From: an uncultured cyanobacterium
GTDB taxonomy: Bacteria > Cyanobacteriota > Cyanobacteriia > Pseudanabaenales > Pseudanabaenaceae
Assembly: GCA_963703315.1 (NCBI GenBank)
Contig: OY969811.1
Span: 3,072,001 to 3,136,000, forward strand
Length of the DNA stretch: 64,000 nucleotides
Reading direction: 5' to 3'
Made by a program: the position numbers and the translations under genes. The notes below the pieces were generated by a model that made no database searches, was not told the DNA's origin, and saw only the letters and a program-made list of their open reading frames with translations. Positions 1 through 64,000 of this stretch are shown here, in pieces; within the stretch, counting starts at the first letter, position 1; every line of letters starts with the position of its first letter.

Positions 1-247
1 GTAGTTCACAGCTTTTAGCTAAACCTTCAGCATCAAGGCTTTGGAGGTCGTACCACATTTTGCCATTGGGCATCGGATGGTTAAATGGGGCTTCAGGACA
101 AATCCATTGATAATTAGCAAGTCCGACTAATGGGGCAAGGGAAACTAAATCATCACAGTTTGCTCCCCAGCCATGCAGGGCGACGATCGCACCTTGGGCA
201 TCGGGATTGGGTAATTGCGTAGGCAGCGATCGGTAATTTAAGGTCAT
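1..247 (-). CDS. Alpha/beta hydrolase (phospholipase/carboxylesterase family), N-terminal part; runs off the window
   Basis: Manual translation from ATG at 247: MTLNYRSLPTQLPNPDAQGAIVALHGWGANCDDL...WICPEAP...WYDL, typical LHGxG and PxAP/WYD motifs. Confidence 0.75.
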   Translation of the reverse strand, partial: MTLNYRSLPTQLPNPDAQGAIVALHGWGANCDDLVSLAPLVGLANYQWICPEAPFNHPMPNGKMWYDLQSLDAEGLAKSCEL

Positions 248-283
248 GAGCAAAATTATATATTTATATAGCGATCGCCTAAT

Positions 284-892
284 TTATGGTAGCAATCCAT
301 AATTGGGAGCTGCATCTAGCGAGATGTCTGGCAGATGACGCAGCATAGCATCCCATGTCGTTTGTGATTGCAGCGACTTGATAACTAGAGGCAAGGGTTC
401 GGCAAGAATGGCGGGGAAATTTGCTTCTTCAGAGAACTGCGTTTTAAAGGCTAATTGTTCATGGGGCGGTGTGAATTGCGCGTTGACTCCAGCTTTGTTG
501 CCTCTAGCATCCACTCTATACCAACCAAATTCAGGTAAATAGATCGCATTAAACCCATGCAAACAATAAGGAGCGCCTTGATCATCAATGCTTAATCTCT
601 GATAACAAAATCCTGTAGGAATCTGATTGGCGCGGAGTAAGGCGGTGAGGAGATGGCTCTTGGCATAGCAATAACCTGTTTTGTATTGCAGTACATCTGA
701 CGATCGCCAAGTTACAGGATTCATTTGATAGTCAGAACTATGACGGATCTCGTCACGTACCCATTCAAAGCAAGCCTTGGCGATCTCTTCTGATGTTTGA
801 TGACCCGATGCGATTTGGTGAGCGCATTTGATGATTTCGGGATGTTGCCAATCAATAACTACACTAACTTGTAAATAATCTTCCATCTTCAA
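284..892 (-). CDS. Transglutaminase-like family protein
   Basis: GYCYAKSHLLTALLRA catalytic Cys motif, LHGFNAIY His, GWYRVDARG Asp. Confidence 0.85.
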   Translation of the reverse strand: MKMEDYLQVSVVIDWQHPEIIKCAHQIASGHQTSEEIAKACFEWVRDEIRHSSDYQMNPVTWRSSDVLQYKTGYCYAKSHLLTALLRANQIPTGFCYQRLSIDDQGAPYCLHGFNAIYLPEFGWYRVDARGNKAGVNAQFTPPHEQLAFKTQFSEEANFPAILAEPLPLVIKSLQSQTTWDAMLRHLPDISLDAAPNYGLLP

Positions 893-1041
893 AAGCTTGG
901 ACTCTCACCTGCGGAATTTTTTGGACTTTAAGGAGCAAATGGTAAGGCTTATCAACATCGCTTACAATAAAAACGCATAGAAAATGCACTTTTAAAAATC
1001 AAATCATAAAACCTTCTAAAAACTGCTGGAGAAATGCCTGA

Positions 1042-2121
1042 ATGCAACTCGTCGCGCTTCAGAACTTACTAGATAACACCTCATTTGCGATCCTTTTTAC
1101 GACTATGCTCGTTTTTTGGATTCATGTCGCATTTCCGACTTTGCCCTATCTGCGATCGCTAGGAAATGCAGGCATGGCGATCGCCAATCTTTGTATTGCT
1201 GCATTACTGGGAGCGCGTTGGATTGATGCAGGCTATTTCCCACTCAGCAATCTTTACGAATCACTATTTTTCTTGGCATGGGGCATTACGACCATGCACC
1301 TTGTGGTTGATCGCATTGGCAATAAGAGCGCTAACGATACTGCCAAACGCTTGATTGGGGCATTTACTTCACCGATGGCAATGGGAATCACTGCCTTTGC
1401 AGCTTTAGCTTTACCTTTAGAGATGCAGTTGTCAGAGCCATTAGTCCCTGCTCTGAAGTCCAACTGGCTAATGATGCACGTTACGGTGATGCTGCTGAGC
1501 TATGCTGCTTTGATGACAGGCAGTATTTTAGCGATCGCCTTTTTGATTGTTACTCGCGGTCAAGAAGTCGTTTTACAGGGCAGTTCCTTCGGTACAAATC
1601 TTCGCAGTGTGAAGGACACAAAACATTCTAATTCACAATCTAATCCTGAGACTTTTGCTGCATTTGCCGTTGAAGGTATGGGCAGTGTTTTAAGTGCAGC
1701 TAATTTACCATCGGTAAATACGGCAGCAAATATGTCAGCAAATACAGCTACATTAGTTTCTGAAAATATTACCCAGACAAAACCGCTATCTTTGCGTCGT
1801 CTTACCCTTGGCGAGACTTTGGACAATCTCAGTTATCGGGCGATCGGGCTAGGTTTTCCGCTACTGACGATCGGTATCATCGCTGGGGGGGTATGGGCAA
1901 ATGAAGCATGGGGTTCGTATTGGAGTTGGGATCCTAAGGAAACGTGGTCTTTAATTACATGGTTAGTATTTGCAGCTTATTTACATACGCGCATTACCAA
2001 AGGTTGGCAGGGACGTAAGCCTGCAATTTTAGCAAGTGTGGGCTTATTAGTAGTGTGGACTTGCTATCTCGGTGTAAACCTGCTCGGTAAAGGTTTGCAT
2101 AGTTATGGCTGGTTCCTCTAG
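1042..2121 (+). CDS. ccsA: Cytochrome c biogenesis protein CcsA (CcsB in some annotations)
   Basis: WWD motif [29 protein letters not shown]-terminal GLHSYGW. Confidence 0.95.
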
Positions 2122-2148
2122 TTCAACCAAAGCTTCGCAAATCCCGTA

Positions 2149-2185
2149 AAAGCAAAAGGTGGCGCAATGCGCCACCTTTTGCTTT
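2149..2185. repeat. Perfect 17-bp palindrome with GC-AAT-GC loop; probable bidirectional terminator between convergent genes
   Basis: aaagcaaaaggtggcgc-aat-gcgccaccttttgcttt. Confidence 0.85.
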
Positions 2186-2224
2186 GCTATACAAGAGATT
2201 TTTTAGCGCGAAGCGCTATATTTT

Positions 2225-2869
2225 CTAGCGATCGCTTAACTCTTGTTGTAGTTTAGGCAGACTCTCTAATTCAAATACAGTGATTTGTCCAGAATTAGCG
2301 CCCCCCCTGCCATTTTGAAGTAACTCCACCCAATAGCCATATTTTTTACCTTGACGGACTTCCCCTTGCAAAGCCCACAGAATTGCGGAAGCGTTCTTGC
2401 TGCGCGATCGCTGCACCATTGCCGCAGTGGGATAGGCATACACCCGTTTAGCAGTAGCATAATCGCGCATTACTTCAGGACCATAAATAGAACGTAATGA
2501 CTCTTCTAGACGCGATCGCGTGACACCATTGACGATATCCACAAATCTAATCTGCTCACTTCTAATCAAGTTAGCATCGCTACTCTTGATGGTAGCTATT
2601 CCTGGTAGCACGACACTGGCTTGAAATTGAAAGCGTCTTGATGGCGTATCACTTTTTTTTACCAACAGTCTTTCACCTGCTTCTGGACGTAAGGCAGGAT
2701 TGGTTCTAATCCAATCGATAACTTGATCGGGCGTTTGACCGGGTAAAGCGATCGCCGATGGGATCGTTTGCCATGCAGTCGGCACAGCAATGCTTAATAT
2801 TTGCGTCAAAAGCGTTGTAGCGATCGCCGTTTTCACATGGTTAATGTTTGCGCTCTTAAAGCAATTCAT
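2225..2869 (-). CDS. Conserved hypothetical protein with probable N-terminal signal peptide
   Basis: 214-aa ORF, hydrophobic N-terminus followed by ALPGQ, HIP1-rich like native genes. Confidence 0.7.
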   Translation of the reverse strand: MNCFKSANINHVKTAIATTLLTQILSIAVPTAWQTIPSAIALPGQTPDQVIDWIRTNPALRPEAGERLLVKKSDTPSRRFQFQASVVLPGIATIKSSDANLIRSEQIRFVDIVNGVTRSRLEESLRSIYGPEVMRDYATAKRVYAYPTAAMVQRSRSKNASAILWALQGEVRQGKKYGYWVELLQNGRGGANSGQITVFELESLPKLQQELSDR

Positions 2870-3068
2870 GAGATTCCTCTACACCAATTAAATCCTAGTA
2901 GACAAATTTAGCTGGCAAATAATGGCTGACAGAATATCATGGACTGGCGTAATTGCAATGACTTTTTCAGTCTTTTTCCGATATTTTTAGGACATCTGTC
3001 GCCGTAGTGTCATTTTTTATTCGTACCCATAGAATAGAACTGTAGATACTGTCTTGAGTACCAAAAAG

Positions 3069-4055
3069 TCAAGAGGGAATTTGAACAAAATTTGGGTCGA
3101 AAGAACGCTGAGACTTGAGAACGCCAAAGACCTGTCGTAACAGCTTGTGCATGACAGCCCCAATGACAGACATTTTGGACTTACCCTTAGCCGTAAGGCG
3201 AGCGCAGAAAGCAGCAATCGGCAAATTATAACGACGGGCAACAATCGCAGGCATAAACAAAGCTTTACGCAAACGCGAATTACCAATTTTAGATAAACGT
3301 GGCTTACCATGAATCGAAGAACCAGATGAGAACTCACGGGGAGTTAAACCCGCAAAAGCTGCCAGTTGATCAGCAGTATCAAAGGCAGAAATATCCCGAA
3401 TTTCCGCCAGTAATATAGTTGCGGTCAGTTCAGCAATACCAGGAATAGAAGTCAACAAATCCCGTTGAGATTTCAAATGAGGGTGTTGATCAAAGTGCTG
3501 ACGGATCAATTTTTTGGTCATCTCAATTTGCTCTTTGAGAAAATCAATGTGAGCATTAATTGCCTCAACCAAAATTGGATCAGCCGTAGCAAGACGATTC
3601 TGCTCTTGCTGCTGCATAGCAGTTAAGCTATCTAAACGATGCACCAATGCTTGTAGTTGCTCAATTTCTAATGCTGGTGGTGTCCAAAGAGCAGGTTTTA
3701 AGGCTGCACAAAATCTAGCAATGACTTTAGCATCAGCACGGTCAGTCTTTGTACGACTTAACTCACTCTTGCCAAAGGCTTTGGGACGGGATGGATTAAC
3801 AATACTTACTTTGTATCCTGCCTCTACTAAGAATCTAGCTAACCCATTGCCGTAAGTGCTGGTAGCTTCCATACAACTATGCAAGTTTGTCACATTTTGA
3901 AGGTTTAGCCATTCTTGTAATTCAGCAAATCCTTCAGGATTGTTGGCAAATACTTTGCTCTTGATTTTGGCGTTGCCTTGGATTAGAGCAACATCAAATT
4001 TGGCTTTGCTGATATCTATTCCTAAAACATCATATACTTCATTGTTATTGTTCAT
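3069..4055 (-). CDS. IS110-family DEDD recombinase/transposase
   Basis: GIDISK, CMEATS, KTDRADA (DEDD), SIPGIA, AFAGLTP-x-SSGSS serine motif, GNSRLRKAL. Confidence 0.97.
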   Translation of the reverse strand: MNNNNEVYDVLGIDISKAKFDVALIQGNAKIKSKVFANNPEGFAELQEWLNLQNVTNLHSCMEATSTYGNGLARFLVEAGYKVSIVNPSRPKAFGKSELSRTKTDRADAKVIARFCAALKPALWTPPALEIEQLQALVHRLDSLTAMQQQEQNRLATADPILVEAINAHIDFLKEQIEMTKKLIRQHFDQHPHLKSQRDLLTSIPGIAELTATILLAEIRDISAFDTADQLAAFAGLTPREFSSGSSIHGKPRLSKIGNSRLRKALFMPAIVARRYNLPIAAFCARLTAKGKSKMSVIGAVMHKLLRQVFGVLKSQRSFDPNFVQIPS

Positions 4056-4094
4056 TGGGGGCAGTCCTCTTGCTAGATTTGTCCATCAAGCAAT

Positions 4095-4290
4095 CAGTGG
4101 TATTGAACTATCCTTGTGAATGCAGGTTTACCCGTTGGGCGACCTCTGATACTGTCCAGTCTTTACTTGTTTCCACTGTTTAAGCAGAGACGACTCTATC
4201 TACAAAACGGGCTTGGTGTCCCTAGGGGCAGATCGAGTTTATCTCTGCTTTTGCTTTTTCGGATTGTAGTAAAGATTTTATCCTTTACTT
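4095..4290 (-). ncRNA. Predicted bridge RNA of IS110 copy 1 (ends approximate)
   Basis: Reverse complement of 4500-4695; left target guide at 4224-4232. Confidence 0.8.
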
Positions 4291-4305
4291 TTCCTCCTAG
4301 ATACA

Positions 4306-4484
4306 AGGGGCAGAGCATTCCCGCAGGAATTTATACATTTTTAGATAATCCTCCTTTGGGAATGCTCTGCCCAAAACCTCGCAACGCAGGGAAAAATTGT
4401 CTGTAAAAGCATAAAGGGCAGAGCATTTGCGGAACGAGATTTGTGTGATGGGTTTTCAAATTGTGGCGCAAATGCTCTGCCCCT
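4306..4484. repeat. GTAG-family REP doublet/MITE made of two hairpins; target of both IS110 copies
   Basis: gggcagagcattccc...gggaatgctctgccc and gggcagagcatttgcg...cgcaaatgctctgccc; removing both IS restores termini GTAGGGGCAGAGCATT...AATGCTCTGCCCCTAC. Confidence 0.85.
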
Positions 4485-4499
4485 TGTATCTAGGAGGAA

Positions 4500-4695
4500 A
4501 AGTAAAGGATAAAATCTTTACTACAATCCGAAAAAGCAAAAGCAGAGATAAACTCGATCTGCCCCTAGGGACACCAAGCCCGTTTTGTAGATAGAGTCGT
4601 CTCTGCTTAAACAGTGGAAACAAGTAAAGACTGGACAGTATCAGAGGTCGCCCAACGGGTAAACCTGCATTCACAAGGATAGTTCAATACCACTG
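4500..4695 (+). ncRNA. Predicted bridge RNA of IS110 copy 2 (ends approximate)
   Basis: Target loop: stem agcagaga 4541-4548 / tctctgct 4600-4607, guides TCTGCCCCT 4558-4566 and TGTAG 4586-4590. Donor loop: stem cagtgg 4612-4617 / ccactg 4690-4695, guides ACAGTATC 4635-4642 and ACAAG 4673-4677. Confidence 0.8.
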
Positions 4696-4735
4696 ATTGC
4701 TTGATGGACAAATCTAGCAAGAGGACTGCCCCCCA

Positions 4736-5722
4736 ATGAACAATAACAATGAAGTATATGATGTTTTAGGAATAGATATCAGCAAAGCCAAATTTGATGT
4801 TGCTCTAATCCAAGGCAACGCCAAAATCAAGAGCAAAGTATTTGCCAACAATCCTGAAGGATTTGCTGAATTACAAGAATGGCTAAACCTTCAAAATGTG
4901 ACAAACTTGCATAGTTGTATGGAAGCTACCAGCACTTACGGCAATGGGTTAGCTAGATTCTTAGTAGAGGCAGGATACAAAGTAAGTATTGTTAATCCAT
5001 CCCGTCCCAAAGCCTTTGGCAAGAGTGAGTTAAGTCGTACAAAGACTGACCGTGCTGATGCTAAAGTCATTGCTAGATTTTGTGCAGCCTTAAAACCTGC
5101 TCTTTGGACACCACCAGCATTAGAAATTGAGCAACTACAAGCATTGGTGCATCGTTTAGATAGCTTAACTGCTATGCAGCAGCAAGAGCAGAATCGTCTT
5201 GCTACGGCTGATCCAATTTTGGTTGAGGCAATTAATGCTCACATTGATTTTCTCAAAGAGCAAATTGAGATGACCAAAAAATTGATCCGTCAGCACTTTG
5301 ATCAACACCCTCATTTGAAATCTCAACGGGATTTGTTGACTTCTATTCCTGGTATTGCTGAACTGACCGCAACTATATTACTGGCGGAAATTCGGGATAT
5401 TTCTGCCTTTGATACTGCTGATCAACTGGCAGCTTTTGCGGGTTTAACTCCCCGTGAGTTCTCATCTGGTTCTTCGATTCATGGTAAGCCACGTTTATCT
5501 AAAATTGGTAATTCGCGTTTGCGTAAAGCTTTGTTTATGCCTGCGATTGTTGCCCGTCGTTATAATTTGCCGATTGCTGCTTTCTGCGCTCGCCTTACGG
5601 CTAAGGGTAAGTCCAAAATGTCTGTCATTGGGGCTGTCATGCACAAGCTGTTACGACAGGTCTTTGGCGTTCTCAAGTCTCAGCGTTCTTTCGACCCAAA
5701 TTTTGTTCAAATTCCCTCTTGA
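4736..5722 (+). CDS. IS110-family DEDD recombinase/transposase (same protein as copy 1)
   Basis: Identical 328-aa translation in the ORF track. Confidence 0.97.
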   Translation: MNNNNEVYDVLGIDISKAKFDVALIQGNAKIKSKVFANNPEGFAELQEWLNLQNVTNLHSCMEATSTYGNGLARFLVEAGYKVSIVNPSRPKAFGKSELSRTKTDRADAKVIARFCAALKPALWTPPALEIEQLQALVHRLDSLTAMQQQEQNRLATADPILVEAINAHIDFLKEQIEMTKKLIRQHFDQHPHLKSQRDLLTSIPGIAELTATILLAEIRDISAFDTADQLAAFAGLTPREFSSGSSIHGKPRLSKIGNSRLRKALFMPAIVARRYNLPIAAFCARLTAKGKSKMSVIGAVMHKLLRQVFGVLKSQRSFDPNFVQIPS

Positions 5723-5864
5723 CTTTTTGGTACTCAAGACAGTATCTACGTTTTTGTTGCGATAAATCACTGATGGTGCAATAGGTAAGCTTTCGTGAAA
5801 ATGCTTTGATAGTAAGGACTTGCAGCTTTATTCCAAAGAAATCAAAAAAAACATGCTCAAGGTA

Positions 5865-5893
5865 TTGACAAACCTTTTGTAAATCTCCATAAT
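5865..5893 (+). promoter_or_regulatory. Sigma70-type promoter upstream of tRNA-Asp
   Basis: TTGACA 5865-5870, 17-nt spacer, CATAAT 5888-5893. Confidence 0.75.
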
Positions 5894-5982
5894 AAGGAGC
5901 GCTTAAATAAAGAAACGCAAAAACCGCGCTGCAAACCAGTTGGTAGCAAGCAATTCTTTAAATAAAGTTTAAGCAAAAATTT

Positions 5983-6056
5983 GGGTTCGTAGTTCAATTG
6001 GTTAGAGCACCGCCCTGTCACGGCGGAAGTTGCGGGTTCGAGCCCCGTCGAACCCG
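5983..6056 (+). tRNA. trnD: tRNA-Asp(GTC)
   Basis: Acceptor GGGTTCG/CGAACCC, D-arm tagttcaattggttagagc, anticodon arm ccgcc-ct-GTC-ac-ggcgg (GTC 6017-6019), T-loop GTTCGAG; CCA not encoded. Confidence 0.97.
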
Positions 6057-6083
6057 TTCTAGATAAGAATTTTAATAAGAATT

Positions 6084-7154
6084 TTATTTATCATCAGACC
6101 ATCCTAAAAGATTAGATAGCCAACCACGTTTTTGTGGCGGTGCAATAAGTGGCTTTTTTGTGGAATTTGGCTTAGGCAATTTTTTCGCAGTTGCGCTTTG
6201 AGCAGAATTAGGATTGCTCAGATCCTTGATGTGTTTTAATGCCAATGGCTCCTGCGGATTAATCTGAAGCGATCGCATCAGGCTAACTTTTGCCATTTGG
6301 GGCTGATCAATATTTTTGTAAACCACACCGAGCATGGCGTGACATTTGCTACTGTTTTTATCGAGTTGCAAAATCTCGCGCAAATCCTTGAGGGCAGCTT
6401 TCCAATCACCCTGACTCATGTAGATTTCACAAATTTTGAGGCGGTCAGCGATCGCGCTCGGATCTCTTGGCTCAATTCTGGTCTGGATTATCGTTTCATC
6501 GGAAGATGGCGAATTAGGAGATTTGTGACTTGATGAAGAGGAAGTAGGATAAGCGTAACTAGATTTTGCAAGTGATTGGGGATAGGTGGGCATCACCAGT
6601 GGTTTCTGCACCATCGGTTCCAGTACAGGTGGCATATCGGGATCGCCATATTGGTAGCCTTCCTTATAAAGGATATACACCAAATTTAGTTCACTGATCT
6701 GGGCTGTATATTCGAGAATATTATCTAGAGATTGATATTGTAATTTTGCGATCGCGGAAACTGAACGCTCGTAATATCCATCATTAGGAGCTAGCATAAA
6801 CTCACAGGCTAAAGCCGAATGAATTTGAACATTACGCGATTTTTGCATCAGCCGCTTAGCTAGTAACTTAAAGATCCCTTGATAAGCCTTGCGTTCTTCC
6901 TCTTTCATGAGAATGTCGTAGGCAGGATTGACCAGCTTTGCCAAATACTGAGTTGCTACAGCTTTTTCTTTAGCCGAAAAGCCATATACGTCAGGGTGCA
7001 AAATACGAGCAATACTCAGATAGACATGACGAATGTAAATGGGGCTGGTGATAATTGGCAAGCCCAAGGCAGCGTAGTAGTCATGATTGAACTGACTAAT
7101 GCCTCGATTGATGCGGATAAGCTGGAGATTTTGCTCCTTGGGCAGTTGATTCAT
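6084..7154 (-). CDS. J-domain (DnaJ-like) protein with C-terminal TPR
   Basis: DYYAALG...LHPD...VNPAYDIL J-domain; TPR-like helices near the C-terminus. Confidence 0.85.
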   Translation of the reverse strand: MNQLPKEQNLQLIRINRGISQFNHDYYAALGLPIITSPIYIRHVYLSIARILHPDVYGFSAKEKAVATQYLAKLVNPAYDILMKEEERKAYQGIFKLLAKRLMQKSRNVQIHSALACEFMLAPNDGYYERSVSAIAKLQYQSLDNILEYTAQISELNLVYILYKEGYQYGDPDMPPVLEPMVQKPLVMPTYPQSLAKSSYAYPTSSSSSHKSPNSPSSDETIIQTRIEPRDPSAIADRLKICEIYMSQGDWKAALKDLREILQLDKNSSKCHAMLGVVYKNIDQPQMAKVSLMRSLQINPQEPLALKHIKDLSNPNSAQSATAKKLPKPNSTKKPLIAPPQKRGWLSNLLGWSDDK

Positions 7155-7298
7155 AATTGCTCGCGTTGCCCATAACTAAAATGATGGTGGCAAACTGAAT
7201 TTGGCAAATACAATCTTGAAATTCAGTTCGAGATACTTTAGACTTTGCAACATTTCTAACCAAAATATTAGCTTAATCTGTATGGATCTGCGATTTGC

Positions 7299-7357
7299 TA
7301 AGGAATCAGATTTTTTGTGGCGCGGCTGCGCCGCGCCACAAAAAATCTGATTCCTTA
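7299..7357. repeat. Perfect 28-bp palindrome, GC-TGC-GC loop
   Basis: taaggaatcagattttttgtggcgcggc-tgc-gccgcgccacaaaaaatctgattcctta. Confidence 0.9.
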
Positions 7358-7372
7358 TTTTCCTTAATCTAA

Positions 7373-8353
7373 TCAGGAATGTAATGGTAGTACAGCCAGA
7401 GGTAAAAGTGCAAAGCCAATCCAAAGTAAAGCCCACCAAGAAAATTGGGGTAATGGTTCGGGTTCCGCAAGTAAGAAATTAATACGTTCTTCGAGGCGAT
7501 CGCTCGGATTGGTGGAACCAAAGGCAGCCGCAAAGGTTTCATTCTCATTGATATTGCTTATGGTCATATTGCTGCTAACCATTGCAAGTAAAGACTCGGC
7601 AATTAATAAACCATCAGCATAGTTCGCCGCCCAGCGATCGGCACGAAGTTCTCGTAATAGTAGCAGTTCTTCCCATAGTGCTTCGGTATTGGGCAACCAA
7701 GGCATGATTTGACGCAAGCAGCTTAGCCAGAAAAACCAAAAAGTATCGCGATAATGGGCATGGGCGCGTTCATGGAGTAGGACAGCTTCGAGGTGTGGGG
7801 CATCAAGGGTATCGAGTAACCCTTGACTCACAAAAAGCTGCGATCGCCAAAAGCCGATTTGCGCTGCAAATAGCATCGGGATATTTAGCAACTGCACAGG
7901 ATGATCAATGCTTAGGAACCCAATTGTTTGTGGCGCGGTGCAGCCGCGCCACAAACAATCGGGTTCCTTCACAACTAAACTTTGTAACTTTTGTAAAGAT
8001 TGCCAGCCATTCCATACCAGTTGCACTGCACGCAAAATGCTGTAAATCAAAAATATCAGAGCGATCGCATAGCTCAGTCGTCCAGCTTGCAAACCAATCA
8101 TTTGTCCATCGGCTCCCATGCAAAGCACCGCGATCGCCGTCATCACGACTAGCAATGGGGGCAACACGAAACATACTAATGCTTTGTGCCAACGCCTTTG
8201 CCAAGAACTTGACCCTGAATTTTGATGACTTTGATTTTGATGATTTTGCCAGCCATAACGCAATCCCCACGCAAGACAGAGGGAGCCGAGCAGCATCACA
8301 GAATGTATCGACAAAGAATGTATAGGGGAAAAATATACAGAAGAAAAGGACAT
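7373..8353 (-). CDS. M56 family (BlaR1-like) metallopeptidase carrying an in-frame palindromic insert
   Basis: AVLLHERAH (HExxH), ELRADRWA; directly downstream of a BlaI-type repressor. Confidence 0.9.
   Translation of the reverse strand: MSFSSVYFSPIHSLSIHSVMLLGSLCLAWGLRYGWQNHQNQSHQNSGSSSWQRRWHKALVCFVLPPLLVVMTAIAVLCMGADGQMIGLQAGRLSYAIALIFLIYSILRAVQLVWNGWQSLQKLQSLVVKEPDCLWRGCTAPQTIGFLSIDHPVQLLNIPMLFAAQIGFWRSQLFVSQGLLDTLDAPHLEAVLLHERAHAHYRDTFWFFWLSCLRQIMPWLPNTEALWEELLLLRELRADRWAANYADGLLIAESLLAMVSSNMTISNINENETFAAAFGSTNPSDRLEERINFLLAEPEPLPQFSWWALLWIGFALLPLAVLPLHS
7914..7968. repeat. Palindromic element inside the M56 CDS, same family as 7299-7357
   Basis: 25-bp arms with one mismatch; encodes KEPDCLWRGCTAPQTIGFL. 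Confidence 0.85.
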
Positions 8354-8357
8354 TAGC

Positions 8358-8786
8358 TTAACCTTCCTGTGATTGATCTCTGGATTGGCGGAGATTTTTG
8401 AGACGGACGGCGATCGCCTCTAGTTTGTCCATACTGGCATGGTCAAGATCATCGGCAAAAGCGGCAACTATATCGGCATTACCTACTTCCAAAAAACGGT
8501 TAAGTTGGTGGTAGGCATCTAGGGCTTGAGCTTCTTGTCGGGAGATCAGCGCTTGCCAATAGAGAGTCCGTCCCTCTTTTTCACAATTAATCCATCCCTT
8601 CTGCTCTAGGCGACGCAGCACAGTCATTACTGACCCATAAGCTAATTCGCGATCGGGATCGGTCAAAATGCGATCGTGAATATCCGTAGCACCTAGTCTC
8701 GTACTATCCCAAATAATATTTAAGATCTCTGACTCTAGAGGTCCTAGTGATAATTGCTTCGGTCGATATTTTGGTAATGGGGTCAT
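8358..8786 (-). CDS. BlaI/MecI/CopY family transcriptional regulator
   Basis: LGPLESEILNIIW, LAYGSVMTVLRRLEQKGW. Confidence 0.92.
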   Translation of the reverse strand: MTPLPKYRPKQLSLGPLESEILNIIWDSTRLGATDIHDRILTDPDRELAYGSVMTVLRRLEQKGWINCEKEGRTLYWQALISRQEAQALDAYHQLNRFLEVGNADIVAAFADDLDHASMDKLEAIAVRLKNLRQSRDQSQEG

Positions 8787-8845
8787 AAGCGGTCAAACGT
8801 CACTATGTAAGTGTAACTATAGCGCTTTGCAATATGCCAAGATTA

Positions 8846-8926
8846 TTAATACCAAAAGATAAAATCCTTGCTGGGTTGGTTTTTTAATTCACCAAAGTGT
8901 TAGCACATTTTTGTGAATTGGTATAA
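8846..8926. repeat. Degenerate MITE-like repeat (TAC...GAATTGGTATAA family), related copy at ~23562-23668
   Basis: Shared tail ttttttaatt..aagtgtt..cac.t...gtgaattgg.ataa in both copies. Confidence 0.5.
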
Positions 8927-8955
8927 CGAGTCTGAGGCATCAATATAAAAAACTT

Positions 8956-11022
8956 ATGAGTCTTACAACTGGGCAATTAGTCGGTGGGCATTACGAAGTA
9001 ATTGAGCGTCTTGGTGGCGGTGGATTTGGTGAGACCTATCTCTCGCGGGACTTGCATCTTCCCGATCGCCCTACCCGCGTGATTAAAGTCCTTAGCCCTC
9101 ATATTCAAGAAGACACTGTATTGCAGCTATCACGGCGACTTTTTGAAACCGAGGCTCAGGTTCTTTATCGGCTTGGGACACATCCCCAAATTCCCCAACT
9201 CTTTGCCCACTTTGAAGAACTATCCGAATTTTATCTAGTTCAAGAATATATAGATGGTAAAGATCTCAGCCATGAACTCCTGCGCGGTAAGGTATGGGAG
9301 CAGTTCACAGTGGCAAATCTATTACAAAATATTTTGACAGTTCTGAGCTTTGTCCATCAAAACAATGTCATTCATCGTGATATTAAACCTGAAAATATTA
9401 TTCGGCGGCGCGACGGCAAGTTATTTCTAATTGATTTTGGTGTGGTGAAGCAGATTGCCACACCAACTGCGTTGTTAGATGGCAAAACTGCTGAAGGTTA
9501 TACGGTGGGAATTGGGACACCCGGCTATATGCCTAGTGAGCAGGCGCATGGTGAGCCGAAGTTTGCTAGTGATATCTATGCGATCGGTATGATTGGTATT
9601 CAGGCGCTTACAGGTATTTCACCTAATCACTTACCTAAAGATGAAAATCTGGAAATTGTGTGGCGAAAGTCTGCCCCCAAGGTCTATCCTGAGTTTGCAG
9701 ATATTCTTTCGCAGATGGTCAAGTTTGATTTTCGACAGCGATATCTTAGTGCTGAGTCTGCCTATGAATCAATTAAAGAATTTGTTGATCGCTATCCGAT
9801 CGCGGATGTCAATCACAGCTTACCAACAGTGCTAATAAATGCTGAGGTTACTCAAACTACTGGACAAACGACTAATCAAGATCCCTCCCTTGATCAACAT
9901 TCTGCCCAGAAACCTTCCCAGCAACAAGAATCTCCAAAATCATCAATCTGGCAATATTTACGCCCTTGGCATCTAGGTTTAGGAATTGTGACACTGGGAG
10001 CGATCGCCATTACGGCGATCATTCTCTTTGCAGAGCCATCAAAAACAGGACGTACTCACGGATCTCAAGAGTCTTTAGAAATCAGTCCTAATCCTTCTCA
10101 AACACCTTCCGTTAATTCTAGTAATACTTCTACTCCATCCTTAATTAAGGAGTTCTCTGTCAATGGCACAAATGATGCCGTTTATGGAGTTACCATCAGT
10201 CCTGACAGCAAAACTGTAGCAGGGGCAAGTGCGGAACGAACGATTGAGCTATGGGATTTACAAACTAGTAAAAAGCTACAAACTTTTAGAGGGCATAAAG
10301 GCAGAGTTTATGATGTTTTCTTTAGTCCTGATGGCAAGCGTTTAGTTAGTGCTAGTGACGATCGCCAGTTGATTGTTTGGGAAGTCAGTACAGGTAAGAT
10401 TCTCCATACCCTTGAGGGACATCAAGATCGGATTTACACCTCAATCTTTAGTCCTGATGGTAAAGCGATCGCTAGTTCTGGAGCCGATCGCACTATTCGC
10501 CTATGGAATGTAGAAACGGGAAAACTAACTAATACCTTGCAGGAAAAAGCTTGGGTCTATGATGTTTCATTTACACCCGATGGGAAGACTTTAACCAGTG
10601 GTAGTAAAGATGGTGCAATTCGTTTGTGGAATGTAGAGACGGGAAAAGTGATCAAAACCTTAGTGGAAAATGGTAGCCCTGTACGCTCCATTGTTTACAG
10701 TAATGATGGCAAGCTGATTGCTAGTGCGATGGAAGACAGTACGGTACGTCTATGGGATGCAAACACAGGTCAGCTAAAGGATGTTCTCGCAGGACATACT
10801 AGTGAAGTCCATACGCTTGCCTTTAGCAATGACGATCGCTTACTAGCTAGTGGCAGTGCCGATAAAACGGTGAGGATTTGGTCACTCATAGACAAGCGAT
10901 CGCTGCAAACTTTATCCAACTATGAACGCGGCGTATCATCGGTAGCCTTTAGCACTGATCAGAAATTACTGATTAGCGGTAGTCTCGACGGAAAAATTAA
11001 AATCTGGAAATTAGCCAATTGA
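8956..11022 (+). CDS. Hanks-type Ser/Thr protein kinase with TM segment and C-terminal WD40 repeats
   Basis: LGGGGFG, HRDIKPEN, DFG, GTPGYMPSE; about seven GH...W[DN] repeats. Confidence 0.95.
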   Translation: MSLTTGQLVGGHYEVIERLGGGGFGETYLSRDLHLPDRPTRVIKVLSPHIQEDTVLQLSRRLFETEAQVLYRLGTHPQIPQLFAHFEELSEFYLVQEYIDGKDLSHELLRGKVWEQFTVANLLQNILTVLSFVHQNNVIHRDIKPENIIRRRDGKLFLIDFGVVKQIATPTALLDGKTAEGYTVGIGTPGYMPSEQAHGEPKFASDIYAIGMIGIQALTGISPNHLPKDENLEIVWRKSAPKVYPEFADILSQMVKFDFRQRYLSAESAYESIKEFVDRYPIADVNHSLPTVLINAEVTQTTGQTTNQDPSLDQHSAQKPSQQQESPKSSIWQYLRPWHLGLGIVTLGAIAITAIILFAEPSKTGRTHGSQESLEISPNPSQTPSVNSSNTSTPSLIKEFSVNGTNDAVYGVTISPDSKTVAGASAERTIELWDLQTSKKLQTFRGHKGRVYDVFFSPDGKRLVSASDDRQLIVWEVSTGKILHTLEGHQDRIYTSIFSPDGKAIASSGADRTIRLWNVETGKLTNTLQEKAWVYDVSFTPDGKTLTSGSKDGAIRLWNVETGKVIKTLVENGSPVRSIVYSNDGKLIASAMEDSTVRLWDANTGQLKDVLAGHTSEVHTLAFSNDDRLLASGSADKTVRIWSLIDKRSLQTLSNYERGVSSVAFSTDQKLLISGSLDGKIKIWKLAN

Positions 11023-11067
11023 ATTTACATTCAGCAGATGACAAAATTTTTTCAACGCTAACTAATT

Positions 11068-11436
11068 CTATAGTTCAATCAATCCTAAGCTAATTTGAAT
11101 CGCGTTATCTACATATCCCATGAGGCGATCGGAGACGATACCCATTCTTTTGATTAAGCGTTGTTTGTCAATGGAACGAATCTGATTGAGAAGCACTACG
11201 GATGTTACGGTTAGTCCGCCTTCGGGGGGATTGATTAAAACTTCTGTGGGATATGTCTCAGGATCGAATTGGGATGTGATGGCAGCAACGATGGTAATAG
11301 GGCTGTATTGATTGGAAATATCATTTTGAAGAATGAGAGCAGGTCTAGTTTTCTGAATTTCTGAGCCAACGGTAGGGTCAAAGTTAACCAAATAGATTTC
11401 GCCTCTCTTGGGAAATTCTATTTTTCGTTTTGCCAT
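11068..11436 (-). CDS. mazF: MazF/PemK family toxin
   Basis: RGEIYLVNFDPTVGSEIQKTRPALI, QIRSIDKQRL. Confidence 0.93.
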   Translation of the reverse strand: MAKRKIEFPKRGEIYLVNFDPTVGSEIQKTRPALILQNDISNQYSPITIVAAITSQFDPETYPTEVLINPPEGGLTVTSVVLLNQIRSIDKQRLIKRMGIVSDRLMGYVDNAIQISLGLIEL

Positions 11437-11672
11437 GATTCCTCATCAATATTAAACCAGTCTTGAGCAATCCCTAAGTCTCGATCTGCGCGACGTAATG
11501 CGCCCTGTTTGAGTTTTTCCCGTAGATTTTTCTTGGCTTCAGTGTTGATGTAGTATTTCACGGCTTGGTCAATGAAGTGACTGCGATCGCCTTTTGGTGC
11601 TATGCGATCGAGTAGCTGAAGCGTTTCGTTGGGTAATGTGATGTTAATGCGTTGATACATATATGGGTACAC
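11418..11672 (-). CDS. RHH (CopG-like) antitoxin paired with MazF
   Basis: RINITLP...RSHFIDQAV; overlaps the toxin start. Confidence 0.85.
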   Translation of the reverse strand: MYPYMYQRINITLPNETLQLLDRIAPKGDRSHFIDQAVKYYINTEAKKNLREKLKQGALRRADRDLGIAQDWFNIDEESWQNEK

Positions 11673-11808
11673 ATTGGCTATGTGTATTATGCTAACTCAT
11701 ATTGATGGCTAAAGGTATAGGCGATCGCTAAATCTTTACCCACTCACTATATTCATCGGCTATTCGATAGGATATAAGATGGTAAATGTAGCCTACTAAA
11801 ACATTGTT

Positions 11809-12051
11809 ATGAATGAACTGCTATCAGTTACTTTCGATGGGTCGGTGCTTACACCAGATAAGCCGCTTAAACTTGAGCGAAATAAGCGCTATTTAATCAC
11901 GATTGTTCCTGAAGAAGTAGCTCCTGTTCAGAATGCTTGGGATTTGTTAGAGAATTTGACGGGAACAGTTGAGGCTCCTGAAGATTGGTCGGCGGAACAT
12001 GATCATTATTTGTATGGGACTCCTAAACGACAGGATGAGAATGTGTCATGA
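11809..12051 (+). CDS. Putative VapB-like antitoxin
   Basis: FDGSVLTP, DWSAEHDHYLYG motif; ATGA overlap with a PIN gene. Confidence 0.75.
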   Translation: MNELLSVTFDGSVLTPDKPLKLERNKRYLITIVPEEVAPVQNAWDLLENLTGTVEAPEDWSAEHDHYLYGTPKRQDENVS

Positions 12052-12464
12052 GAGAGCGATTATTGCTAGACACGTCATTCATTCAGGCGTTGCTGAATTC
12101 TAAAGATCGGCATCATCAACGGGCAAAGGTTCTATTACCGAGGGTTTACAATGCAAGGGAAGTATGGGTAACTGAGGCGGTGTTGGTTGAGGTGGGAAAT
12201 GCTTTTAGTGCGATGAATCGTGGTGCGGCTTCTCAATTTATTCGACAGTGTTATCAAACTCCAAATATTAGGGTGATTACGGTGGATACGGCGTTGTTGG
12301 GTCGTGCTTTGGAACTTTATGGTGCTAGACCAGATAAGGGTTGGGGTTTGACGGATTGTATTTCTTTTACGGTGATGTCAGAGAATAGTTTGATTGATGC
12401 GGCAACTGCTGATTTTCATTTTGTGCAAGCGGGATATCGGGCTTTATTGTTAGAAGTTGTGTAG
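12048..12464 (+). CDS. vapC: VapC/PIN-domain toxin
   Basis: LLDTSF, VLVE, LTDCISF, TADFHF acidic tetrad. Confidence 0.9.
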   Translation: MRERLLLDTSFIQALLNSKDRHHQRAKVLLPRVYNAREVWVTEAVLVEVGNAFSAMNRGAASQFIRQCYQTPNIRVITVDTALLGRALELYGARPDKGWGLTDCISFTVMSENSLIDAATADFHFVQAGYRALLLEVV

Positions 12465-12720
12465 AACTGAAAAACTGCTTGATATTTTAGGTTGGATCGC
12501 CTTGTCATCTCATGGTTAAGTGCATAGGCGATCGCTAAGTTAGGCTGTGGTTTGGCAAGCAATTCCGCTAATATCTCAATCCTTGTCCAAGCGGTTTCTA
12601 AATCGATTTGAGCGGGTTCGTAGGGAAATGTATCAAGGGGTTGATATAAATAGACGCGCCATGACATGGACTGAAGTTGTAAAACCCATCGGGTTGCTTC
12701 TTCGACGGTGGCGGTGACGA

Positions 12721-13787
12721 GGCACTGGTCAGTTAATTAGTGAGGTAATGAAAGCCCCTTAATGATAGTAATTCCAGCATAGAAACGGGACGATTAAAAA
12801 GTCCGATTGCCATAGCAGGGGTCTTGTTCTTGCCCAAACCCTCATGAGGTCGTACCCAATTGTGAATTAAGCGTTGTACCGTGACTGCTCGTTGCAAGCC
12901 CTCGGTATTTTTAGCATACAGGTTTTGTCTGCGGCGAAAAGCACTACACCTTCTTCTCAAAGCACTGTTGTTAGCTTCATTATGATTAGCATGAACGTCA
13001 CTCTTATCGCTGATGGCAGTATAAGGATGCTCAGGTTTGACCCATTCGACTCGACGCTTTCCCTGTGAACCTTTAATTTTCATGGCAACTTCCAATCCAT
13101 AGCGCCATACCTTGCGATGTCCATATTCACGAGTGACTTCCGATGATTTGAGATAAACACTTGCCATTTGCCATAGTTGTTGAGCGTAGCGTCTTTCACC
13201 ATCGGTAAACCATCGAATGTATTGACTAGTTTTTGCCCATGACCATGCAGTGTTGATGGCTTGCTTAAATAAGTCCGTTGTTTTCATTCCTGCTTTTGCT
13301 TCAATCCAGTAGCGACTCCCACGCTCAATAAATGTGATTGTCCACCCTTTTGACTCTGAGGGGGGGGAGGTTCTCGCCTACGCGAGTGTAAACCTCATCT
13401 CCCTCGACTGTTATATCTCCTCCTGTTGGGGCATCTGGACTCCATTGCTGTGACTGAGTTGCCAATTTTTGCTCCCATCTCATGATGCTGACATGAGATT
13501 TTTCTAGAACTCTTCCACTGGCTCTAATCCCCATTCCTTCACTCCTCATCTTAAGTGCTAATGAAACCACATTTTCTGGTGTTCTCAGCCTTGACATTGG
13601 CGTTCCTGTCCTTTCACTGAATCTTTTGCCGCATTCTTTGCATAAATAGTTTTGGATGGCTTTGCCGTCTTGATGGTGATGTTTGCCATTTTTGATGATC
13701 TTTTGACTATCGCAGTGGGGGCATTCCATAGCTTTTTCCTTTACTCTGCCTCTATTTTCTCATATCACTAATTTACTGACCAGTGCC
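12721..13787 (-). mobile_element. IS1-family insertion sequence (1067 bp)
   Basis: 23-bp TIRs GGCACTGGTCAGT[T/A]AATTAGTGA with one mismatch; 8-bp TSD GGTGACGA at 12713-12720 and 13788-13795. Confidence 0.92.
12733..13729 (-). CDS. IS1-family transposase split by a frameshift in a C8 tract (ORFs 13325-13729 and 12733-13287)
   Basis: Zn ribbon CPHC...CKEC, HTH, EGDE, FTDG, NHNE..NSALRRR; deleting one C at 13360-13367 fuses the two frames. Confidence 0.85.
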
Positions 13788-13974
13788 GGTGACGATGAGT
13801 AATGGTTTGGCTTGTTGTTGGTATAGGAGAGTGCTAATTAGTCCCTTGCCTAAGCGGGATAGTCCTGATAGGGATATACTTTTGGCTGTTTTTAGTTTCT
13901 CGCCTATTTTTGTGGCGATCGGGCTATGTTCTCTAGGACTGCTGTGAAGATCATGGGTGGGGATTAATTTAGTC

Positions 13975-14219
13975 GGTAGTGATCCGAAAGTAGTGTTATC
14001 TGAAATGCTCTTGAGTAATGACTTTTAAGATTATTTTCACAAAAGCAAAGTTAATAAGGTTCTGTGTCAGTCTGAGGCTCAAACACTGATTGTTTCGTAA
14101 ATTTTGAGCATTTACCGCCTAAATCAGAGCTATACTCAAGCTATTCAATTTCTACTCTTAAACCCTAGAACCTAATATATAGCAAATATTTCAAACATCA
14201 CTACTTGTGGATCACAACC
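13975..14219. mobile_element. Putative degenerate MITE (245 bp)
   Basis: Inverted ends GGTAGTGATCCGAAAGTAGTG / CACTACTTGTGGATCACAACC (18/21); no TSD seen. Confidence 0.5.
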
Positions 14220-14326
14220 AAAATATTATTTTTTGTCCTAAATAACCTGCTGAATGTAGGGATCAGTTATTGTACAGTTACCATGCCAAACCGCCTCTTA
14301 GTTGATTTAAAGTATCAAGAGTAAAT

Positions 14327-15634
14327 ATGTCAAAACCAGCAGAATCTGATTTTTCTCTCAAAAATCCTTTTATCTCCGATCAAACAATCGATCAACTTCT
14401 TGAAAACGGATATATTGGGGTAGATTTAGCACTATCTGATGATAGTGCTTTTGCGGGAGCAGCCCACAAATTCAAAGAGCAAGTCAAGTGGACTAAGAGC
14501 CAAGTAGATGAGGAGGGAGATGTTGCTTTAATGACATCTAATTTATCTGAATTTGATCAATTGCTAAATTTTATGCTTGCCCAGTTTGGTTGGTGTCCTC
14601 AAGTCTATTCAAATCAAGAAATCCCAGATGTTTTCATTTTTTCACCCCAAAGTGAATTACAAGAAGGTGCAATATTTTTAGCAACTGATGGAGAGAAGGG
14701 ATGGCAAGGCTCTCTTTACAGCCTAGATTATGTTGATTCAATAGAAAATGCGAATATACTGGGCTTTATTTTTGCGACCAAACCAAAAGATGATTCGCAG
14801 CAAGAGTGGCTTTTAGTAGAGGTTAATCGCCAGAAAAATACAAGGGGCTGGAGTGTACATTCAGGAACATTAGAGCAGGTTTACTACATTTGGGCAGAAA
14901 GGGTTGAAATTTCAGAACCCAACTTTAAACCAACAACTGATGAAGTTTTAGATGCTTTGTCTTTTGAGAATACTCAACCAGAAGCGGTATCAAATCAAGA
15001 AGATGATGATGAAAAGGAAGAAATAGATTTTAGTTGCCCTGAGGATATGTCTTCTGAATATACAAGCAGAAGTAATTTTTATAATTTTGCATACGCTTTT
15101 AACCATCTACATTATACGAAGAAAGATTTAGCCGAACATATCGCAAATAATGGAATGGATGATGCCGAGTCTATTATGAGTGAAGTTATTTTTTGTAGTG
15201 ATAACGAGGAATGTGATAACTATGGTGTTCCTGACTCTCTTGATCAAGCAATATCTGATTTTGGTAGTTTTGTGATTGAAAATAACGAAGAGGTGACTGG
15301 AGATTATGGTTTAAGTTCCTTTTTCTTGGAATACCTTGGATCTAATCGTGAACTTTTAATTGATGAATGTAAAGATTGGATTGATTCCTTTGAAAATAAT
15401 TCTGACCTATTCTTAAATAATAATGGCTGGGGAAATAAAACAAAATTTCTTGAAGACTATACCTATATTGTCCTAAGAGAGTTTTTGAGTACATACCCAG
15501 CATTAATTAATGTTGACGAGGATGATGATGAACTGGTTGAAAAGGTTGAGGAATGGTATGAAGAGTTCGCACTTCCTAAGTTACTCCCTTTTCTTGAAGC
15601 GATTAATGAACAGTTTGAACACATTCGTAACTAA
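14327..15634 (+). CDS. Highly acidic hypothetical protein
   Basis: 435-aa ORF, D/E-rich, AT-rich, no HIP1 site seen, no recognisable motif. Confidence 0.75.
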   Translation: MSKPAESDFSLKNPFISDQTIDQLLENGYIGVDLALSDDSAFAGAAHKFKEQVKWTKSQVDEEGDVALMTSNLSEFDQLLNFMLAQFGWCPQVYSNQEIPDVFIFSPQSELQEGAIFLATDGEKGWQGSLYSLDYVDSIENANILGFIFATKPKDDSQQEWLLVEVNRQKNTRGWSVHSGTLEQVYYIWAERVEISEPNFKPTTDEVLDALSFENTQPEAVSNQEDDDEKEEIDFSCPEDMSSEYTSRSNFYNFAYAFNHLHYTKKDLAEHIANNGMDDAESIMSEVIFCSDNEECDNYGVPDSLDQAISDFGSFVIENNEEVTGDYGLSSFFLEYLGSNRELLIDECKDWIDSFENNSDLFLNNNGWGNKTKFLEDYTYIVLREFLSTYPALINVDEDDDELVEKVEEWYEEFALPKLLPFLEAINEQFEHIRN

Positions 15635-15665
15635 ATCGATCGCCTCAATCTTGCCAGCTTTATGG

Positions 15666-16052
15666 CTATTGCAAATAGGACAAGCTAACCAAAGATTCGA
15701 CATTCATTAATCCACGCATCACCGCAACCTGCATTGCTTTAGCTTTCCGTACCGAACCATGACGATAAACCTGCATTAACTCATTCAGCTTCTTAACTTC
15801 CTGTGCATCAAGCAATCCTTCACTATTTCGAGCTTGTAAATCGCTAAAAAACCTTTGCTGCTGTCCGCCCATTTGCAAATTACAAAGAGCGAGAACCTGT
15901 TCATCAGGCAAAGTATCTATGGGAATCTCATTAATAGTGCGATCGATCCATTCAATCAGCATTTCTTCAATCCCCTGACGATTGAGCGCAGCTATTTCCT
16001 TAACCTTTTTTGCCAAAGGTTCGGGAAGTTCTAAGGCGATCGACTCAGACAT
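15666..16052 (-). CDS. Hypothetical protein (antitoxin-like N-terminus)
   Basis: IALELPEPLAKKVKEIA; RBS GAGG upstream. Confidence 0.65.
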   Translation of the reverse strand: MSESIALELPEPLAKKVKEIAALNRQGIEEMLIEWIDRTINEIPIDTLPDEQVLALCNLQMGGQQQRFFSDLQARNSEGLLDAQEVKKLNELMQVYRHGSVRKAKAMQVAVMRGLMNVESLVSLSYLQ

Positions 16053-16116
16053 ATTGCCTCGTAGACAACACTAAATTTTGATTGATTAAATACAGTATAA
16101 CCGTCAAAAACCGCAC

Positions 16117-16362
16117 CTAAGCAATCTCCGCCAAAGGCATAAAACTGGCACTCTCCAACGCACGAGAAGCAAACAGCAAACAAGCCCTGATATCTGCTTC
16201 AACCAAACCTTCATACTCTTCCAAAATTTCCGTCACCGTTGCACCATGAGCCAGCAGATTTAGAATGTACTCAACAGATAACCGCGTCCCTCTAATGACA
16301 GGCTTTCCCACCATCACTCTAGGACTAGAGTAGATCCGATTTAACAACTCTTGTTCTTTCAT
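16117..16362 (-). CDS. DUF433 family protein (putative antitoxin); start probably MKEQ at 16362
   Basis: PRVMVGKPVIRGTRLSVEYIL...EEYEGL..ADIRACLLFA. Confidence 0.88.
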   Translation of the reverse strand: MKEQELLNRIYSSPRVMVGKPVIRGTRLSVEYILNLLAHGATVTEILEEYEGLVEADIRACLLFASRALESASFMPLAEIA

Positions 16363-16419
16363 ATTTTCTAAGAATTTAACCTGACTTATCACAACCATCA
16401 TACATAATCATACTTCTCA

Positions 16420-16671
16420 TTACTTTTTGCGAAGTCTCTCTAGAAGTTGAATCCGTTTTTGTTGCCACCAATCATCATTAATCTCGATCGCCTCACCACT
16501 ATCCAAACCCTCTAACAGCAAAGTTTCCAGACGCGCTTGAGCAACCCTCTCCGCCTCTTGACGCAGCAACTGCCGAATATATTCACTCGTAGTACTGTAG
16601 CCACCTTTAGAAACCTGCTCATCGATAAAAGCCTTCATAGAATCAGGAACAGAGATATTTACTGTAGTCAT
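16420..16671 (-). CDS. ParD-like (CC2985 family) RHH antitoxin
   Basis: MTTVNISVPDSMKAFIDEQV..GGYSTTSEYIRQLLR, LLEGLDSG. Confidence 0.88.
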   Translation of the reverse strand: MTTVNISVPDSMKAFIDEQVSKGGYSTTSEYIRQLLRQEAERVAQARLETLLLEGLDSGEAIEINDDWWQQKRIQLLERLRKK

Positions 16672-16693
16672 AGCTAGTAGTTATGTATATTTC

Positions 16694-16736
16694 TGACAGT
16701 TCAATTATGGCAAATATTGCCATAATTGAACTGTCA
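16694..16736. promoter_or_regulatory. Perfect 20-bp inverted repeat between divergent antitoxin genes; candidate operator
   Basis: tgacagttcaattatggcaa-ata-ttgccataattgaactgtca. Confidence 0.55.
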
Positions 16737-16830
16737 AACAGCGATCATGATTCAGGGCAGAGATGATAAGATATCAAAGTATAAACCTCAGCGTGAAAGT
16801 GATTTATACAGAGAATTTAGGAGTTAACTT

Positions 16831-17049
16831 ATGCGAACAATCACCCTACAAATTGATGATAGCGTTAGCGACAAATTTCTATGGTTACTCGATCGCTTCT
16901 CTAGAGACGAAATTAAAATTTTAGACCAATCCGATTATGTCAGCGATGATGAATATCTCAGAGGAATTGAAGGAATGGTTCAAAGTATCAATTCAGCCCT
17001 TACTGAACCCATTGAACAAGGTGTAACTCTAGATAAGCTGGATTGGTAA
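16831..17049 (+). CDS. Putative antitoxin partner of the YoeB toxin
   Basis: RBS AGGAG; EYLRGIEGMVQSI...KLDW; TAATG coupling to the toxin. Confidence 0.75.
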   Translation: MRTITLQIDDSVSDKFLWLLDRFSRDEIKILDQSDYVSDDEYLRGIEGMVQSINSALTEPIEQGVTLDKLDW

Positions 17050-17250
17050 TGTACAAAATAATTTTCATGACGTAAGCTCAAAAAGATGCCAAAAAGCTTG
17101 CTTCCAGTGGATTGAAACCTAAAGTTCTGCAACTCATCAAGATCATTGAAGAAGACCCATTACAATATCCGCCAGATTATGAATTTTTAAAAGGAGATAT
17201 GAAAGGGCTAATCAGTCGCCGCATCAATAAACAGCATTGGATGGTTTATG
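17049..17250 (+). pseudogene. Txe/YoeB family toxin pseudogene
   Basis: MYKIIFMT*AQKDAKKL...PPDYEFLKGD..GLISRRINKQH; TAA at 17073-17075; expected C-terminus replaced by unrelated sequence. Confidence 0.8.
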
Positions 17251-17649
17251 GAAACTTAGCCAAAGGTTTACCACAGAAAGGACAAGCAAAACTAGTAACC
17301 TCCGCCGTCACTGCATTCTCACCCTTTGATTGAAGAATCTCCCACTGATTACGGCGATCGCTGTTTGATTCGAGATTAAGAGCAATTTTGCTAGGTATTA
17401 ATCCACGCATCACCGCAGCCTGCTGCATTACCTTGTCTTTCTGCACCGAACCATGATGACAAACCTGCCTTAACTCATTTGTGGAGTCATTGCTAGTTTT
17501 TTTGACTTGTGTGTACATGGTAGAAAACGGAATAGGGATGATGGCTTCAGACTACTGATTAGCTAATCTACTTTTAGGCAACGTACTAGCCAATAGTTAT
17601 AGACTGCTAAAATGCAAATAGCAGTTACGACAGCAATTATCTAAGCCTC

Positions 17650-18900
17650 ATGACATTAACCTATGAAAAGACTTTGGCAGAGCGGGTCAGAGCAGATTTT
17701 GAGATTTTGAATCAAGAGGTCAATGGTAAGCCCCTTATTTATTTTGACAATGCCGCCAGTTCGCAAAAGCCCAAAGCCGTAATCGATGCATGGAAATATT
17801 ATTACGAGCATGACAATGCCAATGTGCATCGCGGCGCACATACTCTCAGTGCCAGAGCCACCGATGCATACGAGGGAGCGCGAGAAAAAGTTGCTAGATT
17901 TGTGAATGCCAAGTCATCGCAAGAAATCATTTATACCCGTAATGCCAGTGAAGCAATAAATCTAGTTGCCTATACTTGGGGCTGGGCAAATCTGAAGACA
18001 GGTGATGAAGTTATTCTCTCAGTCATGGAGCATCACAGTAACATCGTTCCTTGGCAGTTGATTGCTCAGCGTACAGGTGCAGTCCTCAAATTTCTAGAAC
18101 CAAATGAGCAGGGAGAATTGAGTGTAGAGCAGTTCAAGTCCTTCCTGAATGCCAAAACAAAACTGGTGTCGCTTGTTCATGTTTCTAATACTCTCGGCTG
18201 CGTCAATCCAGTGGAAGCGATAATTCCTCTAGCCCATGCTCAGGGTGCGAAGGTGTTACTGGATGCTTGCCAGAGCGTTCCCCATATGCCGATAGATGTA
18301 CAAGCTCTAGATTGCGATTGGCTAGTAGCTTCAGGGCATAAAATGTGTGCGCCTACGGGAATTGGTTTTCTCTATGGAAAGCGTGACTTGTTGCTGGAAA
18401 TGCCGCCATTTATGGGTGGTGGCGAAATGATTTCTGAAGTATTTCTCGATCATTCTACCTACTCAGGTTTACCTCATAAGTTTGAAGCAGGAACCCCTGC
18501 GATTGGCGAAGCGATCGCCCTCGGTGCGGCGGTGGATTATTTAACAGCTATCGGCATGGATAAAATCCACGCCTATGAACAGGAATTAATTAACTACTTG
18601 ATGGATTATCTTGATGATATTCCCGACATCAAGGTATATGGGCCTCGTCATCATCGCGCAGGTTTAGCCGCCTTCACGATCGCGCATGGTATTCATGCCA
18701 ATGACCTATCGGCGCTACTAGATCAAGATGGAATCGCCATTCGGTCTGGACATCATTGCACACAGCCCTTACATCGCTTTTTAGGACTTAGTGGCACGGC
18801 AAGAGCCAGTGTCTATTTCTATAACACCAAAGCAGAAGTAGATACCTTTGTAGCTTCCCTAAAAGATGCGATCGCCTTTTTTAAAAGTGTCATGGCATAG
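17650..18900 (+). CDS. sufS: SufS-type cysteine desulfurase
   Basis: [22 protein letters not shown] (PLP Lys), RSGHHCTQP. Confidence 0.95.
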
Positions 18901-18904
18901 ACCT

Positions 18905-19468
18905 ATGGTAAGACTTATTCTATTAGGAGCTTCAGGATCGGGACGCACTACCCAAGCTTTGCGACTTCAGGCTTTGCTGAATATTCCTGTGATTTCAACT
19001 AGCGAAATTTTACGATTAGAAATTAGCACAGGCACAAATTTAGGGATAGAAGTTCAAAAATTTTTAGATGCAGGTGAACTCGTTCCCGATCTATTGATGA
19101 TTGCTCTGATGCGATTGCGACTTGGGATGGAAGATGCTCAGCGTGGATGGATTTTAGAAGGCTATCCGCGTACTGCTTTTCAGGCAGAAGAGCTAGATTT
19201 TTTGTTGCATGAGTTGGGCTGTCCTGTTGATCATGCGATTTATCTCAAAGCTTCTCAAGAAGTGTTAATGCAACGATCTCTATCGCGTGGTGGCTCTGAT
19301 GACACAATGGAAATCATCCAGAAACGGATTGAGCAATTCTTTGAGATGACTATTCCTCTCTTAGAATATTACGGTTATAAGCAGAAACTCCTAACAATCG
19401 ATGGTGATTGTGATGTAGCCACAGTCGGCACTCATCTAGAACATGGCATTAACCATTTACTTCAATAG
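18905..19468 (+). CDS. Adenylate kinase-like protein with atypical P-loop (start probably 18905)
   Basis: RLILLGASGSGRTTQA, GELVPD, GWILEGYPRT. Confidence 0.8.
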   Translation: MVRLILLGASGSGRTTQALRLQALLNIPVISTSEILRLEISTGTNLGIEVQKFLDAGELVPDLLMIALMRLRLGMEDAQRGWILEGYPRTAFQAEELDFLLHELGCPVDHAIYLKASQEVLMQRSLSRGGSDDTMEIIQKRIEQFFEMTIPLLEYYGYKQKLLTIDGDCDVATVGTHLEHGINHLLQ

Positions 19469-19482
19469 AACCTCTAGCCTTT

Positions 19483-20592
19483 ATGAGCCTTAGCCCAAAC
19501 CCAGAAAGAGCCTACTGGCTAGCATGGTCACAAGTACGTGGTATTGGACCAGTTTTAATCAAGCGGCTGTACCAAGCTTTTGGCTCAATGTCAGAAGCTT
19601 GGAAAGCCTTGCCCAGTGATTTACAAACGATCGAAGGTATCGGTGGTCAAACTCTAGAAACCATTCGCCAAGCACAACGGGAAGTGGAACCTCTGTCTCT
19701 ATTGGCAGTACATGAACACCACAATCTCAATTTCTGGACTCCCAGCGATCGCGAATATCCGCAGTTACTTTGGGAAATTCCCGATCCGCCGCCAATTCTC
19801 TATTATCACGGTCATCTCACTCATTGGAATGAACGCAATACAGTAGCGATCGTCGGTACACGCAACGCTACCCCCTATGGCAAGCGCTGGACTAAAAAAC
19901 TTGTCGCCGCCTTAGCCAATCGTGGCTTTACGATCATTTCGGGGATGGCAGAAGGTATTGATGGTGAAGCTCACAAGGCTTGTTTGGAAGTTGGCGGTCA
20001 AACCGTAGCCGTGGTGGGTACAGGAGTCGATCGCATTTATCCCCATAAGCACAAGTCTCTCTATGACCAGATTGTCGCTTCAGGACTAGTCATCAGTGAA
20101 TATCCTCAAGGCACTCCCCCCGATAAAACCCATTTTCCTGCCCGCAATCGGATTATTGCAGGACTCAGCCGCGTCACTCTCGTATTAGAAGCCCCAGAGC
20201 GATCAGGAGCCTTAATCACCGCCTATCAAGCCAATGAATATGGACGTGATGTCTATGCTCTGCCAAATTCACTAGAAGTGAACGAGGCAAAGGGTTGCTT
20301 GAAATTATTAGGTAAGGGCGCTCAGGCGATTTTGGGTGTGGATGAGTTATTGGAAGCTTTGGGAATGTTGCCGAATTTGGATCAGCCTAGTCCTGCGATC
20401 GCGATTAAAGAACTTCCTGTATTGCAACAAAATATTCTCCAAGCGATCGGTTTTGGTGATCCTGTAGGCTTAGATTGGATTGTCGAGCAGGTCAAAGCAC
20501 CTTCTGGCGAAGTTTTAGGGGCGCTTACCCATTTAGAACTTGTAGGGGCGATCGCGCCATACCCTGGAATGCGATACCAACGTTTAGTTTAA
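19483..20592 (+). CDS. dprA: DNA processing protein DprA
   Basis: VAIVGTR, IISGMAEGIDGEAH, FPARNRIIAGLS, SGALITA. Confidence 0.95.
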   Translation: MSLSPNPERAYWLAWSQVRGIGPVLIKRLYQAFGSMSEAWKALPSDLQTIEGIGGQTLETIRQAQREVEPLSLLAVHEHHNLNFWTPSDREYPQLLWEIPDPPPILYYHGHLTHWNERNTVAIVGTRNATPYGKRWTKKLVAALANRGFTIISGMAEGIDGEAHKACLEVGGQTVAVVGTGVDRIYPHKHKSLYDQIVASGLVISEYPQGTPPDKTHFPARNRIIAGLSRVTLVLEAPERSGALITAYQANEYGRDVYALPNSLEVNEAKGCLKLLGKGAQAILGVDELLEALGMLPNLDQPSPAIAIKELPVLQQNILQAIGFGDPVGLDWIVEQVKAPSGEVLGALTHLELVGAIAPYPGMRYQRLV

Positions 20593-20781
20593 GAAATTTT
20601 TTGAAAGCGCCGCTTTGCGTATACAAGAAGTAATTGATAATTATCTCTAACTTTCTTGCTTAATGCATAATTTTCAAACTTATTAAACTGAAATAGTTAG
20701 TTGTTTTTAGTCTGTCTAACTAGATGTTTATATACCAACTAACTTGACATATTTGCTTTATAGTATGCCTTGAAAAATAAG

Positions 20782-20994
20782 TAAGTAGACTTAATTAAAT
20801 ATATAGCTATAACCAAGCAAGTTAAAACATAAAACCCAAAAGAGAGTTGCGGCGCGAAGCGCCGCAACTCTCTTTTGGGTTTTGGTTCCGTCCTAACATA
20901 ACTGACTACAACTATAAAAGCCTAGAACTTATGACAAAGGCTGTGCTTGCGCCATAGGTTTTAGATCTGGTTCTTAATTATACTGAGCTACTTA
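20782..20994. mobile_element. TAAGTAG...CTACTTA MITE carrying a nested TATAGC-family MITE (20802-20916)
   Basis: Outer part aligns to 25084-25187 once the inner part is removed; inner part aligns to 41989-42093. Confidence 0.7.
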
Positions 20995-21186
20995 GTAGCT
21001 GTAATATGATTTATATAGAGAAAAACTGATATAACTCTCTAAATTTTTACTTCTCATTGATCAGCTAATTTACTTACCCTAAAATATGTTCAATACTTGA
21101 CACTATAGGCTAATCTTAAGACTAAGTGATGTGAGTGTAATTGCTTGTCTTAACAACAAGCAAATCTTTATAAGTAACAGCAAGCT

Positions 21187-23181
21187 ATGAGCGATCAAGA
21201 TCAACAAAAGAAACCAGAAAATATTAGCGATCGCGTTGAAGAGACTCCCGATCTCCAACAAAAGTCCAGCTTCCGCCCTAAACTCCGCTATGTACTAGTC
21301 ATGTTGTTTATGGGGTTAGTCCTAAGTGGGGCAGCCGCAAGAACTTGGCAGATGGTCGGTAAGCAAAAAACATCCATAGAACCAATCTCTCAAAATCCTA
21401 ATGATCCAATAAAACTCTTTGATCGCAATGGCTTGCCGCTTTTAAATCCGCAACCACCTAGTGATGCGGAGGTATGGGAATGTGATGTGGCAGTTGTTGG
21501 CGGCTCGTTAGGTGGTGTAGCCGCAGCATATCACTCGATGAAAACTGGAGCTACTACTTGTTTAATTGAGCTTACACCAATGCTAGGTGGTCAAGTTAGC
21601 TCACAGGGAGTCAGTGCGATCGATGAATCACTATTGATGCGCTATCGTCAGCAATTCCCCCTCAGTTGGACACATTTCAAAAATATTATTGCCAGCCAAC
21701 CAGCATTGCCAGATAAATATTCGTATTTGAAACCGGGGGCAGTGGTTGCAGATACGAATAGTTGCTGGGTTGGGAATCTCTGCTTTACGCCCTATTCAGG
21801 GGAATTAGCATCTGAAGAATTTTTGCGTGAGGCTCAGCGCTCAGCACCCAAGAGTCGGTGGGAAACCCAGATCGCCTTTAAGGGAGCTAGCTTTAATGAA
21901 AAAGGCGATCGCATTACCGCAATTCATGCAGTCAAGAGGATTCCCCTCGACCCCAACTATTTACCCCAAGGGCGCTTATCTCGCGAATTAAAAAGTTGGT
22001 TTAACTGGAACTCTGACGAAACCTTTAATAAAAAGCCAATCCGTTTGCAGCCGCCTGCTGGCAAACAAATGATAGTTATTGACTCTACCGATACTGCCGA
22101 ACTGATTGCTTGGGCAAATTTACCGCATCGCTTAGGAGCAGAAGGATTTGGGACAAATGGTGAAGTTCATGCAGTAGCTGACAATCCCGAATGTACTCAG
22201 GCATTTACTTTTCCCTTCGTCCTCAAAATTGCTGATGATGAAGGGCGATCGCTGAAGGAATTACGCAAAGTCCAACCGGGGTATTCTCGTGAAGAACATC
22301 GCAAAGATTATGACTTAGGCAGATTTCCGATGTTTGAAGGCAATAGTGTATTTAACTATCGCCGTATTGTCAGCATGAAACGGGATGACCCATTTAAAGC
22401 GACTCCTGCTAAAGGGGATATGACCGTGATTAACTGGAATCGCGGTAATGATTGGGGGATTATGAATCCACCTTTAATCTTGACTGACAAACAAATTCGT
22501 GACTCTGGTCAACAGCAAAACTGGCTCGGCGGTCTCAATACGACAGCACTGAAAGATGGGGAAAATCATGCCCTCTTATTTGCTGAATGGTTAATGGAAA
22601 AGTACGCTTCTCCTGAATTTCCATTGCGGATGATGTCAGGACCTGATAGCCCGATGCCAACCGATTCTGGGCTGAGTATGTATCCCTATATTCGTGAAGG
22701 TCGTCGCATTATCGGACGAGCCGCCTATGGTCAGAAAGAATTTATTATGCGTGAGCAAGATATTCGCAATGACATGGAAGATGGTCGTGACTTTACAAAA
22801 ACCTCGATTGGGCTGACTCACTATGCCATTGATATGCATGGTTGTCGCTATCGCAATTGGGAACCATCTAAATCGCCCAGTGCAGCTCCTGCTAATGAGG
22901 ACAAGGTAAGACCGATTATTCTGCCCTTTGAAAGCTTGATTCCGCAGCGTATCGATAATTTGCTGATGGGTGGTAAGGCGATCGCTGTTAGCCACATTGT
23001 TAATGGGGCAACGCGCATTCATGTGGGAGAGTGGTCAGCAGGAGCCGCCGCAGGAGCCGCTGCCGCTTGGATTGCCCTACAGGATGACCCAACTTTGACT
23101 CCGCAGGCAATTCTTGAGCGCGGTAGGATTGGCGAATTACAAACCCTATTAAAATCTCAAGGCACGATACTGCAATGGTAA
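21187..23181 (+). CDS. FAD-dependent oxidoreductase with N-terminal TM anchor
   Basis: DVAVVGGSLGGVAAA, LGGQVSSQGVSAIDE, YPYIREGRR, LIPQRIDNLL. Confidence 0.85.
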   Translation: MSDQDQQKKPENISDRVEETPDLQQKSSFRPKLRYVLVMLFMGLVLSGAAARTWQMVGKQKTSIEPISQNPNDPIKLFDRNGLPLLNPQPPSDAEVWECDVAVVGGSLGGVAAAYHSMKTGATTCLIELTPMLGGQVSSQGVSAIDESLLMRYRQQFPLSWTHFKNIIASQPALPDKYSYLKPGAVVADTNSCWVGNLCFTPYSGELASEEFLREAQRSAPKSRWETQIAFKGASFNEKGDRITAIHAVKRIPLDPNYLPQGRLSRELKSWFNWNSDETFNKKPIRLQPPAGKQMIVIDSTDTAELIAWANLPHRLGAEGFGTNGEVHAVADNPECTQAFTFPFVLKIADDEGRSLKELRKVQPGYSREEHRKDYDLGRFPMFEGNSVFNYRRIVSMKRDDPFKATPAKGDMTVINWNRGNDWGIMNPPLILTDKQIRDSGQQQNWLGGLNTTALKDGENHALLFAEWLMEKYASPEFPLRMMSGPDSPMPTDSGLSMYPYIREGRRIIGRAAYGQKEFIMREQDIRNDMEDGRDFTKTSIGLTHYAIDMHGCRYRNWEPSKSPSAAPANEDKVRPIILPFESLIPQRIDNLLMGGKAIAVSHIVNGATRIHVGEWSAGAAAGAAAAWIALQDDPTLTPQAILERGRIGELQTLLKSQGTILQW

Positions 23182-23222
23182 ACAAATAGAGGGGCGGCGC
23201 AAAGCGCCACCACTCTATTTGT

Positions 23223-23543
23223 TTACGTTTGAGGCTTACTGAAGAGAGAAGTAAACACTTGCTTAATCGTTAGTAATACTAATCCCAAGGCAATTACCCC
23301 AAAAATCATGGTTGCACCTGTACCGATCGCCAACAATGCGGTGCGAACCAGCGTCGCCACCCGATTAGCAAGGGTATTTGTGGTTTGTAGAGGTGCGGAA
23401 GCAAGCTTGTGTGCCACCATATTGGTAAAAGCATAGAGTCCCGTAGCAAGAGTGGCAGAGATGAGCGCTCCTGTGAGGTTTTTGAAGGGAGAGGGTGATG
23501 CTTCGGGAGAGGATGGAGATGGAAGTCTGGCTTCTTTAGACAT
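23223..23543 (-). CDS. DUF3082-like small membrane protein (start probably MSKE at 23543)
   Basis: Hydrophobic segments, NLTGALIS...VRTALLAIG; upstream ORF extension lies in a repeat. Confidence 0.6.
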   Translation of the reverse strand: MSKEARLPSPSSPEASPSPFKNLTGALISATLATGLYAFTNMVAHKLASAPLQTTNTLANRVATLVRTALLAIGTGATMIFGVIALGLVLLTIKQVFTSLFSKPQT

Positions 23544-23897
23544 ATAGAGACTGGCAAAATATAATACTAATTTAAAAAATGGCGTTGCCATCTTTTAAAC
23601 TTCAAAACCTTACTAGGTTTATTTTTTAATTTATTGAAGTGTTGACTCACTTCAGTGAATTGGGATAAAAGCATATAGAGGTGCGATACACTTCTATATG
23701 CTTTTAGGTATTGCGACTAGTGATCGCAAAAAAATCATTAAAAGCGGTAAAAATCTTAATATCTTTGACCACAAAATGATTTAAGATATCGGCACTCAAC
23801 ACAAAAATGCTAGTCCCACTGGAAGCAGTGGGATTTTTTTTTGTACTTTTATCATTGCACAAAATGTTTGTGTGGTGCGATAACAAATTTAGAGAAG

Positions 23898-23975
23898 TAA
23901 GTAGCTAGGCGCAACGAAATATAAAACCAAAAAAAATGTGGCGCACGCGCAGCGTGCGCCACATTTTTTTGCTCT
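23898..23975. repeat. Partial TAAGTAG-family palindromic MITE
   Basis: taagtagctaggcgcaa..aaatataaaacc followed by aaaatgtggcgcacgc-gca-gcgtgcgccacatttt. Confidence 0.7.
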
Positions 23976-23992
23976 GAATCATCAAAGAAGAA

Positions 23993-25012
23993 TTAGATTG
24001 AATAATCTAGAGGGAAAGACTTAGTATCTTTAGGTTCGATATGGACATACTGCTGTGGTTGTAACTTCAACTCATCAAAGCGATCGCGCGTAATATGAGC
24101 AGTTAAAACCTGTCCATCACCTAGCACCAACTCAGCTTGGACTTCCCAACCAAGATGGATCAGGCGATTGATTCGTGCTGATACAGATGTGTTAGTTGGT
24201 TCAGTCTCAATTAAAATATCGCGAGGACGAATGTACATATCCTCTCTAACATTATGAACTTTATGAAGTTCACTATAGCGATCGCTATTTGCGGGAAGTA
24301 CATTCACAGAACCAATAAAGCTCATCACAAAGGGAGTCGCGGGATTGTCATAAACGTTCGCAGGTGAGCCAATCTGCTCGATTTTGCCTTTATTCATCAC
24401 CACGATTTCATCAGCTACTTCCATTGCCTCTTCTTGATCATGAGTTACAAATACAGTAGTTACGTGAACTTCATCATGAAGACGACGTAGCCATGCCCGC
24501 AAATCCTTACGGACTTTAGCATCTAAAGCTCCAAAAGGCTCATCAAGGAGTAATACACTTGGCTCTACAGCTAAGGCACGAGCGAGAGCAACCCTTTGGC
24601 GCTGTCCACCTGAAAGTTGAGAAGGATAACGGTTGCCTAAACCTTTCAACTGGATTAGTTCTAATAATTCTTCAACGCGATCGGCAATTTTGGCTTTAGG
24701 CTGGTTACGAATTTCCAAGCCAAAGGCGATATTTTTGCGGACAGTCATGTGCTTGAAAAGCGCGTAATGCTGAAATACAAAGCCAATGTTGCGATCGCGC
24801 ACATCTTGATCGGTAGCATCCTTACCTGTGAGAAAGATTTTTCCGTGATCGGGAGTTTCTAGACCTGCAATTAGTCTTAAGAGGGTAGACTTACCAGAAC
24901 CAGAAGGACCTAATAACGCAACCAATGAGCCAGTTTTGACTTCAAGATTGATATTGTCTAGGGCTAAAAAATCACCAAATCGCTTATTTACATTCTCTAC
25001 AACAATGCCCAC
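23993..25012 (-). CDS. cysA: Sulfate/thiosulfate ABC transporter ATP-binding protein
   Basis: [44 protein letters not shown] start. Confidence 0.93.
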
Positions 25013-25083
25013 GTTGCACTTGCCTCAATTAAAAAAATCTAATTAAAAAATCTTATTTTGACTTCATCGACTTTGTACATCGT

Positions 25084-25187
25084 TAAGTAGCTAAGCGCAA
25101 TTAAATATAAAACCCCAAAACCTGTGGCGCACACTGCGCGTGCGCCACAGGTTTCGGCTCTGGTTTTTAATTATGCCCAGCTACTTA
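25084..25187. mobile_element. Complete TAAGTAG-family MITE (104 bp)
   Basis: TIR TAAGTAGCT / AGCTACTTA with internal palindrome aaacctgtggcgcac...gtgcgccacaggttt. Confidence 0.75.
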
Positions 25188-25353
25188 ATGATGTTGCATT
25201 CACAAAACCACAGTTAACCTGTGTATTTACCGTTGATTACATATAATCATAATACACTCTAATTTGCCTGATTGACTGACAAATCTTACCCACAAATAGG
25301 CAAGATGCCCGTTCCACTAAAAGCGTGGCACTAATCGCCATTTTTAGTTTTGG

Positions 25354-25450
25354 TAAGTAGGCGGGTTTAATTCAGATTTAAAAGCTATAACACAGGCTGT
25401 GCCTGTGTTATAGCTTTTAAATCTGGGGTTTAATTATGCCGAGATACTTA
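25354..25450. mobile_element. TAAGTA-family MITE with a different central palindrome
   Basis: taagtag...cagatttaaaagctataacacaggc-tgt-gcctgtgttatagcttttaaatctg...ttaattatgccgagatactta. Confidence 0.65.
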
Positions 25451-25571
25451 ATAACATGACAGTAAATTACGATTTATCGCTAAAGTGGATACATAGAACA
25501 CCGACAAACTATTGAGAAATTGTGGGGAATTGTGGCTCGTCTTCAAGAATTTTCACAATTTCCTGTAATTT

Positions 25572-27128
25572 ATGATTATGAGACCAACTGCATTTATTCC
25601 AATCACCGTATTCATACTTACTCTTGCTTTGCTAGGGTGGGGATATTTTCGTTCCCGCAAGTTTGGCAAGCTGGGGTTACTGTCTTGGCTACAATTTGTT
25701 TCCCTAATGTCGCCTTGGCTAGTTTACTTTGGCTTGTTTGTGTCAGGTGTTTTTATAAATTTCACAACGCTATTATTTTTATTAGTTAGCTCGACGATCG
25801 CCTATGTCCTGATTGGCAATCAATTGCGTAAGGTTGCCTCAGTCGAGAGAGAAGCGATCGAGCAGAAATTAAGACAGGATCTGGAAACGTCGGGAGAACA
25901 ACTCAACACTGCCAACAATCCAATTAATAACTCACCCATTAATTCGCCTATTGCGATCGCGATGTCGCAGGGTAAGACACAGCTAAAACTGTTTAAGGCT
26001 TTGCCTATGGAGGATCTCAAGTTAATCCAAGGAATCTTTGGCATTGAAACCTATTACGTTACCGAAACAATTCCCTATCAAGAGGGAGTAATTTTAAAAG
26101 GTAATTTGCGGGGAGAGCCTGATGTGGTACACGATCGCTTGACCCAATCCCTAAGCGATCGCCTCGGTGACAAATACAATCTGTTTTTAGTGGAAGGTCA
26201 AGATCGTAAGCCTGTCGTGATCGTGCTGCCTAGTCGAGCTATTTTTAATAATGATACGATTCCTCAAAAAATATTAATTGCTGTATTAATTTTTGCCAAT
26301 ATCTACACATCGCTCAGTTTGGGAGCTTTAGTTGCAGGGATTCCTGTAGTCCAAAATCCTCAAGAATATTTAGTAGGATTACCCTTTGCTCTGGGTATTG
26401 GTGCGATTTTGACATTACGCGAGTTGTCGATGCGATGGATGGCAGGCAAATATAAGGTGAAGATGAGTTTGCCATTTTTACTACCTTCTTCACAGTTAGG
26501 TTCCTTTGGCTCATTTAGTCGCATTGTGTCCCCCTTACCGAACCGTGTCGCCTTGTTTGATATCGCGATCGCCCCAGTAGTGGTGAGTGGATTGTTATCT
26601 TTGGTGCTGCTGCTAGTGGGTTTACAACTTTCAGCGATCGGGATGGGAAGTATTGATATTCCTAGCCAAATTTTCCAATCATCAGTACTAGCAGGAACCT
26701 TAGCCAAACTATTTCTCGGTGAGGCATTACATTCTAACTTTGTCTCAATTCATCCGTTAGTTGTGTTGGGATGGCTCGGCTCCACCATTACGGCGCTAAA
26801 CTTAATGCCCGCAGGACAGCTTGATGGCGGCAGGATTGTGCAATCTATGTATGGACGAAGGACGGCTAGTTGGACGACGGTAGTGACATTGGTTTTCTTA
26901 GTGATTGCCACAGTGATTAACCCCTTAGCACTTTATTGGGGGGGGATTGTCTTAATTCTGTTGCGAGATTTGGAACGTCCGATGTTGAATGAGCTTTCAG
27001 AACTTGATGGCGATCGCGAAGCTTTGGGAATGGTAGCTCTATTTTGGATGCTAATCACTCTATTACCACTTACCTCTGGTGTCGCTGAACGACTAGGTAT
27101 TGGTAGTGTTGGTGGACTCTTACCATAA
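25572..27128 (+). CDS. Site-2 protease (M50, EGY-like) homologue lacking HExxH
   Basis: LKGNLRG, LFDIAIA, LNLMPAGQLDGG; LRELSMR at the expected HExxH position. Confidence 0.85.
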   Translation: MIMRPTAFIPITVFILTLALLGWGYFRSRKFGKLGLLSWLQFVSLMSPWLVYFGLFVSGVFINFTTLLFLLVSSTIAYVLIGNQLRKVASVEREAIEQKLRQDLETSGEQLNTANNPINNSPINSPIAIAMSQGKTQLKLFKALPMEDLKLIQGIFGIETYYVTETIPYQEGVILKGNLRGEPDVVHDRLTQSLSDRLGDKYNLFLVEGQDRKPVVIVLPSRAIFNNDTIPQKILIAVLIFANIYTSLSLGALVAGIPVVQNPQEYLVGLPFALGIGAILTLRELSMRWMAGKYKVKMSLPFLLPSSQLGSFGSFSRIVSPLPNRVALFDIAIAPVVVSGLLSLVLLLVGLQLSAIGMGSIDIPSQIFQSSVLAGTLAKLFLGEALHSNFVSIHPLVVLGWLGSTITALNLMPAGQLDGGRIVQSMYGRRTASWTTVVTLVFLVIATVINPLALYWGGIVLILLRDLERPMLNELSELDGDREALGMVALFWMLITLLPLTSGVAERLGIGSVGGLLP

Positions 27129-27164
27129 ACAAAAAGCGGCGCATCGCGCCGCTTTTTGTTTATG
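27124..27164. terminator. Perfect 19-bp palindrome spanning both stop codons of convergent genes
   Basis: cataaacaaaaagcggcgc-atc-gcgccgctttttgtttatg. Confidence 0.8.
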
Positions 27165-28110
27165 ATCTGAATTCTGCAAAAATCTTATTGAGAATATCTT
27201 GAGCGCCTTTGTCCTTAAGTTGATGAGCTAGCTCCATACCAATTTGATCAGGCTTTGTCAATTCACCTGTCACTTCTCCTTTCACAAAAGTCTGACCATC
27301 GAGGCTAGCGACAATTCCTTTTAGAGTAAGCTGATCGCCATTAATGGAAGTATTCACACCGATGGGAACTTGGCAACCGCCTTCTAGTTCACGCAAGAAG
27401 GAACGCTCTGCTAGACAGCGTTGGGTGGTCGGATAGTGGATAATTGGTGCAAACAAAGCCAAGATTTCAGGATCTTCGGCACGACATTCGATACCCAATG
27501 CACCTTGTCCAACGGCATGGAGCGAGATTTCTGGATCAATCACTTCGTGGACGCGATCGCCAAATCCTAGACGCCGTAAACCTGCGGCAGCAAGAATCAG
27601 CGCATCATACTCACCTGAGTCTAACTTTTGTAACCGAGTATTGAGATTACCGCGTACATCTTTAAATGTGAGGTGAGGATAGTAATGACGCAACTGAGCA
27701 AGGCGACGTAATGATGATGTGCCAACAACAGTACCAGCAGGTAAGGTGGCAAGGGTTTTGTCCTTTAGCTTTTCATGGACAACTAAGGCATCGGCGGGAT
27801 CTTCCCTCTCCGTAATTGCACCGAGGATCAGCCCTTCAGGTAAATTAGTTGGTAAATCTTTAAGACTATGTACGGCAAAGTCTGACTCTTTCGTCAGCAT
27901 TGATACTTCTAATTCTTTGGTAAATAAGCCCTTATCACCAATTTTAGCAAGAGCTACGTCAAGGATTTTATCCCCCTGTGTACTCATGGTAACAACTTCA
28001 AACTGGTGATCGGGGTGTGCTTTACTTAGTTCCGCTTGTACCCAATGCGTTTGTACCAGTGCTAGCTGACTTTTGCGAGAACTAATGCGAACTGTTGAGG
28101 ATGCAACCAT
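27160..28110 (-). CDS. hemC: Hydroxymethylbilane synthase
   Basis: [45 protein letters not shown]. Confidence 0.97.
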
Positions 28111-28318
28111 AGGACAGACTAATTAATATAAAAAATAACAGTATTTAAAGGTGGGTAAGGACGGCGCTTTGCGCTGTCCTTGCGTAATTAAAAGCACTAT
28201 TTTCTATTCAAACAGGTTTTGCTACGGTTTCTATGCGATCGCCTAGTTGCAAAATGTAAAGAATTCTTACATGAAGTATTAAAAACTGATGACGCAAGCG
28301 CAGCTTGCGTCATCAGTT

Positions 28319-28927
28319 TTAGAATTGGGTTTGCTCAAACTGCACTGGTTTATATAAATCACTAACGGCGATTTCTAGATTTACGGACTTTAAGAACAGG
28401 CGATCGCTTAAGCCATATTCCGAAAACAACCATTTACCATCTTGATTGCGCTGAAATACTTCTACGATTGGTTGCTCGACTTGGACTAGGACATATTCTT
28501 GTAAGCTATCAAATTTGCGATATTGCGAAAACTTAAAGCCGCGTTCGCGTAGCGTCTCTGAAAGAGATTCGTAGGCTTCGGTAGAGGGTGAAAGCACTTC
28601 GATAATTAGACAAGGAAATAATACTAACTGCGCTTCGGTATCGCGTTGGTCACAGGTAACTACCACATCAGGATAGAAATATTTTCGGCTTGGCTCGACT
28701 TGGACTTTGACATCAGCTATGTAAACTTCACAGGTGCGATCGGCTAAACCGTTATCCAACACTTTAAAAAAGTTAAGTGCAACTCGATTATGGTTGCGCG
28801 TACCACCAGCCTTAGCGATCGCTTCCCCATTGAAATATTCATGGCGGGTTTCTTGGGTTGACTCCCACGCAAGATATTCTTCGTAACTCATCAAGAGGCG
28901 ATCGCTTAAGGCAACCATAACTGGCAT
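28319..28927 (-). CDS. Uma2 family endonuclease with an 8-aa in-frame insertion
   Basis: HEYFNGE, YFYPDVVVTCD, IIEVLSPST, LQEYVLV. Confidence 0.9.
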   Translation of the reverse strand: MPVMVALSDRLLMSYEEYLAWESTQETRHEYFNGEAIAKAGGTRNHNRVALNFFKVLDNGLADRTCEVYIADVKVQVEPSRKYFYPDVVVTCDQRDTEAQLVLFPCLIIEVLSPSTEAYESLSETLRERGFKFSQYRKFDSLQEYVLVQVEQPIVEVFQRNQDGKWLFSEYGLSDRLFLKSVNLEIAVSDLYKPVQFEQTQF

Positions 28928-29005
28928 TTAGAAAAATGGTTTGCAGTTTAATTTTAGCCCAAGGATTTTTAATGGCGCGGCTTTGCCGCGCCATTAAAAA
29001 TTTGG

Positions 29006-29716
29006 TTATTTGCGGACAGCTTCAATCAGGCGTGAGAAATAAAATGAGGTAGCGGTAAATTCTTTACGTTTGATTGTGAAGCCTAACTTCTTGAGAACCC
29101 CGATCACATCAGATTCTTTGTGCAGATAGGCGCGAGTTGCCTTGCTAGGACCTGGAACCATGTCGCCGACTTTTTTCATCAACAGATAGTAAGGATTTTT
29201 GGGGGCAAAGCTGAGAATTAAGCGCGATTTGGCGAGGGAGGCGAGATGCTCGATCATTAATTCTGATTCGCGATCAGGATAATGAATCAATACATCTAGA
29301 CAGATTACCGTGTCGTATTCGCCAGACAAAGCGGCTAAGTCTTTAACTTCAAAAACAGGATTTTCAGGATCGGTGGCGCGACTTTTACCTTCACCAACCA
29401 TTTTCTCAGAAATATCGCTGGCGTATACCTTTGCGCCCATTTCAGCGAGGGGAATGCTCAAGCTACCAGTACCACAACCTGCATCACAGACGGTTTGCTC
29501 AGAGGCATTTTTGTCATTTTTAAACCATCCCAACACATAATCGACGGTTTGTTGATGTCCAGTCCGAATATCGCGTTGGACACGGTTAACATCACTACCT
29601 TCACCATAGATGCGCCGCCAGCGATCGAAGCCAGTGGAATTAAAGTAATCGCGAACTATTTCCTTATCTTTAGGTGCTTTTGAATTTGAGTTCTTAGTGA
29701 GAGCTTGATTAGCCAT
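29006..29716 (-). CDS. chlM: Magnesium-protoporphyrin IX methyltransferase
   Basis: YFNSTGFDRWRRIYG, CDAGCGTGSL, CLDVLIHYP, GPSKATRAY. Confidence 0.95.
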   Translation of the reverse strand: MANQALTKNSNSKAPKDKEIVRDYFNSTGFDRWRRIYGEGSDVNRVQRDIRTGHQQTVDYVLGWFKNDKNASEQTVCDAGCGTGSLSIPLAEMGAKVYASDISEKMVGEGKSRATDPENPVFEVKDLAALSGEYDTVICLDVLIHYPDRESELMIEHLASLAKSRLILSFAPKNPYYLLMKKVGDMVPGPSKATRAYLHKESDVIGVLKKLGFTIKRKEFTATSFYFSRLIEAVRK

Positions 29717-29749
29717 GTTTGTGAAGAAAGTTTACAAAAAAATGATTTT

Positions 29750-29798
29750 AACCCAGAAATGAAAGGCGGCGCATCGCGCCGCCTTTCATTTCTGGGTT
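29750..29798. repeat. Perfect 23-bp palindrome, GC-ATC-GC loop, between divergent genes
   Basis: aacccagaaatgaaaggcggcgc-atc-gcgccgcctttcatttctgggtt. Confidence 0.85.
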
Positions 29799-29835
29799 TT
29801 ATATTAAACTAAAGCAGATACCAGAAAAATTTGCT

Positions 29836-30846
29836 ATGCAACTCAATCGCATCATTGCTCTTGTTTTAGTCGCTGTTTGCTTCATTTCCGCAACCTTTGG
29901 CATCCAACGCCGCCAAATGGAGGAGTCCTTAAGTTTAAAGAAAGTACTCGATCGCGATCGCCTTGAACTGGTTTCCTTAGATGGTGCAATTACGGGAGCT
30001 AGGGCTTCATCATCAGGGGCAATGGCAGTACGCGATCGCCTACGGGAACTGATTGAAGACGAATCTGTAAAGGGAGTTTTGCTATCGATTAATAGCCCTG
30101 GGGGAACGGTTGGTGCAAGTAAGGAGCTATACGCAGCCGTTAAGGACTTGAGCGAGAAAAAGCCTGTCGTCGTGAGTATGCTCGATCAAGCTACCAGTGG
30201 CGGCTACTATGCAGCGAGTTCCGCAACTAAAATTTATGCAAATGCTGGCACATTGACGGGTAGCATTGGCGTAATTTTAAGCGGCTTTAATGCGAAGGAA
30301 TTACTCGATAAAGTTGGTATCCAGCCCCAAACAATCAAAACGGGTCCTTACAAAGATATTTTTTCGCCATTTCGTGAATTAGGTGAGCCAGAGCGTCAGC
30401 TTCTCCAAGAGCTTTTGCAAAGTACCTATCAAGAATTTATTACCGATGTTTCTAAAGGACGTAAGCTCGATTTAGAAGTGGTGCGAAAACTTGCCGATGG
30501 TCGAATTTATACGGGTCGCCAAGCTAAGGACAACAAGCTCGTTGACGCGATCGGTACTTTAGACGAAGCCTCTGCCGATCTCAGAACTTTGGCGAAAAAG
30601 AAATTTAATTTACCTGAAGGCAAGGAATTACCAATTCGCAAGTCCCCTGCCTCCTTTGAAAGAATTTTAGATCAATTGCTCAGTCAGTCCAATGTGAGCA
30701 TTGCTCTACCATTTTTTGATCTGGCAGGAAATGGCAAGCTTTCTGGGGCGATCGCCGATCAGCTAACCTCAAAACTCGCAGGTCACAATATGCAAGCAGG
30801 CAATTACGATCCACCAATTCTATTAATGCCCAGTTGGGTTAATTAA
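29836..30846 (+). CDS. sppA: Signal peptide peptidase SppA (short form, S49)
   Basis: INSPGG, ATSGGYY, TGSIGV, KTGPYKD, ADGRIYTG. Confidence 0.92.
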   Translation: MQLNRIIALVLVAVCFISATFGIQRRQMEESLSLKKVLDRDRLELVSLDGAITGARASSSGAMAVRDRLRELIEDESVKGVLLSINSPGGTVGASKELYAAVKDLSEKKPVVVSMLDQATSGGYYAASSATKIYANAGTLTGSIGVILSGFNAKELLDKVGIQPQTIKTGPYKDIFSPFRELGEPERQLLQELLQSTYQEFITDVSKGRKLDLEVVRKLADGRIYTGRQAKDNKLVDAIGTLDEASADLRTLAKKKFNLPEGKELPIRKSPASFERILDQLLSQSNVSIALPFFDLAGNGKLSGAIADQLTSKLAGHNMQAGNYDPPILLMPSWVN

Positions 30847-30876
30847 TAAAAAAGGCGCAAAGCGCCTTTTTTTGTT

Positions 30877-31173
30877 TTAGGGTTTAGCGATTTTTTGTTT
30901 GACTTTAGAAATCACACCGCTAGCGATCGCCCCAGCCATGACAATACCTAGCACAGGCTGAATCAGTGGTTCCCATAGTTGTCGCCATAGCTCTAAACCG
31001 AGATTAACCTTGAGGGTTTCGCCACCGAGGGCAACGAGTAGCCATACAAAAAAGAAAAATACTAAGAACAAATTGAACATCAAAAATTTGTTCGTCCAGC
31101 GTCCGATAGTTTCCATAGTCATTAAAAATATGATTTTTTTATCTACAGCGCTTTGCGCTGACATGAGAACCAA
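30877..31173 (-). CDS. Small membrane protein (true start probably further downstream)
   Basis: Two TM segments, LWRQLWEPLIQPVLG. Confidence 0.65.
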   Translation of the reverse strand: MVLMSAQSAVDKKIIFLMTMETIGRWTNKFLMFNLFLVFFFFVWLLVALGGETLKVNLGLELWRQLWEPLIQPVLGIVMAGAIASGVISKVKQKIAKP

Positions 31174-31221
31174 TAATTTTGTTAAAAGTCTTGCTTTGCA
31201 AGACTTTTAACAAAATTATTG
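31171..31221. repeat. Perfect 24-bp palindrome, GC-TTT-GC loop
   Basis: caataattttgttaaaagtcttgc-ttt-gcaagacttttaacaaaattattg. Confidence 0.85.
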
Positions 31222-31367
31222 TGGTTCGCTTGGTTTTAAAAACAATCGGGGTAACGTTGCCGTCACCCCAATTGTTGATATCGTTTTTGTTTTATAAATG
31301 CGTCAGTACAAATGTACTTAAAAGTTTTTTATAAGTTTTTTGGTTAAGTCAAGACTTAAATTTAAAC

Positions 31368-31505
31368 CTATTTGAAACCAACTGCGGCTTGCCATACAAA
31401 AGCAAGTAGCAAGAAGAATACAGGAATCACGGGAAGAACGTTTACCAGTGGATCGAAAATTCTATACGCTTCAGGTAACGTTGCAATCAATAGACTAAGT
31501 GGCAT
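31368..31505 (-). CDS. psbK: Photosystem II protein PsbK (45 aa)
   Basis: [41 protein letters not shown] upstream of ATG at 31505. Confidence 0.95.
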
Positions 31506-31627
31506 TAAAAATAGACCTCCTTCAAGAGCTAAGATGAATTTTACCACGTCAAAGAAGCCATTCTTTTCTGAAAACTTTTTATGCGTAGTATCTTTATAGC
31601 GATCGCCAGTCTTGCTAGGAAAAACCC

Positions 31628-31714
31628 CAGAAGAGATTTGCGGCGCATCGCGCCGCAAATCTCTTCTGAGCATCAAAAAGAAAAAGGCGGCGCGATGCGT
31701 CGCCTTTTTCTTTT
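31628..31714. repeat. Two adjacent GC-NNN-GC palindromes downstream of atpG
   Basis: cagaagagatttgcggcgc-atc-gcgccgcaaatctcttctg and aaaagaaaaaggcggcgc-gat-gcgtcgcctttttctttt. Confidence 0.8.
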
Positions 31715-32660
31715 AAGTCAAAGCGGCTGCGCCACCGACAACTTCAAGAATTTCTTGAGTAATTGCGGCTTGACGAGCTTTGTTGTATTGCAGAGTGAGG
31801 GACTTGATCAGGTCAACAGCATTGTCACTGGCGTTATTCATTGCCGTCATACGGGCTGCGAGTTCGCTGGCTACCGATTCTTGCAAGGCGCGGAGGATTT
31901 GATTGCTGAGGTATAGAGGCAATAATGCATCAAGGATTTGCTCAGGATTCTGCTCAAAAATTAATTCCTTAGGCAATTCCTTAACGGTGATTTCCCGCTT
32001 TTCACGCTCAACTTGGAACTTACCGCCACGAGTGATCAAGCGAAAAATTTCATCGTCTTGAGGTTCTAGACCCTGTGGCTCTAGGGGCAGTAGGGTTTGG
32101 ACTACTGGACGAGAGCTAATCAAGGACACAAAACGAGTGTAAATCAACTCAACGCGATCAATTACACCAGACAAAAATGCTGAGGTAATTTCATCTTCGA
32201 TCGCATTGGCTTCAGCCGCATTAGGAATTTGGTTGAGGTTCGTAAATTTAGCAGCGATCGGTTGATCACGACGGCTAAAGTATTGCGTAGCTTTACGACC
32301 GACTAAGATAAAGGTGTAATTAATACCTTGTTCTTTTAATTCCTTAGCGCGAGCTTCGGCACGACGAATAATGGTTGAGTTATAGCCACCACAAAGACCG
32401 CGATCGCCTGAAATTACCAGTAGACCAACGGTTTTTACAGGACGCTTTTCGAGTAAGGGCAGACTGACATCCTCGAAGGAAATGCGCTGCTGGAGACGGT
32501 AAAGAACTTGTGCTAAGCGATCGGCAAAAGGACGGGTTGCCAAAACTTGCTGCTGAGCGCGTCTGACCTTTGCGGCGGCAACAAGGCGCATTGCTTCAGT
32601 AATTTTGCGAGTATTCTTAACACTGCCAATGCGATCGCGGATGGATTTGAGGTTAGCCAT
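31713..32660 (-). CDS. atpG: ATP synthase F1 gamma subunit (atpC in cyanobacterial nomenclature)
   Basis: [42 protein letters not shown]. Confidence 0.97.
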
Positions 32661-32820
32661 GAAACTAAATTGCTACTTGCTATGGGAATACTATGAAAAA
32701 TTGGGTATATCACGGGAGACATACAGTATCTTAATAAAAAATTGCGCCATCAAACTGCAAACTGTTTTATATCCTTAAATTTTTGCCAACAAACTTTTAA
32801 TTTTCTTCTAACTGAGTGAC

Positions 32821-33672
32821 ATGATTGCTTCTCCATCCTTGTTTACATTGACTAGCCAAATCAACCCTGTTGAGTCACCTGACGATCTGCTGGAAATTGC
32901 GGGGCGTAAGTTCCGATCGCGGTTAATGACTGGTTCAGGTAAATACACCAGTTTTGACGTGATGCGCCAAGCGATCGCCTCTAGTGGTTGCGAAATCGTC
33001 ACTGTAGCAGTGCGGCGAGTGCAGACCAATGCGGCGGGACATGAAGGACTTGCCGAAGCGATCGATTGGAGCAAATATTGGCTATTGCCCAACACGGCGG
33101 GCTGCCAGACTGCTGAAGAAGCGGTGCGCGTGGCAAGACTAGGGCGTGAGATGGCGAAGATTTTAGGACAGGAAGATAATAATTTCGTGAAGCTAGAAGT
33201 TATTCCTGATCTCAAATATTTGCTGCCCGATCCGCTTGGTACTTGTAAAGCTGCTGAACAATTGGTGAAAGAAGGCTTTGCGGTACTGCCCTATATCAAT
33301 GCTGACCCCAGACTCGCGAAAACCCTTGAAGAAATTGGTTGCGTGACGGTGATGCCTCTAGGCTCGCCCATCGGTTCGGGTCAGGGCATTAATAACGCCG
33401 CCAATATTCGGATCATCATCGAAGAGTCGAAAATACCCGTTGTCGTGGATGCAGGAATTGGCGTACCTAGCGAAGCCGCCGCCGCAATGGAGTTAGGAGC
33501 CGATGCTTTATTAATTAATACCGCGATCGCCTGTGCGAGTAATCCTGTAGCAATGGGTCGGGCGATGGGCATGGCTTGTGAAGCAGGACGCACCGCCTAT
33601 CTATCGGGCAGAATTCCTGTCAAAGCTTATGCCAGTGCTAGTTCGCCCTTAACAGGAATCGTCAAAAACTAA
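32821..33672 (+). CDS. thiG: Thiazole synthase
   Basis: [34 protein letters not shown]. Confidence 0.96.
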
Positions 33673-33699
33673 AAATGGCTCCGCCATTTTTAGTTTTTG
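33663..33699. terminator. Perfect 17-bp palindrome including the last two codons and stop of both convergent genes
   Basis: caaaaactaaaaatggc-tcc-gccatttttagtttttg. Confidence 0.8.
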
Positions 33700-34808
33700 G
33701 ATAAGGCATGATATTGGGCGATCGCCATATCGTAAATCTGACTCAACCTTTGAGCATGAATCGCAAGGGTAAATTCTTCATGAAACAAAGCATTACCAGC
33801 GATCCCAATGGCACGGGCTTTCTCAAAATTAGTAGCTAGATCAGTAATAGCCGCCGCTAACTGCTCTACGTTATTCGGGGCAACTAAAAGTCCCGTCTTT
33901 CCATCCTGAATATGCTCAGGAATCCCCCCAGTGGCGCTAGCAATCACGGGACGAAATCGCACATAAGCTTCCAGTGTGATCAGTCCCGCAGGTTCTGGCC
34001 ATACACTAGGAAAAATGACCGCAAAGCTTTGACGGTAGAGGTCTTCTAATTTTTCGCTCTGACACCAGCCATGCCAAGTCAGGCGATCGCCAATCTGTAA
34101 GTCTTCAGCTAGTTGACGCACCTGTGGCATTGCCCAGCCTTCACCCGCAATATCAAGATGAATCTGTGGATCTAGCAAAGGCATCGCTCTCAGCAACCAA
34201 TCCAAACCTTTATCAGGGACAATTCTGCCTGCAAAGAAAATATGTTTTTTGTCATGTACATCTTGATCAAGGGGCTGATGCGATGCTTGAGGCGCATTAA
34301 TTCCATACTTCAAGGTTACGACCTGCGATGCAGGTAAGCCGTTAGCGATTAACTGCGATCGCACATAGTCACTATTAGCAATCACCGTAATTTTTAACTT
34401 TTTGAGTGCATTCAAGGCACTATAGGCTCGCTTGAAATTATAAGTAATTTTTTGTGGACGGCGACTGCCACAGCCATCGATCAAATGCCCCCATGTACAT
34501 CCCAAAATAGACATTTGGCGATCGCACACTTTCCCCTGTGTTAGCAAATACTTAGAACCACTAGGACAATAGGGATTATGGTTATGCAAAGTGAAAACCG
34601 CAGGACATATATTTTTTAGATCTTCAAGTATGCCTGCATCATGAATATGTAGTAGTGGATATTGACTTTGATCAATATTAGCTAAAGATGGAAGTACATT
34701 CTGAGCATACATATCTGGCAATGTCGCCAAAAGTCCATCTAAATATGACTTGATTCCACCACCAGAAGCGGCTCCCGTAGCACAATGCTGAACCTTATTC
34801 ATAAACAT
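33690..34808 (-). CDS. GT4 family glycosyltransferase
   Basis: FAGRIVPDKG, PSVWPEPAGLITLEA, GGIPEHI. Confidence 0.9.
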   Translation of the reverse strand: MFMNKVQHCATGAASGGGIKSYLDGLLATLPDMYAQNVLPSLANIDQSQYPLLHIHDAGILEDLKNICPAVFTLHNHNPYCPSGSKYLLTQGKVCDRQMSILGCTWGHLIDGCGSRRPQKITYNFKRAYSALNALKKLKITVIANSDYVRSQLIANGLPASQVVTLKYGINAPQASHQPLDQDVHDKKHIFFAGRIVPDKGLDWLLRAMPLLDPQIHLDIAGEGWAMPQVRQLAEDLQIGDRLTWHGWCQSEKLEDLYRQSFAVIFPSVWPEPAGLITLEAYVRFRPVIASATGGIPEHIQDGKTGLLVAPNNVEQLAAAITDLATNFEKARAIGIAGNALFHEEFTLAIHAQRLSQIYDMAIAQYHALSKN

Positions 34809-34815
34809 TCATAAA

Positions 34816-35751
34816 CTAGATTAGCTTTCCTATTGATCGTGGTAAAAGTAATTTAAGAAGTCTCCGAATACCACCTAAGCTAAAGCGTTTAGACAAAGGA
34901 TGGTACTCGCTAAAGTAAACATCTACAGCTTGCTTGCGCTTACCTGAATTAATTAACTGGACGATCGCTATTGGTGCAGATCTTTTCAGTTCATATTCTT
35001 TAGCCCAAGCAATTTCGTCAGGAACATCAGTATTTAAAATATTCTGAAAAGATTGGGCGGCTGAATCAGTTTTCAACGAAATTGCATCACTACTAAGTCG
35101 ATATTTAGCCGTATATTTATCTAAAAAGAAAAAGTTTGGATATTTAATACTAAGTCGTAAACTAAAATCAAAATCCCCTCCATTACCTATTTCTTTATAG
35201 GAACGGTACTTTACAGACTTAGCGGCTGAAGCCAGAACCATGTAGCCATCACTGGGAAACTGATGTAAAATCGCAACTTCCAAAGAAGACTTTTGTAATC
35301 CAGCGCGATCGCTAGTACGAAAGAACACCTGATTGAGATTTTCACTGCGATCTATATCAATAACGCCATCTTCAGAAATGATATATTGCTTACCATAGGC
35401 TGCCACCAAATCTGGATAGATATCCCAGCAACTACTTAGTTCTTCTAGTGCTTCTGGCAGTAATAGATCATCATCATGCAGAAGGACAATTTTATCGCCT
35501 TTTGCAGTTTCATAGAGAAAGTTAACATTTGCTGCCTGACCTAGTGAAGGAGAATGCCGAGTATAAACAATAGGGATTTTACAATCTTTCTTAAGATCTA
35601 AAACTAAATTCTCAGTTATATTGTCAGGAGAGTCATCACCAATGATGATCTCCATAGGCTGAAGAGTTTGTTCAATTACTGACTGTAAAGCTTGTCTAAA
35701 GAGTTTATCTCTTTTATATGTAGGGATACAGACAGATATGGATAATTTCAT
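34816..35751 (-). CDS. GT2 family glycosyltransferase
   Basis: ISVCIPTYKR, IIGDDS, LLHDDD. Confidence 0.9.
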   Translation of the reverse strand: MKLSISVCIPTYKRDKLFRQALQSVIEQTLQPMEIIIGDDSPDNITENLVLDLKKDCKIPIVYTRHSPSLGQAANVNFLYETAKGDKIVLLHDDDLLLPEALEELSSCWDIYPDLVAAYGKQYIISEDGVIDIDRSENLNQVFFRTSDRAGLQKSSLEVAILHQFPSDGYMVLASAAKSVKYRSYKEIGNGGDFDFSLRLSIKYPNFFFLDKYTAKYRLSSDAISLKTDSAAQSFQNILNTDVPDEIAWAKEYELKRSAPIAIVQLINSGKRKQAVDVYFSEYHPLSKRFSLGGIRRLLKLLLPRSIGKLI

Positions 35752-35831
35752 TGGGTTTTCTGATTTTAATTCTTCTGGGAATTGATTTCACTATTTTTAC
35801 TTCTGATAAAGTCTAATATACAATACGTCTG

Positions 35832-36866
35832 ATGTGGGTTCAAAATACTCAAGTGATAGGAAGCGTTTATTTAGATATGTCAAAATCAATAAGAACAACT
35901 TGCCTAATTAATAGCTTTAACTATAAAAGCTACGTTTGTGAAGCGGTCGAAAGCGCACTATCCCAAACCCATCCTTTTGATGAAATAATTGTTGTGGATG
36001 ATTCCTCTACGGATGGTTCTGATGTTTTTTTACAGAGTGAGTATGAGCAAAATCCGAACGTCAAAATTATTATCCACGAACAAAATCAAGGACAGTTAGG
36101 AGCCGTAACTACGGGTTTTTTACAATCAACAGGCGATATTATATTCTTCCTTGATGCCGATGATATTTATCATCCCCAATATCTAGAAACTGCTTTGAAA
36201 ATATATAATGAGAATCCTGTATGTGACTTTATTTTCTTTAAGATGGCAGCTTTTAAGTATCACAAAGAAAACTATCAGGCTCCAACTCAGTTACAAATTT
36301 CTCAATATAGAGACTATATTCAAGACCGTGGATACTCTGTAATTCTTACTATGGAGGAACACACATTTGTTGGTAGTGCCAACTCAGGAAATTCCGTTTA
36401 TAGAAAATATTTAAATGAAATTTTACCCTGTACCTGTATTGGGAATTATCGAATGTGGACTGATAACTGCGTACTCTTTGGCTCTTCACTTCTAGGAGCA
36501 AGAAAGTTTTTTGTCGATCTTCCGATGATTGGCTATCGTAGACATTCAAATAATGACTCTAACAATGTATTTTATTTAGATAGATTCAAGTATTATCAGA
36601 GTCAACTTGCGACAATTCGTTTTTTCACATTTCTGCTCACAAAAACAAACTTAGACCGTTCTCAAATCTCTAGATTCGCTCCCTATGAATTCAAAACTAT
36701 CGACAATCCAACTTGGGAACTTTTCTTTACTTACTTCAAGATCATGTTACGCAATCCATCAAGTGTTCCGCTTGCAGCATGGCAATGGAGTAAGCTGTAT
36801 GGATTAGCAATAATGCTGAAGCATATGCTAAATAGATCATCAAAGAACGTCAAAAAACTAGGCTAA
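35832..36866 (+). CDS. GT2 family glycosyltransferase
   Basis: EIIVVDDSSTD, FFLDADD, YRRHSNN. Confidence 0.9.
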   Translation: MWVQNTQVIGSVYLDMSKSIRTTCLINSFNYKSYVCEAVESALSQTHPFDEIIVVDDSSTDGSDVFLQSEYEQNPNVKIIIHEQNQGQLGAVTTGFLQSTGDIIFFLDADDIYHPQYLETALKIYNENPVCDFIFFKMAAFKYHKENYQAPTQLQISQYRDYIQDRGYSVILTMEEHTFVGSANSGNSVYRKYLNEILPCTCIGNYRMWTDNCVLFGSSLLGARKFFVDLPMIGYRRHSNNDSNNVFYLDRFKYYQSQLATIRFFTFLLTKTNLDRSQISRFAPYEFKTIDNPTWELFFTYFKIMLRNPSSVPLAAWQWSKLYGLAIMLKHMLNRSSKNVKKLG

Positions 36867-36949
36867 TGCTCAAGTTAGGAGACAATCACCAAATGCAAAG
36901 CAATAGCGATAGTCTTACCTAGTCGCTTTAAGGAGTTACCTTAATATTT

Positions 36950-37978
36950 ATGAATAATTATCCTTATAGACTCAAAGTTGCGAAAGTCCCCGAAGAAGTG
37001 CAGAGACCTTTATGGTCAGTCATGATTCCGACATACAACATGAGTGCTAACTATATACGCGAGACTCTTGCTAGCGTACTTGCACAGGATCTTGGACCAG
37101 ATATGATGCAGATAATGGTTGTTGATGATCACTCTTTGAAAGATGACCCCGAAGCGGTTGTTAAGGAAATCGGGAATGGTCGAGTCGAGTTTTATCGGCA
37201 AGATGCCAATGTCGGTCAGATAAAAAACTTTCAAACTTGTTTAGAAAAAGCTCGCGGTCGATTAATTCATCAACTTCATGGCGATGATCTTGTATGTGAT
37301 GGTTTCTACAGAAAACTGTCGATCGCATTTGAAGAACATCCTGAAATTGGCGCTGCTTTTTGTCGTCATATCATCATGGATGAGCATGGAAATACAATAC
37401 GGGTGACAATTCTAGAACAGCCAGAGAGTGGAGTTTTACCTGAAGATTGGGTTGAAGAGTTGATTGGATTTCAACGAATTCAAACTCCTGCTATAGTTGT
37501 GCGGCGCGATGTCTATGAAGAGCTAGGTGGATTTGATAGTCGTGCAGGCATCGCTCAAGACTGGGAAATGTGGGTGCGTGTTGCTAGTAGTTATCCAGTA
37601 TGGTACGAAACTGATATTCTCGCTAAGTGGCGCAAGCATCCTAGTTCTACTACTTCTAACAACATACGCAATGCAACTATGATGCGCGATATCGCACGGG
37701 TGATATCGATTTTTAAAGAAGAAAATATCTCTGGTAGAGTTACTGATGCTCTGGTTAAGCATACAAAACAAAACGGTGCTTTCGATGCACTTTCCAAGGC
37801 AGACTCTTTGATAAATGCTGATAATGCTTATGCTGCAATCAATCAGATTAAAGAAGCCGTGATAATGCGTCCGAGTTTTAAGACAATTCGTTCTGCGGGA
37901 AGAATTATTTTGCTAGATGGCTCTCGTTGGTTATGGCGTAATTTGCTCAGAAAGTTGCGCGGAAAGTTAAAAAATTAG
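36950..37978 (+). CDS. GT2 family glycosyltransferase
   Basis: WSVMIPTYN, VVDDHS, LHGDD, GGFD..QDWEMW. Confidence 0.9.
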   Translation: MNNYPYRLKVAKVPEEVQRPLWSVMIPTYNMSANYIRETLASVLAQDLGPDMMQIMVVDDHSLKDDPEAVVKEIGNGRVEFYRQDANVGQIKNFQTCLEKARGRLIHQLHGDDLVCDGFYRKLSIAFEEHPEIGAAFCRHIIMDEHGNTIRVTILEQPESGVLPEDWVEELIGFQRIQTPAIVVRRDVYEELGGFDSRAGIAQDWEMWVRVASSYPVWYETDILAKWRKHPSSTTSNNIRNATMMRDIARVISIFKEENISGRVTDALVKHTKQNGAFDALSKADSLINADNAYAAINQIKEAVIMRPSFKTIRSAGRIILLDGSRWLWRNLLRKLRGKLKN

Positions 37979-38890
37979 GCTGATGCTAAGGCAAGAGCCA
38001 ACGACAAAATGTAAAGCAACAGCAATAAATCGACAGTTTAGTAATAAATCGGCGCGTTCATGGTTCTCACCAATAAACATACATAATTTCCATGCGATCG
38101 GTAAGCTGACTAGCACGATCGCTGTCCAGATCGGAAATAAGTTAAGGGCGATCGCCAGAATTGTAATTCCATAAATGACACCACAGAGCCAAGGCAAAAG
38201 CTGGGCTGAGCGCTTAGTTCCTAGACGGACAACAGGCGATTTTTTTCCTGCCGCCAGATCATCAGCAACTTGATTAAAGTGTGAACAAAATAAAATCAAA
38301 CTTGTAATAATGCCAACGATGATTGCCGCAGATAAAGAGCCAGTTGACCAAGATTTAGTTTGACTGTAATAGGCGGCGGAAACTCCTAAAGGTCCAAAGG
38401 CAAAGAAGCATAAAATTTCACCCCATCCCTGATATCCCAACCGAAAGGGGGGACCTTGATAGATATAGCCCAGAAAGCAACAAATAGCAATCATCCCAAT
38501 TACGACCAAATCCTGCTGTAAATAGGAAATAGCTAGTACACCGATAATGCCAAGGACTAGACAAATATTAGCGATCGCAAAAATTAGGTTTTTCTTTCCC
38601 GTGAGATTAACTACTGAATGGGCTTTGTTAACATCAATTCCTGTCTCTGCATCAAATACATCATTACAGAGATTTTCCCACACCAAAATCAAGACGGCAG
38701 AAACCAAAAATGTTAAAAAAATGCTCCAGTTAATTGCCCCAGTATCCCGATAGGCGATCGCTGTACCTGTAGCGATTGGTACGATCGCCACACTATACAT
38801 AGGAAATTTAATCGCTGCCATCCATAGTTTACGGTGATCAGGACGGGGATCACGGGATAACTCAGGGGAATCAATGAGACTTTTTACCAT
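37967..38890 (-). CDS. menA: DHNA phytyltransferase
   Basis: NLCNDVFDAETGID, YQGPPFRLGYQGWGE, DDLAAGKKS. Confidence 0.93.
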   Translation of the reverse strand: MVKSLIDSPELSRDPRPDHRKLWMAAIKFPMYSVAIVPIATGTAIAYRDTGAINWSIFLTFLVSAVLILVWENLCNDVFDAETGIDVNKAHSVVNLTGKKNLIFAIANICLVLGIIGVLAISYLQQDLVVIGMIAICCFLGYIYQGPPFRLGYQGWGEILCFFAFGPLGVSAAYYSQTKSWSTGSLSAAIIVGIITSLILFCSHFNQVADDLAAGKKSPVVRLGTKRSAQLLPWLCGVIYGITILAIALNLFPIWTAIVLVSLPIAWKLCMFIGENHERADLLLNCRFIAVALHFVVGSCLSISLIF

Positions 38891-39012
38891 ACAGACTGAA
38901 ATTAGGCTAAAAGAATTGGCGATCGCTTAAATATGATTTCAGTAGTTTAACGTGAATAGGGATAGGTTCTGGTTATCCTGAAATTATTGGTGTTGCATAT
39001 AAAATCAGGTTT

Positions 39013-39534
39013 ATGATTGAGTCTCAAGTCTCAACTATAAAAGTTTACAAATTTTATAAAATAGGTTTATTTATGGTGATCGCAAAAACTGATAATCCCA
39101 AAAAGTTCTTACAGGTTTTCCAAATTACCTGCTTGTCTCTCCTGCTCTGTATTTGTACTTTTGCGTTTAGTACTCCAGCTTGGGCAACTGTGCAAATAAA
39201 GCTGACTGAGATGACCTATGAGCCATGTACAGGCGAGGCTGGCAAAAATATGGTGCTAGGTGGCGGCGTAATGTCGGCAAATTGCTTTATGGTCAAAGGT
39301 ATTGCTAACAATACGTCAGGCAAAGTTGTTTACAATGCGGATATCTTTGGGCGCATTTATGATGCTAATGGTAATGATGCGATGCCAGAGCGCACTAGAT
39401 TGGGCGCAGTTGATGAATTACCGATCGGTAAAAGTGAGTTTCAAATCATGGTGGGTATTCCTGCGGATCAACCTGAGCCACTTCAGTTAAAGCAGTTTAA
39501 AGCTTCAGGATTTGCAGGCAAGGTCAGACGCTAG
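39013..39534 (+). CDS. Conserved secreted hypothetical protein
   Basis: Signal peptide ending PAWA; ADIFGRIYDANG. Confidence 0.7.
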   Translation: MIESQVSTIKVYKFYKIGLFMVIAKTDNPKKFLQVFQITCLSLLLCICTFAFSTPAWATVQIKLTEMTYEPCTGEAGKNMVLGGGVMSANCFMVKGIANNTSGKVVYNADIFGRIYDANGNDAMPERTRLGAVDELPIGKSEFQIMVGIPADQPEPLQLKQFKASGFAGKVRR

Positions 39535-39544
39535 TTTGAAACCC

Positions 39545-39601
39545 CTTGATAATCCCAAAACACAAAATGGCGTAGCCATTTTGTGTTTTGGGATTATCAA
39601 G
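39545..39601. repeat. Perfect 27-bp palindrome, GC-GTA-GC loop
   Basis: cttgataatcccaaaacacaaaatggc-gta-gccattttgtgttttgggattatcaag. Confidence 0.9.
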
Positions 39602-39719
39602 AACATTTGACGGTTAGTGCCGCCACTGCTTTAGTTGTGCGATCGCGTTAAAATGGAGATTCGTCAGTATGGCAAAATCTAAAGTTCTACTCTAAAGTTC
39701 TCAGAATCGATACAAAAAT

Positions 39720-39995
39720 ATGGCTGTCAAAGTTTTAATTCCCACTCCTCTACAACAATTAACCAACAACCAAGCCACCGTAGAATGCGCTGGCGCGTCA
39801 GTTCAAGAAATCATTGATTCATTGGAAACAAATTGTCCGGGTATCAAAGCTCGTATTTGTGACGAACAAGGTAATCTCCGCCGTTTTGTTAATTTTTATG
39901 TCAATAGTGAAGATATTCGCTTCCTTGATGGAGCAAATACTGCTCTCAATGATGGTGATGAAGTAAGCATCATTCCTGCGATCGCAGGGGGCTAA
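39720..39995 (+). CDS. MoaD/ThiS family sulfur carrier
   Basis: [15 protein letters not shown]-terminal PAIAGG. Confidence 0.92.
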
Positions 39996-40034
39996 TAATA
40001 ACAAAAGGGGATGCCAAGCATCCCCTTTTGTTTA

Positions 40035-40424
40035 TTAATTAAGCATTTCGGTAGCAAGATGTAACATCAAAATTGCCGCTTCCTTCTTGAGATCTGGCTC
40101 TTTGGTTTTGCCTCCCCAATTTTGTAGCCATTTGCCTAACCCACCAAACGCGCCGCCGAGCCATTGCCCCACCTGAGCAAAAATCTGCTGTGGTCCTACA
40201 CCAGTTAAAACTTGGATTGCAAAAATAACGGCAACCACAAGGAAAGCAGTTTTAAAGCTGGCTTTAATCACACTGAGTAACCACCAAAACAGCAGTAGTG
40301 AAACGATTAGTGCACCGATTACTAGGGGCAAATTCATAGAGTTTTTTCCATCCCATCTCAATTTCAAAGAGTTTATTTGATTTTGGCATGATCCTGTCAT
40401 TGCCAAGTTCTCATCATGTCTCAA
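40035..40424 (-). CDS. Hypothetical membrane protein (start probably MNLP at ~40337)
   Basis: Two TM helices. Confidence 0.6.
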   Translation of the reverse strand: MRHDENLAMTGSCQNQINSLKLRWDGKNSMNLPLVIGALIVSLLLFWWLLSVIKASFKTAFLVVAVIFAIQVLTGVGPQQIFAQVGQWLGGAFGGLGKWLQNWGGKTKEPDLKKEAAILMLHLATEMLN

Positions 40425-41063
40425 GATTTACAACTTTATCAGGCTAGTCTAGATATCTCGTCAATTGAGTACGATCGCCTCTGGCAATTTCTATCAGAGG
40501 ATGAGCGATCGCGTGCTGTTCAATTCAAACGCAATGCTCTGAGACGTAATTTTGTGGCGGCAAGAGGCAATCTGCGAACAATTTTAGCGCACTGGCTAAA
40601 TTGTGAACCGAGGGAAATTCAGTTTGGTTATGGCGATCGCGGTAAGCCCTATTTACAAAATGTTCAAGAACTTTATTTTAATTTGGCACATTCTCAAGAT
40701 TTAGCGATTTATGTGGTGAGTAGCGATCGCGAAGTTGGGATTGATTTGGAATACATCAATTCTAAATGTGATGTTGTGGGGATTTCCAAGAGATATTTTT
40801 TGCCATTGGAGCAGCAAATTATTCAAAATTGCAATCAGAGTCTAGCTATTCAATCTTTTTATCAAGCATGGACTCTCAAAGAAGCCTATGGCAAAGCGAC
40901 AGGACAAGGGATTGCGAATATTCTTGAGAGTATCGATGTCTCACCATTACTAACAAGGTCTCTCGGTAAAACATTGCGGATTGGAAATTGGAGTTTAAAA
41001 CTGCTTAGTACAGAATTGGAACTAGAGGCAAATTACACAGCCGCTTTATGTATAGCAGAGTGA
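40416..41063 (+). CDS. Sfp/HetI-type 4'-phosphopantetheinyl transferase
   Basis: GKP, FNLAHS, VGIDLE, WTLKEAYGKATGQG. Confidence 0.92.
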   Translation: MSQDLQLYQASLDISSIEYDRLWQFLSEDERSRAVQFKRNALRRNFVAARGNLRTILAHWLNCEPREIQFGYGDRGKPYLQNVQELYFNLAHSQDLAIYVVSSDREVGIDLEYINSKCDVVGISKRYFLPLEQQIIQNCNQSLAIQSFYQAWTLKEAYGKATGQGIANILESIDVSPLLTRSLGKTLRIGNWSLKLLSTELELEANYTAALCIAE

Positions 41064-41103
41064 GTACTCAAAACGATAGAACAAGGGGCTTCAGCCCCTT
41101 GTT

Positions 41104-41928
41104 CTATCCTTGACGATGTAAAATCTTACCTGCTAGCATCGCGGCTCCAAATCCATTATCGATATTCACCACACCTACACCTGTCGCACAGGAATTGAGC
41201 ATGGTTAATAATGGAGCCAGACCATTAAAACTTGCGCCATAACCGATACTGGTCGGGACTGCCACAATCGGACAATTTGCTAAACCTGCTACCACACTGG
41301 CAAGCGCTCCTTCCATTCCTGCCACCACAATAATCACATCGGCATCGGCGATCGCCCCTTGATGACTGAGTAACCGATGAATCCCTGCCACACCCACATC
41401 CCAAAGTCGTTTAACGGTAAAGCCACATAGTTCTCCTGTGACGGCAGCTTCTTCCGCGATCGGCAGGTCAGCAGTTCCTGCGGTGAGAATTGTCATAGTG
41501 CCTTGCTTCTTCATGGTGGATTCACCGAGGCAGCAAATTTGGGCGATCGGGAAATATCGCAAACCACGCAATGATGGCTGAATCTGCTCATAAACTGTGG
41601 ATGAAATTTTAGTTGCCATCACTAATGGATTTTTCGATTCCATCACCCGCATGATCTGCACGATTTGGTCAGGAGTCTTGCCTAAGCCAAAAATCACTTC
41701 TGGAAAGCCTGTCCGCAAAGCTCGATGGTGATCGATCTTGGCAAAATCTCCCACCGACTCATAGTGAAGATATTTCAATGCTTCTACAGCTTTCTCTGGA
41801 CTAAGTTCCCCCTTTGCAACTGTCTCTAACAGTTGTCTCAAGTTATCGTGCATACATAGTTTACAGGTTCTAATTTTATATAAATTCAAGAAAGAGGGGC
41901 AGCGCTCTATGTTGCTTTTCTCACGCAC
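41104..41928 (-). CDS. larB: LarB/CpmA family protein (start probably at ~41853)
   Basis: RTGFPEVI, TAGTAD, DVGVAGIHRL, AGMEGAL, VNIDNGFGAA. Confidence 0.9.
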   Translation of the reverse strand: MREKSNIERCPSFLNLYKIRTCKLCMHDNLRQLLETVAKGELSPEKAVEALKYLHYESVGDFAKIDHHRALRTGFPEVIFGLGKTPDQIVQIMRVMESKNPLVMATKISSTVYEQIQPSLRGLRYFPIAQICCLGESTMKKQGTMTILTAGTADLPIAEEAAVTGELCGFTVKRLWDVGVAGIHRLLSHQGAIADADVIIVVAGMEGALASVVAGLANCPIVAVPTSIGYGASFNGLAPLLTMLNSCATGVGVVNIDNGFGAAMLAGKILHRQG

Positions 41929-41988
41929 CGAGCATTCTTGAAAAGCGCTATAAGCATAAGGTTTTTTATTTTACTATGCGTCCCTAAG

Positions 41989-42093
41989 TATAGCTACAAG
42001 TTAAGACATAAAACCCATTCATAGAGTTGCGGCGCGGAGCGCCGCAACTCTATGAATGGGTTTTATGTCTTAACATAACTGACTACAGCTATA
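41989..42093. mobile_element. TATAGC...GCTATA family palindromic MITE (105 bp)
   Basis: tatagct...gttaagacataaaacccattcatagagttgcggcgc-gga-gcgccgcaactctatgaatgggttttatgtcttaac...agctata; relatives at 20802 and 55574. Confidence 0.75.
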
Positions 42094-42112
42094 TAAACAT
42101 TATTGGGTTCTT

Positions 42113-42126
42113 GTTACCGATGCTAC
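42113..42126 (+). promoter_or_regulatory. Possible NtcA site (GTT-N8-TAC) upstream of ntcB
   Basis: gtt-accgatgc-tac; one mismatch to GTA-N8-TAC; no clean -10 seen. Confidence 0.3.
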
Positions 42127-42190
42127 TTTTCTGAAAACCTAGAAGCGGCTTAATGATGGCAGACCTAAATAGAGCTATCGTTAATTTTTC

Positions 42191-43111
42191 ATGCGTTTGG
42201 AACAGTTACAGGCTTTTTTAGCAGTAGTAGAAACGGGAAACTTTCAACAGGCTGCCCAGAAATGCGGTGTTAGTCAATCCACTATTAGCCGACAGGTGCA
42301 GTCTTTGGAGGCAACTGTCGGTTTGTCACTGTTTCATCGTCAGGGAAATGCGAAATTAACTTTGGGGGGTGATCGCCTCCTACCTCACGCTAAAAAAATT
42401 TGTCAGATCTGGGCAACTGCTGAGCAAGAGTTAATCGATTTACAGGCTGGCAAACAAACTGAGCTTTGTGTCGCGGGGATTCCTTCTGCTTGTGCCTATC
42501 AGTTACCGCCGATATTACAAAAGTTTTCTAGAGCTTATCCAAATGTGCAATTGCGGGTAACGACATTAGGTAGCGATCGCGCTTTGAAAGTTCTCAAAGA
42601 TGGCTTAATCGATATTGCGATCGTGATGAATAATCCATTTTTGAATGCCAGTTCGGACATGGTGGTGACCAAACTATATGAGGAGGAGATTCAATTATTG
42701 CTCCCTATTCAGCATCCACTTAGCAAGAAAGAAGTGATCAATTGGAAGGATCTTAATAACTTCCCCCAAGCTGTATTTAAGGATGGCTACGGATTGCAGC
42801 GTCTTGTCCAAGATCAGTTTAATCGTCAGGGGATTCGTTTAAATGCAGCATTAGAATTGAATGCTCTGGAAGCTTTTCGGGGTGTAGTCAAGCAAGGAAG
42901 TTTGATCGCTCTCTTGCCTGAAACTTTTTTGGTGGAGTTACGCAATGATCCAGACTTGATCGTGCGATCGCTGCATGAGCCAAATCTGACTCGCGAAATT
43001 GTACTAGTTACCACTAGCGATCGCATTCAAATTCCGCCAATTCAATATTTTTGCAAGCTTGCGGCGGAGATGACGCAACAGCCAATTCCTATAGTAAGTA
43101 GCTCAGCATAG
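42191..43111 (+). CDS. ntcB: LysR-family regulator NtcB
   Basis: MRLEQLQAFLAV.ETG.FQQAA..CGV.QSTISRQ; followed by a cnaT-like gene as in other cyanobacteria. Confidence 0.8.
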   Translation: MRLEQLQAFLAVVETGNFQQAAQKCGVSQSTISRQVQSLEATVGLSLFHRQGNAKLTLGGDRLLPHAKKICQIWATAEQELIDLQAGKQTELCVAGIPSACAYQLPPILQKFSRAYPNVQLRVTTLGSDRALKVLKDGLIDIAIVMNNPFLNASSDMVVTKLYEEEIQLLLPIQHPLSKKEVINWKDLNNFPQAVFKDGYGLQRLVQDQFNRQGIRLNAALELNALEAFRGVVKQGSLIALLPETFLVELRNDPDLIVRSLHEPNLTREIVLVTTSDRIQIPPIQYFCKLAAEMTQQPIPIVSSSA

Positions 43112-43251
43112 TTATAAACTAAACCCAAATTGTTATGCCGTCCGCGTAGCAGGCGGCATAACAATTTAAAATCTTAAATATCAAAGAAGATAGCTCTTCG
43201 CGCATCCTTCCTGATTTGACCGACTTTTGCATTAAATTCACACCTAGAGTA

Positions 43252-44313
43252 ATGAGTAAAGAATTTCGCGAATTTGTGCGTAAAGTTGGTAGCGGTACAC
43301 ATACCAGCAAAAGCTTAACGCGCCAAGAGGCAGAACGAGCCACAATCATGATGTTGCAAGGAGAAGCAACTCCTGCTCAAATTGGGGCATTTATGATTGC
43401 CCATCGGATTAAGCGTCCCACCAGTGAGGAATTGGCGGGAATGCTCGATGCCTATAAGTTACTGGGGGCAAAGGTGGCGGCGATCGCCAATGACAAGCAA
43501 GTTTTGGTACTGGGATCGCCCTATGATGGCAGATCCAAGACTGCCCCCGTGAGTCCGACCACTGCAATTGTCTTAGCGGCGGCGGGAATTCCTGTGCTAA
43601 TGCATGGCGGCGATCGGATGCCCACAAAGGAGGGATTACCTTTTATCGAAATCTGGCAAGCCTTGGGACTTCATTGGCAAGATTTAGAAATTGCTCAAGT
43701 GCAGCAAAATCTAGAGCAGCACCATCTCGGTTTTGTCTATCAACCCAAACATTTTCCTTTAGCTGATGATCTGGTTGCCTATCGCGAACAAATTGGCAAG
43801 CGCCCACCCTTTGCTACGCTTGAGCTAATGTGGTCACCCTATCAAGGCAAGCAATTGATCGTGTCGGGCTTTGTGCATCCACCGACGGAGACAAATATCC
43901 GTGAAGCTTTTGCTCAGCATGGGATTACCGAATTTGCGACTGTGAAAGGATGGGAAGGAAGTGTAGATTTACCACGATCGCGTACGGCGATTATTGGTAT
44001 TAATCATGGCGATCGCTTTGAGCGCTTGACTCTATCTGCCAGAAGCTATGGATTTAGTGCTGAAGATCCTGCGATCGCTGATGCTTCTGAAATTGCGGCA
44101 AAAGTCACCTCTGCGCTCAAAGCCGAACCTTCGGAATATCTCAACTCAGTATTCTGGAACTGTGGATTTTATCTCTGGCTTTATGGATTACATGGTGAGA
44201 TTGGAGAAGCGATCGCCTACGCCCAAGAAATTATCAGCAGTGGCGCAGCATGGCAAAAGTTACAGGATTTACAAAGCAGTAGCCCTGTAATAAATTACGG
44301 GCTAAAAGCTTAA
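43252..44313 (+). CDS. cnaT: Anthranilate phosphoribosyltransferase-like protein (CnaT-like)
   Basis: MSKEFRE..RKVGSG.HT, AQIGAFMIAHRIK, PYDGRS, REQIGKRPP; adjacent to ntcB. Confidence 0.7.
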   Translation: MSKEFREFVRKVGSGTHTSKSLTRQEAERATIMMLQGEATPAQIGAFMIAHRIKRPTSEELAGMLDAYKLLGAKVAAIANDKQVLVLGSPYDGRSKTAPVSPTTAIVLAAAGIPVLMHGGDRMPTKEGLPFIEIWQALGLHWQDLEIAQVQQNLEQHHLGFVYQPKHFPLADDLVAYREQIGKRPPFATLELMWSPYQGKQLIVSGFVHPPTETNIREAFAQHGITEFATVKGWEGSVDLPRSRTAIIGINHGDRFERLTLSARSYGFSAEDPAIADASEIAAKVTSALKAEPSEYLNSVFWNCGFYLWLYGLHGEIGEAIAYAQEIISSGAAWQKLQDLQSSSPVINYGLKA

Positions 44314-44370
44314 ACCCGTTGAAACGGGTTGATTAGAGAAGAGTTTTAGTTTGCTGATCGCTTTGCAAAG

Positions 44371-44446
44371 CCCATAAATTTAATGGCGGCAAAGCCGCCT
44401 CAAGACCCATAAATTTAATGGCGGCAAAGCCGCCTCAAATTTATGG
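44371..44446. repeat. Tandem duplication (33-nt unit, period 35) of a GC-AAA-GC hairpin
   Basis: cccataaatttaatggcggcaaagccgcctcaa at 44371 and 44406. Confidence 0.85.
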
Positions 44447-45733
44447 TTTCTGCTCTTTGAGCATTTTTGTATATTCTTGATCCGTCAAATCCTGCTCGGT
44501 GGTATAAGCGAGATTATTTTGATCGATCGCCTCTTGCTTCATTGCAAAGGTACGCGCAAAATCTAGCTTTTCGCGCAGGGTTGCTGATGGCTTTTGCAAC
44601 TGCTCAGCACTTGCTGCACGTTTTTGGTTGCGATCGCCTATACCTTTATTCAGATATTGCAAGACAAAATAGCGTACCGCAGGCGTGGACAGGAATAGCA
44701 CGGCATAGCCTAGCAGGAAGCCATAAGCCGCTTTGATGAAACCTAGAAATCCAACTAGAGATTTAGCCAATCTGGGATCGCCCAGTAAACTGCCAAGATA
44801 TAGCGAGGCAACTAGATAAAAAATACCTAAACCGATCGCTAAAGCAATCTTGCCTTGAGAGGCTTGGCTAAACTGCCAAAGCTTTTCTTGTAAATAAGAA
44901 CTAGTAGTTTTAGCTTTGCGCTCTGAGGCAACTTTTTGTAATTCGGGGAATTTATAGGCAATGGTTCCTGCATCGCTAACTTCGGGGAAGCCGTTAAATT
45001 TTGACAGCACAGGAATTACAAAATATTCATCACCCTCTAGACGGCTAGTTTCATCGAGATAAGGCGCAATTTGTTCGGCAACGACCACACCATTGTTGCT
45101 ACGAATCATGGCAGCAATATCGCGCCAACGACGTTCTTCGAGATCGGCGTTAGGGTTGCCATCGCCAAACAAAAATGAAAATACGCTTTCTAAAAAGCCC
45201 ATTTCATCGGGATCGCGTTGACGGATGCGTTCTGGCTCGTAGTAGTAGGGATCAAACATAATGAACGGATTACCGAAGGGATTGCCCCAGCCGCCGAGCC
45301 AAATAAATCCACCGCCACCACCGCGATTATCACTACGGCGATCATTGCGATCGTTGTCGCTGCGACCTTGACTTTGCAAAGCGATCGTGGCGGCAATAAT
45401 GCCCAGTACCACGATCAAAATCGAGACAATCAGCAAAATGCCAAAGGAAATACGGATCGCGTAAAATACCCATTTCCAAACACCCTTAAGCCATTCCTTG
45501 ACCTGTAGCCAAAATGAACGACTGACAAGGACTTGACGAAAATTTGGGGCAAATTTGTAGGCAATCTCGCCCGACTCAGCAACTTGGAGATTACCACCAG
45601 TTTCTGAGGCAAGCGCCAATACTTCACGCTGTGCTGTATTTAAATCAAGTCCAGACTGTGCCGCCACATCGCCTATCGTGACCCGATAGTTGAGCTTTTC
45701 GACGGCTTCCATCACTGCTGTACGCGGAGCCAT
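44441..45733 (-). CDS. Conserved cyanobacterial/plastid-type membrane protein
   Basis: YRVTIGDVAAQSGL, RISFGILLI, FLESVFSFLFGDGNPN. Confidence 0.8.
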   Translation of the reverse strand: MAPRTAVMEAVEKLNYRVTIGDVAAQSGLDLNTAQREVLALASETGGNLQVAESGEIAYKFAPNFRQVLVSRSFWLQVKEWLKGVWKWVFYAIRISFGILLIVSILIVVLGIIAATIALQSQGRSDNDRNDRRSDNRGGGGGFIWLGGWGNPFGNPFIMFDPYYYEPERIRQRDPDEMGFLESVFSFLFGDGNPNADLEERRWRDIAAMIRSNNGVVVAEQIAPYLDETSRLEGDEYFVIPVLSKFNGFPEVSDAGTIAYKFPELQKVASERKAKTTSSYLQEKLWQFSQASQGKIALAIGLGIFYLVASLYLGSLLGDPRLAKSLVGFLGFIKAAYGFLLGYAVLFLSTPAVRYFVLQYLNKGIGDRNQKRAASAEQLQKPSATLREKLDFARTFAMKQEAIDQNNLAYTTEQDLTDQEYTKMLKEQKP

Positions 45734-45864
45734 TTGCTTTCACTAATCTAACTTCTAGACCTATTATGATTTAAATACACAAGATTTGAGTCATGCTCTA
45801 TGCAACTCAATGTGCAACTCAATGTGTAAACTAATTTTCGGCAAGCAGTTTTAGGATATTTGTC

Positions 45865-46665
45865 ATGCAGCAAGAACCCATGCGATCGCCTGCAAATCAA
45901 GATTTTAGTTCCGAGTCATCAGGGGATAGTGACTCTGAGTTTATGTTAACTCCTGAGCAGGAAGCAGCAATGCTATCTGAGTTTGGTGCTAGTGACGACT
46001 CCCAGTACGACCTCCAAGATCCAGATGCTGAAACCAAGCAGGAACAGGATGTAGTGCAGGAGTCTGGCACAACTTCTGAGTTTCGCCATTTTCATAATCA
46101 TTATATTGGCAATATGGAATTGCTTGCTGATAAACAAACCGTGATGAAATATTTTGATGCTCATCAGGGTTGGTTTCGGCGGTGCGCCCATCCTTTTAAA
46201 GCTGATCCGATTGGGGAAACTGGTTATGCGATGGGTATCGGTAAGGTAGGAGCTTTAGGCTTTCAGGTTGATGCAAGGGTGGGGCTAAATTTGTTGCCAC
46301 CTGACGAAAATACTGTTTATCGGATTGTGACCATTCCCATTCCTGAGCAAGTACCACAGGGCTATGAAGTTGACTTTCAAGCGGAGATGCGTTTAGAAGA
46401 GAAAAACTTAGAATTGCGAGCAGGGGAAAAGATTGGGTTCGATCCATTGATCACCAGTGTAGAGTGGGATTTAAATCTCACGGTTTCCTTACATTTTCCT
46501 GCTTTCATTCAGAAACTAGCTAAGGATATGATTCAGAAAACAGGTGATAGTGTGTTGGGTTTTATCGTGCAGCGTGTTTCTAAAAGCTTGACGGCAAAAG
46601 TGCAAGATGATTTTCATAAGACCCACGAAATCAAAGTTCCTAAACAGATTAAGCTCAGAAGATAG
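45865..46665 (+). CDS. DUF1997-like protein
   Basis: YFDAHQGWFRRCAHP, GYEVDFQA, VEWDL. Confidence 0.75.
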   Translation: MQQEPMRSPANQDFSSESSGDSDSEFMLTPEQEAAMLSEFGASDDSQYDLQDPDAETKQEQDVVQESGTTSEFRHFHNHYIGNMELLADKQTVMKYFDAHQGWFRRCAHPFKADPIGETGYAMGIGKVGALGFQVDARVGLNLLPPDENTVYRIVTIPIPEQVPQGYEVDFQAEMRLEEKNLELRAGEKIGFDPLITSVEWDLNLTVSLHFPAFIQKLAKDMIQKTGDSVLGFIVQRVSKSLTAKVQDDFHKTHEIKVPKQIKLRR

Positions 46666-46730
46666 CCCTTACCCCTAGCCCCTCTCTTTTAAAGCCAAAT
46701 ATGCTTCGCATATTTGGCTGATTTAAAAAC

Positions 46731-47426
46731 ATGATCTACACCTTTGCGATTTTACTTGCACCAGCATCAGAAAATTTACCATTGGGAATTACAGGTAAGC
46801 CAATTCAATATTTGCAATGCGATCGCCTGATTGCGGCGATTGAGCCAGATATTGATATTGAAGCGCTGAAACTATTGCCAGAGCAATCTTTGATGCAAGT
46901 AATTATTCAGCACGATCGCCTCATTTGTGAATTGTTTAATCAGCGCACGCTTTTACCTTTGCGATTTGGAACTGCTTTTGTTTCCATTAGTGCGTTGGAA
47001 ACCTATTTGCAAGAAGAGAAGGAAAGATTATTCGCAAGTTTACAGAGACTAGATGGCTATGCAGAATTTCTAATTACAGGTTCAGCGATCGCGCCCAAAG
47101 TAGAAGCTGCCACAAACCTCAAAGGCAAAGATTATCTCCTAGCTAAGCGATCGCAATATTTGCAACAGGAACAATGGCGATCGCAGTTACAACAAGAAGT
47201 TCTCGATTATCGACAGACAATTACCGACAACTTAAATTCTGCTCTCGATAAAGCCGAATTTCAACACGTAGAAACTCAAGGTTCTGAAGACGTTCGTGTT
47301 TATGCCTTATTGCCGCGATCGCAGGTCGAGTCTTTACAAGATGCATTGCGATCGTGGGAAGAGAAACATTCTCATTGGCAGATTTCATGGAGTGATGCTT
47401 TACCGCCCTATCATTTTTTGAATTAA
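46731..47426 (+). CDS. GvpL/GvpF family gas vesicle protein
   Basis: HDRLICELF, TLLPLRFGTAF, GKDYL, C-terminal PPYHF. Confidence 0.85.
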   Translation: MIYTFAILLAPASENLPLGITGKPIQYLQCDRLIAAIEPDIDIEALKLLPEQSLMQVIIQHDRLICELFNQRTLLPLRFGTAFVSISALETYLQEEKERLFASLQRLDGYAEFLITGSAIAPKVEAATNLKGKDYLLAKRSQYLQQEQWRSQLQQEVLDYRQTITDNLNSALDKAEFQHVETQGSEDVRVYALLPRSQVESLQDALRSWEEKHSHWQISWSDALPPYHFLN

Positions 47427-47611
47427 TGGATTTATAGGCGATCGCTTGGCTAACTTGCCCAGTACTTGATCTCGCGATCTATAATGCTGATAAATCCTCT
47501 CGTAATCTAACCCTATATCTCAAGATCTGCTAACTCAAATTAATCCATTTTAGTTTAGCTAAGTCAGGCATTTATCTTGTAAAACTTAAGTAATATTAGA
47601 GGAGGTAAGTA

Positions 47612-48859
47612 GTGATTGAAAAATTGATAACAGATAACAACCATGAACAAGCACTAATCTCCTATGAAAAGAAATTACAAGATCATCCTGATGATTATGA
47701 AGCATGGAACAATCGAGCTATTGCTTTAGGCTATTTAGGTAGACATGAAGAAGCACTCACATCCTATAACAAAGCAATACAAATAAACCCTAATGCATCT
47801 GAAGTATGGCATAGTCAAGGATGGGAACTAGTTAATTTAGGCAGAAATGAAGAAGCAATCACCTGCTTTCATAAAGTACTAGAGATCAGTCCTGACAACA
47901 ATTCAGCATGGTACAACTTAGGTGTTGCATTAGTTAATTTAGGTAGATATGAAGAAGCAATTCCAGCTTTTAATACAGCAGTAAAACTTAGTCCTGCCAA
48001 ATATGAAGCATGGCATAACCAAGGATGGTCACTAGTTAGTTTAGGTAGATATGAAGAAGCAATCAACTCATTTGACATGGCTTTACAACTTAATCCTGAT
48101 GTAAACGAGGCATGGCATATTCGGGGTATTGCTTTAGCTAATGTTGGTAGATACGAAGATGCAATTAGATCATATAAAAAGGCTTTGCTAATCAATCCTG
48201 TCGCATACCGAGCATGGTATAACCAAGGAACTGCGTTAGCTAAAATAGGAAGGTATGAAGAAGCGATTTTATCTTTATTTCAAGCTATACAAATCAAGCC
48301 CCAAGAAGACTTTCTTTGGAATGGAATAGAAGCTTTATTATTTGCGATTAAAGAGCATTTTAAATCTTTAGGCGAAGTAGAGAGTAGATCAATAATAATT
48401 CAAGCATATAAAAATGGGATTAGAATCCTTGAGCAAATAGGAGATCAGCAACGTTTTCTCAAGTTTTCTTATCAATTAGGAAAAGTATTGTTAGAGATAG
48501 GAAACTATACCGAAGCAATTGAAAATCTTCAAGCCTGTGAGCAAATCTCTCAAAAGTTAAATGATATTCCTACCCTAGCTTTAACCTTATTTGATTTAGC
48601 GCGACTATATCACCTTACAGGTAGGCTAGAACAAGCGAGACTATATTTTAAGGACTCATTACGACTGTTTAGGCGATTACAAGATCCCGAAAAAATTGCA
48701 GCAGCAACATTAGCTTTGGGCAATTTAGAAATGCAAATCGGTAAGATTTCTCAAGCTTTAACTCACTTAAAAGAAGCAGAAACTTATTATCAATCTCAAG
48801 ATGACTCTGATCGTTTACAAGAAGTTAATTACTTACTCCAAATCCTACAAGCAGCTTAA
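47612..48859 (+). CDS. Tetratricopeptide repeat protein
   Basis: Tandem 34-aa repeats AW.N.G..L..LGRYEEAI, plus helical C-terminal TPR-like repeats; RBS GAGGAGG, GTG start. Confidence 0.92.
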   Translation: MIEKLITDNNHEQALISYEKKLQDHPDDYEAWNNRAIALGYLGRHEEALTSYNKAIQINPNASEVWHSQGWELVNLGRNEEAITCFHKVLEISPDNNSAWYNLGVALVNLGRYEEAIPAFNTAVKLSPAKYEAWHNQGWSLVSLGRYEEAINSFDMALQLNPDVNEAWHIRGIALANVGRYEDAIRSYKKALLINPVAYRAWYNQGTALAKIGRYEEAILSLFQAIQIKPQEDFLWNGIEALLFAIKEHFKSLGEVESRSIIIQAYKNGIRILEQIGDQQRFLKFSYQLGKVLLEIGNYTEAIENLQACEQISQKLNDIPTLALTLFDLARLYHLTGRLEQARLYFKDSLRLFRRLQDPEKIAAATLALGNLEMQIGKISQALTHLKEAETYYQSQDDSDRLQEVNYLLQILQAA

Positions 48860-48862
48860 ATT

Positions 48863-50107
48863 ATGTCACCTAAAAAATCTCGACTTGGCGGTTATCTAGA
48901 ATCCCTCAAAAAATGGGAACTACGAGAAAATCCGTTTCACGCAACCCCGCCCGATGATCCACAACTACTAGCTCAAATATTTTATGGGCGCGATCAAGAA
49001 TTAGATATTGCCATTCCTACACTCTATGAAGGTAATAATATTCTAGTGAGAGGCACTTGGGGCATTGGTAAAACAGCTCTCATCCTCAATTTAATCTATC
49101 AACTACAACAAGAAGTAGCCGCTCAAGAGGAAAAGATGCTGGTACTTTATCTGAGTAGTATTCCAGCAGATAAACCTGTGGATTTTTATCGATCCTTATT
49201 AATGGCGATCTCAGACAGTTTAAAAGAGCAAGATTCCGAAGCTCAGGACATTGTCAATAGTCTGTTAGGTTATTCGATCCAACGTACTAAAACTTCTACT
49301 GAAGGCAAAGTTCAATTGTGGTCAATATCCTTTAGCGTCAAAGATGAAACTCCTTCTAATCCACTTACGCCAAATACTAACGCTGATCCTTATCCTTTAC
49401 TAATGCGACTATTAGATAAAGCCGAACAGAGATATAATCGCATAGTTTTTGCGATCGATGACTTTGACAAAAAAGATCCCATTGTTGTCCAAACCATTCT
49501 AGAAGGAAGCCTCGACCTTTTCCGTAATAGTAAAAATCGTGCGTTTATCATCACAGGCAGAGGTTTTACCGATCTCCAAGAAGCAACCTTAAAAGCTTTA
49601 GGCATCTTTTCAGAAGATATTAACCTTCCACCTATGGCTCCAGACGATCTGCGACACATAGCCATCAACTATCTTAATAGTGCCAGAATTTCTTCCCGTG
49701 ATGATTGTTATCCTTTTACTGACGAAGTGATGACGTTAATCACTGACTATGCCCAAGGATTTCCTCGCCAGCTAAACACCATTTGCGAGAAAGTGTTACG
49801 CCAAGCAGCATCTAAAGGATATGACGAAATTAACTTAGAAGCTTTTACAGATGTCTGGCAACTAGTCCAACAAGACTATACACGTTCCATTTCTCCTCAA
49901 TTACGTCATTTACTCTATGTCGCCCACCAAGCAGGAGGCATAAGTGAAGATATTGAAGATGAAGATTTAGCCAAACTAGATGCCTTAACCTATGTTTCGC
50001 TATTACCAAAACTCAAATCGATGGAAGATCTAGGAGTATTAATTCGTCGAGAAGATGAGGGCGGTATTCGTTTCTTACCATCCAAACTATTTCAACCGCC
50101 CACCTGA
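48863..50107 (+). CDS. AAA+/P-loop ATPase
   Basis: ENPF, FYGRDQEL, Walker A GTWGIGKT, Walker B FAIDDFD, AQGFPR. Confidence 0.88.
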   Translation: MSPKKSRLGGYLESLKKWELRENPFHATPPDDPQLLAQIFYGRDQELDIAIPTLYEGNNILVRGTWGIGKTALILNLIYQLQQEVAAQEEKMLVLYLSSIPADKPVDFYRSLLMAISDSLKEQDSEAQDIVNSLLGYSIQRTKTSTEGKVQLWSISFSVKDETPSNPLTPNTNADPYPLLMRLLDKAEQRYNRIVFAIDDFDKKDPIVVQTILEGSLDLFRNSKNRAFIITGRGFTDLQEATLKALGIFSEDINLPPMAPDDLRHIAINYLNSARISSRDDCYPFTDEVMTLITDYAQGFPRQLNTICEKVLRQAASKGYDEINLEAFTDVWQLVQQDYTRSISPQLRHLLYVAHQAGGISEDIEDEDLAKLDALTYVSLLPKLKSMEDLGVLIRREDEGGIRFLPSKLFQPPT

Positions 50108-50224
50108 TACACAGCCTCATTTTGCTAATCACCACTTTCAAACTCAGCCCTTGAGATGAATGATAAAGCTGAGGTTGTTATATTGGAGATAATATTGCCT
50201 ATATAGCGATCGCCCCACAAGACC

Positions 50225-51442
50225 ATGACTTTTGCGACCACAGCCTCACCCACACATACCAATTTCAAGATTCGTGCTGATATCCTTGATCTGCAACCAA
50301 GCCTTGTCCAATGGCGGAGAGACTTTCATCGCTTTCCTGAATTAGGTTTTCAAGAAAAGCGGACATCTACAGCGATCGCAGAGAAACTAACTGCATGGGG
50401 CATCCCTCATCAAACAGGCATTGCTCAAACTGGTATCGTTGCCACGATCGCTGGGACAAAGAAAGGCAAGCAAAAAGTCTTAGCAATCCGTGCTGATATG
50501 GATGCGTTGCCAATTCAAGAAGAAAATATCGTTAGTTATAAATCGCAAATTGATAACATGATGCACGCTTGTGGTCATGATGGACACACAGCGATCGCCT
50601 TAGGTACTGCCAAATATCTCTGGGAACATCGTGCTGATTTTAGTGGAACTGTCAAAATCATTTTTCAACCTGCTGAGGAAGGACCTGGGGGCGCAAAACC
50701 AATGATCGAAGCGGGAGTATTAGAAAACCCTAAAGTTGATGCGGTAATTGGTTTACATCTTTGGAATAATTTACCCCTTGGAACAGTTGGTGTGAGAAGT
50801 GGTGCATTAATGGCAGCAACTGAATACTTCCATTGCAAAATTATTGGACGCGGCGGACATGGCGCACTTCCCCATCAAACGATTGATTCCATTTTAGTAG
50901 CTGCTCAAGTGGTAAATACTATTCATAGCATCGTATCGCGCAATGTTAGTCCTCTCGAATCCGCGGTGATCAGTATCGGTGAATTACACGCTGGTTCCGC
51001 TACGAATATCATCGCTGATTCCGCCAGAATTAGTGGCACGGTGCGATTTTTTAATCCTGAAGTTGGCGCAAAATTGGCATTGCGTTTGGAAGAAGCGATC
51101 GCAGGTGTCTGTGCAGCACATGGCGCTTCTTATGAGTTGAAATATACTAAGCTCTATCCTGCGGTAATTAATGATCATGCGATCGCGGAATTAGTTCGCT
51201 CTGTCGCGGAAACTGTCATCGAAACTCCCGCAGGTATCGTTCCCGAATGTCAAACGATGGGTGGTGAAGATGTATCTTTCTTTTTAGAAGCTGTAGCAGG
51301 TTGCTACTTCTTTCTCGGTTCTGCTAATCCAGATAAGGGTTTAGCCTATCCTCACCACCATCCTCGCTTCAACTTTGATGAGACGGCACTGGCAACTGGT
51401 GTAGAAATCTTTGCCCGTTGTGTCGAAAAGTTTTTGGGTTAG
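50225..51442 (+). CDS. M20D amidohydrolase
   Basis: FHRFPELGFQE, IRADMDALP, MHACGHDGH, FQPAEEG, PHHHPRF. Confidence 0.95.
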   Translation: MTFATTASPTHTNFKIRADILDLQPSLVQWRRDFHRFPELGFQEKRTSTAIAEKLTAWGIPHQTGIAQTGIVATIAGTKKGKQKVLAIRADMDALPIQEENIVSYKSQIDNMMHACGHDGHTAIALGTAKYLWEHRADFSGTVKIIFQPAEEGPGGAKPMIEAGVLENPKVDAVIGLHLWNNLPLGTVGVRSGALMAATEYFHCKIIGRGGHGALPHQTIDSILVAAQVVNTIHSIVSRNVSPLESAVISIGELHAGSATNIIADSARISGTVRFFNPEVGAKLALRLEEAIAGVCAAHGASYELKYTKLYPAVINDHAIAELVRSVAETVIETPAGIVPECQTMGGEDVSFFLEAVAGCYFFLGSANPDKGLAYPHHHPRFNFDETALATGVEIFARCVEKFLG

Positions 51443-51492
51443 GCTTGAGGTTATTCCAATACCGCGATTTATAGATTTGTTAGGAGAGTTCA

Positions 51493-52125
51493 GTGATGAT
51501 TGCTCAACCACAATATACAAGCCCAGAAGATAATCAACTAATCATGTCACCTGAAGCCTATCTCGCATGGGAAAGTGAACAGGATAGTAAATATGAATAC
51601 GAAAACGGTAAAATCATTGCGATGACAGGTGGCACTATTCCCCATAGTCAGATTCCGCTTAATTTTGCTTCTTTGCTACTTATGCACCTGCGGGGTAAAG
51701 GCTGCAAGATCACTATCAGTGATGCTAAAGTCTTTGTCAAATCTGGGAAATATTATTATCCTGATGTAGTGGTTTCCTGTGATGAGCGCGATCGCTTCTC
51801 CCGTGATTTCTTGCAATATCCCACCCTCATCGCGGAAGTTCTATCACCAACAACGGAATCACGCGATCGCGGTATTAAGCAGCAAAACTATATGGCGATC
51901 GAGACGCTGCAAACCTATATCCTGATTACTCCCGAACGCCCCAGAATCGAAGTTTATCAAAGACTAGATCGGGCTTGGGAATATCAATCTATAGCGATCG
52001 CGCAGACAAGTTTCGATCAGGAAGATCCGCTAATCGCCATCACCAGTATTGATTTCCAGTTTCCTCTATCAGCACTTTACGAAAATGTTGATTTTTTTGA
52101 TGATGAACAAACTCTAGAAGAGTAA
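51493..52125 (+). CDS. Uma2 family endonuclease
   Basis: YEYENGKIIAMTGG, YYYPDVVVSCD, AEVLSPTTESRDRG. Confidence 0.9.
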   Translation: MMIAQPQYTSPEDNQLIMSPEAYLAWESEQDSKYEYENGKIIAMTGGTIPHSQIPLNFASLLLMHLRGKGCKITISDAKVFVKSGKYYYPDVVVSCDERDRFSRDFLQYPTLIAEVLSPTTESRDRGIKQQNYMAIETLQTYILITPERPRIEVYQRLDRAWEYQSIAIAQTSFDQEDPLIAITSIDFQFPLSALYENVDFFDDEQTLEE

Positions 52126-52200
52126 GCGGCGTTGAGGACTGTCTTATCCATTTATGTTACTCTCAAGATTAATGTCGAATAAAACTTTGAGGGAAAGCTG

Positions 52201-52701
52201 ATGACACAGGCTTACTTAGAGACACAGGATATCCACGAACCAGCGATCGCTAACAATTCCCTTGATTCACTTCCTGCGCTCTATGAATGTGACTTTAATC
52301 TCTGGATTGAGGCAACAGCCCAGCTATTGCGTGAGGGCAGAGTAGCAGACCTAGACGTGGTGAATTTAATTGAAGAAGTGGAATCGATGGGAAATAGTGA
52401 TAAACACGCTTTAAGTAGTGATTTAGTCGTGGTTTTACTACATTTGCTGAAATGGCAATATCAACCGCACAAACGTACAAGAAGCTGGGAAAAAAGTATC
52501 GCTGAGCATCGTCGTCGCCTAGATGAACGCTTTGAAGTTAGTCCTAGTTTGAAAAGATATTATTTGCAAATATTTGATAAATGCTATCGAAATGCAAGAA
52601 AACAAGCCAAAATTGAAACAAGATTACCTTTAGCTCATTTCCCTGAGATTTGCCCTTTTACTTCTGAGCAAGTGTGTGATGAAGACTTTTTGCCTGAATA
52701 G
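52201..52701 (+). CDS. DUF29 family protein
   Basis: LYECDFNLW, NLIEEVESMG, HLLKWQYQ, SPSLK, FPEICPF. Confidence 0.9.
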   Translation: MTQAYLETQDIHEPAIANNSLDSLPALYECDFNLWIEATAQLLREGRVADLDVVNLIEEVESMGNSDKHALSSDLVVVLLHLLKWQYQPHKRTRSWEKSIAEHRRRLDERFEVSPSLKRYYLQIFDKCYRNARKQAKIETRLPLAHFPEICPFTSEQVCDEDFLPE

Positions 52702-52733
52702 GCGATCGCCTGTCAGTGCATCGCGAAGGATTT

Positions 52734-52831
52734 GGCATTGGTCAGCTAATCGGGTATAGGCTCTGAAACGTACATTTCATGCTGACAAAAAAGACTCAAA
52801 TACGTCGATCACGCTTTAACTGTCCAGTGCC
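52734..52831. mobile_element. 98-bp MITE with ends related to the IS1-family element at 12721
   Basis: GGCATTGGTCAGCTAAT ... TTTAACTGTCCAGTGCC, each 15/17 to GGCACTGGTCAGTTAAT. Confidence 0.65.
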
Positions 52832-53044
52832 ATTTTCGGTGATCTTAGCGTGTTCTATTTTCTTGGATAATTTCAAACATAGGATTTTGTGCCTTTGGTA
52901 AATTTTCGGTTTTTATGTGTTTACTCTTGAGAAAAGGCGCTAGCCATGGGCATAAAAAAGACAAGAATTTATCTGTCCCTATGATGCTTAGAATAACTCA
53001 GAACTCAAAAAAAGCACTAAATTACAGGGAGTGAAAATTTACTA

Positions 53045-53566
53045 ATGGAAGAAATCAGTGCTGAACAACTAGCATCTCAACTATATCAAGAAGGAGTAAG
53101 CAACTTTGAGAGCGGTAACTATCAACAGGCGATCGCTTTACTCGAACGCGCCCGTGCTTTAGCAATTTTAGAAACCGTTTTGGGTGGCGAAATCTTAGTA
53201 TGGCTAGCTAATTCCTACGATGCTGTAGGCAAAACTGAGGAAGCGATCGCCCTCTGTCGAAGCCTTAAGAAACACACTGTCGGCGATGTTCGCAAATCAG
53301 CCCGTTATATGCTAGGGATTTTGACTGCACCACCCCTCAGCAAACTTGAAGGCGTTACTTCCGAAGTACCGATTTTACAATCGCCCGATACTTATCAATC
53401 TGCACCTGTCGCCAGAACCAAAAGCCAAACTAATACCAGTCAAAAGCCATTTCGTGAAGTTTCCCTAGACAAGCCCAATACTGATAGTAGTGGTACGAAT
53501 AAATTTCTATGGTTTGCGATCGCCACCACCATATTGCTGTTAGCCCTTTGGTCAAAATTTATTTAG
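53045..53566 (+). CDS. TPR-containing protein with C-terminal TM anchor
   Basis: YQEG...FESGNYQQAI, WLANSYDAVG; hydrophobic C-terminus. Confidence 0.8.
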   Translation: MEEISAEQLASQLYQEGVSNFESGNYQQAIALLERARALAILETVLGGEILVWLANSYDAVGKTEEAIALCRSLKKHTVGDVRKSARYMLGILTAPPLSKLEGVTSEVPILQSPDTYQSAPVARTKSQTNTSQKPFREVSLDKPNTDSSGTNKFLWFAIATTILLLALWSKFI

Positions 53567-53593
53567 AGAAAGCGCTTTAGAGCGATCTTCAGT

Positions 53594-53649
53594 TAAAAAC
53601 CAAAAGAGAGTGGCGGCGCTTCGCGCCGCCACTCTCTTTTTGGTTTTTA
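53594..53649. repeat. GC-TTC-GC palindrome
   Basis: taaaaaccaaaagagagtggcggcgc-ttc-gcgccgccactctctttttggttttta (one-nt bulge). Confidence 0.8.
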
Positions 53650-53753
53650 GCGACAGTGCTTTAAGTGCTAGCGATATCAAACCCAAGATTGAATGCTATG
53701 CTAGCTTATACTTTTGTTAAGTTAATTAAAGCAAAATTCAAACTTAATCGATT

Positions 53754-54713
53754 GTGATATCGAGTAAATTTCAACTATTTCTGGGAGTAAATGGAGTGAT
53801 GAGGAGAGCGATCCCCGCACAATGGGTTAATTTAGGAATGCACCTGCTTTCAATGGCTTTCGGGCTATTTGGCTTGATTTTAGTACTACCAAATACTGCT
53901 TTTATTGAAAGCTTGTCCGAAGCTGGTTTGCAAGTCTTTTCATGGGGAATGCAAAATGGCGGTGCATCCTACATGATTTTTGGCGCGATCGCCGCATTCT
54001 TGTACGGTAAGCAAACGATTGGACTAAAACGTACCCTTGCCTTTTGTATTCCTGCGATCGGGATTTCTTTAAGTAGTGAGTTGCTTGGCACTAGCACAGG
54101 CTTCCCCTTTGGTGCATATTCCTATCTAAGCGGACTCGGTTATAAAATTGCCGATCTCGTTCCATTTACGATCCCTCTGTCATGGTTTTACATGGGATTT
54201 TCCGCTTTTCTTGTAGCTGCCACGCTGATGCGCTTCGGTACAGGTTGGGGCTATCGGATTGCAGCGATCGCACTGGGTGCATTGATGCTCACCTCATGGG
54301 ATTTTGTGCTTGATCCCGCGATGAGCCAAACTCCCTATCCTTTCTGGGAATGGCATCAAGCAGGGCAATTTTACGGAATGCCTTATCAAAACTTTTTTGG
54401 TTGGTTCGGCACAGGCTCATTATTCATGACCGTTGCTTCTCTGCTTTGGGGCAAGAACAATCAACCAATTCTCAATCGTCAGCAAATTCTGTTTCCTGCG
54501 ATTATTTATGCAGGTAACTTTGCCTTTGCCTTGATCCTCAGCTTTAATGCAGGTTTCTATGTACCCGCATTACTCGGTATTGTTGTTGGCGCATTGCCGC
54601 TAGCGTTGCTTTATTTCACAACACCTCATGGTGAAGTAGGTAATGATCAGGCGATCGCGACTGCTTCTAATAATACAACCGTAATCGCTGTCGAAACTGT
54701 TCCTACTCGTTGA
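53754..54713 (+). CDS. cruF: Carotenoid 1',2'-hydratase CruF
   Basis: SELLGTSTGFPFGAYSY, VPFTIPLSWF, WDFVLDPAM, GMPYQNFFGW. Confidence 0.85.
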   Translation: MISSKFQLFLGVNGVMRRAIPAQWVNLGMHLLSMAFGLFGLILVLPNTAFIESLSEAGLQVFSWGMQNGGASYMIFGAIAAFLYGKQTIGLKRTLAFCIPAIGISLSSELLGTSTGFPFGAYSYLSGLGYKIADLVPFTIPLSWFYMGFSAFLVAATLMRFGTGWGYRIAAIALGALMLTSWDFVLDPAMSQTPYPFWEWHQAGQFYGMPYQNFFGWFGTGSLFMTVASLLWGKNNQPILNRQQILFPAIIYAGNFAFALILSFNAGFYVPALLGIVVGALPLALLYFTTPHGEVGNDQAIATASNNTTVIAVETVPTR

Positions 54714-54733
54714 TTAAACAAGCTCTACACAGC

Positions 54734-54786
54734 ATGATAAATAAAAAAGGGGTGGCGCTAAGCGCCACCCCTTTTTTATTTATCAT
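54734..54786. terminator. Perfect 25-bp palindrome, GC-TAA-GC loop, overlapping the response regulator stop
   Basis: atgataaataaaaaaggggtggcgc-taa-gcgccaccccttttttatttatcat. Confidence 0.8.
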
Positions 54787-55490
54787 TTGCCTTGTAAATT
54801 TTTTAGTTCACGCAGAATAACCATCAAACCTTTATTTTGGTGGTCAAGCTGCTCTGAAATCTTATCCATGCGTTGCGTCAAAGAGTTAATTACCTGATCT
54901 TGATGATCAATTCGAGTATTTAACTCATTAAACCTTGCCACAACTTCGCGTTGGATTAAGTTTTCGATACCTTGGACTAGCAAAGTCTCAGTCGAGGTCA
55001 GTCGATTGACGATCATTTGCAAACTAGGTTCTTCACTATGCTGTGGCTGCACTTCTCTCGTCGCCGTAGGAGCAGAGCGAGACGTAGCTGAGGAAATTGG
55101 TGGAGCCGCATCGGGAGGTAAAAAGTTTTGAATGCGCGATACTAAGACATCGGCTTCAAAAGGCTTTTCGAGAAAATCAAACTCCGTAAATGGCTCAGGT
55201 ACGTGTTCAGTGACTTGTTCTTTGAGTCCCGAAATCATGATTACAGGAACTTTTTGTAATCCTTCAACACGACGGATTGCCTGTAAGGTTTGATAACCGT
55301 TGTATTTGGGCATCACAAAATCCAGCAAAATTAGGTCAGGGAAGGCTCTACGAGCAGCATCTAATCCTGATTTGCCATCACTTGCTTCTAAGACATCATA
55401 TTTGCCCGACAAAATGCTTTTAACCATTTTGCGGATCATGATGCTGTCGTCAATTACCAGTACTTTCTTTGCAGTCATGGATTTGAGCAA
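54783..55490 (-). CDS. Response regulator receiver protein with C-terminal coiled coil
   Basis: VLVIDDS, DLILLDFVMP, MISG, FLEKPF. Confidence 0.9.
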   Translation of the reverse strand: MLKSMTAKKVLVIDDSIMIRKMVKSILSGKYDVLEASDGKSGLDAARRAFPDLILLDFVMPKYNGYQTLQAIRRVEGLQKVPVIMISGLKEQVTEHVPEPFTEFDFLEKPFEADVLVSRIQNFLPPDAAPPISSATSRSAPTATREVQPQHSEEPSLQMIVNRLTSTETLLVQGIENLIQREVVARFNELNTRIDHQDQVINSLTQRMDKISEQLDHQNKGLMVILRELKNLQGK

Positions 55491-55765
55491 TCCGCCCCAA
55501 ATAGCTATGCGAGACCATCATATTACATCACAAAATTTGATTAGTAGAAATATTTTCTGATCAAATTGAATTCTATAGCAATGCAAGTTTTGCTTAGGAC
55601 GTAAAACCAGAAGATGAGTTGCGACTCGAAGCGCCGCAACTCACTTCTTGGGTTTGGAGTTGAAGAAATCACGCTTTTGGCAAGAAATATTAAGGTTTAT
55701 GGAGACTGACATAATTGCTCTTGTATCATAGCCAAGTTGGTTTTATAGACTAATAGTGGCGACAA

Positions 55766-56554
55766 ATGCAGAAAAAAATCGCTGTAAAGCTCACGATCGC
55801 CAATATTCTGAATGGGGCAACGCGGGGTTTAGCCGTAACTGCCATTAGTGGCTATCAGAAATTTCTTTCGCCGCATAAAGGTTTTTCTTGCGCCCATCGA
55901 GTTTTGTATGGTTGCGAATCCTGCTCACAGTATTTTAAACGGGTAATTGCGGAGGAGGGGATTGGACAGGCGATCGCTAATGCGAAGGGACGATTTCAAG
56001 AATGTCGAGAAGCTAATCAAATTTTAAAAGCGCGTCGGGCAAAGTGTCGAGCAATACGTAAGTATTATGCGAGTCGGTTAGTCTCGCATAACTCAAATAT
56101 TATGGCGATCGAGTCAGGTGAATCTGGCAATCCTGAAAATATGCCTGAACCTGAAATACCTGATATTGACCAAGATCTTGGAGATCTTGAGCAAGATCTT
56201 GAAAATTCCGATACTCAAACCATCGGCGGTTCGCAATGGGAGCAAAAAAGGCGATCGCAAGCTAATCAACAAAACAATCAAACGGATGGGGGCAGTAATA
56301 ACAATTGCAATGATTGCGCGGATTGTGCCGACTGTGCTGATGGACTCAATGCGATTCCTAGTGATTGCATCAGTAGCGATCGCACCTGCGACAATCCTCT
56401 TGATGGTGCAAATTGTCCAGACTTAAGCTGTCCCGATCTCAATTGTGGCAATGCTGATTGTTTGTCAGGAATGGATTGTAGTGGGCTAGATTGCAGTGGC
56501 TTAGATTGTAGTGGTTTGGATTGTGGAGGACTAGACTGCGGCGGTTGTGGTTAG
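55766..56554 (+). CDS. YidD-like domain fused to an acidic, Cys-rich repeat tail
   Basis: AISGYQKFLSPHKGFSCAHR..SCSQY; tail of repeated DCSGL/DCGGL ending CGGCG. Confidence 0.75.
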   Translation: MQKKIAVKLTIANILNGATRGLAVTAISGYQKFLSPHKGFSCAHRVLYGCESCSQYFKRVIAEEGIGQAIANAKGRFQECREANQILKARRAKCRAIRKYYASRLVSHNSNIMAIESGESGNPENMPEPEIPDIDQDLGDLEQDLENSDTQTIGGSQWEQKRRSQANQQNNQTDGGSNNNCNDCADCADCADGLNAIPSDCISSDRTCDNPLDGANCPDLSCPDLNCGNADCLSGMDCSGLDCSGLDCSGLDCGGLDCGGCG

Positions 56555-56634
56555 CAGCAGCCAATATAGCTATCGCCAAATTTGACTAAGATTAAAACAG
56601 TAAGATAGACGCGATCGCCTAGTCATCAAAAACT

Positions 56635-57270
56635 ATGAGTCAACAACCTGTCACCATCGAAGACATCTACGCACTATTCCGTACCTCCCAAGCAGAATTT
56701 CAAGAAGAATTACGACTCTCGCGAGAGGAATATGATCGCCGTTCTGCCGAAGCTGATCGCCGTTCTGCTGAAGCCGATCGCCGCGCTGCCGAAATTGATC
56801 AATCCCTTGAGAAACTCAGAAAATCAGTAGCTGAAACAACCCGTGCGGTTAATGGATTGACAAGTCGTTGGGGTAGATTTGTGGAGGAGTTAGTCGAACC
56901 TGCGGTAGTTAGACTGTTTCAAGAGCGTGGCATCGATGTAAAAGAAAAACATCCTAGAGTTAGTGTAAAGCGGCAGGATGTGGCGATGGAAATAGATATC
57001 CTAGTTGTAGACACAACCGATGTCGTTTTAGTGGAATGCAAGTCTCGCCTCTCTAGGGATGATGTCAATGAGTTTCTTGAGAAATTACAAAAATTTAAAC
57101 TAGCATTTCCAGCTTATAAAAACTATCAAGCCTATGGTGCTGTCGCAGGAATTGAAATTAATGAAGGTGTCGATAGATATGCCTATAAAAAAGGGCTATT
57201 TGTGATCCGTCCCTCTGGCAATACCGTAGAAATAGTGAACGATGATCAGTTTCAGCCTATGACTTGGTAA
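56635..57270 (+). CDS. Coiled-coil repeat plus PD-(D/E)XK nuclease-like protein (DUF3782-like)
   Basis: RWGRFVEELV.P, MEIDIL, LVECKS, YGAVAG; heptad repeats DRRSAEA. Confidence 0.8.
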   Translation: MSQQPVTIEDIYALFRTSQAEFQEELRLSREEYDRRSAEADRRSAEADRRAAEIDQSLEKLRKSVAETTRAVNGLTSRWGRFVEELVEPAVVRLFQERGIDVKEKHPRVSVKRQDVAMEIDILVVDTTDVVLVECKSRLSRDDVNEFLEKLQKFKLAFPAYKNYQAYGAVAGIEINEGVDRYAYKKGLFVIRPSGNTVEIVNDDQFQPMTW

Positions 57271-57339
57271 GGCGAGCTAATTATGGGGCGATCGCGATAT
57301 CAGGGTTACAATTCTCTAAAGAGTGGATAAGATAAGACG

Positions 57340-59100
57340 GTGAGCTTGATGATTGAGCATGATGTATTAATTATTGGTGGTGGTTTAGCTGGTTCTAGGG
57401 CAGCACTGTCAGTAGCCCAAAACTATCCCAATCTTAGTGTGGGCTTAATTTCTAAAGTGCATCCGATCCGATCGCACTCAGTCGCGGCACAGGGCGGGAT
57501 CGCCGCCTCACTAAAAAATGTCGATCATGACGATTGGCTCACCCATGCCTTCGATACGATCAAAGGCTCTGATTATCTAGCCGATCAGAATGCGGTCAGA
57601 GTCTTGACCGAATCGGCTCCTGAAGTAATTATTGATTTAGAACATTTAGGGGTTTTATTTTCTCGCGCAGAAGATGGACGGATTGCCCAGCGCCCTTTTG
57701 GTGGACATACCTTTAGTCGTGCTTGTTATGCGGCGGATAAAACAGGTCATGCGATTCTGCACGAATTGGTGATGAATTTGCGGCGACTCGGCGGCACGAT
57801 TTACCAAGAATGGTATGTGATGGATTTGATTTATGAAGATGGAGTCAATGGAACGGAAGTCAAGGGCGTAGTCGCTTACAGTTTGGAAACTTCGGAGATT
57901 GAAGTGTTTCGGGCAAAGGCGGTATTGATGGCTACAGGGGGCTATGGAAGGGTTTTTAATACCACTTCTAACGATTTAGCCTCAACGGGAGATGGTCTAT
58001 GCTTAACGGCAAATATTGGCTTGCCATTGCAAGATATGGAGTTTGTGCAGTTCCATCCAACGGGCTTATATCCAGTAGGAGTGCTAATTTCGGAGGCGGT
58101 GCGCGGTGAAGGAGCATATTTGATTAATGATCAAGGCGATCGCTTTATGGCGAATTATCCGATCAGCAAAAATCGGATGGAACTCTCACCCCGTGATATT
58201 ACTTCACGAAATATTGCCTGTGAAATCATGGAAGGACGCGGGATCAATGGCGGTAATTATGTCTATTTAGATGTGCGCCATCTAGGAAGAGAAAAAATTC
58301 TCAGTCGGATTCCCTTTGCCCGTGAGGAAGGCTTGCGCTTAGCAGGTGTGGATTGCATCGATCATCCTCTGCCCGTGCGTCCTACGGCACATTACTCAAT
58401 GGGTGGCATCCCTACAAATATCGATTGTCAAGTGATTGGTGTGGATAGCAAGGCGATCGCAGGATTTTTTGCGGCGGGTGAATGTTCTTGTGTATCTGTG
58501 CATGGTGCAAATCGCTTAGGCGCAAATTCCCTACTGGAATGTGTGGTCTTTGGTAAACGTGCGGGTGAGAAATTGGGAGCTTATGTCAGCGATCGTCCAA
58601 TGCCCAAAGTCGATCCGCGTCCTTATTTAGTGGATGCAGAAGCGAAAATTAAAGGGATATTATCCAAACAAGGCAAATCACGCATTGCCGATATTCGGCA
58701 ACAATTGCAAGACACGATGACCGAGCATTGCGGCATTTTCCGTGATGATCAACGGTTGCGAGATGGCTTAGCAAAACTCCAAACTATTCGCGATCGCTAC
58801 GAGCAGGATTTATTAGTCGATGACCATAGCCCCGTATTTAATATGGAGTTAATGCAAGCGATCGAACTCAAAAGTTTGCTGACTGTAGGAGAGATCATTA
58901 TGTCTAGTGCTTTATCGCGCCAAGAGAGTAGGGGCGCACATTCCCGTGAAGACTTTCCCCAAAGGGATGATGTAAACTATCTCAAACATACCCTAGGCTA
59001 TCTAGAAAATGGTAAGGTAAAGACTAGCGATCGTTCCGTTGACATGAGCTTACAATTAATTGACCGTGATCGCTTTACCCCCCAAGAACGAAAATATTAG
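57340..59100 (+). CDS. sdhA: Succinate dehydrogenase flavoprotein subunit
   Basis: IGGGLAG, RSHSVAAQGG, EFVQFHPTG, HYSMGG, VHGANRLGANSL, RQESRGAH. Confidence 0.96.
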   Translation: MSLMIEHDVLIIGGGLAGSRAALSVAQNYPNLSVGLISKVHPIRSHSVAAQGGIAASLKNVDHDDWLTHAFDTIKGSDYLADQNAVRVLTESAPEVIIDLEHLGVLFSRAEDGRIAQRPFGGHTFSRACYAADKTGHAILHELVMNLRRLGGTIYQEWYVMDLIYEDGVNGTEVKGVVAYSLETSEIEVFRAKAVLMATGGYGRVFNTTSNDLASTGDGLCLTANIGLPLQDMEFVQFHPTGLYPVGVLISEAVRGEGAYLINDQGDRFMANYPISKNRMELSPRDITSRNIACEIMEGRGINGGNYVYLDVRHLGREKILSRIPFAREEGLRLAGVDCIDHPLPVRPTAHYSMGGIPTNIDCQVIGVDSKAIAGFFAAGECSCVSVHGANRLGANSLLECVVFGKRAGEKLGAYVSDRPMPKVDPRPYLVDAEAKIKGILSKQGKSRIADIRQQLQDTMTEHCGIFRDDQRLRDGLAKLQTIRDRYEQDLLVDDHSPVFNMELMQAIELKSLLTVGEIIMSSALSRQESRGAHSREDFPQRDDVNYLKHTLGYLENGKVKTSDRSVDMSLQLIDRDRFTPQERKY

Positions 59101-59124
59101 CCATTTTGAGAGTAGAAAGTAACT

Positions 59125-59985
59125 GTGGCGATCGAAGAATATACAAAACTGCTTGAACAAGGCGTGAATAGTTGGAATAAGTGGAGAGAGAATCATCCTG
59201 ATCTTCGGGGAGTCGATCTGAGCGAAATCCAACTAGAGGCGATCGATCTCACTGGGATTGACTTAAGTATGGCTAATCTTCGTGGTGCGAAACTACGCGA
59301 AGTTAATTTGTCATCGGCAAACTTGCGTGGAGCAGACTTGAGTATGGCAAATCTACGCGGAATAGATCTCAGTAGCGCCAATCTTAGTTCCGCGCAACTG
59401 AGTATGATTTGTCTGAGTGAGGCAAATCTCAGTCACGCTAATTTGAGTGGAGCCGACCTACGTGGCGCTAATCTCAGATTGTCTAAGCTGGATCATGCTG
59501 ATCTATCAAGGGTAAAGCTGAATATGTCGAGCTTAAATGGCGTTAGCATGATCGGCGCGATTCTGATTGGTGCAAATTTAAGTCGTGTGGAGTTACGAGA
59601 AGCAAATCTAGCAGGTACAGATTTTAGTAGAGCTAACTTGAGTGAGGCGGATCTGTCCCACAGTAATCTGAATGTGGCTACTTTGGTAGGTACAGATTTG
59701 ATTGGGGCAACGCTTGTAGATATTGATCTGAGCGAGTCAAATCTCTGTCGAGCTAATTTAATTGGCGCAAATCTCTATCGCGCAAATCTTTGTGGATGTG
59801 ATCTGATTGGGGCAGATTTGCGGGGGACAAATTGCAGTGAAGCTTATTTTATTGGGGCAGATTTAAGTCGCGCCGATCTCAACCGTGCTGAGTTTACTAG
59901 TGCCAATCTCAGTAAGACTAATTTTACGGGAGCAAATACTGAAACTACGGATTTTCAAGGCGCAATCTTACCTGATGTTTGGTAA
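59125..59985 (+). CDS. Pentapeptide repeat protein
   Basis: GVNSWNKWR N-terminus, continuous A[DN]Lxx repeats. Confidence 0.93.
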   Translation: MAIEEYTKLLEQGVNSWNKWRENHPDLRGVDLSEIQLEAIDLTGIDLSMANLRGAKLREVNLSSANLRGADLSMANLRGIDLSSANLSSAQLSMICLSEANLSHANLSGADLRGANLRLSKLDHADLSRVKLNMSSLNGVSMIGAILIGANLSRVELREANLAGTDFSRANLSEADLSHSNLNVATLVGTDLIGATLVDIDLSESNLCRANLIGANLYRANLCGCDLIGADLRGTNCSEAYFIGADLSRADLNRAEFTSANLSKTNFTGANTETTDFQGAILPDVW

Positions 59986-60000
59986 TACCAACCCAGTAAG

Positions 60001-60063
60001 GGCATATCTATAAATTTTTTGTGGTGCGGCTTCGCCGCACCACAAAAAATTTATAGATATGCC
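60001..60063. terminator. Perfect 30-bp palindrome mirroring the last codons of the M23 gene
   Basis: ggcatatctataaattttttgtggtgcggc-ttc-gccgcaccacaaaaaatttatagatatgcc. Confidence 0.85.
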
Positions 60064-61325
60064 GCAGGATCGATCGGCTCACCATTAGCCCGTAACTCAA
60101 AGTGTAAGTGGGGACCTGTGGAAAATCCTGTGGAACCAACAGCCGCGATCGGTTGACCTTTGACAACAGCATCACCATCTTTGACATATAGCTCGCTACA
60201 GTGAGCATAGAGCGTCGTCATGCCATTCCCATGATCGATGATGACGGCATTGCCATAGCCACCATACCAGTCTGCGTAAATGACTCTGCCTTGGGCGCTC
60301 GCATAGATCAAGCTGCCAGTGTCTGCACCAAAGTCGATTCCTGAGTGAAATCTCTCCGTGCCGAGAATGGGATGTGTGCGCCAACCAAAATTGCTGGTAA
60401 CTTCGCCAATTGTGGGATACATCAGTTGTCCTGTCCCAGGGGGCAAGATTAAGCCAGAGTAAGGCTGGACTTTTGCGATGATGATTTGGGAAAGGCGACG
60501 AGAGTCTTCGGCTAGACGATCTTCGGCTTGTTCTAGGGCTTTACGATCGCTTTTTAAACGCTCAATCGTATTTTGTTGAGCAGCCGCCTCCGCTTCAATA
60601 TTCGATTTTTGATATTTCAGTTTTTGGGTTAATAGTTCAATCTCATTTTTTTGAGCAACTATTTGATTACGTTGCTTATCGACACGCTGCGATTTTTGGG
60701 TCAAATCACTAAGTAATTTGCGATCGCTGTCATAAATACGTTCAATCTGACGGCGGCGATCGGCAAACTGATTCAGATCGCGACTGCTGAGCAGCGTTAC
60801 CCACCATCTTTGTAATTGTTGTCGTTGTAAATAACGCAACCGTGCCGAGGTGGCATCCCGTTTTTTATTGAGGTCGTACTCTAGTTCTTGGAGCTTGGCA
60901 CTGAGAGTTTGTAACTGATTTCTGGCTTGACGGATTTTCTTCTCATTGTCTTGAATTTGGGCTTCGGTGACCCGCACGTTTTTTCTGAGCGCTGCTAGTC
61001 GAGACTCCGCAGGTTTTGTGAGCGCATTAATTTGTTCTTGTTGTTTTTGTAAGATTTGGCGCTGTTGATCGACAAAATTCTGGTAGTTTTTTAGCTCATC
61101 TACCGATTGCGCTTGGGCTGGTAACACTTGGAGCAAAGTTAAGCAGCAAGCGATCGCCACAACTACAAGTACTAATGTGAGGAACCGTCGCACAAGGAGA
61201 TGCCCAAAAGGTAAATGCCCAAAAGTCTGATCAATCCGATCAATATTTGAGGGTGTTTGGTAATTGCTCGAATATTTACCCGAATATTTGTCAGTTATAT
61301 TTTGCCAATGACGGCGATCGCGCAT
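60051..61325 (-). CDS. EnvC-like coiled-coil M23 peptidase
   Basis: HSGIDFG, GGYGNAVIIDH, TLYAH, STGPHLHFE. Confidence 0.92.
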   Translation of the reverse strand: MRDRRHWQNITDKYSGKYSSNYQTPSNIDRIDQTFGHLPFGHLLVRRFLTLVLVVVAIACCLTLLQVLPAQAQSVDELKNYQNFVDQQRQILQKQQEQINALTKPAESRLAALRKNVRVTEAQIQDNEKKIRQARNQLQTLSAKLQELEYDLNKKRDATSARLRYLQRQQLQRWWVTLLSSRDLNQFADRRRQIERIYDSDRKLLSDLTQKSQRVDKQRNQIVAQKNEIELLTQKLKYQKSNIEAEAAAQQNTIERLKSDRKALEQAEDRLAEDSRRLSQIIIAKVQPYSGLILPPGTGQLMYPTIGEVTSNFGWRTHPILGTERFHSGIDFGADTGSLIYASAQGRVIYADWYGGYGNAVIIDHGNGMTTLYAHCSELYVKDGDAVVKGQPIAAVGSTGFSTGPHLHFELRANGEPIDPAAYL

Positions 61326-61499
61326 TCAGTCCACCAAGTATCCACGAACTAGGGCAAGATTTTAACCGTATTTTGCCATTAATAAAAGTCTATCTTTGGC
61401 TGAGGTTTCAATCTCGCGCCCCACAGTCTTTTATGGCTGTCGCCAGTTTTAAGAGAGTGGCGGCGCAAAGCGCCGCCACTCCCATTTTGAAAATTAAAA

Positions 61500-63215
61500 C
61501 CCACATTCCGCTCGTAATGGAAGGGTAAAATAATTAACTAAAGGTAAGGCACAAGAGCAAAAAGAGGAGGCAGGTATTAATACAGAGATGAAAGTAACGA
61601 ACCTAGACCATCTAGGGATCGTGGCAGGAATCATCGACGAGATGGGAATCGTGGAAGAAATAAACACGATAATCGGGAGAAGCTCAAGAGAAAAAGTAAG
61701 TGCAGGGGTAATTGTCAAAGCCATGCTAATGAATGGATTAGGATTTGTATCAGCCCCCCTGTATATGTTTAGTAAATTTTTTGAAGGAAAACCAGCCGAG
61801 CACTTATTGGGGGAAGGGATAACAGCCGAACAAATCAATGATGACCGCATCGGTAAAGTACTGGATGACTTACATGAAGCAGGACTGAGTGAGACATTTT
61901 TAGGAATCAGCCTGAAAGCAGTAGCGAAATACGATGTCAAGGTAGAAACAGGACATATAGACTCAACCTCATTTCACGTAGATGGGGAATATGGCAGAGA
62001 GGAAGAAGGGAGTATCGAAATCACACACGGATATTCACGCGACCATCGCCCCAACCTGAAGCAATTTATGATGAACCTGATCTGTGTAGGAGATGGAGAC
62101 ATTCCCGTAATGATGGAAGTGGTAAGTGGAAATCAAGCCGACAAAGCAAGATTTGCAGGACTATTACAAGAATTCAAAACCCAGTGGACATTTGAGGGAA
62201 TATGCGTAGGCGATGCAGCGCTATACAGTGAAGAAAATCTGGTAGCAATGACAGGACTAAAATGGCTAACCCGAGTGCCATTAAGCATCAAAACTGCAAG
62301 TGACTTAGTGTCAAGCACAACTGACCTACAAGAAAGTAAATTTAAGGGATACAGGACAGCCGAAACTGTGAGTGAGTATGGTGGTGTAAGACAGAGATGG
62401 ATTTTAGTTGATAGCCAAGCAAGACGTAAATCAGACATCAAAAAGTTAGACAAAAAGCTTGAGCAAGTCCAGCAAAAATGTCATCAAGATTTACACACTT
62501 TGGCGGGACAAGATTTTGCCTGTGCTGCTGACGCGATCGCTGCTGCTGAAAAATTATCAACCAAGATGAAATGGCATCAACTCGACCATATTCAGGCAGT
62601 AGAAAAACCACATTATGCGAAACGGGGTAAGCCACAACCTGATGCTATACCCACCAGCATTAGTTATCGGATTACTGCAACGGTGATTCCTATAGACTCA
62701 GAAATCTTGGCTCAGCAACAGCGTTGTGGCAGGTTTATTTTAGCCACGAATATTCTTGATTCCTTACAATTCACGGCTGATGATGCTTTACGGGAATACA
62801 AGGCTCAGCAGAGCACTGAGCGTGGTTTTCGTTTCCTCAAAGATCCTTTGTTTTTTACTTCGAGTGTTTTTCTCAAGTCTGCTAAACGCATTGAGGCTTT
62901 GGGCATGATTATGGCACTGTGCTTGCTCGTTTATAATTTAGCCCAACGTCAACTCAGACTTGCCTTAGCCATCGCTCAAGATACTATTCCTAATCAATTG
63001 GGTAAACCCACTAATTCGCCAACTTTGCGTTGGATTTTTCAATGTTTTATGGCGGTTCATTTAGTTTCTTTTCAGGGACTCACTCAAGTTGTTAATTTGT
63101 CTCCTCTTCGGATTCACATTTTGAATTTCTTTTCTCCCTCCTGCCAACGCTACTATTTGCTCCCTGCTCCTGTTTCGTAATTGTTTTTTTTCTTCCATTA
63201 CGAGCGGAATGTGGG
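61500..63215 (+). mobile_element. IS1634-family insertion sequence (1716 bp)
   Basis: Perfect 24-bp TIR CCCACATTCCGCTCGTAATGGAAG; 6-bp TSD TTAAAA at 61494-61499 and 63216-63221. Confidence 0.93.
61588..63180 (+). CDS. IS1634-family DDE transposase
   Basis: NLDHLGIVAG, HIDSTSF, GYSRDHRP, GDAALY, YKAQQSTERGFRFLK. Confidence 0.95.
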   Translation: MKVTNLDHLGIVAGIIDEMGIVEEINTIIGRSSREKVSAGVIVKAMLMNGLGFVSAPLYMFSKFFEGKPAEHLLGEGITAEQINDDRIGKVLDDLHEAGLSETFLGISLKAVAKYDVKVETGHIDSTSFHVDGEYGREEEGSIEITHGYSRDHRPNLKQFMMNLICVGDGDIPVMMEVVSGNQADKARFAGLLQEFKTQWTFEGICVGDAALYSEENLVAMTGLKWLTRVPLSIKTASDLVSSTTDLQESKFKGYRTAETVSEYGGVRQRWILVDSQARRKSDIKKLDKKLEQVQQKCHQDLHTLAGQDFACAADAIAAAEKLSTKMKWHQLDHIQAVEKPHYAKRGKPQPDAIPTSISYRITATVIPIDSEILAQQQRCGRFILATNILDSLQFTADDALREYKAQQSTERGFRFLKDPLFFTSSVFLKSAKRIEALGMIMALCLLVYNLAQRQLRLALAIAQDTIPNQLGKPTNSPTLRWIFQCFMAVHLVSFQGLTQVVNLSPLRIHILNFFSPSCQRYYLLPAPVS

Positions 63216-63319
63216 TTAAAACCCAGTAGCGCACGCGCAGCGTGCGCTACTGGGTTTTAATTACGCTGAGGTACTTAGACAATCGTAACTATCAATTCTT
63301 AACTTTTAATAACATTTCT

Positions 63320-63333
63320 GTATCTTTTAATAC
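63320..63333 (+). promoter_or_regulatory. Possible NtcA site (GTA-N8-TAC)
   Basis: gta-tcttttaa-tac; correctly spaced -10 not evident. Confidence 0.3.
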
Positions 63334-63444
63334 CGAACTGTACATATTTACTGTTTTCATGACATACTTGATCAAGCTAATAAACTTAGCTCTTAATAAA
63401 CAGCATTTAGCAAATTAATTTAAATACGGATTTAGTAAAACTGC

Positions 63445-63708
63445 TTGAAAAATTGCAGAGATAAAGCTATGACAACCACTACGCACCAATATCAGTCTCA
63501 CACCACTAAGAATATTCGGCTGTCTCATTATCCTCAATGCTTACAACCATTGCCTTCTACATGGGTAACATTGCTAGAGCCACCCGCATCTACTTGCTAT
63601 GACGAAGCATTGTTAATGTGTCAATATCCTGATGGGCATTGGGCTGCATGGATACCTGATTTTGGTGATATCAAACTACATTCAGGGCAGTTTTGTCGGA
63701 TGTCATAG
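63445..63708 (+). CDS. Small conserved hypothetical protein (start probably MTTT at 63469)
   Basis: WVTLLEPP..YDEALLMCQ...WAAWIPDFG. Confidence 0.7.
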   Translation: MKNCRDKAMTTTTHQYQSHTTKNIRLSHYPQCLQPLPSTWVTLLEPPASTCYDEALLMCQYPDGHWAAWIPDFGDIKLHSGQFCRMS

Positions 63709-63754
63709 AAAAAGGGAAAGGGCGCTAAGCGCCCTTTCCCTTTTTCTATGACAT
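63700..63754. terminator. Perfect 26-bp palindrome mirroring the last codons of the upstream ORF
   Basis: atgtcatagaaaaagggaaagggcgc-taa-gcgccctttccctttttctatgacat. Confidence 0.85.
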
Positions 63755-63790
63755 AGTGAATGGATAAATTGCTAGATAATTTCCCCAATC

Positions 63791-64000
63791 ATGACGAAGC
63801 TGCTTAAAATCCATATATGGATTCCCGAACTCTTTGTCAGTAAAGGTGGGATTCAGGTTTTTTCGGGTTTTTTATTACAAGCGATTCAGACAATCTATCC
63901 ACAGGTAAAGCTAACTGTAGTTCTCAAAAATGATACGAATGAGGTAGTTAGCCAAAATTGCGATCGCCTTGCCGAAATTCAAACCTATTGTTGCGGTGCA
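63791..64000 (+). CDS. Probable GT4 glycosyltransferase, N-terminal part; runs off the window
   Basis: MTKLLKIHIWIPELFVSKGGIQVFS... open to the window end. Confidence 0.55.
   Translation, partial: MTKLLKIHIWIPELFVSKGGIQVFSGFLLQAIQTIYPQVKLTVVLKNDTNEVVSQNCDRLAEIQTYCCGA

What the first reader, a model, noticed from the sequence alone, without database searches (positions are those of the whole stretch)
4483..4735. IS110 non-coding end encodes a complete, decodable bridge RNA whose four guides match target and donor DNA
Seen: the empty target rebuilds as TCTGCCC-CT-AC[A/G] and the RE-LE circle junction as ACAGTAT-CT-TGTAT. The 253-nt left end holds two internal-loop hairpins. Loop 1 (stem agcagaga/tctctgct, inner ggg/ccc) carries TCTGCCCCT (4558-4566), a 9/9 match to the left target plus core. 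It also carries TGTAG (4586-4590), the reverse complement of CTACA: 5/5 for copy 1 and 4/5 for copy 2. Loop 2 (stem cagtgg/ccactg, inner aggt/acct) carries ACAGTATC (4635-4642, left donor) and ACAAG (4673-4677, reverse complement of CTTGT). Established: this is the architecture of IS621-type bridge-RNA-guided DEDD recombinases; from memory the donor 14-mer equals that of IS621, which needs verifying. Inference: this is a natural cyanobacterial orthologue retargeted to a local REP, and a candidate programmable recombinase.
Basis: partly seen in the sequence, partly recalled or inferred. Interest (0 to 1): 0.92.

Follow-up and report, generated by a model that had tools for sequence, protein, structure and literature searches.

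The report
IS621-like insertion sequence with bridge RNA
This is a cyanobacterial relative of the E. coli element IS621 whose left end encodes a complete guide ("bridge") RNA matching both its own ends and its insertion site, so it is a clear new example of a mechanism described in 2024, not a new mechanism.

Summary
Window 4483-5747 (+) is one of seven near-identical copies of a 1263-bp IS110-family element. Its recombinase is 42% identical to IS621, and all five catalytic residues align. The left end folds into two internal-loop stem-loops, supported by compensatory changes across 15 orthologues.

LTG 4558-4566 equals left target plus core (9/9). RTG 4586-4590 complements CT-ACA. LDG 4635-4643 equals the IS621 LDG. 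RDG is 4673-4677.

All 7 copies have CT on both sides and AC[A/G] on the right. Five of 7 have exactly TCTGCCC on the left. Five empty TCTGCCCCTAC sites remain, all at the edge of a REP-like repeat. Across orthologues the LTG changes with the left flank. The donor 14-mer equals that of IS621.

No RNA ends, DNA circles or recombination activity could be shown. Bridge RNAs have been known since 2024, and a cyanobacterial representative already sits in the IS621/ISCro4 cluster of the discovery paper. Verdict: real and well decoded, a new member of a known kind, of moderate-to-low interest. Two side observations in relatives are more unusual.

The parts
4483..5747 (+). IS copy 2: core CT, LE, recombinase gene, RE, core CT (1263 bp plus a second core)
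   Evidence: It is one of 7 copies. Only 2 of 1265 alignment columns vary among the copies.
3044..4307 (-). IS copy 1, head-to-head with copy 2. Its bridge-RNA region is 4067-4295 on the minus strand.
   Evidence: R1 hit of 266.6 bits.
4308..4482 (.). 175-bp REP-like doublet between the two copies. Both outer arms (GGGCAGAGCATT / AATGCTCTGCCC) served as left targets.
   Evidence: inverted repeat I3; 79% identical to the spacer of the second head-to-head pair. One search finds 44 hairpin units and 127 arms in the genome.
4476..4484 (+). Left target (TCTGCCC) plus core CT of copy 2
4485..4489 (+). Right donor (TGTAT), the first bases of the LE
   Evidence: Invariant in 15 of 15 aligned LEs.
4496..4529 (+). 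5' stem-loop of the bridge RNA
   Evidence: In one search, helix 2 has 4 of 7 pairs with changes on both sides.
4540..4608 (+). Target-binding loop hairpin: outer stems 4540-4549/4599-4608 and 4552-4555/4594-4597, inner stem 4568-4570/4579-4581
   Evidence: In one search, helix 3 has 13 of 14 pairs with changes on both sides.
4558..4566 (+). Left target guide (TCTGCCCCT), identical to left target plus core, so it would pair with the bottom strand
   Evidence: It covaries with the left flank across orthologues.
4586..4590 (+). Right target guide (UGUAG), complementary to CT-AC-A. U4586 faces A (4 copies) or G (3 copies, wobble).
   Evidence: Only GUAG is conserved across orthologues.
4591..4592 (+). 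TBL handshake guide (AU), complementary to donor positions 7 and 6 (T, A). Same letters as IS621 A81/U82.
4612..4695 (+). Donor-binding loop hairpin: stems 4612-4617/4690-4695, 4629-4633/4680-4684 and 4645-4648/4663-4666, apical hairpin 4650-4660
   Evidence: helices 5-9. R1 aligns this part to the IS621 LE (E 0.001).
4635..4643 (+). Left donor guide (ACAGTATCA), 8/9 to ACAGTAT-CT. The same nine letters stand in IS621.
4673..4677 (+). Right donor guide (ACAAG), complementary to CT-TGT
   Evidence: CAAG is invariant in 15 of 15 LEs.
4678..4679 (+). DBL handshake guide (GA). G4678 is complementary to target position 7 (C). A4679 does not pair with position 6.
   Evidence: The first position pairs with flank t7 in 12 of 15 LEs, with covarying cases L018 (T:A) and L034 (C:G).
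4697..4720 (+). 3' hairpin between the DBL and the start codon. It is absent from IS621 and has no trailing U-run.
   Evidence: (helix 10: 4 of 8 pairs with double changes; no terminator-like site).
4736..5722 (+). Recombinase gene, 328 aa. The catalytic residues are D14, E63, D105, D108 and S244.
5719..5724 (+). TTGACT, candidate -35 box of a promoter rebuilt across the RE-LE circle junction. It overlaps the stop codon.
   Evidence: Read. Present in all 20 complete right ends listed (window and Pseudanabaena/Chamaesiphon-type relatives); the IS621 end L031 has TTGCAG instead. Its function is inferred.
5739..5747 (+). Left donor (ACAGTAT) plus core CT at the right end, followed by right target ACG at 5748-5750

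Best explanation
Window 4483-5747 is an intact and probably recently active IS110-group insertion sequence of the IS621 type. The host is a HIP1-rich cyanobacterium, and the closest relatives of the element are in Pseudanabaena. The element's left end encodes a bridge RNA.

The proposed mechanism follows IS621. The element excises as a circle whose RE-LE junction reads ACAGTAT-CT-TGTAT. That junction brings a -35 box in the RE (TTGACT) next to a -10-like box at or just inside the LE, and this drives transcription of the LE RNA.

The RNA has a 5' stem-loop, a target-binding loop, a donor-binding loop and an extra 3' hairpin. [quoted passage not shown] A tetramer of the DEDD/Ser recombinase cuts after the CT core (nucleophile S244). 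It exchanges top strands, aided by the handshake guides AU (4591-4592) and G (4678), and then resolves the junction.

Shown here: the anatomy, the guide-DNA matches in 7 copies, covariation of the stems and of the LTG and handshake guide with flanks across orthologues, and the conserved catalytic residues. Inferred from IS621: the circle, the junction promoter, RNA production and binding, the chemistry and the programmability.
For: Protein:
- Pfam PF01548 (8.5e-27) and PF02371 (1.4e-26).
- PDB sequence hits only to the ISCro4 (3.5e-76) and IS621 (7e-73) recombinases.
- 42% identity to an annotated IS621-family transposase, with D14, E63, D105, D108 and S244 aligned to IS621 D11, E60, D102, D105 and S241.

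Copies:
- Seven copies, 7 DEDD genes and 7 RNA-model hits, with no orphans.
- Only 2 variable columns among the 7 copies.

Target:
- Seven of 7 copies are flanked by CT on both sides with AC[A/G] on the right.
- The left target is TCTGCCC in 5 of 7 copies and TCTACCC in 1. That single A faces the LTG G, an rG-dT wobble. The same wobble is seen at the IS621 copy L031 and at L012. The Hiraizumi 2024 passages report one non-canonical TBL pair, G53 with bottom-strand T11, which I take to be the same position.
- TCTGCCCCTAC occurs 5 more times, unoccupied (1.2 expected), always in the context aatgcTCTGCCCCTAC.

RNA structure:
- On 15 LEs, 74% of cells pair, against 33-46% with partners slid.
- 33 of 54 pairs have changes on both sides, and 0 of 500 shuffles reach the observed score.

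Guide-flank covariation:
- With the register read by eye for three rows (L032, L033 and L034; shifts the first two), 13 of 15 LEs match their own left flank plus core at 7 or more of 9 positions, across 10 different LT sequences. As aligned, own pairs average 5.3 of 7 and other pairs 2.3 of 7.
- The DBL handshake base pairs with flank position 7 in 12 of 15 LEs. L018 (U:A) and L034 (C:G) differ from the usual G:C.

Likeness to IS621 (L031):
- Same donor ACAGTAT-CT-TGTAT, same LDG ACAGTATCA, same GTAGAT, and CAAGG.
- A model built from the Pseudanabaena-clade LEs hits the LEs of distant orthologues: L032 3.5e-10, L037 4.7e-7, L035 1.4e-5, L036 1.2e-4. It hits only the DBL part of IS621 (E 0.001).

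Promoter: no sigma-70-like promoter lies upstream of the RNA on the + strand in the integrated copy. This fits a junction-dependent promoter.
Against: - No direct evidence of RNA. The runs that could be laid were assembled contigs of RNA libraries, which cannot show starts, ends, strand or level. Run X5 holds pieces identical to 4626-4787 and to parts of the gene, but DNA carry-over is not excluded.
- No RE-LE circle junction was seen. The 14-mer occurs 0 times in the genome and no such joint appeared.
- RTG pairing beyond GUAG does not covary. L008 and L010 have ACT against UGUAG, and L012-L014 have ACC against AGUAG. The claimed 5-nt RTG is therefore firm for only 4 nt, which is also the IS621 wild-type RTG length (Durrant 2024, legend passage).
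- The LDG matches the core at 1 of 2 positions (CA against CT), as in IS621.
- The -10 box at the position used by IS621 reads TATCTA, which lacks the final T. The alternative TTGACT-N18-TATCTT spans the junction. Neither was tested.
- Two orthologue copies sit at sites that their own LTG does not match: L010 (3 of 9) and L023 (6 of 9).
- One copy in this genome sits at TATTCCC (5 of 7).
- Rfam 15 has no matching family, so no curated model could be applied.
- The full-length model alignment to IS621 itself failed. Only the DBL matched.
Confidence: 0.92

Rival explanations
1. The element is a fossil. The guides are real relics of a bridge RNA, but the copies no longer move. They would be copies preserved or spread by duplication of host DNA.
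For: No circle junction and no proven transcript were found. Four of the 7 copies lie in two similar head-to-head arrangements, which at first sight could be a segmental duplication. The -10-like box in the LE is imperfect.
Against: - All 7 copies have intact 328-aa frames and are identical apart from one substitution and one C-run length.
- The two head-to-head loci have different outer flanks, and their spacers are only 79% identical (142 of 180 columns). They are therefore independent insertions, not a duplication.
- All seven sites have distinct flanks.
Confidence: 0.06
2. The LE RNA, if made, mainly regulates recombinase expression as a leader or antisense target. The matches to the flanks would be by-products of site-specific protein recognition, not RNA guidance.
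For: This was the older view of IS110 non-coding ends, cited in Durrant 2024 (passage). The extra 3' hairpin at 4697-4720 and the variable C-run just before the ATG could affect translation.
Against: - The LTG changes in step with the left flank across 10 different target sequences while the protein stays related. A protein-only reader does not explain this.
- The handshake base covaries with target position 7.
- The homologous IS621 RNA is shown experimentally to guide recombination (Durrant 2024 and Hiraizumi 2024, passages).
Confidence: 0.02

Closest known systems
IS621 (E. coli), the bridge-RNA-guided recombinase of Durrant et al. 2024 and Hiraizumi et al. 2024
   Same: - Same domain pair and catalytic residues.
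- Same donor 14-mer ACAGTAT-CT-TGTAT, same LDG ACAGTATCA, same RTG core plus handshake GTAGAT, same CT core, and a right target beginning AC.
- Same order of 5' stem-loop, TBL and DBL in the LE.
- It also inserts at the edge of REP sequences (title of Choi 2003, seen in the reference list).
   Different: - Only 42% protein identity.
- The left target is TCTGCCC instead of ATCGGGC or ATCAGGC.
- The LE is 251 nt instead of 191 nt, with a longer 5' region and an added 3' hairpin.
- The RDG has A where IS621 has G opposite donor position 12, giving a canonical pair instead of G-T.
- The second DBL handshake base is A (unpaired) instead of U.
- The host is a cyanobacterium.
ISCro4 / IS622 (Citrobacter rodentium), engineered for human-genome rearrangement (Perry et al. 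2025 preprint, passages)
   Same: Best solved-structure sequence match (9t56, 3.5e-76). Same family and architecture.
   Different: ISCro4 is 88% identical to IS621 according to that preprint, so it is about as distant from this element as IS621 is. The activity of the present element is untested.
REP-targeting IS110 elements of Pseudomonas putida (ISPpu9, ISPpu10)
   Same: Multiple identical copies inserted into one conserved repeat family (abstracts seen in the listing).
   Different: They are a different branch of the family. ISPpu9 carries an extra small-RNA gene downstream of the transposase. No sequence comparison was made here.
IS1111-group elements with seekRNA or bridge RNA in the right end
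   Same: DEDD recombinase with an RNA guide.
   Different: In those elements the RNA lies in a long RE and the ends carry 7-17-bp subterminal inverted repeats (Durrant 2024, passage). Here the RE is 23 nt after the stop codon and the RNA lies in the LE.

Membership tests
IS110 family, IS110 group (IS621-type bridge recombinase system) | N-terminal DEDD (RuvC-like) domain and C-terminal Tnp domain | tested here: met
   PF01548 at 94.3 bits (cut-off 29) and PF02371 at 93.1 bits (cut-off 21.3).
IS110 family, IS110 group (IS621-type bridge recombinase system) | Catalytic D, E, D, D and serine nucleophile (IS621 D11, E60, D102, D105, S241) | tested here: met
   D14, E63, D105, D108 and S244 are invariant columns in alignment A2. 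The residue list comes from Hiraizumi 2024 (passage).
IS110 family, IS110 group (IS621-type bridge recombinase system) | No terminal inverted repeats; the same core dinucleotide (CT) on both sides of the element | tested here: met
   Seven of 7 copies read CT|TGTAT...ACAGTAT|CT.
IS110 family, IS110 group (IS621-type bridge recombinase system) | Long LE and short RE, with the RNA encoded in the LE | tested here: met
   The LE is 251 nt and the RE is 23 nt after the stop codon.
IS110 family, IS110 group (IS621-type bridge recombinase system) | Two internal-loop hairpins (TBL, DBL) conserved in structure | tested here: met
   (fold with the guides kept open); 74% of cells paired against 33-46% slid, and 33 of 54 pairs with double changes.
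IS110 family, IS110 group (IS621-type bridge recombinase system) | [quoted passage not shown] | tested here: met
   LTG 9/9, LDG 8/9, RTG 5/5 or 4/5 plus wobble, RDG 5/5. The rule is from Durrant 2024 (passage).
IS110 family, IS110 group (IS621-type bridge recombinase system) | Guides covary with the target across orthologues | tested here: met
   For the LTG, 13 of 15 LEs match at 7 or more of 9 positions across 10 different targets. The RTG beyond GUAG does not covary.
IS110 family, IS110 group (IS621-type bridge recombinase system) | Handshake guides 3' of the RTG and RDG | tested here: met
   AU at 4591-4592 complements donor positions 7 and 6. G4678 complements target position 7. Twelve of 15 LEs pair, with two covarying cases.
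IS110 family, IS110 group (IS621-type bridge recombinase system) | Sigma-70 promoter rebuilt across the RE-LE junction | tested here: inconclusive
   TTGACT in the RE lies 18 nt from the junction-spanning TATCTT. Alternatively TTGGTA lies 17 nt from TATCTA in the LE. Both were read. No promoter lies upstream in the integrated copy. There are no expression data.
IS110 family, IS110 group (IS621-type bridge recombinase system) | RNA is expressed and bound by the recombinase | not testable with these tools
   Only contigs of RNA libraries were available. They cover the LE but cannot prove transcription.
IS110 family, IS110 group (IS621-type bridge recombinase system) | Circular intermediate; guide swaps redirect insertion | not testable with these tools
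   The junction 14-mer is absent from the assembled genome. Raw DNA reads or a bench assay are needed.
IS621 bridge RNA (by covariance model) | Significant model-level match between this LE and the IS621 RNA | tested here: inconclusive
   Rfam 15 has no such family. The in-session model R1 matches only the DBL of IS621 (E 0.001), but matches the full length of four other distant LEs.

The most novel reading that the evidence does not exclude
Relatives of this element show two behaviours that I did not find described. I made no dedicated literature search for either: the only texts seen were the search listings and the half-match preprint's abstract and section list.

(a) The DNA that encodes the LTG is by construction a copy of left target plus core, so every copy carries a half-target about 82 bp inside its own left end. 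In relatives this site appears to be used. Two DNA metagenome contigs with different unique flanks read flank-LT|CT|LE(1-~73)-LTG|CT|LE start. RNA-library contigs from two further studies show the same join as an 81-82-nt cycle. In one of them its depth is 331, against roughly 2-10 on the other contigs laid on the IS.

(b) A sibling element (L010) sits at a site matched 9 of 9 by the LTG of a co-resident, different element with the same donor ends (L018), and only 3 of 9 by its own LTG. This suggests natural mobilisation in trans.

If real, bridge-RNA elements self-target and cross-mobilise in nature.
Probability: 0.3. Interest if true: 0.55.

Novelty: new member of a known kind. Interest (0 to 1): 0.33.

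Why it matters
- It is a cleanly decodable natural bridge-recombinase system from a cyanobacterium. It keeps the IS621 donor, core and right-target rules at only 42% protein identity and carries a different left-target guide. That amounts to a natural reprogramming of one guide segment.
- The genome offers a built-in readout: 5 occupied and 5 empty perfect sites, plus wobble and mismatch insertions that show what the system tolerates in vivo.
- It could serve as a native tool for cyanobacterial genome engineering, or as one more orthologue to screen.
- It does not change the understanding of the mechanism. Bridge RNAs were predicted in 85.7% of IS110-group elements (Durrant 2024, passage), and a cyanobacterial protein already represents the IS621/ISCro4 cluster in that paper's Supplementary Table 1 (row seen).

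Tried and rejected
- Rfam 15 scan of 2900-6100 at E up to 1: no bridge-RNA family. The only hits were a tRNA, chance sub-threshold matches to PhrS, and mir-3688 on the REP hairpin.
- blastn of the element against complete E. coli genomes: no match. IS621 was reached instead through a protein search of plasmids.
- MAFFT alignment of six distant LEs (A3): too poor in the TBL region to build an independent model, so it was dropped. The model R1 was built from the close clade instead, so its hit on the window itself follows from its construction.
- Laying RNA-library runs X5, X16, X17 and X19. All four are assembled contigs, so they give no starts, ends, strand or levels. Uncovered parts mean nothing. 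No RE-to-LE joint was listed.
- Pattern search for the LTG-to-LE-start join in 71 genomes of the same family: 5 hits. All are chance matches with no IS sequence around them, at about the rate of the reversed-pattern control.
- Searching the MAG that holds L010 for more copies: only one copy of each type is assembled, so the trans-mobilisation idea could not be extended.
- My first script for the handshake base picked wrong CAAG sites. It was replaced by the column-based count.
- The G-to-A change at element position 74 (window 4556) in the copy at the TCTACCC site was considered as a compensatory guide change and rejected. It lies 2 nt outside the LTG and not opposite the changed target base.
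- Earlier notes of this scan: none for this genome.

Full report
**What is there.**
Window 4483-5747 (+) and 3044-4307 (-) are two copies of one insertion sequence, head-to-head and 175 bp apart. The genome is a single 4.57-Mb contig with 16,462 GCGATCGC (HIP1) sites, so the host is a cyanobacterium. It holds seven copies of the element. They differ at only two of 1265 aligned columns. One copy has a G>A change at element position 74. Two copies have a C-run of 6 instead of 5 just before the start codon. Each copy has an intact 328-aa gene. The genome contains 7 DEDD domains and 7 hits of the RNA model, with no orphans and no other IS110-family member.

**The protein.**
It carries PF01548 and PF02371. 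Its only relatives among solved structures are the ISCro4 (3.5e-76) and IS621 (7e-73) recombinases. An annotated 'IS110-like element IS621 family transposase' from an E. coli plasmid (L031) is 42% identical. The five residues that Hiraizumi et al. 2024 name as catalytic (D11, E60, D102, D105, S241; passage) align with D14, E63, D105, D108 and S244.

**Ends and target.**
- Every copy reads LT-CT|TGTAT...ACAGTAT|CT-RT.
- The right target begins AC in 7 of 7 copies, followed by A in 4 and G in 3.
- The left target is TCTGCCC in 5 of 7 copies, TCTACCC in one and TATTCCC in one.
- The empty site TCTGCCCCTAC occurs five more times (1.2 expected from composition), always as aatgcTCTGCCCCTAC.
- That context is the outer edge of a roughly 65-bp palindromic repeat, GGGCAGAGCATT...AATGCTCTGCCC. 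The genome has 44 hairpin units and 127 arms with at most one mismatch.
- Of the 32 exact arms, 5 are occupied, 5 are empty but carry CTAC, and 22 lack the CTAC that follows the target.
- Two loci carry a repeat doublet with an IS at each outer edge. Their spacers are 79% identical and their outer flanks differ, so they are independent events.

**The RNA.**
Kept free of intra-loop pairing, the LE folds into four parts:
- a 5' stem-loop (4496-4529);
- a target-binding hairpin (4540-4608);
- a donor-binding hairpin (4612-4695);
- an extra 3' hairpin (4697-4720).

On an alignment of 15 LEs whose recombinases are 42-97% identical to the window's, 74% of cells pair, against 33-46% when partners are slid. 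Thirty-three of 54 pairs show changes on both sides, and no shuffle of 500 reaches the observed score. The structure was derived from the window sequence, which favours it somewhat over the slid controls.

**Guides.**
The published rule (Durrant et al. [quoted passage not shown] The 3' side pairs with the top strand, and the core is included in all four guides. The element fits this rule:
- LTG UCUGCCCCU equals LT plus core (9/9).
- LDG ACAGUAUCA equals LD plus core at 8/9. The same nine letters stand in IS621.
- RTG UGUAG complements CT-ACA. U4586 faces G as a wobble in the three ACG sites.
- RDG ACAAG complements CT-TGT.

AU at 4591-4592 complements donor positions 7 and 6, the same letters as in IS621. 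G4678 complements target position 7.

The 9-mer and 8-mer are far beyond chance (0 joint occurrences in 200,000 shuffles). The 5-mers are not significant alone.

**Orthologues.**
Relatives were fetched from Pseudanabaena, Chamaesiphon, Phormidium, Leptolyngbya and Kovacikia genomes or bins, and from enterobacterial and Deinococcus plasmids.
- The LTG differs between elements and follows the element's own left flank. Examples are TAAACCC, ATTGCCC, ATTATGC, ACCGCGA, ACCCAAC, GGACATC and CAACTTC.
- With the register read by eye for three rows (shifts two of them), 13 of 15 LEs match at 7 or more of 9 positions. The exceptions are L010 (3/9) and L023 (6/9).
- Three independent A-for-G differences (this genome's TCTACCC copy, L012 and IS621 L031) are all rG-dT wobbles.
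- The DBL handshake base pairs with flank position 7 in 12 of 15 LEs. It changes to U in L018 (target A) and to C in L034 (target G).
- The RTG beyond GUAG does not follow the flank. This agrees with the 4-bp wild-type RTG of IS621 (legend passage) and with the natural mismatch at target positions 12-14 noted by Perry et al. (passage).

**Comparison with IS621.**
It is printed as the IS621 donor in PMC13396178 (passage) and can be read from L031. IS621 and this element share the donor, the core, a right target beginning AC, the LDG and GTAGAT. They differ in the left target, in LE length (191 against 251 nt) and in the added 3' hairpin. The in-session covariance model of the close clade finds the LEs of four distant orthologues over their full length. 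It finds only the DBL of IS621. Rfam has no family for this RNA.

**Promoter.**
No sigma-70-like site precedes the RNA in the integrated copy. After circularisation, TTGACT (5719-5724) would lie 18 nt before a junction-spanning TATCTT. It is present in all 20 complete right ends of the window and its Pseudanabaena- and Chamaesiphon-type relatives; the IS621 end L031 has TTGCAG instead. Alternatively, TTGGTA would lie 17 nt before TATCTA at LE positions 3-8, the position of the IS621 -10 box. In Chamaesiphon, TTGACT lies 17 nt before TATCCT. These readings are mine and are untested.

**What is not shown.**
Transcription, RNA ends, circles and activity are not shown. The only runs that could be laid were contigs of RNA libraries. 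X5 has pieces identical to 4626-4787 and to parts of the gene, which is weak support at best.

**Side observations in relatives.**
- RNA-library contigs from two studies join 4560 back to 4479, that is LTG directly followed by the LE start. In X19 the contig length (111 nt) fits a cyclic 31-mer unitig of period 81. In X16 the depth is 331, against roughly 2-10 on the other contigs laid on the element.
- Two DNA metagenome contigs with different flanks show the same arrangement.
- It is absent from this genome and from 71 genomes of the family.
- L010 sits at a site that matches the LTG of the co-resident L018, not its own LTG.

**Verdict.**
It is a new member of a known kind. Bridge RNAs are predicted for most IS110-group elements (passage). 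A cyanobacterial protein already represents the IS621/ISCro4 cluster in Durrant's Supplementary Table 1 (row seen). A full-text search for IS110, bridge RNA and cyanobacteria found only two unrelated papers. The supplements of the bioRxiv preprints could not be seen and may list cyanobacterial orthologues.

Noticed in passing
Relatives only: runs X16 and X19 laid on window 4479-4560; L046 and L047 (last ~170 nt in the reverse-complement orientation printed, i.e. locus positions ~1-170): The LE start (window 4479 onward) follows directly after the LTG (4560), giving an 81-82-nt cycle or tandem. It is seen in RNA-library contigs of two studies (depth 331 in X16, against roughly 2-10 on the other contigs laid on the IS). 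It is also seen in two DNA metagenome contigs with different flanks. It could be an insertion into the LTG-coding DNA of another copy, a tandem duplication or a minicircle. It is absent from this genome.
   Followed up: partly
L010:1247-1500 and L018:1258-1500 (same metagenome bin): L010 lies at ACCGCGA|CT, which matches the LTG of the co-resident, 69%-related L018 at 9 of 9 positions and its own LTG (GAAACCCCT) at only 3 of 9. Both elements share the same donor ends, so L010 may have been mobilised in trans.
   Followed up: partly
window 3044-5747 and genome 2714875-2717575: Two independent head-to-head IS pairs each flank a ~175-bp REP doublet. The spacers are 79% identical. Four of the 7 copies are in such pairs.
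   Followed up: yes
window 4729-4734: The C-run directly before the start codon has 6 C in 2 copies and 5 C in the other 5. Relatives have a different sequence there.
   Followed up: no
genome 3868924 (+) copy, left flank: This is the one copy with two true left-target mismatches (TATTCCC). Its flank reads CAGTAT four bases upstream of the core, the same six letters as the end of the left donor. This may be coincidence.
   Followed up: no
window 4556: G>A is the only substitution among the 7 copies. It occurs in the copy at genome 2716312, which sits at the TCTACCC site. It lies 2 nt 5' of the LTG and is not compensatory.
   Followed up: yes
L015:1025-1500: This Chamaesiphon copy has about 220 bp of unrelated sequence inserted in the target-binding hairpin of its LE.
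   Followed up: no
window 5982-6057: tRNA-Asp (GTC) lies 235 bp downstream of copy 2.
   Followed up: yes
window 4308-4372: The REP hairpin gives sub-threshold Rfam matches to a plant microRNA family on both strands (31.8 and 28.1 bits; gathering score 84). These are artefacts of the long AT-rich hairpin.
   Followed up: yes
window 4116-4406 (+) and 4456-4674 (-): ORFs of 96 and 72 aa run antisense through the two LEs. They are mirror images created by the inverted IS copies, with no sign of being genes.
   Followed up: no
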